From Octopus vulgaris (taxonomy: Eukaryota), in contig OX597825.1 of the NCBI GenBank assembly GCA_951406725.2, positions 40,424,001 through 40,488,000 of the forward strand: a stretch of 64,000 nt of DNA, read 5' to 3'. Of this stretch, positions 1 to 64,000 are shown piece after piece. Positions within the stretch are counted from its first letter, which is position 1, and every line of letters starts with the position of its first letter. The notes below the pieces were generated by a model that did no database searches, was not told where the DNA came from, and worked only from the letters and a program-made list of their open reading frames with translations. A program made the translations under genes and the position numbers.

Positions 1-24
1 AAGAAAACGGACGATAATTTTCTG

Positions 25-77
<53 letters not shown>

Positions 78-210
78 TATTGTATACAGTGCTCAGGTAC
101 ACCACAACTTGTCAGAAAGTGCGTATAGAGTATATGCAGTAATGTACAAATTATGAGTCAGATACATGCTTGTGTGTGTATGGAGGGGAAAAAATCAGGT
201 GTAGTGTTGG

Positions 211-259
<49 letters not shown>

Positions 260-1002
260 TATAATCTAATTATTTGAACTCCTTTGATTTAAATCTTTTT
301 AAAATTTATAAATGTATTAAGCATTACTCTAGTTTATCGCTATGAGCGATTGCAAGGACTCCAACTCCTAGTCCTTTCTTCAGAGAGTAAACAATAAGAA
401 ATATTTTTTCAATTACATGGAAGTTTTCATTATGTTGATTTTTTGTGCAATGGTTTTCTGAATTTTTAAAAATCAAACAAAATATTTCTTTCATGTTTGT
501 AGGAGCAAAAAAAAATCGTTTAACGCTGTTGGGAATGCAAACATCGCAAGACAGAATGTGACTTCCATAGATAAAATAAAAATAAAATATTTCAGTTGAT
601 ATTAACCAAGCCGTCATTAAGACAACAGACCTAAAGATCAGATGACGTAAATATCAAACAACTCACTCAGATTAAGGAAATCTAGTAACTGAAGATCATA
701 CGTTGTTACATCTTTGTTGAAGTTATTGTAGAATTCATTTGTTAATTTAAAATTTGCCACTATAATATAATACGTTTTATAAAAATGCCCCCTTAATAAA
801 CAATATTTTTTATTTCACTGAAGGGACTGTATTAGGTTTTGAAAATATAACTGTCCAACTTCTTCCTTCTACACAAATACTCTTTAACAGGAAGAAAGGT
901 AAGTATATATGAGTTTTTCTCACAAAAGAAATAGACATTTATTTAGTTCAACCTCATTACGTGGAACCTTTGATAAATGTCTTCTAATATAGCATCAGGC
1001 AG

Positions 1003-1056
1003 ACCAAAGCCTTGTGAATGGATTTAGTGGACGGAAACTGAAAGGAGCATGTCGTA

Positions 1057-1119
<63 letters not shown>

Positions 1120-1164
1120 GTATATGTATATATATATATATGTATATATATGTATATATATGTA

Positions 1165-1227
<63 letters not shown>

Positions 1228-1473
1228 ATATATATCTATGAATATATATGTATATATGTGTGTGCGTGCGTCTTAGAGTCTGTGTTCATCCTGCGCCCAC
1301 CGCTTAACAACCGGTGCTTTTGTTTAGTCTCTGTAACTTAGCAGTCCGAGAAAAAAAGCTCGATAGAATAAGTACCTTACTTATAAAAACTAAATGCTGG
1401 GTTCGATACATTCGACTAATTATCCTTGAAGCAGGTGCTCCAGAATCCCTGCCGTCTAATGACTGAAACAAGT
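1003..1473 (+). mobile_element. 5'-truncated SINE (same family as 44588-45000) with internal (TA)n/(TATG)n expansion
   Basis: ccaaagccttgtgaatggattt..gacggaaactgaaag..gtcgtata and the 3' gactgaaacaagt match the 44588-45000 copy. Confidence 0.7.
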
Positions 1474-2699
1474 TTTAAGATATTTTAAAAATATTTTTCC
1501 ATCAGAATTATACTGTAATCAAAGAACAACAAAGCAAACCATAGCTATGCATAAACTAGAATCCACAAATTAGTTTGCCTATTATCATTTTAATACCATA
1601 TATAACCAAAAATATACTTGCAAATCGACACAGTTCCATTTCGCTTTAGACAGGCAAAAACTAGAGACATATATGGGTCCGTGCAAAATTATCAAATTGA
1701 CTTATCACAAAACAGCTTGATATTTTACGAAACTACTGAGGAAACGTACGAGTATTTACGCCTCATTTTGAGGCTACAATAAAAATCTGCATGATGAGCT
1801 GTCTTGAAATGCATATTTCTTCATTTCGCAACGACACAATATCACTTGCTTAAATCATATTTTCAGAACATATGATTTACTTAACTGAATTTGCCAAATC
1901 AAGCAGCCGCTGCCGTTTTTAAACATCAATGCATTTGTTTATCAGTAAAGTTTTGTATTTCGTGCAATATATTTTGCACTACGTCATTTAAGCCACACAC
2001 CTAAATACAACTTTCCCTTCAACTATAAATTCCCTACTTCATTTCTTAGCAATATAATAGCTAGCTTCAATTCGTACACGAAAGAATGAAACGCAGAAAT
2101 GCACTTTAGCTCTAAAATATACTAAATCCCTTCATATTGCGAAGTGATCACAAAAGAGATGCGAAAAAATATATTGCCCGTCACAGCAATCATCAATGTT
2201 GAAACATTTGCATATTTCTGAGAATAAACATAAAAAGCAAAAGAAAATGTTTCTCAGAAACTGACGTATCCAGATCCATAATCAAAACATATTTAATTTT
2301 TATTATAGAATAGTTCTAAGTTAGATTATAACAATAGAACATTTTTCATAAAGTTTCTAGAGACCCCCACCTCATTTAAGTATCAATAAAACTCCTCCAT
2401 TAATCTAACACTTGTAATTTTCAGAAATGTCGTACAATCATTCATCTGATACTGTCCATATAAACTCAAGACAAGAGAGGTAATTGCATACACATTTTGA
2501 GCTAGCCCCACTTTTACCTTACAAAATGAGAATGACCATTATTTGCATCTGTCTACAATATCGTTTCAGTTTAACATTTAACTGTCAACTTTTAGGGAAA
2601 ATAATTCATGTAATTTCTAACATGCACTGTCAACACACTTTTATGAGTATTGTCTTATTATTGAGTTGCCTATCATTATCCTATTTAATTGCCCCAGTT

Positions 2700-3400
2700 C
2701 TTTTCATGTCGTTTCCAAATTTATTTGCATTCTATTTCTCCAGTTTCGTTCTTTATTTTCTTCACTCTTCTTTTTTTAACTGTTTACCCTTGTATCCTAT
2801 TATGGCAGGTATAATATTAGCGGTAGCCATGATTCTTGTTTATTTCACTGATTTTTTTCTGTTTTAACCACGCTCAAAGGACGGTTGATTTTCTCTCAGG
2901 CTCTTCCTATTCTTCCTATGTTGATATACATAACATCGGGTGGCATTTTATTGTTTACGCCAAATATTTTTCCTAACATAATTTCTCAATTCTCTTCTTT
3001 ATTGTTCAAAATGTGTTCAACATTTATTGCTACTCGTCCAGTTTCATCTACTGCCTCAATATGAACTTCATCAGTATTTTTCGTCATATAGTGATATCCT
3101 TTTGTCTTACTCCTTATTTTCACCTACTACTTTTGTTGTTCCACATACTTCTTTTTCAGTTTTATTCTTCTCTGAATTTATTCAATTTCTGCTTCTGTAA
3201 TCTAATCATTTATACGAATTGCCCTTGCCTGTCTTATTAATCTTTAAGTGCAAGATTCAAAGACACCATTTTCTTTGTCACTTTGCTCACATCCAATCAC
3301 ACGTTGTTCACTTTTTCTCAATTAATTTTTCTTCCATCTCACTTTTCACTTAGATTCCCATCCTGATCATTGGCTAGTTGACAACTTGTCGTATCTTATT
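2700..3400 (-). pseudogene. Degraded N-terminal fragment of an R4/NeSL-like (RLE) non-LTR retrotransposon ORF
   Basis: Manual minus-strand translation GVFESCT*RLIRQARAIRIND*ITEAEIE*IQRR resembles the QRLxDQARAIRxNxWxxxxELExI region of such ORFs; many stops; boundaries approximate. Confidence 0.35.
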
Positions 3401-3666
3401 TAGAAACTCCATGCCTGCCGTGCTCAGTAACTTGACTATTGAGAGCCAGTTATTTTGACAATTTCCATTTGACATTTTCACTCATTTATAAGTTAGCTTT
3501 TATAAGGATGTACAAGTACCAGTATTAATAGTGAGACACCACCACAAGGTAGATTACCAACAAAGGGCCATAGAGTCTACTCCAACACACTTAGGAACCT
3601 GTTCTAACTTCAGTAAAAAAAAAAGCATTACCCGCAATAAGTGTTGGAAAAGTATTCATTTCAAAT

Positions 3667-3855
3667 TTTGGCTGAGAGCCAACAGGTTCGGGGAGTAAGT
3701 CGATTACATCAACCCCAGTATTAAGCTGATACTTATTTTATCGACTCCGAATGAAGGAAAAGCAAAATCGAACTCGAACTCAGAATGTAAAAACAGACGA
3801 AATGTTGCTAAGCTTTTTGCCCGGCGTGCTGACAATTGTGCCAGCTTGCAGCCTT
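3667..3855 (-). mobile_element. tRNA-derived SINE (family of 22617-23040)
   Basis: aagtcgattacatcaaccccagt..acttattttatcgac..gcccggcgtgct..gccagct matches the 22855-23020 copy. Confidence 0.7.
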
Positions 3856-6800
3856 AGTATTGGGAAAAGACTGATGTACAGAGATCTTGAAAATATAAAT
3901 GATGTGGACCTCGAAAATTAAGGCAATCTTGGGCATAGATTAACGAAGAGAACACTTTCGATTCCATTTCACTTTCCAAATACTGCATGCTTTGCACACA
4001 GGACATATTCTATAAAACGATTACATAATGAGATGTTACTACGACAACGGAAATTAACACTGGTCAAGGCAATAGCGATTTGTAAATATCAGTTGAAATT
4101 ATAATCATCATAAAATTAATGGCATGATATCCCCTCTAAATAGTTTAACATTTCTATTTTTCATGATTCTCACACTCAAAGTTATCAACGTGTTATGATA
4201 AATATAGTACATATTGCACGATATCAAATGACCTGCAAAAAATTGCTTCCAGAATGTCATAGATGATCGGGTTAAAATGTGAATTATGATTCATTCGATT
4301 TGGTGAGTGGCTTTGCCTCTACACAAAATAGATGTAGAACATCGATGTCATAAAATCTGGAATTATAGGGATCTTAGTTCATGCTAGATGAATAGGTCAA
4401 AAGAGTTGTGAATAAACGGTCCTAATTCCAATCATAAAAATGTCCTTTTCAGCTATAAAACCCACTAATTTGTAAAATATTTCGGAAAGTGCAGAAAATT
4501 AATGGGACTAATAATGAAAAATGACATGCATATTTCTCTTGCTGCAGCGTATCTCTTTTATTATTCCTAACTTTACAAGTTTTCATTTCTGAAGGAAAAT
4601 TGAGAAAACCACTGGAAATTAATGTAATAATTTAAATAAACAACACTCGATTACTGAATTAAGCGATGTGTTCATTGCATTAGATATTAATTATACTAAC
4701 CACAAGTAAAATTTGCTCTAACCAGCCATCACGAAAGTCAAATTGCAGTAAAGTTATATATCAAAACAAAATTGCATTATTATTCCCCGATAGATAATGG
4801 GTTTTAAAACTGATCTCATTATAATTATGGATTTATAATACTGAGTCGATCAGAAATCACACACTTTGGCGATTTTCAAAGCGTTGATTAGCTCCCTCGC
4901 TGCAATACATAACTTGTAGCTTACATACAATTGTGTATTCGCGTGTGCGTGTGTGTATGTAGATAGTTATTCTATGCTACATGGTAGAACAGGATGTCAA
5001 TTATAATTCGTGTGAACCATAGAATTGAAATATTTTCATATTATTTTTCAGTAAGGGAATTTTATTCAACGTCATGCTTAGTGTCACGTTACCAAAACAT
5101 ATTCAAACGGAAGCCTAAAGAAACTTTCAAACCTACTTGTATCCTTAAGGAATGGCTTTAACAGATTTTTATTTCGTTGATTAAATCTCCCAAGTTCAAA
5201 CAAGTCAGAAATGACGCAGACAATAACTAACGATACCAGACGCTGAATAATTGCAACAAACTTGGTTTTTGTATTCGCTTTGCAAGATTCAGGTATGATT
5301 TCATATGCTGAATCAAGTTACGTGGTATCTTTGGGGAGACATTTTTTCACCAATAATAAAAGCGCGCACAGGTCCAATATCATTCGTTCATTGAACGTCC
5401 TGGTTAATTATCTAACTGACAAATCAATAGTTTCCTTTATGCATTTGTTAGCATAAAGAAAGAAAACAGAAAAGGCAGAAATGTTCATGTACAGCAATTG
5501 ACTTACATCAATTATTATTTATTAATTCAACACAAATAGATTGCATCCTATCTAACAGCTGTTTCTGCAACCGAAGTTGTATGGTATTGCCATTGGTATG
5601 CTAAAAATATTTATAATATTTATTAATAAAATCGATCTGAAACATGAATAATTAAAAATGAAGAACATAGAGAAGAAAAAAGGAGATTTGAATATGGTTA
5701 TAATCATATCATTTTGCTTGTGTATCTCTTTGTAACGTTAAGTAAATGACTAAACTTAAAATAGCATTTAGTGTGTTAATCCTTTGTACGGGGGCGGGCT
5801 AGGATGGATTAATAAAAAATAAAAATAATAGCGGGAAACGTCAATAGGTTTTAGTCGGAGAAGGGGTGAAGTTACAGTAAGGTTTTAGATTAATCATAAT
5901 AATTTTTAATAATTATGTTTATAGTACTACTTAATGCTATTTATCATCATAAAATGCTAATCGATGAAATGTTGTCCGAAGTGAGATAGGACAAGTTCCA
6001 ACGTTCAATATAATTCGTCAGTTGAAATTTGAAAACAAAAGACCAGCTACTGAGACCGTTATACGGGGTAAGATGAATAAATAAATGAATGAGAAATGGT
6101 ATATTTTGTAAGGGTCCCGAAAACACTTAGGACAGGATATACTAGATTTAAAAAATGAATATTATGAAATGAATATTAAGAGAGAAACCTATTTGGACAT
6201 TTAGGAAATAAGATGGTTGTGGCGGAAAATGTTTCAAAAGTTGTTTTTTTTTTTTAAATAGGACTATGCAATTAGTAAAACCAATTGAAAGAAATTATTC
6301 TGTAGGAAAATTAGGAATATATTCATGGTTAAGTGAAGGTAATAACTTGGGTAAGTGGCGTAAATTGGAGACTGCTAGTGTGCCATAGGGTACACCTAAT
6401 CAGTGAGCTGATTAACCAATCAAACAGCTAATTTCACAGCTAATTCGCCAAACAATCTATAAATCAGTCAGCCTAGTGGTCAATTAAATAAGTAAAAGTA
6501 AATATCCCGAATTAAATTAACGATTACAAATTACAAATTACAAATTAAAAATTAAGATACTTCAAGTTATTTTTACAGATGCAAGTTCTTACCATAATTT
6601 GCTCCTGCATGTATACACAAAATTCAGCATGCATATACATGCTTATGCACATACCCATACGAATATATATATGTTTATTCATATATATCTATGTACACAC
6701 ACATACACTTATGCACACTCACACTCAACGTCCATACACTCAATTACACACACGCCTATATCCCCAATCAATTTTAATATATAGTTTATTGTTATATTAA

Positions 6801-7758
6801 CCCGTACATGAGTGCATACATATGAGAGTTTCAACACTTGGCCTCCCATGGTTGTATTACTACTTATAAAATGAAATTAATAGTACGTTGAAAATTGGTA
6901 ACAGAAAATCAAAGATCAAGAAAATATATAACTAAAAGTGTGTGTAGGGTGTAAAGTTAGTATTAAAATGTTAAAGAATTATTTCGTTGACCAGGAGAGG
7001 AGATAGTGGAAACAGTAAATGCAAAAGAGGTTCTCCATTAAATAGAAGTAGACCAATAATAAACTAAACTCAAACAAACCAACAATGAGTATGGAATGGC
7101 AAACTATGTTACAAAATGCAGACAAATTCTTTCATTATTAAGGTGAAGGATCAAGATACTATTCAGGGGTGATATGGTAGGGGAATGGATACTTGTGCAC
7201 AATATATTCTACATTTATTTTAAGAGTTAAGAAAACTGGCATTATATGATTATAAGAGAGTGGAAAGCTTATATTGTGGAGTAGAAAATGAAGCAATATA
7301 ATATGATATAATTTAGTTATTATGTGTGGGAGATGGGGTCTTTAAATTTGGATAGTTTTAGTGTTCCGAATTCCAATGCAACCAACTTCATTCTCCATCC
7401 TTTCGGCATCGGTAAAATAAAGTACCAGTACAGTACTGGTTTATGCCAACATTGGTAGTTTATGCCAACATTGGGAAACGAATTCTACTATTTTTATGGA
7501 GAAGAAAAAAGGTTGCCATTAATGGACATAATACATATTAGATCCCTAATATTGTTTATATCCTTAAAATCTCCGAGATTTCTCTAATATATTAAGTTAG
7601 TGAAAAGACTTTAGCGTCTATTCATTACGATGCGTGGTGAGGCAAAAACCGACCATTTCTTATAATTATGTATATAATTATATATATATATTGTTATATT
7701 TCGGAATGGTCATTTTGCCAGTTAGCCAATAAAAATCTTGCACGACAAATATATAAAC

Positions 7759-7796
<38 letters not shown>

Positions 7797-7908
7797 GTAT
7801 ATATATATGTTGATAGAAATGGTAAGACAACAAAAGGATTAAAAATACATGCAAATAATAGAGGAATTTAATTGCAAATATAATATGTGACAATTATTAG
7901 GTAGCCAT

Positions 7909-7969
7909 GATAAAACTAAGAGTTTCGGATGTCGGATCGAAAGCCCACGCCGGCATCTCTTCAATTATC
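7909..7969 (-). ncRNA. Decayed type I hammerhead ribozyme motif
   Basis: Minus strand gataa-TTGAAGA-gatgccgg..ccgacatcc-GAAA-ctcttag-tt-ttatc; the partner arm keeps CTGAAGA at 9452-9458 but has lost GAAA. Confidence 0.5.
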
Positions 7970-8479
7970 GGCCATAATAAATAAATAAAGAAATTTCCCA
8001 TTAAACAAAGGGAAATTACTGTGTGATTGACCGTTATTAAGACAAGAGACAGAGCTATTAGAAAGACCACTAAGTAAGGGGAGGGAGTAAATGTAAGGGA
8101 GTAAAAATGTTCACAACAGTCGTGTAAGCGCGATTTGTCCATACATACACATGCATGCCCCCACACCTACGTACATCTGCCTATATGTATATACTCATCC
8201 ACCCTCACTTGAAACACACACATGCTCACCCACACATTCGCCAAAAATTACATACATACCCATATACACGCACTCACACACACACGTACGCACAAAAAGG
8301 TCCATACCAGGTGTATATATGTACATGCACAGGAAAAAATAGGGATAAAGGCAAAATACAGAAAAATATGTAAAAAGTGTACAAAAATATGCAATAAGAA
8401 TAAAATTAAAAGAGTAAATATGCTAATGGCGAACGCATATGGGAGCATGTCTATACATATACATGCACGCAGGGACAAC

Positions 8480-8914
8480 CAAATACATGGTCTCAAAAAT
8501 TTGTCCTACGAAGAAAGGCTGAGGACGCTCGACCTTTATTCTCTTGAAAAACGCCGCCGCCGTGGTGATCTCATTCTCGCCCACAACATCATAAGCGGAA
8601 AGTGTAACCTCTCGAAAGAGCTGTTCTTCACTCCTGCTCCAGAGCGTCGGCTGCGGGGTCATTCCGAAAAGCTCTACCTGCGACGATTTCATCTCAATCG
8701 AAGGAGAGGAGCTTTCTCCGTCTGGGTTTCGGATCCGTGGAACAAGCTGCCAGACGAGATGGTGAAGATGCCGACGACCGCTTTGTTCAAAGCCTCCCTT
8801 GACCTCAAGTGGCCTGAACTCTTTACATGAACACCACCCTGTACTTAACTCCATGTTCCCCTACATGGCCTTGCTATTTGCTTTTGAGCCAAATTAACTA
8901 ACTAACTAACTAAC
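8480..8914 (+). mobile_element. 3' end of a CR1-type LINE (ORF2 C-terminus, 3'UTR, (TAAC)n tail)
   Basis: GLKNLSYEERLRTLDLYSLEKRRRRGDLI..RLRGHSEKL..WNKLP..FKASLD, stop at 8830, tandem taac tail ending at 8914. Confidence 0.85.
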
Positions 8915-9558
8915 ATGTGCCTATGTGCATACCCTCGCAACACTCACTTAAAGCATACACATGCGCACCCACACATTTGCCAAAGATAGTTCATACATAC
9001 ACGCATATTTACTCTTTTAGTTTTATTCTTATTGCCTATTTTTTACACTTTTTACACATTCTCTGTATTTTGCCTTTGGCTCTGTTTTTTCTTGTGCATG
9101 TGCGTATATAGACGTGTGTATGAACCTCTTTTGTGCGCGTGTGTATGCGTGCATGATGCGGGTATGCATATATTGTTTGGCGAATGTGTGGGTGAGCATG
9201 TCTGTGTTTCAAGTGAGTATGGATGAGTATATACATATAGGCACATGTACGTGGGTGTGCAGGCGCGCTTGTAGATGTATGGACATGGCGCTTACGCAAC
9301 TGCTATGAACATTTTTCTTCCCTTACCTTTATTCCCTCCCCTTATTTAGCAGTCATTCTAATAGCTCTTTTGTCTTAATAACGGTCAATCACACAGTGAA
9401 TTCCCTTTGTTTAACGCTCATTTTCATAGCATTTTTTTGATGGCCCGATAACTGAAGAGATACCGGCGTGAGTATCCATGATAGAACTCGAAGTTTCATC
9501 ATATGTCTACCTAATAATTGTCACATATTACATTTACAAATACATACATACATACATG

Positions 9559-9620
<62 letters not shown>

Positions 9621-11115
9621 TGTGTGTGTGTGTGTGTGTTTGCTAAACTGTGTTCTGACTGTGCACTGGTAAAATGCATTTTTTTACAAGTGTTATTTAC
9701 AGTGCAATTATCATTATTTCTGAAATCACATAGATTGTGTTGTAGGGGAAATATATTTACTATTGGATTGGAGTATACAGATGAATTAATACGAGGTGTA
9801 GTATGATTAATAGGATTATTATAGTTGTTTCTGTTGTTACTATTATGTTTAGGGTGGTTATTATTTTAATTATTATTACTATTATTAATTATATTGTCAT
9901 TATTTTTATTTCTCTCTAAATAAAAATTATCTAGTTTTTATTACTTAGGGAGGAAATTATGCTCGCTAAGTTATGTGTAAGACTGTAACATATCTTTATT
10001 GTTTTACTATAAATACTTTCCGAGTACCTGCTATTCTTATCAGTGTTTATTTGTAATTTTGAATATAGATTTGACTTAGTTTTAATTTTTTTAGCATACG
10101 AGAGTACAAGCCAATTACTATCTTTCGATGCACACACACGCACACACACATATATACATATATACATAAACATGTACACCTATACGGTGACAGGCAAGCT
10201 CTGCACAATTCTTATCTCTAATATGGCACTCATTTCTTTTCCAATATGTTAATCATCCATGTCAGTTCACTTTTTCTCACCTACTTCTTTAATATGTATA
10301 TTCTCATGACCGTTGTCTGTTCACCAATATATTAAACTATTACGTGAAAAAAGAGGCATAAATTATCATCTAAATTATCTTAAATATAGTGTATATTTCC
10401 TTGCGGTGATTACAATCACTTGCAGTGCCGTCACATAATCCGACTGTCATATTTTGTTTAGTTTACATACTGCAATATACCCGTAAAGTATCGTGCAAAG
10501 TACATTGGAGTATTATTTCTTGTTGAGACACACATTTATAGACTTTTAAAGAACCCTAATTTGATCCGTGTAATTCCTTCCTACATTCATTTTTCAATGA
10601 AATGAACATTTGATTATAGCATTTTTCGTATTTTATATGTTTTCTTTGAGGGAATTTCAATCATAACATTGTATACGAATTATATTTTATGTTATATATT
10701 CTCATGCTCAAAATATATTTTACTGCAATTGGCCATAATCGAAATTATGGAATTTACGTTTTTTTTCAAGACAGATTTAAAATGTGTCAGAATATCAGTT
10801 CACAGCGAAATATTTTTTTTTTTACCTTCGTGCACATCAGTAACACATACTTAGAGGAAATGTCCGAAATGTATAAAATTTTTACAAGCAAATATATTTG
10901 CATAGAAATATTTTTGTAAACGAGCCCTGCCATAACAATTGCAGACTTATAGTGGAAACAAGAAAATAAACTTATTTCAATTTGTGGAATGCATTACTGT
11001 TTTATAAACAGAAAAGCTGAGGATTACAAACTCTACAAATGTAGAACATAATTACATACATGCATTCATATGTACAAATACATACACGTATATATAGCTT
11101 CTTATATAATTGTAC

Positions 11116-11163
<48 letters not shown>

Positions 11164-11306
11164 ATACATATTATCACATTTTAAGTTTAAGTAAACCATA
11201 CATCTGCTTTACTTTGTATATTCAGTCATAAAATATTTATAAATATCGAATGTTAAAATTTCAAGGTTGTCAGTTTGTTGGAAGACAGTAGAAATAATAC
11301 CCCATT

Positions 11307-11347
<41 letters not shown>

Positions 11348-12933
11348 GTGTATGTATGTATATTAGATATATAGAATATTATGTATATATGTATGTGTGT
11401 ATATATGTATGCATATGCATATATACGCATAAATACATATTCAGGCTTAAAATGACTAAAAATGGATTTCCAATTTTGCTAAATCAATTGCTCTGTCATA
11501 TCTCAGCAATATAACTAAAATGAATGTCTGTTGCATATTGGGAATAATCTTGAACTTTGAGCTAGTAGCAATATTGATAGGAAAATTATGGGCCATTCAA
11601 TTTTATGTTGGTCAATAACTAAAGAGAATGTACATGGGCTTAAAGAATCTGTATGCAAAAGACTCTTGGCCTTCATCCAGAAATCACATTGCTATTTGGA
11701 TGGGATAGGAATTTATGTATAATATATATAATATAAAATGATTTTCGTTTTTCAAATAGTACGTCTGAAGCAATAACAAAATGACAGGATAGCTGGTTAA
11801 TTTGGAGATATAAATATAAATAAAAAATGAATAAATCTCTCCGGAATTAAATTTGGTCATATCAATATTTTATACTACTAGTATGTCAATATATCCAGAG
11901 CTGTAACCGTATACATTCAAAGAAATGTTATATATACCCCTTCCAAAGCATCCTCTTCTTACTACTTCTACTAATACCCCTTCTACTATGAAGCTACAGT
12001 TAGGATAACTTATATTTCAGTATCTCTCCTCTCATTTGATACACTTATTATTGATCGCATCTATAATATCACACACTGTTAGGTCTTCTGTAAACTTTTA
12101 CCAGTAGCCAACTAGATATCTATAGCTACAATTTTTACAATGCAAGTCTTACAATCAGTTGTAAGGAAAACTTTCAGTAAGCCTGAATTTTCTTCGACGA
12201 GAAATGTGGTCAGACCATAGTATTGTATATCCAGTGCAAGAAGTTGTAGCAGTGAGTATGCAAAGGCTTAATTCAATAGATTGTTATAGACCTTTTGATA
12301 TGGATTAGCTTTCAATATGTCCAAAAATATATATATGTGGTAACTACACTTACAATGTTTGTGCAACAATAATTTTATGTTATTCTAGTGCATTACTTAC
12401 TTAGAATGCTGTATGTGTCCCTTGCCTCGGAAAAGAATGTATTAGTTGCATTGTAAATATAGTGAGACTACGACTTACTTCATAAATCAGATGAATAAAG
12501 ATTGAGCGATCACCTGCTGCCTATTACTCCTAGTAAATGGCCAGAGATATCTATTCTAAGCTCCACTTCAGAGTGTCTCTGAATGTCGACATGGATTTGG
12601 GTTCACCAATATTTCAATAGTCATCTCTCAGTTGAGAGAGCAGGGCTTTTTTAGAGACTATATTCACCAACTCTGGCAATGTGCTTCTTCAACACAGCTC
12701 TCTCTGCAGCTAGAGATGGTGCATAGATTGAGAGCCAGCATTCCAGCGAACTTCGGCTAATGAGATATCACTCTTGGTGTTTTTATCTTTTAATTTTTTC
12801 AGTCACCAGGTTAGAGCAGTGCTGGTGCAACGTTTTGAATGATTGTAGTCAGAAGGAATGGACACCATAAAACGATACACACATATAGACACACACACAC
12901 ATACGCACGCAAACACATATATATATGTGTATA

Positions 12934-13025
<92 letters not shown>

Positions 13026-13700
13026 TATAGACACACACACATACAAATACAGACAAACATGTGCGTGCACACACACATACACGTACGAATACACGCACAC
13101 CAGTACACACACACGTGTGCATATATATATATAGATATAGATATATACATATATATACGGCAATAAGAAAATGGAGGGGATCAACATTTAGACATTATAT
13201 TTAATCATAGTGGAGTACTATTGACCTCTTAGATCAAACAGCTGTCAAAAACTACCCTGCTTTCTATATTCTATGTTATATATTTTTAATAATTACTGGT
13301 ATTTTTATATATGTAAAGCATAATATGTTATACATGTATGCATATTGTTATAATTATTTTTTTAAATTAATACATACACATAATATAAAGTCTAAAACTT
13401 GATGAGTACCACCTCTTGATCCCCTCACTTTTCTTATTGCCGTATAAATCAACCGTTTATTACATTCAGTAGTGTAATTGCCATGCTATAAAAAAAACAC
13501 TTGTGTATTATTAATTGGGTATTCTAGTAGCAGTATGTTTGGTAGAAATTATCCCTTAGTTGGTTGGATTCACAACCTCTAACTCTCTTGGAATTATATG
13601 TGTGTGTGTGCGTGTGTGTGTGTGTGTAAATGGAACAAAAACTCAATAGAGTACAATAAAACATTCGGAGAGATAGACGATACAAGAGAAATAACAATTA

Positions 13701-14971
13701 TCAGGACATCCCTTAAGTTCTGTCCGATCTTGCCTTATTTAAAATTGAATGTAATTTAATAGTATTTTAGTATGTCTAATGGAATTTAAAATTATTTTTA
13801 TGCATTTGTATACATTTGAACTCATTAAATATTTATTTTACAGAATAATAGAACTATAATTTATTTGATTAAAACCCTTTCTAACATGAAAGTATCCAAA
13901 GGGCATTTGAGGCACATAATGCTTTATGAGTACGAAAAAGGAAACACCTGCAGCCGAAGCGACTCGAAACATAAACTTAGTTTATGGGACAGAATGCTTG
14001 AATGAAAGAACTTGCAGAAGATGATTTGCAAAATTCAGAAGGGCTGATTTTAGCTTTGAAGATGAAGATCGAACAGGACATCAAGTTGAGTTTGATGATA
14101 AACTCCTTCAGGCATTACGTGAAGAAAATCCTGCATTATCAGTTGAAGAATTGGCAATAAAGCTTAGTTCAAACCATACAACTGTTCATCGCCATCTTCA
14201 AGAACATGGAAACTGGATACCTCGTGAATTGTCCAAAAGTAACCACAAATCCCGAGTTGACATCTGCTCTTCCCTCCATTCTCGCGAACTCATTTTATCC
14301 TTTTTGGATAGACCGGTGACTGGTGACGAAAAATGGATCTTCTATCGAAATGTTAAACTTCGTAAACAGTGGCTTGGTAAAAGGGATAAAGCTCAACCAC
14401 AACCGATAAAGGAATTTCGTGAGAAAAAGTTTCTTCTCCCTGTCTGGTCGGCTTGCAAAGGAGTAATTCACTTTGAATTGTTACCACCTAATGCAACAAT
14501 AAATGCTCAATACTACTGCCAGCAATTAGAGCGTTTGAACCAGGCTTTGAAGAAAAAAGACCCGCTTTAGGGAATAGAAAAGGAGAACGTTTCATCAGGA
14601 CAATGAGCGACCCCATGCTGTAAAGATCAGATCACAGAAGATCGGTGAGCTTCGTTGGAAACAAATTCCTCATACACCTTATTCTCCCGACCTTGTTCCT
14701 TCAGACTATCATTTGTTTCGATAGTTTACAGAATCATTTCGGGGACATAATTTTCGCAAATCAGGAGGAGGTCGAAACTGATATTTCAGAGATTTTCGTT
14801 TTGAAACCAAAAGAGTTTTACGCTGATGGGATTAAAAAGCTTGTAAACATATCGAAGGAATTCATAGATAATCAGAGAAAGTAAATTGATGATAAAATTT
14901 CAGTTAGCTATAACATTTGATTACTGCTTTTCTTTATTCAAAATTCGGACAGTAATTATGGGATGACGTGA
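13701..14971 (+). mobile_element. Mariner (DD34D) transposon, full length, pseudogenised
   Basis: Imperfect 27-bp TIRs (tcaggacatcccttaagttctgtccga / tcggacagtaattatgggatgacgtga) flanked by TA; motifs WIPREL, VTGDEKW, HQDN, PYSPDL.PSDYHLF broken by frameshifts and stops. Confidence 0.92.
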
Positions 14972-15079
14972 TAGAAAGACAGGCAATAAAAGACGGGTCC
15001 TTCGTGGCTTCTCCTCAGTCAAGTCTCAAAAGTCATGACTGTTTCGGGCAGTCACACTTGAGACGGTTCGGTGTGGTAT

Positions 15080-15235
15080 ATACGTACGACAGGCTTCTTT
15101 CAGCTTCCTTCTATGAAATCCACTCACAAGGGTTTAGTCGGCTTGAGGCTACATTACAAGACATTTTCCCAAGGAGCGACGCAGTAATACTGATTGCGGA
15201 AGAAAAACCTCTTACTGCCTAGTCATCCCTGCACC
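15080..15235 (-). mobile_element. SINE fragment (44588-45000 family), reverse orientation
   Basis: cgacaggcttctttcagcttcc..aaatccactcacaagg is the reverse complement of the family core. Confidence 0.6.
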
Positions 15236-15299
15236 TAGACTCATTTTTTCAACTGTCTTTGTTAATTTACTTGTAAATTTGAGATGATTTCAACTTTTG

Positions 15300-15780
15300 T
15301 TTATCTCCATAGTATTCCAAACGTAGATGTAACTTCCGCCATACGATTGTAGAACATATTGTCTACTATATTATCACTTGACACTATACTACCTTGATAA
15401 ATAAAACGTGTGATGCCATTTATTATGTATCCACTTATCGTTGGCCTCCACAAAATGTTATGGTAATGGGTGAGAAAATAGGTTAATCTATTTGAAACTG
15501 AATTGGTTCTCTCAGGCTTAGCAATTACGCTAGTAAATATTGCATGTCTGAATGTAATTGTGCTACGAGTATAATCCGCTAAGATTAATTCACGGGTGAT
15601 ACGATATTTTTGCTTCGAATTCGATTTCATTTTGGGACAGCTTAGTATTACCTTTTCGTCTGTATTATTAAATGCATCCTCTATAACTGAAAAGGGATAT
15701 ATATATTGAGGGTTGGGGGCAGGAATCAAGGCACAACCTTACTTAACACCGTTACAAACTTCGAATGCGTATACATGTAT
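15300..15780 (-). pseudogene. Degraded RTE-clade LINE reverse transcriptase fragment
   Basis: FEVCNGVK*GCALIP (consensus GVKQGCxLAP), RELILADY (ELLFADD), FIYQGSIVSSD..RMAEVTSTFG (FxYLGSxIS..RIxKAxxxFG). Confidence 0.7.
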
Positions 15781-18169
15781 GTTTTTATGAGTGTGAAGAA
15801 AACAATTTACTAAAAGTCTAGCATCATGCTATTTCACACGAAATAATATTCAAGGCAATTATTAGTAATTAACTCGTTATTTAATGAAATTTGTATAAGA
15901 AAAAACATTTCAGAATTATAAATTAATATCATGACATTAACTGATGTTCCGCCAAATAACATCATACTTTTTCTCAAAAAGAAATCTCAAAGAAACAGAT
16001 ACCTAAGTAATCAAAAGACTCAGTATTTTAGGAAATGAAATTATGCTTATCATTTGCATTATTGTTCACATAGCGTTATTTCATAAATGAACAAAATCGG
16101 GTTATCTACCATAATTTGTTAGTACATAGGGCAAAATACTTAGAGACATTTCTTCCGGAGTTTTATGTTCCGAATTCCAATGCAACCAACTTCATTCTTC
16201 GTCCTTTCGGCATCGGTAAAATAAATTACCAGTACAGTACTGGACTCTATGTAATCAATACCCCCACCCACTCAGTCACTTCATATAATGTGTTGTGCCA
16301 AAATTTATTATATTATCAGATAGGTAATTAATCTGAATCATCTACGAGTTAATTTATCTATATCACGAATTTTGACGGCTACATACATGCGAGATAATGC
16401 TATAATATCAAAATGTTATTTCCTGAAATATATTTTATTGAATCCAAGACATCATTAAATTTGCAACCACTTCAAAGATTTTGCGACAGTACGTCATTAA
16501 CGAGAACTTGAACGTAGTTTTGCAGACGTCAGTTTGTTCAGACATTTAGATACTACCATTTACGAAACACACTTGTTAACTTAAACTGATGCTGCACGAT
16601 GCTGAAACAGAAAAGAAAGAAATACAATATATGAAGCTTTTGGCTAAATTTCATGTGGTTTTCTCGACTTTTATGCATTGCACTTCTGTAATAGATACTT
16701 ATCCACTTTGCAGCTTGTACTTACACCCCTAGAGGTTGCTAAACTCATGCACTGGATATAAATTTTAAAAAACCGATACAAATTTTATTAATTTCTGTTA
16801 GGAATTTATAGCGAAAGAATGCGAACTACGTTTACAGACATATGAACTGTTTTTGTTTTCTTTTTTGTCTATATGAAATAAGGAACAATAGAAAAAAACA
16901 AACACTGAAAAAAACACACAGAAATTAAAACTGTACTATTAATAAATTGCAAAGAAAAATTCAGCACAACTTTGCAGGTGGAATAAGGTGAGAATTTTAA
17001 TTAGGTTAGGGCTAATTACTGAACATTCTTACAATGACTTTAAAAAATAAGCACTCGTCGAAATTGTTAAATTCATTGTAAACTTCAACAAAAATAGACA
17101 AAAACGAGGTAATAACTGAATAATGTAATTAGAGTTTGCAGGTGTGTTTATCATTATCATTGGCAAGGTTTTGATAATTGAAATTTTACAACCGACGCAT
17201 ATTTTTAATCTTAGGTTCATTATTGTTTTAAAACATCTTTCTTATAAGTAGTTGCTAAATGATTTCTATATATTTTACTTGATTAATACATACAAACAAA
17301 ATTTATTGGAGAAAATAAAATTACTGAAAATCAGCATGTTTATTTTACGATAGCACGCTCAAGTCTTCTTTATCACTTCTTTTCTTCTCACTTCTACGCT
17401 ATAATTTCTTATCCAATCTCACAAAATGAGTGCAATGAAATACGTATCGTAGTGTCCACTTTATATGTATCTAGACACAGATGCACACACATATACACAC
17501 ACACGTATACACACACATACACACACACATACACACACACCTGTACGCGCATATACACATATATATTTAGGGAACACATATTTTATTAAATATATCTCAA
17601 ATATGAAAAATTAGTATATTGTATTAAGCATTTTAGCAAAGCTTATATAACCAGAACATGAATCTGTGATGATGAAAATCTAAACAGGAACTTGCCATAT
17701 ATTATATAGTAAATATATTCACATAAGTAGGTGCACTGTCACCCGCTGACAAACGCATAGAAATGTTTCCATATTCTTATATATGTATATGTAATATTTT
17801 CTTTACAATAAAGCCAGTTCGTTTTCACGAAAATTGTACCTGATATTTGCACATTATATTACGTTGGTTTCTATAACATCAATACTAAACGGAAATTGTT
17901 CTTGGTTAGATTGCACTGCTTGGTGTTTTAGACAAATGTTATTGAACATTTCCTCAATTAAACAAATACCAAGTAAATGAAATTGTATTTTGAGAAATTG
18001 TTCGAAACAAGAAATATCTGAATTTATTGCAACAGCAATTGAGTAGCCTAAGTTTTCCACACTGTGTCACTCTGATTGTCACTGGTAAAGGCCTCATACT
18101 TAGACTTATAAGATGATGAATCTTCATTCACTTCACACGTTAGCTAAATTTCAGAATGCATACTCTTCT

Positions 18170-19160
18170 ACCTGCGGAGGCTACAGGCCATACTAAGTAG
18201 GACGAAGACGCAGTGCTCGACTTCCAACGCTGCCACAAAGGCCCACATACAACAGAACAAGAAATGACTTTCCACTGCCAGCAACAACTTTGGCTTCACA
18301 ATTAGTGTTCAGAAGACAGGCCATAGACCAAATTGCTCCACAATAGCTGTATGAGGAACCAACTATCACTGTCCAAGGGGAAACCCACATTCTCCAGATC
18401 CATGAACATTGACAAAGAAGTCGGCAAACGCATCGCAAAGGGAAGCTCAGCATTCGGGCCACTACGGGAATTCGTGTGGGAAAGTAGAGGCTTTAGGCTG
18501 TTCATCAAGTTGAAAATGTACCAGGCAGTTGTACTACCCACGCTACTGTACTCCTGCAAGACTTGAACGGTTTAAGAATGCCACACCAAGAAGCTAAACC
18601 ACTTCAACGGGAACTGTCTGAGAAAGCTATTGAAATTCACCAGGCAAGACAAGATCCAAGACACAGAGTTCCTCTCTCGAACTGATCTCTCAAGCATTTA
18701 CAAATTGCTGAGGAGAGCGCCTTTCAGGATGGCAGGCCACCTAGTTTGAGTGCCGAACACGAGAATCCCCAAGAAACTGTTTTACAGTGAACTAATGGAA
18801 GACAATTGGATACTAAGGGGACAGAAACAGCGCATCGAATACTTACTCAAAACCTCACTGAAGAGCTTTGAGATCAACCGCAACACTTGTAAAACAGAAG
18901 CACAAGACCGCTCTGCTTCGCGAAGATGTACAACAGAGGTGCCTCCTCCTACAAAAATAACAGGATTGTAGGGGCAATCGCAAAGTATGCGAGACCAGAG
19001 CCAACTATTTGCTATTGGTCCCAGCAGAATACCAGTGCCCGATCTGCGACAGAGCCTTCCACCCACTCATTGAACTAATTAGCCACAGCCAGACACATCA
19101 TGCCCTATATTATCCCATGTGAAATACTTGGTCATCGTCAACGACTTACGAACTAAAAAT
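18170..19160 (+). mobile_element. RTE (BovB-like) LINE 3' fragment, decayed
   Basis: IDKEVGKRIAKGSSAFG, KLKMYQAVVLPTLLYSCKT, RMAGHL, RIPKKLFYSEL, AQDRSA across stops and frameshifts. Confidence 0.88.
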
Positions 19161-20482
19161 ACAATCATACGTTCATTAAGTGGTTAATTAATGAAATATT
19201 TTGTCTTCAACAATTCTCATCGGACCCCAGTTTCCTCAAGGTAGATGTTTTGAGTTTCCAACAAACATATTTTGTAGTGAAATCGTATGGTATCAGATTA
19301 ATAAACATCTATTATTTGCCTATGAAGATAATTCACTTGATAAAGATAGTAGATGAGAGACATCAAATTACCTTCCTTGGTTTACTATAATCTTGCTAAT
19401 GTCCCACTCTAAGTAGTTCAAGTAGTAATCAAGTTTAAATGCAAGCTTGTACGGTGAATAGAAAGAAAGGGAATTCATTACTATATATTCACAAAGCAAC
19501 AGAAATGAAACGGCAATATAAAGTAAGTTGAGACAGAACAGAAATTCCAAAGTAACGACATGCAGAAAGAAAGGGTGTGGCTTTCATTCCCATAGATGTT
19601 ATGAAAATTAATGCCCACCTCTACAGTCAATTCTAGGTATTACGTTCATTACAGTTAAACTGAATTAGGTGCAAATGTTAAGGAACAGATTAAATCTTTC
19701 TTCAGAAATAAGTACATAATAATTTACATGCGAAATAATACATGTGAGAAGTGAATTATCCCATAAAAGAAGAACAACTAGTGCTGGACAATTACTTATT
19801 ATAGACCTCTATTTGAATAAAGCAACCCTAGTTCTTTCTACAATTAGTGACTATCAAATATCTTATTAACTTATCGGTATAGTACCTTTCCTTTACTGCT
19901 GTATGATGATTATATTAATGAATATATAGTAGTAAATTTCAGTTCTCTCTTTTCACTGTACACCTATACATTTAAATTTCATGACTACTTGATTTGTCAA
20001 GAGCTATGGTGGTGGTGGTTTGATAGTAAATAAAAGAAGGCAATTGAATATGTCAGTAACCTGCAATATCCATGCTCGGAATTGTCTTCATAGGGGATTA
20101 TTTAATGTTTATAGTTCTAGTCAACTCCACTTCAAGCAGAGCATGGTTTTTAGAATGTATGAAAATCCACCATAGTAACATAAATGATTGATGAGAATAA
20201 TGGAGAGCAAGTATCTAATTAATTGATTGACTAATTGACTGATTAAACTCTTTATTAATTAATGTTATATATATATAAACATTATATGCATAAACTAATG
20301 TTTATACAGTGATGAAATAATAATCGTAGTAATACTAAAGGAGCGTAAACTTAAAAATACTTATCTAAGAACTTTCGTTTTCTGTTTCCATTTTATTGAC
20401 TATCTATATATATCTACGCCAGCGTATGTGTGTGTGTGCTCATGCGTTGGTGTATATATATATATATATATATATATGTATG

Positions 20483-20524
<42 letters not shown>

Positions 20525-21554
20525 ACGAATAAACTATCATGCTACGGGGACACCTTTCTTGTGTTCATCTACCATACTGGTGTGAATTCTCATTTCAATT
20601 TAATTCTTATTCTATCGAATTACATAAAGAATACGTAACCTACACTTCTTAACCCAGTATAGATGATGCTGCTTCAAAAGTTACAGTTGCTTCCATTAAC
20701 ATAGACGGGCACTTCTGTTTGTAAAATTCCTTGGACAACAAATTGCTGAATCCAGTCCTTAAGTAGAATATATTTGTCCAATGTTACGTGCAGTGAAATT
20801 AGATCCTGAACAACCTATGCGCCTTTTATACATAGTGCGACACAACATTTCTATGAATTCTACACCATATAGACGAAATGTGTTATTATATTCGAGTTTG
20901 TAAGAGCATCCTTCCTCAGCCATCAGTTAAGAAGTATTTTGTTTTAGATTTGTTTTAGCATGTATGAAGATAAGAAAATTTTGATATGTATGTATGCATA
21001 CATAGTTGCATAAATGTATATACATATACACTCTCATATTTTTACACGAACACATGCGTATTTTGGCCTTAACTGTTATCATTCGTAGAGAGCACAGTAA
21101 GCGTATGATAAATTTAGGAATTTAAATAGTTGCTTTCATATCTCTGGTATTTTCTGGCACATTACTACATCATTTGATTTCCAAATGTCTGGTCCGTCCT
21201 ATAATCAATAAAGTAAATCTGTCTTCTTTCGTTATTACACAAAATTTAAGAATCAATGTTCAACTAATATCTAGAGATCTGTAGTATTAGTTTCTTGTCG
21301 AGCTGAAATTTGGTAAATATCTCAACATGAGAAGGGAACATATATAGCTTGTCATATCTCATAGGTATTTTAAACCTTATCTAACGGCACAGTTGAAAAT
21401 AAAAGTTATTTCAGCCGAAGTTCAATTAAGAATGCCATTAATTTCATTTCATATTTTTTAGTTTCCACTTTGGAAACTATCCAAGTCTTTCTATATTTAA
21501 AATGGCTAAAGAATGAAACACTATATTCCTTTCTCATATTATATTCCTATAATC

Positions 21555-21745
<191 letters not shown>

Positions 21746-22616
21746 CGTTTGTGAGAGATTTGATGTTCCAGTACAGTATCTAGAATTTATTTTCATATTA
21801 AATTGTTTATCTATGCCATGTTTTCCTCCATAAATAAATTATTATTAAGGTAACAATTTCGCATATAATAATTATGAGTTACGTATGTCACTGAAAATAG
21901 ATAACTTCATGAACGAACTAAATAATATTCCTAAACTGCCCCATGCGTAACTATACCTATATAGAAATAAACGATAGTGGTAATACTTTACTAATGAACT
22001 TGGCAAAATTATATACCGTTATGTTCTTCTTCACTCATCATATTTGAGAAATTATATCTGTTATTATCACGTTTGAATAACGACATCTAGTTGCACTTTC
22101 CATCGTGAAAAAAAATCACGTATGTGTCGATGCATGACAACAAAAGTGTAACACTCATTAAACTACTGATCAAATGACAAAGCTATAGGTAACATATATG
22201 TTGCGGACAAGGTTGCTTAAATAGATTGAAATGCTACATTCACCAACGAAATATGTTCAGCATCATAATAAATACTAAATCGGTTTTATATCACCGTCAT
22301 TTATATATCACTAGATCATCTATATAGTATCTCTCTGTAACAAGGTCATGCACAAATATTTCAACCAGCCTTAAAATATGATACCGGAAAATTCCAGAGA
22401 TGCAGAAATTCGTGAAATATGCTTCATTTGTATCGAAACACATATACAGTTGGAGAATTAAGCTAGGAACGTGTTTTTTCAATGAGTATAGTTAACGGTG
22501 TATAACCAATAACATGGAAAGGAAAAAATGTAGGCTACTCATTCCAGAGATTAGCTTAATCGTTTTAAGTTTTGTTTTAGTTTCTAGCAGACATAAATTT
22601 GCCTTTCAATATACAG

Positions 22617-23040
22617 AGTCGATATACGTTTCTACTCAAGGTACAAGGCCCGACATTTTGGGAGAAGGGGGCAAGTGGATGAGATCGACTCCACTATACA
22701 ACTGGTACTTAATTTATCGACCCGAAAGGATGAAAGGCAAAGTCGACCTCGGCGGAAGTTGAACTCAGAACGTAAAGACAGACGAAATACCTATTTCTTT
22801 ATTACCCACAAGGGGCTAAACACAGAGGGGACAAAGAAGGACAGACATAGGTATTAAGTCGATTACATCGACCCCAGTGTGTAACTGGTACTTAATTTAT
22901 CGACCCCGAAAGGATGAAAGGCAAAGTCGACCTCGGTGGAATTTGAACTCACAACGTAACGCAGACGAAATACCGCTAAGCATTTCGCCCGGCGTGCTAA
23001 TGTTTCTGCCAGCTCGCCGCTAAGCTTTTTGGCTTGTGTG
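22617..23040 (-). mobile_element. tRNA-derived SINE with a duplicated core
   Basis: Minus-strand head ggcggcgagctggcagaaac..gagttcaaattcc (A/B-box-like); core aactggtacttaatttatcgaccc..gaaaggatgaaaggcaaagtcgacctcgg present twice; further copies at 3667, 57146, 57491. Confidence 0.8.
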
Positions 23041-24828
23041 CTAACGCTTCTGCTAACATGTCGCCTTATACAAAGTCAATATAGGATGCTACAAAGATAA
23101 ACTGGCGTTTATCAACTAACTTAAATCCCTCTCTAACAGACAGAATAGTAAAAACCTATTTGGTTTTTCTCATTTTAGTGGTAAAATTTAAAATCTAGTT
23201 ACACATTTTTAACAATTTTCTCTTTGATAGTTTTGACCATGAACAAATATGCATCACCTTTCCACTTTTTGAATTACGTGAGGTTAATCTTATTCCTATG
23301 AAGACCACTGTTAAGTTATTTCATCAATATATGTTTTAAGCAACATTATACAAACAGTTTGCTTTCCTGGAGGAATGGTTCTTTTATCTCAAAGAAAACC
23401 TGATAATCGATTTTTTTTTATTTATTCTATTCTCTAGATATCTAACAGGAAAATGACTCCACTTTGATTTTCAAATAAATCATATATTTTAAATGCTGTT
23501 ACAAACAACACATCTTACAAACGTTCTTGAAAGAATTTTAGTAAACTTTATATTGATAATCTACATTTGATTTTGAGCTTAAAGAAATGAATAGAATAGT
23601 TTTATCTTTGCAATTCAAGGAAGTAATGTCTTTTATTTCATGTGCACTTTAACTGAAACTTAACTAAATAGACGTATTTACAGAACTTGCAGGAATGGAA
23701 GTATAATTTCTTTCTGCTGTTTTGTTTGAATCAACCTTAATATCTATTTTTAATAACTTTCTCAAGAGGGAAAAATATCTCAATACATGTCTTCTATGAT
23801 ATAAAAAGTACTATTTAAATCATCTCCATTTACTTGAAATATGAAAATTATAATAGATTTCAACGCTTTACAAATTTTGATGTTGCTGTTTCAATCCCTT
23901 ACATCTTGCAAGTATATTTCCCTTATGTGCGAAAAATGTCCATCTCTTTATTTTCAAAACCTTCAAGATATCCAGAGAGGAAGTGAATACAATGATAAAT
24001 TCATCCCCATGTGATTCAAGGGAGCATGTGACATATCTTTTCATTTTACATCAGTAACTATATCTTTGCGTATGATGTAAATATTTGGGTTAATACGTTT
24101 GAGTCAATATAAATCCTTATTGTAATAGCATATGCACATGTCTCTAAGTCTATGCAATTATATCGCTGAAATGCGGAAAAATCGAGTTTATACGAGCAGA
24201 GATTTGCAGTAATTTAGTATATCTCAACGAATCCGAAGTTATAGATGCTAAAACAGAAGTTTATTTTTCCCAAAATAGTAAGGCAGCATCTGTTAAATAT
24301 ATTCTGAGTCCCATGTATGTTTCCAATATGTGCGAAATATATATGCACATACATGCACACGCAAAGACACACAGACACACAGAGGCGTGTGCACACAGTC
24401 ACAGACACACACATACACACACACATATATATATACATATAAATATATATGCATGTATATATATTATGTATTTGTTCTTGCGTGCATGTGTGTGCGTTTA
24501 TGCGCGTCTGTCTGTATGTCCCTTCCCCACCCACCCCACTCTCTCTCTCTCTCTCGATCTATATATATTACGATGGTCAGCTGCAATTTCATAAGTTGAG
24601 AAAGATGCTCTCACGAAATTCACCAACTCAGGATTTTTTTTTCTTTCTTGCGGTCTACACACAACTTCCATAGGCATTGCGCTCCGAGAGCGCAAGAGAG
24701 AAAAAATTTAACCTGAATTGGTGAAGAAAGGTCCATTGCTGGCAAAACGTCCGTCCTGTCCAGCAAAAAGTCATCAACAGAAATTGGTCATATTTACGTA
24801 AACCTTTTTCAATTAATGATTATTAAAC

Positions 24829-32020
<7,192 letters not shown>

Positions 32021-32122
32021 ATATATATATATATATATACATTTATATATATATATATATACATATATATGGTTCTCCAGCATGACTACAGCCACTAGAC
32101 TGAAACGCGTAAAAGAATAAAA

Positions 32123-32153
<31 letters not shown>

Positions 32154-32202
32154 ACAAAAAAATAAAACATATGCATATAAACATATATGTAATACCTACA
32201 TC

Positions 32203-32289
<87 letters not shown>

Positions 32290-32290
<1 letters not shown>

Positions 32291-33000
32291 TACAGGACAC
32301 CACAAATAAACGTAGAACACAACGAGAAACGCAAATATAAAAACAAGAAAACGGCCTTTTTTTAACAACGAAAAACAGAGTACAAGACAAACGGTACAAG
32401 GAATATTCCCCTTCATCAGCTGCCCCTGGTTCGACTCAATGCGTGTTTCGAAGGTAAGGGCACAACACGATCCGGCCGAAGCAGTCCTTCCTGAAAAATG
32501 AATTAAATAAAATCCTTTGGCAGAGGGGTAAAAAAAGTGACAAGAACAGGACGTAAAAGCAATACAAATAAAAATACAGTACACATAAAGAATAAAAACA
32601 GGACAAGGAAACCAACATGGAGATCTTTTTTAAGCCTAGACGGTGGAAAAATTCGTTGGAGCGCAATTCAGAAAATCGACTTGCTAGAGACAGAAGAAGT
32701 CGATGTTGACTTGTTGAAATCTGCGAGCGAAAGGAAGTTTAGTAGCCCGGTCAGCGGCCAGAGACAGGAGGAGTAAGAGAGAAGAGGAGAAGTGAGAGAG
32801 AGATAGAGAGGAAAAGAAACCAGAAAGGGTGAAAAATAAGAAGGAGAGAGACAGGTAGAGACGAAGACAGACAGACAGGAAGGAAAAATCAAGTAAAGGG
32901 TTAAAGAGTGGGCGTCATAATTATTAATAAAAACTTACTTGGAGGATAAGAAACGACGCGAGGCGGTCAGTCATATAATAACAATTTAACAAATAAAACA
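32290..33000 (-). mobile_element. Probable PLE pseudo-LTR / 3'UTR remnant between (TA)n tracts
   Basis: Pyrimidine-rich minus strand with GAAAC and CTGATGA motifs near 32420-32450; layout resembles the other pLTR-like remnants; no clean fold. Confidence 0.35.
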
Positions 33001-33170
33001 TATGCATATATATATATATATGTATAATGGAGAAATTATACCAAAAATTATATAAGTAGATGATGAGGAAAGCACCGGCAAAGTTTCGATTACTTGTTGT
33101 TATCCGTAGATTTATTGCAGAAACATCGTAGTGGAGGTTGAGGTAACAGTATTAATAAAATAGATAGAAT

Positions 33171-33430
33171 AAAATATTTTATCCAGTACGACACATGTTT
33201 CGAACCGTTCTGGTACTCCTCAGGTACATAAATAAATTTTAATATGAAAAAGTCTCACTAGTGATTTTCTGTTTCGGTTTTACATGATGCTACATGCCCA
33301 TGGACATATAGCGGAACATGAAACCGAATAAGAAAATTGCTAGTGAGACTTTTACTTTTTATTTCTTTCTTTATGTACCTGAAGAGATACAGAACGGGTC
33401 GAAACATGTGTCGTACTAAACAAAATATTT
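33171..33430. mobile_element. ~260-bp diverged palindrome with two outward-facing minimal hammerheads
   Basis: + strand gtac-CTGAAGA-gatacagaacgggtc-GAAA-catgtg-TC-gtac (33375-33416); - strand gtac-CTGAGGA-gtaccagaacggttc-GAAA-catgtg-TC-gtac (33186-33227). Confidence 0.75.
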
Positions 33431-33474
33431 TATTCCATTTCTTTTGTTGATACTATATATCTATATCTATATCT

Positions 33475-33571
<97 letters not shown>

Positions 33572-33581
33572 TATATATTTA

Positions 33582-33619
<38 letters not shown>

Positions 33620-33919
33620 ACATATATATATACATATATATGCTGCTAACGTATATTAATACACACACACACACACACACGCATATATATAGAATATGTG
33701 GGGCTTAGTTCACATATGATGTAAACGAATAGGTAAGCTGAGTAAATGCTATAGTTAGTCATCCGTTATGTTTCAAGTTCGCAGCTGAGTTTGGGTCTAG
33801 GGAAGCGAATTCTGTTTCAGTTATAGCAAGTATATATTATTAGAGGAAAAAGTAAACCAAGGCAGAACAATTATCTCAAGTCATTTAGAATAATTCAATT
33901 AGGGTAGGTGAATTTGAAG

Positions 33920-33994
33920 CTTTTTTGCCGTTTCTGGGATAACTCAAATGGCTGGTGAAAATCTCAACGCACTGGGTATTCCGTCATCAGAGAC
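33920..33994 (-). ncRNA. Decayed hammerhead motif (related to 44293-44344)
   Basis: gtct-CTGATGA-cggaata..tatccca-GAAA-cggc; cleavage site and 3' helix I strand lost. Confidence 0.4.
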
Positions 33995-34332
33995 AAGGTA
34001 TGAGACAGGGAAAATTTACAATGTACAAGGAATAAAATATGTTTACAGGGAATAAGGAATAACAAAGAATAATTAAGGAGTAAATAGAAGAATACAGAGT
34101 AAAGGTACAATACAGGCAGGAGAATAATGTTCACAACCCATCTTTTTTCAGAGGATATGGATGTTGGTCAGCAGTTAAAATCCCAGGTAAACCCAGGCAG
34201 CATTTTAGCAGTATTTTGAATAACGTATTCATATTGAAGAGATAGATAGTGGTGTAAATGGGTATATAAATGGATTTTGTGATTTCAAATATGTGGATCT
34301 GGCTGTGTTGTGTATTTGAAATCGAAAGGCTG

Positions 34333-34401
34333 TCCCACTGATGAAACTGACCTTCAGCAAATATTTTGTTGCTGGAAATATTTAGAAACCATGGTCTGGG
34401 A
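34333..34401 (+). ncRNA. Type I hammerhead ribozyme motif
   Basis: Helix I TCCCA/TGGGA, CTGATGA, hairpin ttcagcaa/ttgctgga in domain II (base of helix II imperfect), GAAA-CCATGG-TC. Confidence 0.7.
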
Positions 34402-34521
34402 AATAATTCAGATGGTAAACGTTTTTAATTTTCATTCCTTTCGACAATTTATCCCTATTTAGTGAATTTGAGTTTTCTACTGCTCTTTCTAGCACAAGGC
34501 TTTCCTATTTGGAAGCCTCTT

Positions 34522-34590
<69 letters not shown>

Positions 34591-34715
34591 TACATTTAAA
34601 CATATAAGAGGAATCCATCATAGGACTCCTTGCACTCTAGAGAGTTAAATTCCAAACCACTATTAGGGATAAAATTTCGAAGGAAATGAAAAATGAAAAC
34701 ATTTATCATCTAACT

Positions 34716-34785
34716 CCTGGACTAATAGTTTCAGACATTTTTTAGCAAATAAAATAATTTGGTAGACGAAGTCGTCTTCAGCACG
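34716..34785 (-). ncRNA. Decayed hammerhead motif related to 34333-34401
   Basis: cgtg-CTGAAGA-..-GAAA-ctattag-TC-cagg; downstream sequence resembles that after the 34333 copy. Confidence 0.5.
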
Positions 34786-34953
34786 TACACTTTAGATTAA
34801 ATATACATACACGAGGCAATCCAGTATATGCCCCGTGCTTATACATTCTAATTTTTTAAAATCTACCGCCCAAGCGCAGCTCCATGTCGGCAGTAAATAA
34901 ATAAGCCGGCTTTTCAATTCGAAAATTATCCAGAAAAATGTTCTTGATAATTT

Positions 34954-35031
<78 letters not shown>

Positions 35032-36524
35032 ATATAGTAATGCTTGTTGCCAATTCAACATATCTGTTCCGTAGGATGGTATGTTGCTAAAATTTCTATT
35101 TACACTTACACATACACAAACTCACGCACACGCACACAAACATACACATATATAAAAGGCTACGCGTATTTGCAAACATTTCGTGATCATTACTCTCAAA
35201 TTATGGGAGTTGTTTCCCTTCATACGATTTACTTCCTAAAGTGTCCGACCGTGAATCTACGTTATCGCTGTAATCGTTCTGTATATTTTTCGTTGTGCTT
35301 ATTTGTGTGTTGTATTTGTCTCATAATATTCAACCTTCTTTTACGTTCATAAATTTTGATAATTGTGCGTGCATCACAACATTTATGGGATTCTTTCTTT
35401 CATTATTAGTGTGACATGGACAGTTCTTTTGAGGTGTAGTGCCCCACAGTACAGACTGATGATACGTATGTTTGATTTCATTTTTCCCTTTCAGACATTA
35501 TGAATCATACACATTTTTTTTTCTTCCCCGCAGGCATTGAAGCACCAGAAGAAAGGTAGGGAAATGCCAGAAGAGAAAGTCCGCAAGGGCAGCCAGACAG
35601 CTTATATGCGTAAATATAGAGCGCGACTGAGTGATAACGGAGCAGCGCAGTGACGAGAATAGCAAGCACTAGTTATTAGACTGCGAGGCTCACAGGAAAG
35701 CTAAGATAAATCTGGAAGAAGAAGGTGACATGAATATACTGATACAGAAGACTGAATAATGCTGCTCAAAGGAACGAGAGAAAATTAGAAGACGCTACGC
35801 AGAGATATTAATGGGATTAGATGTAGAAGGGAAGATGAGAAAGTCTAGAGCAAATCATAGTTCGACATACATCTATGTAACTGAGTGAGGAAGAAAGTGA
35901 AAGAATGCTAACAGAAATACGACATAGAACAGTTTAAAGAATAGTCAATGAAACTGACAAAGAAAAGGGAGGGAGGTTACATGATATAAGCCAGGCAAAT
36001 GAAAGATTGTGCAAAAGATATTCAGAAGGAAGAATGAGAGAATACGCGTGCAAGAACGATTAGAGAATGAAAGTAATGATAGAAACATAAGAAATCAATG
36101 AAAACCAAAAACTATGAATGAACCAGACATGATTATGTGATACAAATGAACAACATATCTTTCTATTAAGAGTAATGTAATCAAACCTGTATATTATTGG
36201 GTAAAAGTAAGATACCTGGTATTTTTTCGCTTCTATTTACACACTCAAAAAAGGAAATACTCATTAGCATCATTCATCATGTATATCTTTCAACAAAACC
36301 TCCAAATTGAAAAAACAAATATTAATAAATACGAGCCAAATTTTGCAATTATCAGAAAGTTTATTGAAACACCTGCTGTCATATCTGACGGCACGAAAAC
36401 TTTCGAAAATATACATGTATATAAAACTGTGTCTCTGTGTGAATATGTGCGTGGGTAACTGTGCACGTGTGTATTCGTTATTAACAATGAAAGCAGTTTT
36501 TGTTCATCACACTGATAAGAGTGG

Positions 36525-36600
36525 ATGCACATGGCCTACTGGTTAGTGCAGCGGACTCGCGGTCAAGAGATCGAAGATTCGAACCGCAGATCGGGCATTA
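36525..36600 (+). mobile_element. tRNA-derived SINE head
   Basis: A-box-like tggcctactggttag and B-box-like gattcgaacc. Confidence 0.45.
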
Positions 36601-36624
36601 TGTGTGTTTATGAGCGAAACATCT

Positions 36625-38260
36625 GACGGATATTTGTCTTCATCTTGTTTGTTGTTAACATAACGTTTCGGCTGATAAACCCTCCAGCCTTTATCAGGTG
36701 TCTTCGGAGAAAATATCGAACCTGGGGTCTCATTCCTAAGGTATTTTTCGATGTGATATTCTTCTTCTTATAATTATTATTCTGATCACTACCTGGAATC
36801 GAATTTAGAATATTGGGGTTAGTGGCACGCGCTCTTAACCACTGCACCATATGCCTGTGTACAATTATGGAGTGAATTTTAGGTCTTATAAATCTAATAT
36901 TCTCTTATCCTTCCATAATACCGGTTCCAATATGCTATTCATATCTGCATTCAGTCTTCTTAGGAAGTTGTGTCTTAGCATATGTGCTGCTTCTTTTAGT
37001 TTTCGTATTCTTCAGTGGTGTTCTCTGTCTAATATTTTAAATTCATCCCACAGGGGGAGTTGTTCTCCATTTTTCCATACATGATCAGCTATACCCGATT
37101 TATCAATATCTCCTCATGTCACAGCTTTGCGATGTTCGTCTACTCTTATTTCGAAGAGGCGGCATGTTTCGCCTTTGTATAACCTGCCACAGCTGCATGG
37201 GATGGAGTACACGCAGTTTTTGTTCATATTCTTTCTATTGGTGGTTTTACTCAAAGGAGATATTTGCGAAGTGTTGTATTTCTCTTGAATACTCACCAGG
37301 TGTCATATGGGCCGCATATATTTTGTATCTTTTCGGAGAGGCCTTTCACATAAGGTAGATAGACTGTGGGTATTTTATTAGCTTCATCCTCTCTTTTCTT
37401 CATAATTGGAGTGAATAGTATGTTTTGTGGGGTAGTTTTTGCTTAATAGATTGTTATTTAACACTATTCTTGTAGATATATATCAATGCCCATACTGAAG
37501 TAGGTAGTTTTTACACAGGAGGTCAACTTTTCCATCAAGTTTCTTATTGGTATAATAGTGCATCCTTTTAGATGGGTGTCTGTCACTAGTTTTTCTTGAA
37601 ACGCCGCTAGTGCTTGAACAGTTGGGACTTTGGTGAACAGATTTATCACATCTAGACTCACCATCTTGGATGCAATGAGGGTATCCTTGATTGATTCTGT
37701 GAAGTGGGTGGAATTCTTTACGGTTCAGTGGATGACATGCTGAACCCCTACAGCTCACTATAATTATTAATGGAATACCATTCTTGTGAATCTTAGGGAG
37801 GATGGTCATGTATGGTAGCTTACTGTAGTGTTGAGTCACTTGTCTGTACTTCGTTGCTGTAAAGTGATCCCTATTCTTGACAAAGGTCTGTGACAACTTT
37901 TTCTCTGTTTTGAGAGTTGGGTCTTCCTTTACTTTGCTCTAGCTACCATCACTTATAAGACTTGCCAGTTTTTCCGACTATTCAGAATTGTTCATCACCA
38001 CTGTAGCATTTCCATTGTCCACTGGAGGTGTTATGATGTAGTCTTTTGATAGCGAACTTTTCTTCCTTAGTGATGTTTGATTTGGGAAGTTTCACTTTTC
38101 TAGTACCTGTCTAACATTCCACCTTAGTTCATCTCCCTGAGCTTTTTGATATCAAGTATAGAAAGCGCTTGATGGTTGTCGCAAAATTGAGACCTTTGTT
38201 TAGTACTGCTTCTTCAGAGCTTCCTAGATGTCTGCTACTTACATTAATTACTGCTTTCAC
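36625..38260 (-). mobile_element. Decayed Penelope-like element (RT, GIY-YIG, pseudo-LTR with tRNA-like segment and decayed HHR)
   Basis: LPKIHKNGIPL, VSLDVINLFTKVP..TTYF (PLE RT); VYSIPCSCGRLYKGET..RVDEH (GIY-YIG); gacac-CTGATAA-aggctg..cagcc-GAAA-cgtt at 36655-36702. Confidence 0.85.
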
Positions 38261-38284
38261 GAGTGGGTGACGGACTTCAGTCTT

Positions 38285-39295
38285 CATTCTCTAATATCCC
38301 TTTCTGTAGCGCAGTTGGTACTACCACTCTTTGTGTGTACATTGATACATCGTCGCAGAGTAAAAGATGGTTTGCATTCATATTTCATTTTTGTTTAGTT
38401 TTCAATCTTTCCTTCATTTTTATGATGTATTCGTCCTTTACTGATTTAATTTTTATATCTTGTACGGTCACTGGCAACTCCAGAATGACATTACACATAC
38501 CGTTTTCGATTTTCTTTTTTGATTGTAATGCGACTTTCGCCATGTCTTCCAATTGCTCCTCATTCTTCGCAAATAATCTAGATAAACAATCCGCATGGCC
38601 ACTTTTCTTACAAGGTATTTACTCTATTTTAAAGTAGTAATTTCGAAATATTGTTAGTTGAATGGGTAGGAATTCCTTTCCTCGATCCGAAAATTGTAAG
38701 TAATGGTCGGTGGTCCGTCTAAAACCGAAAATTTCCACCGTGGAAAAATCTGTGAAATTTCTTCACGGCAAAAATAATTGCTAAAGCCGTTTCTCTATCT
38801 GACTTTAGATTATTCTGCTGCAGTCAGAGCACGGGAGGCGGGAACGACCGCGTTCATATTACCGTCTTTATATTTGTTTTGCAAGCCTTCTCATACGCCG
38901 TATTCAGAAGCGTCAGAAGCCAGAATCTCCACTGCAGGACCGAAATGAGACAGCGACAATTTCGAAATTAATATTGTTTTAATATCCTGAAATGCCTTTT
39001 GACTCTTATCTGACCGATTCCATTTGGTGTCTTTATTTAGCAAATTATTAAATGAAGATCTCAATTCATACGTGCTTGGTGTGTAATTCTGATAATTGTT
39101 CGCTAGCCCAAGAAAAGTTCGTCATATCGCTATATTAGTTAGGGGGGCATATTTTCAATTGCGCCGGCCCTCGACGGGTCAGGTCGTCTTCTATTTTTAT
39201 AATTTGTCCTAAATATTTAATTTCAGGCAAGAAGAATTTACAATTATCCTTACTGAGTACGAAATTGTAATCTATTATTTTTTGAAAAACACACT
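38285..39295 (-). pseudogene. Ty3/gypsy pol remnant (RT end, RNase H, linker), distinct from the adjacent LTR element and not called in the ORF track
   Basis: Manual translation CKFFLPEIKYLGQII, RPDPSR..AIENMP..FLGLAN, AFQDIK..LSHFGP..ASDASEYGV, HADCLSRL, RVVVPTALQKGIL. Confidence 0.8.
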
Positions 39296-39442
39296 TCATA
39301 TGTTTGATATGCTGATCACGAGATTCGCTTTAAAGCGAATCTCGTGATCAGGTATGCAATTGCAAACTGACAGTCCGTATATGCAGATGAGCGTATAAGT
39401 GAGCGTGTATGAGTGCATACGCATACGAATAAGGATTGTATA

Positions 39443-39621
39443 TGTAACACTAATGATAGCAGCTGCTGCACCCAACCTAGCGACGTCTTCCCAAGTCCTC
39501 ACACCTCGATGACCCTTGTTCGAAAGGCCGAAATCGCCGGTCTGCGCGCGCCTGCCGGCTGCCCCCTTCCGCTCGGCTCCAACTTCCGGTCAACTTACCC
39601 AGCTGCTGACGTCATCCCACA
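39443..39621 (-). repeat. 3' LTR (probably internally deleted)
   Basis: Closely matches 43350-43525; minus strand starts TGTGGG and ends TTACA. Confidence 0.85.
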
Positions 39622-39634
39622 CGCCACCATGATC

Positions 39635-40569
39635 TTAAAGATCATAATCTCTCCGCTCCATGTCGTAGTCCACCATCCAACCGGGAGAGCGCCTTGCGCG
39701 TCGAGATCTTCTCAAGCTGGGCACCTCGTTCTCTCCCTCTCCAGAATCGTCGTCCGTCGAAGCGACAATCCTGCGAAGGTCCAAGACGTGTTGCGGCATT
39801 CCATCCACGGATACGTTGTTTCTGGAATTGACTGCCGTCACCGTTCCTCTGCTCCGTTGAGCCGTACAGCGCGCCTTTGGTGGCTTAACCCAGACTTCCT
39901 CCCCTATTTTCACGCAAACGGGTCCCTTCTCTTCCTCGTGACCCTCCGGCGCTTTGCACGGGTGCCTCCATTCATATTTGAACACAGCTCTCTGCGGCGC
40001 AGATTCCTCAGCTTGTCCGGATCGGGGAGACAAGTTGTACCTAAAAACTGCTTCAAGCGGCGAAATGTGCCCTCTTTCCGATATGGCCTTGACTGTCCGA
40101 TGGTGCCTCTCCACGATCCCGTTACCGCTCGGCCTATACGCTGCTCTGAACAAGCGACGCATATTCCAGCGATCAAGCATAACGCTCAATGCTTCGGAAC
40201 GAAACGCCGCCCCGTTGTCCATTAGTATTTCTTCCACGGGACCTCTCTCTAAAAATATCCCGTTCAGGATCTGCGCGACCTCGTCAGCAATGTTCGTTCT
40301 CAACTCCCTCCAAATGGCCAGCCGGCCTGGCCCGCAGTCGACCATGCAGAGGTACATTCGCTGACGGTAGTGTGTCACATCCACAGCTAGCCTTTTCCAG
40401 TTCTGCTCCACGGAAAGGCTTCCCTATTCATGCCCACACGGAGCAGGGTCGATGGACTGACACCTGTTGCAGCTCCCGACCACCTTCCAGATGATTCTCC
40501 TAGTGACGTCAGCATCAATTTTCTTCGCCAGATACAGGGTCCTGTCCACACCCAGGTGATGCATAGCAT
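39635..40569 (-). pseudogene. Integrase (HHCC plus DDE), frameshifted
   Basis: HAMHHLG..CNRC; LAVDVTH, ILMDNG, GNGIVERHHRTVK. Confidence 0.9.
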
Positions 40570-41884
40570 GCAGTTTCTTCAGTTCAGAGTCATCCAACCG
40601 ACACGCCGCAGCTATCCCTTTCCGTGCCTCCTCCGGTTCTTCCAACCACGCTCTTTTCACCCTGGTCAGTACGTCCGCTCTGTTTTTCTCCGAAGGCACG
40701 AAAACCACATTCAGATTCAGTCCGAACTCGGCGATCAATTCACCTAGAACTCCTAGACAGCGCTTCACTAACATCTCCGCAGCACCTTCAGTCCGCATTC
40801 TCCTTTCACCGGTGATCACCGATCCTACCCAGCCAAGCACAGTGGCCGAATCCGTCCGGATTTCAATTGTGCGCAGCCCCCATTTCAAGGCCAAGTTCAT
40901 CCCTTTCAGCACCGCGTCTAATTCGGCGACATTCATGTGGTTGAAATCATCTGCATTCCGAAGCCAGGCCGCGTCCTCCACCGCAGAACCTTCGATTGCC
41001 ACCACAACCCCTATCGCTATACTGCTAGCATCACACCAGACGGTCCCGCATTCCGTCTTGGGCACGTACCAGTTCCCCCTAACCGGGTCTTCCGCTCTCA
41101 TCCTCTCTAGGATTTCCTGCATCATCGCCACCGTCCCTTCTCCCACCTTGTCGCCCCAACTCTCCCCCTCTGCTCGTCTCTTGGTGTAACTACACGCCGT
41201 GCGCAGCCATCCAGCGATCGGGTAGGGACCCACCAACATCCCAGACACCGAGAACAGCTCTCTCCTGCTGACGCTGGAACTCAGCTCTGGGATTTTATTC
41301 CCTCTCCGGAACACCAATTCACCCAAATCTATCTCTTCGCAGCTTCAACCCCAGCACGGCTGCCCCTTCCATCGACTCCGGTGGCTTAGCAATCAGTCCG
41401 AACTTCTGCAGATGTCTGACTACCTCGTTGGCTGGCACTACAGTTTCGTCCACCAAAATGTCGTCAATGTAGGGGCTGGTGACCTTTCTAATCTTGCCGT
41501 CTTTCCCTAGTACGGACCTAAGCACTGCCGCCATGATCTTCGGAGTGGAATTCAGCCCGAAACTCAGCCTGGTTAAACAGTACGTCCGGCCCTTGTACCG
41601 CACCAGCTGATATCGCCACAGTTTGTCGCTCACATGGAGTTGCAAGTATGCCGATTTCAAGTCGGCATATATTTCATCGCTGTTGACTGTCTCTACGCAC
41701 GTAATGTCTCGCCACAAACGTCCGTCACCTCACCTCCCGTGTGACACGATATATGCTTGTTTAGCTCCCTGAAGTCCAGAACCGGTCTGACCTTTCCCTT
41801 CGTAGGCTGCACCACCGCCATCAGGGGTAGCACTCCACCCGCTACCTCCTCCTTCAAGGGACAAGGACCCCTTCCTCGATCCAT
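40570..41884 (-). pseudogene. Reverse transcriptase plus RNase H, frameshifted
   Basis: VRPVLDFRELN, DLKSAYLQ, LSFGL, YIDD; WCDASS, NVAEL, TDS, NRADVLTR. Confidence 0.9.
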
Positions 41885-42145
41885 CTCTCCACCTCGTCTT
41901 CAAACTCCACCCTGGTGTGGCCTTTCAGGGTATGCTGGTAACAGCTCACCCTGGGGCTCGTCCTTCCATCGCCACTCTATCGTCCACCGCTGACTATCGA
42001 ACGCCGACTGAAAGTCTTTGTCCTCGAGGGTGTAAGCGGCGCAGTCCCTCGTGGGGCTCTGCTCTCTCTGGCGATCCTGACTCGCAGTACACGACGCCCC
42101 CACGCTTCCGAACGTGACCTCATTTCCCACAACACTGGACGCCAC

Positions 42146-42430
42146 CGAGGCAGTTGATGGCGTCCAATCCCCATCACCACATCAACTCCATCTATCACGC
42201 GTTCGGCCACAATTGCCCGCAGCCTTAGCGTCGCGCCGCGCACCACTATCTCTACCTTGCTGCTGCCTCTGCAACTGATTTCGATGCCAACGACCGCCCG
42301 GACGCTACTCACCCCGTTCCATTCCTTCGTCAACCTCGAATTCACAAGGGTGGTCGTACAGCCCGTATCCACGAGGGCCTTGAACGTCTTCCCCTCGGCC
42401 TCCACGTTAATCAATGGCAGCGTCTTCAAT
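42146..42430 (-). pseudogene. Retropepsin-type aspartic protease
   Basis: KALVDTGCTTTLV..DVVMG. Confidence 0.85.
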
Positions 42431-42479
42431 AGCGTCTCTACTCGTTTGTGGGGAAATTTCAAGAGGTAGCAACTTCCCC

Positions 42480-43196
42480 GTGGTCGTTTCCCTGGTCGCA
42501 ATCACGGGCAATGTGCCCTGTCTATCTGCATCGATAGCAAACGGGTCCCGGTTGCGTAAAATCCCGCGCCATGTGCGGTGCCTGTCATCTAAAACACCGT
42601 CCTGAGAACGGCCGCTCTCGTTGCATGGTAAGCTTCTGAATGTCTTTCTCCGGTCGTCGTCCGTCTTTATGCGCCTCCGTCACCGCCATCGCCTTCCGCC
42701 CAGAGTGTCGTGTCAACACGCGGGACTGAGCCACAAGTTCGCTCAGCGCCATCTTTTTAATTCCGGGCAATCGTTGTAGGTGAATCCCTACATCGTCGGG
42801 GAACCCATTCACAATCACCAGCCGGGCTGCTCTTTCCAGCCTTTCTCCCGCAAACCCAGCCAGAGTCGCTAACCTTCTAACTTCTGCTGCGTAGTCATCC
42901 ACTTGTCCTCCTGTCCATCTGATCGCACCTAGCTTAGCAAAAGCTGTGTATTCACATTCTGTGTAGGCATCTCGCAAGCGTCGCCCTATGTTCTCCTCGC
43001 TCAGCCGTTCCTCCTCGTCCATCTCAAGGTATAGCTTTAAGGCGCTCCCTTTTAAATACAGCGCCATAAGACATGCCACATCGCTTATACCTTGCAGTCT
43101 TGCCACCAGCCTGATTTTGCGAATCCAGGCCACTACATCGCCTTCACCATTAAAGGGTCGGACGATGTCGCTGGCGATCCTAATTTTCGCAGACAT
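42480..43196 (-). pseudogene. gag with zinc knuckles, premature stop
   Basis: ATG at 43196 (MSAKIR..PFNGEGDVVAW); GRCFR* followed by CYRCRQTGHIARDC. Confidence 0.8.
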
Positions 43197-43219
43197 AGTG
43201 TCGACGAATCGTGTTGAAA

Positions 43220-43525
43220 TGTAAATATTTAAGAATCGCCGAAATAGCTTGTAGTGTGTGCGCGATATGAATATAAAGGCACCTACCTTCTCTTCGCCCT
43301 GATGGAGACCCTTCAGTGGTAACGGATCCTTCGACACAGCCCCGACCCGAACACTAATGAAAGCAGCTGCTGCACCCAACCTAGCGACGTCTTCCTACGT
43401 CCTCACACCTCGATGACCCTCGTTCGAAAGGCCGAAATCGCCGGTCTGCGCGCGCCTGCCGGCTGCCCCTTTCCATTAAGCCCCAACTTCCGGTCAACTC
43501 ACCCAGCTTCTGACGTCATCCCACA
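43220..43525 (-). repeat. 5' LTR
   Basis: Matches the 3' LTR over 43350-43525; inner end inferred at TTACA (43220). Confidence 0.7.
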
Positions 43526-44292
43526 TATACATCTTCACATATATATTTTCTCAGATTACTAAGCACTGAACTGCTATTTCCTTAATTCTTCATATCTTTG
43601 CCCCACAATTAGAGTCTACTACTACACGTTGGTCTTTCCTGTACCTCTTAAATCTCCATTCCTCTATCTTCTACACTATAATACCTTTCTCTCTCTATCC
43701 CCGCTCCTATCTTCAGATTATCTCCACTGACCACTGACTGATCTATATCTTAATTTTTCTTTATTCTTTTCTCTTTATTCCCTTTATTCCTATCTTGAGG
43801 GTTTTTATTCTTTATACGTTTTTTATCATTTTGTTATTTTTACTAATCTTCTCTCTCCTTTCTTTCTCCTTTTTCCTTTCTCTACTCCTTTTTCTCTTCC
43901 GTTTTTTTCTCTTTATTTCATCCCTCTCTGCCTGTTTTCAACTTAACCATACTAATACACACCCTATTTCTAGGTCATTTTAAATACAAACTATTAACTC
44001 TGCAACACTGTATATAAATTACCTACTGGGAATGACCGAGTTTAAAAATCTGTTGGATCTCAATCATATGGGAATCTTACATTGCTTATAAACTCTATAT
44101 TTGGAAGGACTCATATTAAACTCTGGTGAACTTTTTGATTTTACTCAAAGGATAATCGAATACTGCATATATACCATTATGCCTATAAAACGGATTTACA
44201 ACTTCAATACCCATACATATCTTACATCTATCTTACATCTCACTCTCTATTTTGTATCACATCTAAACTGACTTAATTTTTCCTCTCACACC

Positions 44293-44344
44293 GTCTTCGA
44301 TGAAGGGATATTATTAATATATATCCTAGAAACGGCTGTAAGAC
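44293..44344 (+). ncRNA. Decayed hammerhead motif in a probable PLE pseudo-LTR remnant (~43560-44410)
   Basis: gtct-TCGATGA-agggata..tatccta-GAAA-cggctg-TA-agac; helix I gtct/agac intact, core mutated. Confidence 0.5.
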
Positions 44345-44412
44345 TTTCTATCTATAAAAGGCCTAAAATCTATACAACCTTGGTTTTTTTATCTTATTAC
44401 GCAAAAAATTCT

Positions 44413-44450
<38 letters not shown>

Positions 44451-44494
44451 CGTAGAGAAGTAAGTATGTAAATATATATATATATGTATATATG

Positions 44495-44587
<93 letters not shown>

Positions 44588-44588
<1 letters not shown>

Positions 44589-45000
44589 GGCGTAGGAGTG
44601 TCTCTGTGGTAAGTAGCTTACTTACGAACCACATGGTTCCTGGTTCAGTCCCACTGCGTGGCATTCTGGGCAAGTGTCTTCTATAGCCTCGGGCCGACCA
44701 AAGCCTTGTGAGTGGATTTGGTAGACGGAAACTGAAAGAAGCCTGTCGTATATATGTATATTTATGTATATATGCAGGTGTGTATATGATTGTGTGTCTG
44801 TGTTTGTCCCCCCAACATCGCTTGACAACCGATGCTGGTGTGTTTACCTCCGCGTAACTTGGCCGTTCGGCAATATAGATCGATATAATAATTATTAGGT
44901 TTACAAATAATATTTCCTGGGGTCGATTTGCTCGACTAAAGGCGGCGCTCCAGCATGGCCGCAGTCACATGACTGAAACAAGTAAAAGAGTAAAAGAGTA
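44588..45000 (+). mobile_element. Full-length tRNA-derived SINE
   Basis: A-box-like gtgtctctgtggtaag, B-box ggttcagtcc, conserved body, (gtaaaaga)n tail; other copies at 1003 and 15080. Confidence 0.8.
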
Positions 45001-45346
45001 ATACAAGAGATCTGAGATTGTGTGTTCCTGACGTCATAGGAGACATATTGGAGAACTTGTGCTTGAAGAGTAACTCCTCCTTGACATTAGCTGTCATGTC
45101 TCTAGGGCAAACTACAGTGCCCTCCCTTACATAATAACTGATAAAAAATAAAATTAAATTTTAAAAACTTAATTTCATAATCTACATGTGTCTGCACACG
45201 TTTCCAAAAAGAAAATTTGAATTTCTTTTTAAAATATCATGCGTATATATACACACGCATGCATACATACATACATATACATATTTATATGCCCTTATAT
45301 GTATCTAAAAACATATACATACACACACACACACATACACACACAC

Positions 45347-45383
<37 letters not shown>

Positions 45384-47841
45384 TATGTATATATATATTA
45401 TGGGTTGATATGGTTTACTCCGTTGCTGCACAGCGTTCTATTCCATGTGTAGTTAGTCAAACAATAACGAAATGAAGTAATAGGAAAAAATGTTTTGGTT
45501 AAAATATGTTGGAAAACCAAGCATATATATATATTCTAGTATATAAAGTTAAATTTTCTAAGATAAATACCGTGCATATATAATTTACGTGAAATAGAAT
45601 CGTTGCAACTAAAATAACCGATAATTATCTTACTCTGGCTAAAGGAAAACATATAATTTGAAAATGATGTCATTATGCACAAAAAATCTTATTCGCACAT
45701 TTTATTCATTTGTGAGATATGATTGAATTCAGTATCAATATGTATCTGATGAAGATTATATATATTTTTGAAGCTCACCTAATTATAAATATGATTTAGA
45801 GGATGATCAAACAGCATGAGTTCGTGGTAGAGCTGGCAATATTAAGAAATTTCTCTATTCATACAAATACATTAACAGATATGGAAAAAATATATATAGA
45901 ACATATTTTTTCTGGAAAATAATTTGATATTTTAAAAGGCAATCAAACAAAAGAAAGTTGAAATATACAATATAATTAATAGATGGTCTGCCTTGGTAAA
46001 TGATGAAAGACGAAATGTAAGAAGGTCCGCAATGTTATATAATCAATAACGTTTCTGTAAATTTTTTCACATATTACGAATCTATGAACTGTAATAGATA
46101 AAAAACATTCTAATGTTGCCAAAGATCCATTTTAATAATATTATATGAGTTTTATACATGTGTTTATGTGTGTGTGTGTGGTTGGCCGTTGAATTCTATT
46201 TCAACACTATTTACTTTGTATTTACCATTAACGTTTTCGTTGCTGAGGGAGTACTTGAATGCTACAGATCTATTATGTAACTGATATTTGAATTATATAT
46301 TTGCATGATATTTGCATTATATACCTTCATCTTGAAGAGTGAGTTTATAGTACTTATGCTGCAAGATAGACAAAACAAACAAAATTTATATGAAGATATG
46401 AGAACAGTAAATGAAATCTGAGGGATCTAATTGCAAGCACTTAACAACATGAAGGTTTTATCCGTGTTGTAGGTAATATTATTTGTCTTTTTTTTATTTA
46501 TTGGTTTGCAATGCGTTTGGACTGAGTATTAAATAATAACGTTTCGTATGGGTTATTGGAGATTTCTTTATATGGCTGTTTCAGACCTTATAGCAGAGAA
46601 AATTGCACACCCAAATAAGGCTACCCTTATCCCTCGTTTCCAACGTAGCCTGATGGCTTACATCTATGTTTTTACTTGCAGGGTGGAAACAGTCAGAACG
46701 AAAAAAATAGCTCTCGTTTGTATATCATTTAGTTACTGATATTGGATGTAACTACACTGAAGCACTAGAGAAATGAGAAGAAGTAATTAAGGTATCAAAT
46801 TTGCTTAGGTTTGTGGATTATTAGTTCAAACAAACAAAACATTGTAAACGGTGATAATGTTTAGATATAAAGCAGAAAGTTTATCAAACAGACTTCAAAC
46901 ACTCTTATTAATAACTATATTCGTTTATCATATCCTTAAAGTGACAGTGGTTAGATCGGTATAGTAGATGTGGCTCTGACTGAAAGAAAAGCAGGGCAGA
47001 TATTTTGAGAAGGTACAGAAAGAGTAATTATTGCAACTCAATATCTCGATGTAAACTGAGAAGTTTGTTTGTAACAGCACCACACTAAACTATACGTTTA
47101 TAATAATAAAAATCGTATAGCAGGGAAACTTTTTGGAACTTTACCAACGTGAACACATCTCGTGGATTTACTTTCATGTTGAATACGATCAGTATACAAT
47201 AACATTCAATTGGCTAAGGTATGTTACTGGGAATGACAGAGACCGCTGTGACATACATGATGCAAAAGCCCAGAACAAACTCGTGGAGTGATACTTTCAG
47301 CACTTTTCATATGGTAATTCACAGAAACAAGTATACACACACGCACACTCACACATACACACATTTATATATACAGGAACATGTGTATCTATGTGTGTAT
47401 GTATTTATGTATCTATCAATTCATATACACACGTAAATACAAGTACATATCAAATTTCCAAAGTCTCAGTTTTAACTCATGGGGACGCCAATTTTGTTGC
47501 TGATAATAATTTTTGTAATTAAGAGGTGTAACTCTTCAATTTACCTGAAAATCACCCAGTTTTATAATTTTTCCCCTCTATCAGTTCAGGGACGATGCAA
47601 CCTGTAGTCAGTGCATTAGTAAAGAGTCCTCCTTTATCACAACATATAAACCCCTTTTGTATGCGTCCACCACAAATGACACTACTACAAGGGACTGTGA
47701 ATAATACCCTAGCAAATATTATAAATGATATATTCAGAGCAATACAATCACTAACATTACAACCACAACACGTCACTTTTAGGTCACTTAACTATTTAAG
47801 AGGATTCCACCAACATCCTACTATTGCCACACCACTCTGCA

Positions 47842-48000
47842 TTCTTCTTCTTCTTTTTCTTCTTCTTCTTCTTCTTCTTCTTTTTCTTCTTCTTTTTCTT
47901 CTTCTCCTTCTTCTTCTCCTTCTTCTTCTTCTTCTTCTTCTTCTTCTTCTTCTTTTTCTTCTTCTCCTCCTCCCCCTTCTTCTCCTTCTCCTTCTTCGCC
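47842..48000. repeat. (TTC)n microsatellite
   Basis: Read directly from sequence. Confidence 0.95.
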
Positions 48001-48171
48001 TCCTTTCTCAACTACTGCTGCTGCTTAAACAATCAAAATCAAGAATTCATATCAAATATTAGGACTACTCCACATCAATTTATTAATAAGACGTGTACAT
48101 TCCTTTACTTTTAATAGCTTCAACACATCTCCCTCTACAGGATTAGACCAATTTCTCACATTTTGTATACA

Positions 48172-48234
<63 letters not shown>

Positions 48235-48239
48235 CGTGT

Positions 48240-48300
<61 letters not shown>

Positions 48301-48316
48301 CATACGTACATACATA

Positions 48317-49559
48317 CAGGGTGTCCCCAAAAAATGTATACACACTTTAGCAGCTGGTAACTCAATTGATGTTTTTTCTGTCCAGATGAAACCTATAGGA
48401 TTTAATGATGGCAGTCAGATTAAGCTTTGAACAAAGAAAATTCATTCTAAAATGATACTGGAAGTGTGAAAATGCAGTTGAAGTGCAAAAACAGTTGGGG
48501 AGGGACTTTCAAACAGATCCACCAATGCAACTCCCTATCACTTGAATTAGAGATAAGTTTGAAGCTGATGGAACTGTCCAGAATGTCAACGATAAGCATT
48601 CCAGAAGACCCCGAACATCAACAACCCCAACAAAGCAAGGAGTACTGGAAATGAATCACCAAAGTCTAAGAAAATCTGTGCGGCAAAGCGAGTCATGAGG
48701 TAGGTATTCCAAAATCATCTGTCCAATGCATTTTGAAGCATTGTCAATGGAAAAGTTACATTCCAAGATTAGTCCATGCTATTAATGATGATGATCCAGA
48801 CGAAAGAGTGCAGCATTGCGAGTGGTACTTGAAACGATGTGTAGAAGTTGCACACTTTCCAACAAAGATTGTGTGGAGTGATGAAGCCACATTCAAATTA
48901 AATGGTTCAATTAACTGCCACAATTGTACCTACTGGGGTCCTGAGAATCTGCATGTTATGGTGAAACACCATGTTAATTTGATATTTGTGTGGTGTGGTT
49001 TATCATCAACAGGATTAATTGGACCATTATTTTGTTATGCTACTGTGACTGGTCCCGTTTACTTGAACTTGTTGCAACAGTCTGTTATGCCAAGCATTAG
49101 AGAAGACTTTGAAGATGAGGAGTTTTATTTTCAGCAAGATTGGGCACCCCCACACTATCATTGCTATGTTAGATCCTTCCTTGATGAGATCTTGCTAAAC
49201 AGGTGGATTGGATGAAGAGGTATGGTTGAATTCACCAGACCTCACACCACTAGGCTTTTTTATGGGGATACCTTAAAGACAAATTCTAAGCTATGAAACA
49301 TACAAGTCGCTGATTTGAGAGCAGCCATTGGACGCGAGTGCACACAAATACCAAACAAATTCCTTTGTGATATTTGTGATTCCATTCCTTTGCGTTGTCA
49401 GCAGTGCCTGGACAAGACCGGACATCAGTTTGAAAACAGGCATTGACAAAACAATAAAATAATGTCTGTAGATTCTATTAAATTTTGAAAATGAAGTGTC
49501 TTTTAATAAACAACTTTACAATTGTTTAAAGTGTGCATACATTCTTTTGGGACACCCTG
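48317..49559 (+). mobile_element. Tc1/mariner-superfamily transposon (DD37D/DUF4817-like), full length, pseudogenised
   Basis: TIRs cagggtgtccccaaaaaatgtatacacacttta / taaagtgtgcatacattcttttgggacaccctg with TA on both sides; [34 protein letters not shown]. Confidence 0.92.
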
Positions 49560-49584
49560 TATAAACACACTCCCACACACAGAA

Positions 49585-49653
<69 letters not shown>

Positions 49654-50211
49654 TGCAGCGTGGAAGGTGTTTATAAGCCATTTAAGAAACACACAAAAGC
49701 CGTTCGATTCACTCCAACATTTAAGTTTAATTTGTCAAAATATTTTCGTCGCTAAAATCCGCGACCTGTTCACTGACAAAGTCCGTGCTGCATCTAAGAA
49801 AGTAACAGTTAGTTCGTCATATATATGTACGTATGTATGTGTGTATGTATGCATACATGTGTGTATGTATGTACGTATGCATGTACGCACATACGCCTGT
49901 GTATGCATGTATGTATGTATGTATGTATGTATGTATGTATGTATGTATGTATGTATGTATGTATATATGTATGTGTGTGTATAAGCACGCACATACACTC
50001 TATAAAACATAAAGTTATAAACCTGTAGCGATGGATGGATGTAGAGTGACCGCTCATCACAACGCTATCAAATTTCAACTCCCTACGGCCGAGGCTAGAA
50101 AGTGAATTTATGACGCTTGCTCACAAGAACTATACCCTAAAATCTATTATCAGATTTTTATCTCTATATCACAGAACTAATGTTTTACTATTGTTCGTAT
50201 GTATGTATGTA

Positions 50212-50570
50212 TGTGCGTAAATTGTAAAACCAAGGGCACTGCATACCAGATTAAGTGCCAGGAGGGAGCTTGCGCGGCTAACCCGGAGTCATACATAGGT
50301 GAGACCTCTAGAAGCATCAATGATAGGTTCAAAGAACACATGGACAACTACATTGAAAGGAAGCCAAACTCCATCTTCTACCAACATGCTGTAGACTGCC
50401 ACAAAGGATCCTTAGGGGAGCTTAAGTTGAACATCCTATCTACACATCCCACCGATGCAATGTTGAGACAGGTCACAGAAGCTGTTTGTATACAAGAATA
50501 CAAACCTACTCTCAACCGAAAGTCCGAATGGAATAACATCCAGATCCCATTCAGAAGGACTATTCTATAA
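50212..50570 (+). pseudogene. GIY-YIG endonuclease domain of a PLE (N-truncated, open frame)
   Basis: AYQIKC..YIGETSRSINDRFKEH..QH..H..RQVTEAVCI..PTLNRKSEW. Confidence 0.9.
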
Positions 50571-51538
50571 CCACCCCTCTCTCTCTCTCCCTTTCACCTG
50601 TAGTCCTTACATACAGGTTGCAATGCGTATATGCAGTTATATACAACGGTATGAGCAGACGTTGTTTGATACGAACAGTTGCACCTAGGCGTTGTATCCA
50701 TTCACGGTTAGACGATGATGAGAGGAACAAACACACACCCACACACATATATATATATGTGTGTGCGTCTATACAAACATATATGTAAATATGTATACAA
50801 CCTTCAGCAAAGTAACAGTCATGTACACAACTTGGACGGACACATGCCAGTACACGGACATACGTTCACATACACATACACATGTACACACTCTCACGGA
50901 CACATCTGCCCATTCTCCTAGACACTCACATACATACGTAGCACATGAATACAAACATACATACATACCTACGTATGGGCATACACACGTACATACGCAC
51001 GTACATGTACACACACACATATATGGGCACATGCATACGAGCGCGTATACATACATACGCACATGCGTACGTATGTACATACATACATACATACATACAT
51101 ACATACATACATACATACGCACATACATACATACATACATACGAACAATAGTAAAACATTAGTTCTGTGATATAGAGATAAAAATCTGATAATAGATTTT
51201 AGGGTATAGTTCTTGTGAGCAAGCGTCATAAATTCACTTTCTAGCCTCGGCCGTAGGGAGTTGAAATTTGATAGCTTTGTGATGAGTGGTCACTCTACAT
51301 CCATCCATCGCTACAGGTTTATAACTTTATGTTTTATAGAGTGTATGTGCGTGCTTATACACACACATACATACATACATACATACATACATACATACAT
51401 ACATACATACATGCATACACAGGCGTATGTGCGTACATGCATACGTACATTCATACACACATGTATGCATACATACACACATACATATGTACATATATAT
51501 GACGAACTAACTGTTACTTTCTTAGATGCAGCACAGAC

Positions 51539-51588
51539 TTTGTCAGTGAACAGGTCGCGGATTTTAGCGACGAAAATATTTTGACAAA
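51539..51588 (+). ncRNA. Variant minimal hammerhead with a G3:C8 core (identical copy on - at 49731-49780)
   Basis: Helix I TTTGTCA/TGACAAA, core GTGAACA, extra G, helix II GTCGC/GCGAC, GAAA, palindromic AAAATATTTT helix III. Confidence 0.65.
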
Positions 51589-51733
51589 TTAAACTTAAAT
51601 GTTGGAGTGAATCGAACGGCTTTTGTGTGTTTCTTAAATGGCTTATAAACACCTTCCACGCTGCAATTGTTTTCGTTTCAGCACACGATCTCAGATCAAA
51701 TTACTTGCTATGCGAGTACATCTCCGTAATATA

Positions 51734-51806
<73 letters not shown>

Positions 51807-51808
<2 letters not shown>

Positions 51809-52930
51809 TGTCCCTAGCCATATTCAGATGGCTTTAGTCCCTTATGTTATCGAGCAGTTACTGTCTATATCCCTTTTAGAGAATTATTATTGCTTTCGAA
51901 CAGATTTTCGAAATCAGCAAATGTATTTTGCTTGAAAATCTATATAAGAAAATCCTGCAGAGTGAGAATTCGTCGAGGAAGCGGAGGCCTACCACACGCC
52001 GATGATAGGCAATACACCTTGAAACCATGGTCCGTGTGTGGTTTCCGCTTCATCGGGGAATTACCTCCCTTTGCAGGTTAAGGGCACCGTGACGGTGTCG
52101 AGCCTTTCTGGTGACGTCGATGTTCGCCTGGGGCTAAATGCAACAGTAACACCCCCACCACCCTGCCCTGTCCCTAGCCATATTCAGATGGCTTTAGTCC
52201 CTTATGTTATCGAGCAGTTACTGTCTATATCCCTTTTAGAGAATTATTATTGCTTTCGAACACATTTTCGAAATCAGCAAATGTATTTTGCTTGAAAATC
52301 TATATAAGAAAATCCTGCAGAGTGAGAATTCGTCGAGGAAGCGGAGGCCTACCACACGCCGATGATAGGCAATACACCTTGAAACCATGGTCCGTGTGTG
52401 GTTTCCGCTTCATAGGGGAATTACCTCCCTTTGCAGGTTAAGGGCACCGTGACGGTGTCGAGCCTTTCTGGTGACGTCGATGTTCGCCTGGGGCTAAATG
52501 CAACAGTAACACCCCCACCACCCTGCCCTGTCCCTAGCCATATTCAGATGGCTTTAGTCCCTTATGTTATCGAGCAGTTACTGTCTATATCCCTTTTAGA
52601 GAATTATTATTGCTTTCGAACAGATTTTCGAAATCAGCAAATGTATTTTGCTTGAAAATCTATATAAGAAAATCCTGCAGAGTGAGAATTCGTCGAGGAA
52701 GCGGAGGCCTACCACACGCCGATGATAGGCAATACACCTTGAAACCATGGTCCGTGTGTGGTTTCCGCTTCATCGGGGAATTACCTCCCTTTGCAGGTTA
52801 AGGGCACCGTGACGGTGTCGAGCCTTTCTGGTGACGTCGATGTTCGCCTGGGGCTAAATGCAACAGTAACACCCCCACCACCCTGCCCTGTCCCTAGCCA
52901 TATTCAGATGGCTTTAGTCCCTTATGTTAT
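51807..52930 (+). mobile_element. Tandem array of a 360-bp hammerhead-containing unit (3 copies plus 44 bp), putative non-LTR retrozyme, inside (TA)n
   Basis: Exact 360-bp period; only two substitutions seen (52263, 52414); (TA)n on both flanks; one HHR per unit. Confidence 0.9.
51978..52051 (+). ncRNA. Type I hammerhead ribozyme, U4C core (copies at 52338-52411 and 52698-52771)
   Basis: Helix I CACACG/CGTGTG extended by GAAGCGGA/TCCGCTTC; CCGATGA; helix II AGG/CCT; GAAA-C-CATG-G-TC; predicted cleavage after 52032. Confidence 0.82.
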
Positions 52931-52989
52931 ATATATATATATATATGAATATAGTTGGATACATATATACATACATACAAGCACACTCA

Positions 52990-54217
52990 TTCGTTCCATT
53001 CTTCCTTGCGTTTTACCTACAAAATCGTAAAATTGGCAGGTCGATGCTCTCTCATCTTATTACCAAGTATTTTCCATGACTTTTCAACGGGATTAAGGTG
53101 AGCGCTCTGAGCTGGTCAACGCATCACAGTAATGTTTTCATTTTGAAACACCTCTTTAATAATTTTGGCATTGTGGCATTGCGCATTACCGTGTATAAAG
53201 ATTAACTGAAGAGTTGGAGGTGACTTCATAACTGGTACAGATATGCTGCAGAAAGATGCTTTTTTATATGGCTGCATTCACATTATCATGGACTTGGATC
53301 AAAGGCCCAACACCTGTTACGAAAATCATTCCACAAACCATTAAACCTCCACCTCCAAACTTCACTGATCTTTTCACCCATTTCGGGAGCAATCTTTCAC
53401 TTTTATGACGTCTCACGTACTGTCTACCATCGGAGTCAACGAAATTGATCTTGCTTTTGTCACTGAAGAACAAACGTAACCAGCTGTCGCCCATCCAAAG
53501 TACGAGCTCATTGGTGAAGAATAACCTCACCTTTCGGTTTTTCATACTGATAAGAGGGGGAGGGAATAGTCATGAAGTCCAACTTACTTCAAACGACAAG
53601 CCACAGTCGTCCGAGACACATTCATTTCATAATCACGATTTACTTAGCAAGAAATTCCTGCATCAGTACTGAAACGATATCTTAACGACAGCCTCCGAAT
53701 CACACTGTCTTGCCCGATACTTGTTCTGGATTGTCTCCCTCGTTTTTCTAATTACACAAACGAGCTTTTTTCTTCTTAAAGCATGAGTATTCTGGAAACA
53801 ACGCTCTTTAATTTGTTAATGTCTCTGGCGATAGCAGAAATTCCCATTCTTTCTCTTTTAAATGTGACCACTCGCTTCCTGGGGTTGTGATCAAATTTAC
53901 GTTGGCTTTCCATGGTTATTAATTCACTTCTTTTCAATATAAATCTTCGCACTGTTCAGTCAACTTAGTTTACATGGGTCGGGGTGTTGCCAGATTTTAC
54001 TTTTTGAATTTTCTCTAATTTTGTCCTTCATGTATTTTTCAAATAAATATTATCTCTTGGAGAAATTATTTAGTTATTAATCACTTCTTACAAAATTTAT
54101 CGTAAGTAATGAACATACACTAAAGTATATACAATAAATATACCATTCGGAAAAATCATGTAGAAATGTAAGCATCTTTAAAATTTTATTTTCACTCCCT
54201 AATTTTGGCCACTGCTG
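52990..54217 (-). mobile_element. Tc1-type (DD34E) transposon, decayed and 3'-truncated
   Basis: FFSDKSK..YVRR..RSVKFGGGGLMVCG..GVGPL, PAQSAHLNPVE; TIR-like cagcagtggccaaaatt at 54217. Confidence 0.82.
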
Positions 54218-56561
54218 TGTGTGCGCGTGGTTGTGTGTGCGTGTGCGCCTGTGTGTGTGCACATGCGCGCGTGGAATAAACTTTCCGTATCTACACACTC
54301 TACAATAAATGTTATACTTTTGTCAAGGTTCCTTTCCTTTTAATCGATGCTTGGCCTATCTTATCGCAGATGGCTGGAATCTAGAGCCAACTGATTTCTT
54401 TTCACCACCACATTTTAGTTGAATTTTAACTGAATTCAATATCTTATAAACAGTGCAAAACGTTAGCCCTGTTTCTTCTCTGCTGTGGTTCTCTGTGAAG
54501 ACAGCACTGAGAAATTCAGTGAGATAATGTAAACTGACACCGTAACTTTGACTATTATTGAAGTAATGATTTGTACTTTAAATGCATAATTTCGTGAAAA
54601 ACAAAGCGCGAATGATTGTTGTGTATGTTTGTGCGTGTGTGTGTGTGTGTGTGCATTTTAATGCGTATGTGAATGTTATAATTAATATATCTAATGAAGT
54701 AATGTAGATATTAGGAGATCAAACACAATGCAGATATTAGGAGGTAAACTATGATTTTGTTGTGAAACTTTGTTGCCTTTAGTACACATAGTATGAGACT
54801 GTATACAATTAACCCAAGTCAATATTTCTCCCTCCTTATAAATAAGTAGAATATTCAAGTTGGATTAAACTTGACTAATAATGTATAAAGTATCGTATAT
54901 TTCATCAATATGTTCAAGCAAAATCTTAGAATTGTAGTCATGAAATTACATATATATATATATATATACGTATGTGCGTGCTGGTCAATAAGAGAGAGAG
55001 ACAGAGAGACAGAGAGACAGAGAAATGGTGAGAGAGAAAATTGTGGTTGCAAATATATCTAAAGCCGTTTCATATGTAAATAGCACTTGAAAACTTTTCA
55101 ATGTTAACAATGTAAAGATTCGTATATTTGCTAATTGTTCGCTTGCTAACGAAAGAATGAGATATACATTTAGTGCCCCCTTTGCACCTCTCAGTCGGAA
55201 TATTATAGATGTAAGGAATAATTTGTTATTTTCAATTCAATGAATTATTCATCATATATATAGAGGTGTTTGTGTCCGCATTTTAATTCTTTGTGAAGAG
55301 AAAGTATAACTTATGGGATGAGCGTGATCTCCGAATCATCTTCTAGTTTGACAGTCAAATGGAATACACTATGTTTTGATATGTATCACTTTCTATAACT
55401 GTAACTTGCCAATTCAATGCAATTTTTAGTGACTTACAGTGAAATAAATGAGTTAAATAATATATGATGTCTTTAACAGCCGAAGTATCTCAATATTGAT
55501 CATAACACCATTAACCCTAAGCAGAAGGGGAACTAAATGTTGGTGACATCAGTGGAATTTATTATAACATAATCGAATGCAAGTCATATTACTAAAGACA
55601 TTTATGACTAATGGATATCTAACAAACTGCAGAACATAACACTTTGTTTTATGAGTGGTTGTTTTATTTCTGAAGTGACAAAAAATGATTGGAAACTTCG
55701 CGTATAATGACATTTTCATGAAGCAAAATAACTGTCAAATCAGCTACTACACCACGATATATTGTAACACGTGGTAAATTCTCACTGTCTCGATACTGTA
55801 TCATGATAATATTTGATCAGTACTCAAAGTGATGAGATTAACACTTTGTTACAGTTCTGTCTGACATATTTCACATTACGTACATCCGCTACAAAGCAGT
55901 GAACGGTACATTATTATTCTTGAGATTGCTCTGTAAATGTTTCTGAAACAATTCTAGAAATTTTGGAACACAAGAGAGACATATTTTCTTCGATTCAATG
56001 AGATAAGTACTTGAAAGTACATCAAGTTATATAAGCACATTTATTCCAACTGTCACCGAAAGTAATTCCTAGTTAGTGCTTGCTGAAACCCAAATGCAAA
56101 TAAGTATAACGTAATGCCATTGATATTAATTAAATTTTTCGCACATCGTATGATTCGGCTTGCAAAATGGCTTCGATTTCATCACAAATATATTCCTTTA
56201 ACTTAATTCTCAAGTGGAGTCAGTGTGAAACTGTGTGTCATGGAAAACTGATGGAATTAGTAGAGCAGTCCCACTGAAGAATTTCGACAAAGATTTTTTC
56301 TACGCGAATTCACTCAAAAGATCATGTCTACTTGTGGCTAAATTAAAAGCATTTGCTCATGACATCACGCTGATTTATGTCTGGATTTGAGCGGTCTTCC
56401 CCGTAACTTAAAGATTCAGAAGGAAATCGATAGAATAAGTACAATGTGTTAAAAAACAAATACTTGAGTGGATATTTTCGTCTAAAATCCTTTAAAGGCG
56501 GTGCATCATAAGGACTGCTGTTATGAGACAAATGAAAAGAATAGAATAATAAAAGAATCTG

Positions 56562-56692
56562 TGAGTGTGCTTGTATGTGTGTATATATGTATCCAACTAT
56601 ATTCATATATATATATATATGTGCGTGTGTTTCTGTGTGTGTGGGAGTGTGTATGTATGTATGTACGTATGTACACACACACATACACACAA

Positions 56693-56753
<61 letters not shown>

Positions 56754-56764
56754 TGTATACAAAA
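56562..56764 (-). repeat. Inverted ~200-bp paralogue of the backbone of 48161-52989 without its insertions
   Basis: Reverse complement matches, in order, 48161-48316, 49560-49600 and 52945-52989. Confidence 0.8.
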
Positions 56765-57145
56765 ACAGTATAAAAGAAGGTGAAAAATAGCTGGATTTAA
56801 TACCAAGTCACAACATTTGTTTCTGAACTGGACATCAGCTTTCAATTTCTGAGTACATATCTATATATATAACCTTTTAAGTTTATTCTTTCGTATTGTT
56901 ATGTAAAAAAAAAAGTACCACTCAGTGACATATGTGTGTTTGTTCCTCCTCAGGTTGAATGTAATCAAGCACTGAGGATTTCTTTGAGTTTCCTTCGTTA
57001 TACCATGTTTATTACTCTCCACCAATTTGTTCATTAGATTCCTGGCATCACATTATTGTAGCGATAAAAAAGCAATAGATCACAATACTATTAACAACAA
57101 AAAGCAACAGAAGGGTGACCGAAATGAAAATAAACCTTTTTACTT

Positions 57146-57800
57146 AAGGCACAGGCCTGAAATTTTGGGGTAGTGGACTAGTCGATTACATCAACTCCAG
57201 TGTTTCACTGGTACATAATTTATCGACCTTGAAAGGAGGAAAGGCATAGTTCGCCTCGGTTGAATTTCAACTCAGAATGCTGTGACGAGCAAAACACCGC
57301 TAAGCAGTTCGCCTAGCGTGCTGACAATTCTGACAGTTCACTGCTTGAATGATAATGATAATAATAAAAACTAACAAATCCAAATGTATTTAAATGACAG
57401 TGATGAAATAAAATAAAATAAAACTAAAGATGTATTTTACCAAATAAATTTATAACGGATTTTATTTCATATCATGCTGTCTCTGTGACTTTATTTCTTT
57501 ATTGACCACAGGGGGCTGATCATAGACAGGACAAACAAGGACAGATAAAAGGATCATGTACATTACATCGACCTCAGTATGAACTCACAACGTAAGTGCA
57601 GACGAAATACCTCTAGGCATTTCGCCCGGCGTGCTGACGATTCAGCCAGCTCATCGCCTTATTGGTAATGATAATAATAAAAAATAATAACAAATCGAAA
57701 TCTATTTAAATGATAGTGATGAAATAAAATACAATAAAACTGAAGATGGTTTTATGAAATAAATTTTCAATGGATTTTCTTTCTTATCATGCTGTGTCTG
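57146..57800 (-). mobile_element. Two diverged SINE copies (22617 family), each followed by a similar A/T-rich flank; old tandem duplication
   Basis: cattacatcgacc..gcccggcgtgctgac and the flanks taatgataataataaaaa..aaatga.agtgatgaaataaaat occur twice. Confidence 0.65.
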
Positions 57801-57977
57801 GGTATATTGCTTTGCTATCAGTTTTCAGCGTTAGGTATCTGTTTTGAATTATATATATTCTCGTTATGGTGTCAGGTCGTCTGGCTTCAAAGGATCTTAA
57901 TGAACCCCTCTAGCCATAAAATACTTGACTGCAGCCTTATCTTCTCTCAAATATATATATATATATATATATATATA

Positions 57978-58710
57978 CTAGCTTAAGGTGACCCGCTCTA
58001 TGCGCGTGTAAGAGTGTGTTTTTTTGCTTTCTGTTGCTTCCTTTCTGTGTTTTATCATCGCATTTTCCGTCTTTGTTTATCCCTCCTTTCTCTCTCACTT
58101 TCTCACTCTCTTACTCTTCCTTTCTCTCGGACTCTCCCTCACTTTCTCTTACTCTATCTTTCGCTATCTCTCTCCCATTTATAAACAAGAAAAGATCTTG
58201 AGTTAGTTGAGAAAGGAAACATTTTGAAAGATCAATCATAAATATCAGGCAGTGACAACGGAAAGGTCTGCTTCGAGGCAGACAGCAAACCACTAGCATT
58301 TAAAAGGGACAGACCAACTTGCGAGCTGAATACAAAAAAAAATATTAGAAATCAAAATTTGAATGGATAGAATCTGAGGATAGTAGAGTCACCATTGCTG
58401 ACATTTCTTAACGACGGACAGCAACGTACTGGCAGTTTAACGGCTGGCATAAAATTTTGAACTTGATGTAAAAGAAGATTCCAAAGCACCTGCTCCTGTA
58501 AATGTTATTCCCCTTCCAGCCCCATTTAGACCCCTTTTCACATTTTGGTTAATATAACTCGGCTTCATTCGGGTCTACTCGGGCCACATTTTATAAGATG
58601 AGGAATTTTGTCCGAGAGGTCACGCCTTTCATTTGCCATGCAAACTCGCCAGCACTGTTAACATAGGTGTGCATATTTTCAGCCCAACCGACCACATAAT
58701 GCACACATTA

Positions 58711-58789
<79 letters not shown>

Positions 58790-59483
58790 TGTATATATAC
58801 GCATTAAATATATATATGTACATATATACGCAGTATATATATATATGTGCGTGTGCGTGTACGCATTATATTATCCAAATATATACAAATTATATATATA
58901 TACATATAAATACAGATATATACACTTTTTATATACACATTATATATACATATTTATATATAGAACACACACTCACACATGTATAAATTAACCCAATAAT
59001 TATCGCCACCACCACTACACAAGCATTAATACAAATATTTGTTCTCATGATTGTGTGGTGGTGGTGGTGTGACGATAATAATTCTCTCTACGAATGCAGA
59101 CAGGCATAGAGAGAGAGAGAATATTGCTGTGAGGGAAAGAGTGAGAACGCAAGCGAAGGCGGCGGGGGAAAGATAGTCGATCTCTCACATGTCGTTATAG
59201 AGAGTACGTGAAGGGAAGGGAGGGACGAGAGAGAGCTGGAGGGAGACAGGCAGATAAGAGAATAAGAGTAACGAAAAAGTCTTGTCAAAGTGTGGGTTTT
59301 TTGCGCAAGTAACCACACCTTTTGATAGAGGGATTTCTAACCTAGCCCACTCATATTCGCACCTCATTTTACATGTCCCTACAATTTTCGGAGTGAATCC
59401 GACGGGACTTAGTGCCCTTTAACCCGTTCCAATGCCAAAACCAGACAAACAAACTTTTCGCATTTCAGATTTATAGATATTGA
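57978..59483 (-). mobile_element. Possible non-autonomous Helitron-type element
   Basis: Minus strand begins A|TC (59483) and ends with an imperfect GC hairpin followed by CTAG|T (57978); no TSD. Confidence 0.4.
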
Positions 59484-59485
59484 TG

Positions 59486-62130
<2,645 letters not shown>

Positions 62131-63152
62131 TTTGAAATATAAAACTATTCCACTCTATATATGTGAATCGCTAATGCGTGTTTACAGGCATGAATAACGA
62201 TCTGCGTAAATAAAAAAAAAAACGTACGGTAAATTCAGTAAATCGGAGTAAATTTAATCTGTCTCAGTTATATTTTTATTCCATGTGGACTTTATATTTC
62301 AATTCATTGCAAAGCTACTCTAAATATACATATTTTGGGGATAGACACGCACACACACATACACACATTTGTGTACATGTACTTATATGCGTATGTATGT
62401 ACTAAATTCTCACATACATGCATACATTTATTCATATAGATACATAATAGTGTGTGTATGTGTGTGTGTAATTTAATATATGTTATTGTGATCACGTAAA
62501 CACTTGGCTGTTTCATATCAGCATATGTTATATTGGTAAAGATTTGAACATGATGTCGGTTTATATGTAGTGGCCAGGTCACTACATAGTTCCTGGTAAG
62601 TTGTAAGTAGTTATTATGGTAAATTTTAAATCACAAAACACCGTGTTTGTAAAGTAGTTACAGCTTGTAAAATTCCGACATGTATTATTATCTACATCTC
62701 TTCATGAATGTTCTACTAATTCAGCATCAGATGACCCATAAAAAGACTAGGGATAATAATAGGATCAATAATGTAAGAAGGGGCTTACATATCTAGGTCA
62801 GCATTGTTTACTATATAACGTGTTGTACAAATTGCTTAACGGATATGTTGATAATTAATTAAAATGTATTTACCAGTGACAGACAACTGCTGAAAGTAAG
62901 AAGCTTGGCTTGGAAATATTACCAATATAGTTGTATGTACTTCGGCATCTCCAATCCAAGCAGGCGTAGTGGGGGGGGGGCATCATAGCTATGTTTTGAC
63001 AGGAAATCTTTGGGTTTTGAATTATTAACACTGGAGATGTTACCGTTTCATTTATCACCCTTAAACGATTCTTTTGAGCGGGAGGGGCTACTTAACCTGA
63101 AAATATTCCTAACTAGCCTCACCTGCACGGTTAGGTGCATTTACTTGATATA

Positions 63153-63728
<576 letters not shown>

Positions 63729-63960
63729 TAGCGGCGAAAGAATTTAACAAGATTAGTAAATATAAAGACTTGCTAATAGAAATTGAAAAAAATGTGGCTT
63801 CTCAAGGCGACTACAGTACCAGTGATTGTAGGATCTCTAGGAATGATAAAAAAAAAAGTACTGAAACCTATTTGAAAATGATACAGGCTTACCATCCCTA
63901 CAGGAAGTGCAAAAGATCGTGTTAACTGGAACGGCTCAAGTACTGATAAGAGCATTATCG
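63729..63960 (+). pseudogene. C-terminal restriction-like endonuclease fragment of an R4/NeSL-type LINE
   Basis: KEFNKISKYKDLLIEIEK, then after a frameshift W..KATTVPVIVGSLGMIKK. Confidence 0.75.
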
Positions 63961-64000
63961 CTGTGAAAACAACATCCATTCATGAATTTATTTAATCATT

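Follow-up and report, generated by a model that had tools for sequence, protein, structure and literature searches.

How does a short repeat that encodes no protein come to stand as a tandem array inside a (TA)n run of the Octopus vulgaris genome, and what machinery placed it there? The question is raised by positions 51807-52930 of the window, a 64,000-nucleotide stretch of contig OX597825.1 to which all coordinates below refer. The array is one insertion of a young, dispersed and recently mobile family without open reading frames (ORFs). We consider it likely that the family is a young, protein-free non-LTR retrozyme with two fixed ends, copied into TA by the borrowed reverse transcriptase (RT)-endonuclease of a Penelope-like element (PLE), and probably from a 360-nt circle.

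Architecture of the 360-bp array

TRF reports a period of 360 bp with 3.1 copies and 99% matches, and TA runs lie on either side of the array. This bears out the sequence-only reading, which described 3.1 near-identical units inside (TA)n. The first and third copies are identical, and the second differs from them at two sites. The unit has a GC content of 46.9%; its longest ATG-initiated ORF spans 50 codons, and no protein-coding ORF is seen. The features of the array and its surroundings are the following.

49650-51728, + strand: young host Neptune-like PLE, head-to-head in TA, with the GIY-YIG region at 50211-50567 and ends about 60 nt apart
51729-51806: left-flank (TA)39 target run, identical with the TA run at the 3' end of the young Neptune-like PLE insertion
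51807-52930, + strand: single-arm insertion of 3.12 units; the 5' end is unit position 1, without microhomology, and the 3' end is site A
51807-52166, 52167-52526, 52527-52886 and 52887-52930, + strand: unit boundaries
51954-52077, + strand: long imperfect rod with the hammerhead at its tip (fold z -5.4), repeated at +360 and +720, with a compensatory C-G/U-A change at the base
51993-52038, + strand: type I hammerhead, copy 1, predicted cut after C 52032
52353-52398, + strand: hammerhead copy 2, predicted cut after 52392
52713-52758, + strand: hammerhead copy 3, predicted cut after 52752
52083-52099, + strand: hairpin GGCACCG-UGA-CGGUGUC, with an A-U/G-C compensatory pair among subfamilies
52144-52254, + strand: complete start-site module, one internal copy, comprising a hairpin, a closing helix and sites A and B
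52144-52151 with 52216-52223, + strand: closing helix of the start-site module
52176-52193, + strand: GCCA..UGGC hairpin of the internal module
after 52210 and after 52254, + strand: start sites A and B of the internal module, with a 44-nt 'tail' from A to B
52896-52930, + strand: terminal GCCA..UGGC hairpin and the site A used by the window insertion, junction GTTAT/ATAT
52931-52946: right-flank (TA)n, inside which any target-site duplication is indistinguishable

The 360-bp unit as a whole folds at z -5.3. A hammerhead at the tip of a long rod had been proposed, and the rod at 51954-52077 agrees with it; the three further small hairpins that were said to fill the unit are all present. The 3' junction of the array reads ..GTTAT/ATAT, so that this end merges with the TA target as first described, to which we add that it is one of two fixed ends.

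The hammerhead and its predicted dimeric fold

Helix I of copy 1 consists of CACACG (51993-51998) and CGUGUG (52033-52038). The core is CCGAUGA (51999-52005; C3 C4 G5 A6 U7 G8 A9), and helix II has 3 bp (AGG/CCU) with a U.U pair at 10.1/11.1, then GAAA. Helix III, ACCAUGGU (52024-52031), is a perfect 8-nt palindrome, with C17 at 52032. The U4C hammerhead written out in the sequence-only reading is thereby confirmed letter by letter, and none of 5000 shuffled units fitted a simple type I descriptor that demands a perfect 6-bp helix I. The Rfam check proposed there failed: over the window no hammerhead was found at the gathering score, and at E <= 10 only TA-run artefacts appeared. We nevertheless count the motif as real, on account of the descriptor and of the covariation described below. 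CCGAUGA is also present on the minus strand, where a hammerhead candidate was dropped, being without helix II.

The ACCAUGGU duplex has a predicted energy of -11.2 kcal/mol. In a two-unit transcript the predicted minimum-energy fold contains an 8-bp helix III that joins both hammerheads, and in the monomer the hammerhead fold is predicted to lie 7.4 kcal/mol above the minimum. Even in the dimer, the core GCC may still mispair with the helix II GGC. Among the distinct helix III strings in a scan of the fetched loci, 16 of 25 are self-complementary, including ACUCGAGU and ACUGCAGU of sister families; the palindrome is kept in ACCUAGGU, ACCUGGGU (with G.U), ACUCGAGU and ACUGCAGU. The short palindromic helix III had been read as the mark of a dimer-type hammerhead, and both the modelled two-unit fold and the retention of the palindrome via double changes speak for this. 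A dimer working mode is supported in silico. Dimer-cleaving PLE hammerheads have reportedly been described by Lunse et al., and U4C variants may already be among them.

Weighing against efficient cleavage, the core carries two changes, U4C and U10.1.U11.1, of a kind that weakens hammerheads. U4C is much weaker in vitro yet sufficient in a viroid, U3-A8 hammerheads are reported to be active, and U.U is given as the best tolerated mismatch (PMC3088659). Also on the opposing side, of nine Xenopus retrozyme dimers only one cut in vitro (10.64898/2026.07.22.740005).

A young family with an ordered core history

Searching the 2.8-Gb genome with the unit gave 237 matches at ~99%, from 40 of 739 candidate places. 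Pattern counts genome-wide amount to 1,640 hammerhead units, 1220 with C3 and 420 with U3. This is the copy survey that had been suggested as a check, and the core fold is kept in it with covariation; together with the absence of an ORF, these results back the assignment to a retrozyme-like family.

Across 24 subfamily representatives, 97.3% of cells are paired. Helix I changes from C-G to U-A among subfamilies, the core 3-8 pair is U-A in 9 representatives, U.G in 11 and C-G in 4, and the centre of helix III is U-A in 13, A-U in 8 and U.G in 2, with one mismatch. Pairs with a two-sided change number 5, which is not above shuffles (141 of 500), a test that is only a guide because the sequences compared are related. 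Since the changes in the core pair and the palindrome are compensatory, the catalytic fold seems to be maintained, and the sequences suggest that it is under selection in this family.

Rooted at its midpoint only, the subfamily tree is ladder-like: UUGAUAA comes first, followed by UUGAUGA and UUGACGA, and the CC clade (support 99/99) stands at the end. Within-locus divergence is 0.0016 for CCGAUGA (52 loci) and 0.0126 for UUGAUAA (8 loci), which makes CCGAUGA the youngest. As read from these sequences, the core path in the 360-bp lineage appears to be U3-A8, then U3.G8, then C3-G8 with U4C. The ladder and the within-locus divergence both indicate that U4C is derived; it belongs to the most amplified subfamily (1220 units).

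The CUGANGA core has 0 copies in the family, against 1220 C3 and 420 U3 copies. Absence of CU among 1220 units is unsurprising, since the units are very young, and the notion of a forbidden canonical core is weakened by sister families that carry CUGACGA and CUGAAGA. We reject the explanation of U4C as decay: it is fixed in the youngest clade, and two older sister families carry it in 29 of their 43 hits (50 hits minus 5 inversion-joint artefacts and 2 unrelated ones).

Two fixed ends and head-to-head arms

The outer ends of the insertions are internal to the unit and lack poly(A); they lie at one of two unit positions, 44 (site A, where the array at 51807-52930 ends) or about 88 (site B). Genome-wide, exact TA junctions number 544 at A and 779 at B, and the controls gave 0. 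The pairing count takes in every listed exact end (64 A and 100 B) from C1 and from the initial 109 Mb of C2. In this set 42 pairs of neighbours lie within 12 kb, 41 of them head-to-head and one on the same strand, and every head-to-head pair joins one A to one B (41/41). Exact matching leaves 23 A and 59 B ends unpaired; 40 were fetched, and most of these had a slightly variant partner end.

The 104 fetched loci are not a random sample, having been taken as best hits, hammerhead-bearing loci or unpaired ends, and this choice inflates the arm lengths given below. Inverted insertions account for 74 loci (66 A+B, one A+A, one B+B and 6 with an odd end); the remainder are 28 single arms and 2 loci too short to align. 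TA is present on both flanks of 60 A+B loci, and the A+A and B+B loci each have a non-TA flank. Flush inversion joints show microhomology of at least 3 nt in 13 of 37 cases, against about 5% by chance, a count that BLAST extension can inflate.

PLE insertions are described as having an inverted 5'-truncated arm, a 30-40-bp tail on one end and microsatellite targets (Craig et al., 10.1101/2021.04.23.441226). In work with a purified PLE protein, both strands of AT-rich DNA were cut and extended, and reverse transcription began at two neighbouring sites within the RNA, the tail being the stretch between them (Frangieh et al. 2024, PMC11167929). The 360-bp insertions likewise combine an inverted 5'-truncated arm with a short tail on one end (41/41; 66/74), and they are biased towards microsatellite or AT-rich targets (544 + 779 TA junctions). 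By this analogy, the one-of-each layout of the two ends appears to be the Penelope-like 'tail' and two-start footprint. Our literature searches found no earlier description of head-to-head retrozyme insertions with two fixed ends, and the word 'ribozyme' is absent from the available text of an octopus repeat annotation (PMC13282606).

Some inversion joints are more complex. Four of them (L074:1875-1988, L105:2158-2422, L064 and L199) hold 110-260 nt of unrelated sequence or short rearranged pieces of the unit, possibly captured by template switching. At L123, L124, L134 and L115 the joint lies inside the rod and creates a new CCGAUGA..GAAACCAUGGUC string, in which a minus-strand copy of the stem is fused to the 3' half of the hammerhead.

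The template recorded by the arms

From the hammerhead cut site, A follows after 178 nt and B after 222 nt. In the A+B loci, a non-random sample, the arms extend past the cut in 49 of 66 cases for A and in 46 of 66 for B, and the longest reaches 5304 nt. Only 5 of 176 5' ends fall within 3 nt of the cut, where 3.4 are expected. Because most arms are longer than the distance to the cut and 5' ends are not enriched there, cleaved linear monomers were ruled out as the main template.

The two arms of a locus are closely alike: their difference averages 0.4% (62 inverted loci), against 4.4% between loci. Over 46 young loci, diagnostic variants agree between the arms 44 times and disagree twice, and 12 locus-private variants, 8 of them in one locus, are present on both arms. 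In a 23-unit locus, 5 variants are common to all units and 2 occur as singletons; the 45 largest loci show no mixed variant pattern that turns up again in another locus. The arms fit repeated passes round one unit-length molecule, that is, rolling-circle copying of a circle. They do not always come from one molecule, in view of the 2 discordant sites and of two chimeras described below. Rolling passes round a circle have been proposed for retrozymes (PMC7229834).

The same PLE machinery and start sites could instead act on an uncut linear multimer transcribed from a uniform array, with a weak or idle hammerhead and no circle, a reading that we regard as unlikely. Long arms do not in themselves need a circle, since hammerhead mutants of an anole PLE still insert, normally so in vitro, where uncut RNA is the main substrate (PMC11167929). 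The core that is never textbook (0 CUGANGA copies against 1220 C3 and 420 U3) and the lack of a 5'-end peak at the cut site lean the same way. However, uniform units, new haplotypes carried in all units and the lack of any recurring mixed pattern in the 45 largest loci imply a unit-length bottleneck, and compensatory changes of the core pair and palindrome imply that the catalytic fold is maintained.

Later expansion of short insertions at the DNA level, by unequal crossover or slippage, has been proposed as a route to retrozyme arrays (10.64898/2026.07.22.740005), and the direct repeat contained in an insertion slightly longer than one unit might serve as a seed for unequal crossover. For this family we find such expansion very improbable: the two inverted arms each comprise several units, are very young (within-locus divergence 0.16%) and have private variants in common, the unit length is the same at every locus, and 2 singletons are found in arrays as long as 23 units.

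Unit contigs in four sequencing runs measure 390 nt (the unit plus 30) in three and 358 nt in one; they are not used as evidence because a circle and a tandem array would look alike. The unique flank beside the array is uncovered in these four runs, which is uninformative on expression. One run, labelled as another organism, holds a variant with 8 changes, one of them at free position 7 (single contig). Among sequence records, 20 rows contain the stretch, and none is listed as RNA beyond 'RNA?' guesses or an unstated type.

Penelope-like elements as candidate mobilizers

The Neptune-like PLE at 49650-51728 is a neighbor of the array, outside the unit, and a candidate mobilizer. The type I scan listed no hammerhead of its own for it; its 3' UTR carries and spreads (ACAT)n microsatellites. 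Two young autonomous families in the genome insert into TA, one encoding an 899-aa PLE and the other the Neptune-like protein with a CX3CXXC linker, and both follow the one-of-each end rule, at 6/6 loci each with both ends matched. Profiles of the 360-bp unit gave no match to the 3' UTRs of these two families, in a genome with thousands more PLE candidates, and no pLTR homologue was found here. As neither autonomous family shares 3' sequence with the unit, it is only the class of the mobilizer that we infer. The unit, having no ORF, lacks the RT and GIY-YIG ORF of an autonomous PLE. A locus with a Neptune-like end 10 nt from a 360-bp arm (L073) was rejected as a chimera, with ends off the rule and a right flank that is not TA. 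Pfam gave no match on the full proteins of the 899-aa and Neptune-like families.

Twin priming is known from the L1 literature, with microhomology at the joints; in its L1 form only the 3' end is fixed, and the second start falls at random. A LINE as mobilizer (e.g. R2-, Hero- or RTE-type), with the inversions made by L1-style twin priming, receives hardly any credence from us, for while the microhomology of at least 3 nt at 13/37 flush joints against about 5% resembles twin priming, both outer ends are fixed, unit-internal and without poly(A), matching the layout of the genome's PLEs.

Other mobile elements are present in the window. A broken PLE with a C-terminal endonuclease at 59650-62010 (- strand) ends in (TA)n and has its own type I hammerhead, with core CUGAAGA and palindrome ACAUAUGU; its relatives elsewhere in the genome are young and intact, of 899-908 aa, with ends about 154 nt apart. 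The ORF translations at 39635-43394 (- strand) point to a frameshifted Ty3/gypsy-like remnant with gag-, protease-, RT- and integrase-like stretches. By eye, the translations at 14025-14570, 48670-49215 and 37483-37938 resemble Mariner/Tc1-like transposase remnants and a further PLE-like RT fragment; Pfam gave no match on the PLE-like fragment at 37483-37938.

The start-site module and its sister families

Two older families have the same core and palindrome. Outside the core, homology is found for one of them (E 1.7e-4) and is not significant for the other. Both likewise end at two sites, and a GCCA..UGGC hairpin located 14-17 nt before site A is common to all three families. A hairpin-beside-TA pattern, written so that the 360-bp family falls outside it, gave 1579 forward and 5875 reverse (overlapping) matches, compared with 8 controls; among the matches listed, 41 distinct sites lie in the first 41 Mb of C1. 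Of the 29 hairpin loci that were read, most proved to be sister repeats without an ORF; hammerheads and head-to-head arms were seen in several, and a PLE ORF adjoined the hairpin at none of the 29.

In an alignment of 15 sequences, the hairpin and site A are enclosed by an 8-bp closing helix, three pairs of which have changed on both sides. Several sisters have added hairpins that are predicted, in single-sequence folds, to form a four-way junction. The module is the best candidate for the signal read by a PLE protein. Judging from these sequences, the 360-bp family appears to be one branch of a large radiation of sister retrozymes. The distance from the hammerhead cut to the far end is 222, 236 and 219 nt in three families, a series too thin to name a partner.

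Sister retrozyme families on C1 (L317-L336) have cores CUGACGA, CUGAAGA, CCGAUGA and UUGAUAA and differing palindromes, all with the GCCA..UGGC module.

Relation to the 485-bp family

The window holds a second array, of 485-bp units, to which the 360-bp family had been called unrelated. With respect to the 485-bp unit this stands: the best blastn hit has E 4.1 (and spans the chosen unit boundary), and nhmmer profiles find no similarity. The family is not isolated, being a member of the radiation of sister retrozymes. A shared motif before site A (a GCC/GGC hairpin and GTyCCTTA) was noted by eye only and is not significant by profile.

Two of the 104 loci are chimeras of the 360-bp unit with 485-like arms. 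In one (L084), a 360-bp arm starting at site A is followed by the arm of a 485-like subfamily, which runs to its own far site, with TA on either side; in the other (L075), the sequence opens as a 485-like arm, changes over to the 360-bp unit and stops at site A. These loci show that two RNAs can enter one insertion event. The suggestion that both families use the same pathway is strengthened by the two chimeric insertions and by the like two-end layout.

The 485-bp array (24944-32020) is itself inserted head to head; its two ends differ from each other, look fixed and are separated by about 105 nt. The core of its hammerhead is the canonical CUGAAGA, the helix II region measures 68 nt and helix III is a palindrome of 12 nt, a layout nearer to that of the 899-aa PLE family than to that of the 360-bp unit.

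A possible route of insertion

For a retrozyme copied by a borrowed PLE enzyme, the following steps can be proposed. The 360-bp arrays would be transcribed, and adjacent hammerheads are predicted to pair via ACCAUGGU, cut after GUC and release unit-length RNA. A lone hammerhead, as in a circle, is predicted to fold poorly and so to stay uncut. A host ligase would close the circle, as in the literature on other retrozymes. A PLE protein would then bind the structured module and cut (TA)n on both strands. Synthesis of cDNA from one DNA end would presumably begin at site A, and from the other at site B, which lies 44 nt beyond; the ends themselves are observed. Each cDNA would run back round the template, for part of a unit to about 15 units as the arm lengths record, and the two cDNAs would be joined head to head, often via short microhomology. 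If only one end were extended, a single arm would result, as in the window insertion.

A more specific version is tentative, and we think it somewhat doubtful as a whole. Here a PLE dimer would grip one circle by the multi-branch module, prime at two sites and roll in both arms; the module would be the signal of the whole radiation, and the hammerhead would be kept deliberately weak so that dimers cut and circles survive. The weakness meant is that of U3-A8, U3.G8 and then U4C, always with U.U.

The retrozyme field, in the literature available to us, holds as open which enzyme spreads these elements, whether the circle is the template and what the tail and hammerhead do, and answers have been proposed there. 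What the 360-bp family contributes is a substrate of 360 nt whose start sites are mapped, a candidate binding module with covariation, and dated hammerhead variants. Given these features and the intact young PLE ORFs of the same genome, each of the questions becomes a direct in vitro test.

Comparison with known systems

By every feature testable in the sequence the 360-bp family is a non-LTR retrozyme, and it probably works like a non-autonomous PLE. Metazoan non-LTR retrozymes, as presented in the available text of PMC7229834 and 10.64898/2026.07.22.740005, have ORF-less units of 150-450 bp (350-390 in mussel) with GC below 50%, one type I hammerhead per unit, a short palindromic helix III and a highly paired predicted circle. 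The 360-bp unit is alike in all of these, having no LTR, PBS or PPT, no ORF, ends internal to the unit and a GC content of 46.9%; the U.U at the base of helix II also occurs in axolotl HHR_Amex2. The same sources propose PLEs as the mobilizer, via co-occurrence and pLTR homology. In contrast to the retrozymes described there, the octopus family has head-to-head arms, two fixed ends and a shared start-site module, and its core is C3C4 or U3U4, never CU. Expression and circles have been shown for described retrozymes, whereas the 360-bp family is known from genomic sequence.

Endonuclease PLEs (10.1101/2021.04.23.441226, PMC3846280, PMC11167929, in the portions available) share with the 360-bp family the AT-rich target, the head-to-head arms and the extension of one end. 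Their two internal RT starts, extension of both strands and dimer-type hammerhead are counted as further likenesses. The 360-bp family differs from them in its lack of an ORF, its many-unit arms and a tail of 44 nt instead of 30-40; the PLE papers, as far as their available text goes, place the tail 'usually' or 'optionally' on one end, whereas here one-of-each was counted, at 41/41. Chlamydomonas MRC1-type non-autonomous PLEs share 3' sequence with an autonomous family and are mostly without a hammerhead, according to the available part of 10.1101/2021.04.23.441226. Unlike them, the 360-bp family has a hammerhead, and no autonomous partner was found in the two PLE families compared.

Elements of this kind are known. 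What the literature compared does not contain is the strict one-of-each rule, the single haplotype common to both arms, the start-site module shared with sister families, and the history of the core. Among natural hammerhead variants, U4C, U3-A8 covariation (also in Schistosoma PLEs) and U10.1-U11.1 have each been described (PMC3088659 and PMC4209133, as available). The 360-bp family unites all of them in a single lineage, where their order of appearance can be dated and the U4C form has been amplified most. Here the passage of a ribozyme core pair via a wobble intermediate is documented in nature, of which there are few records.
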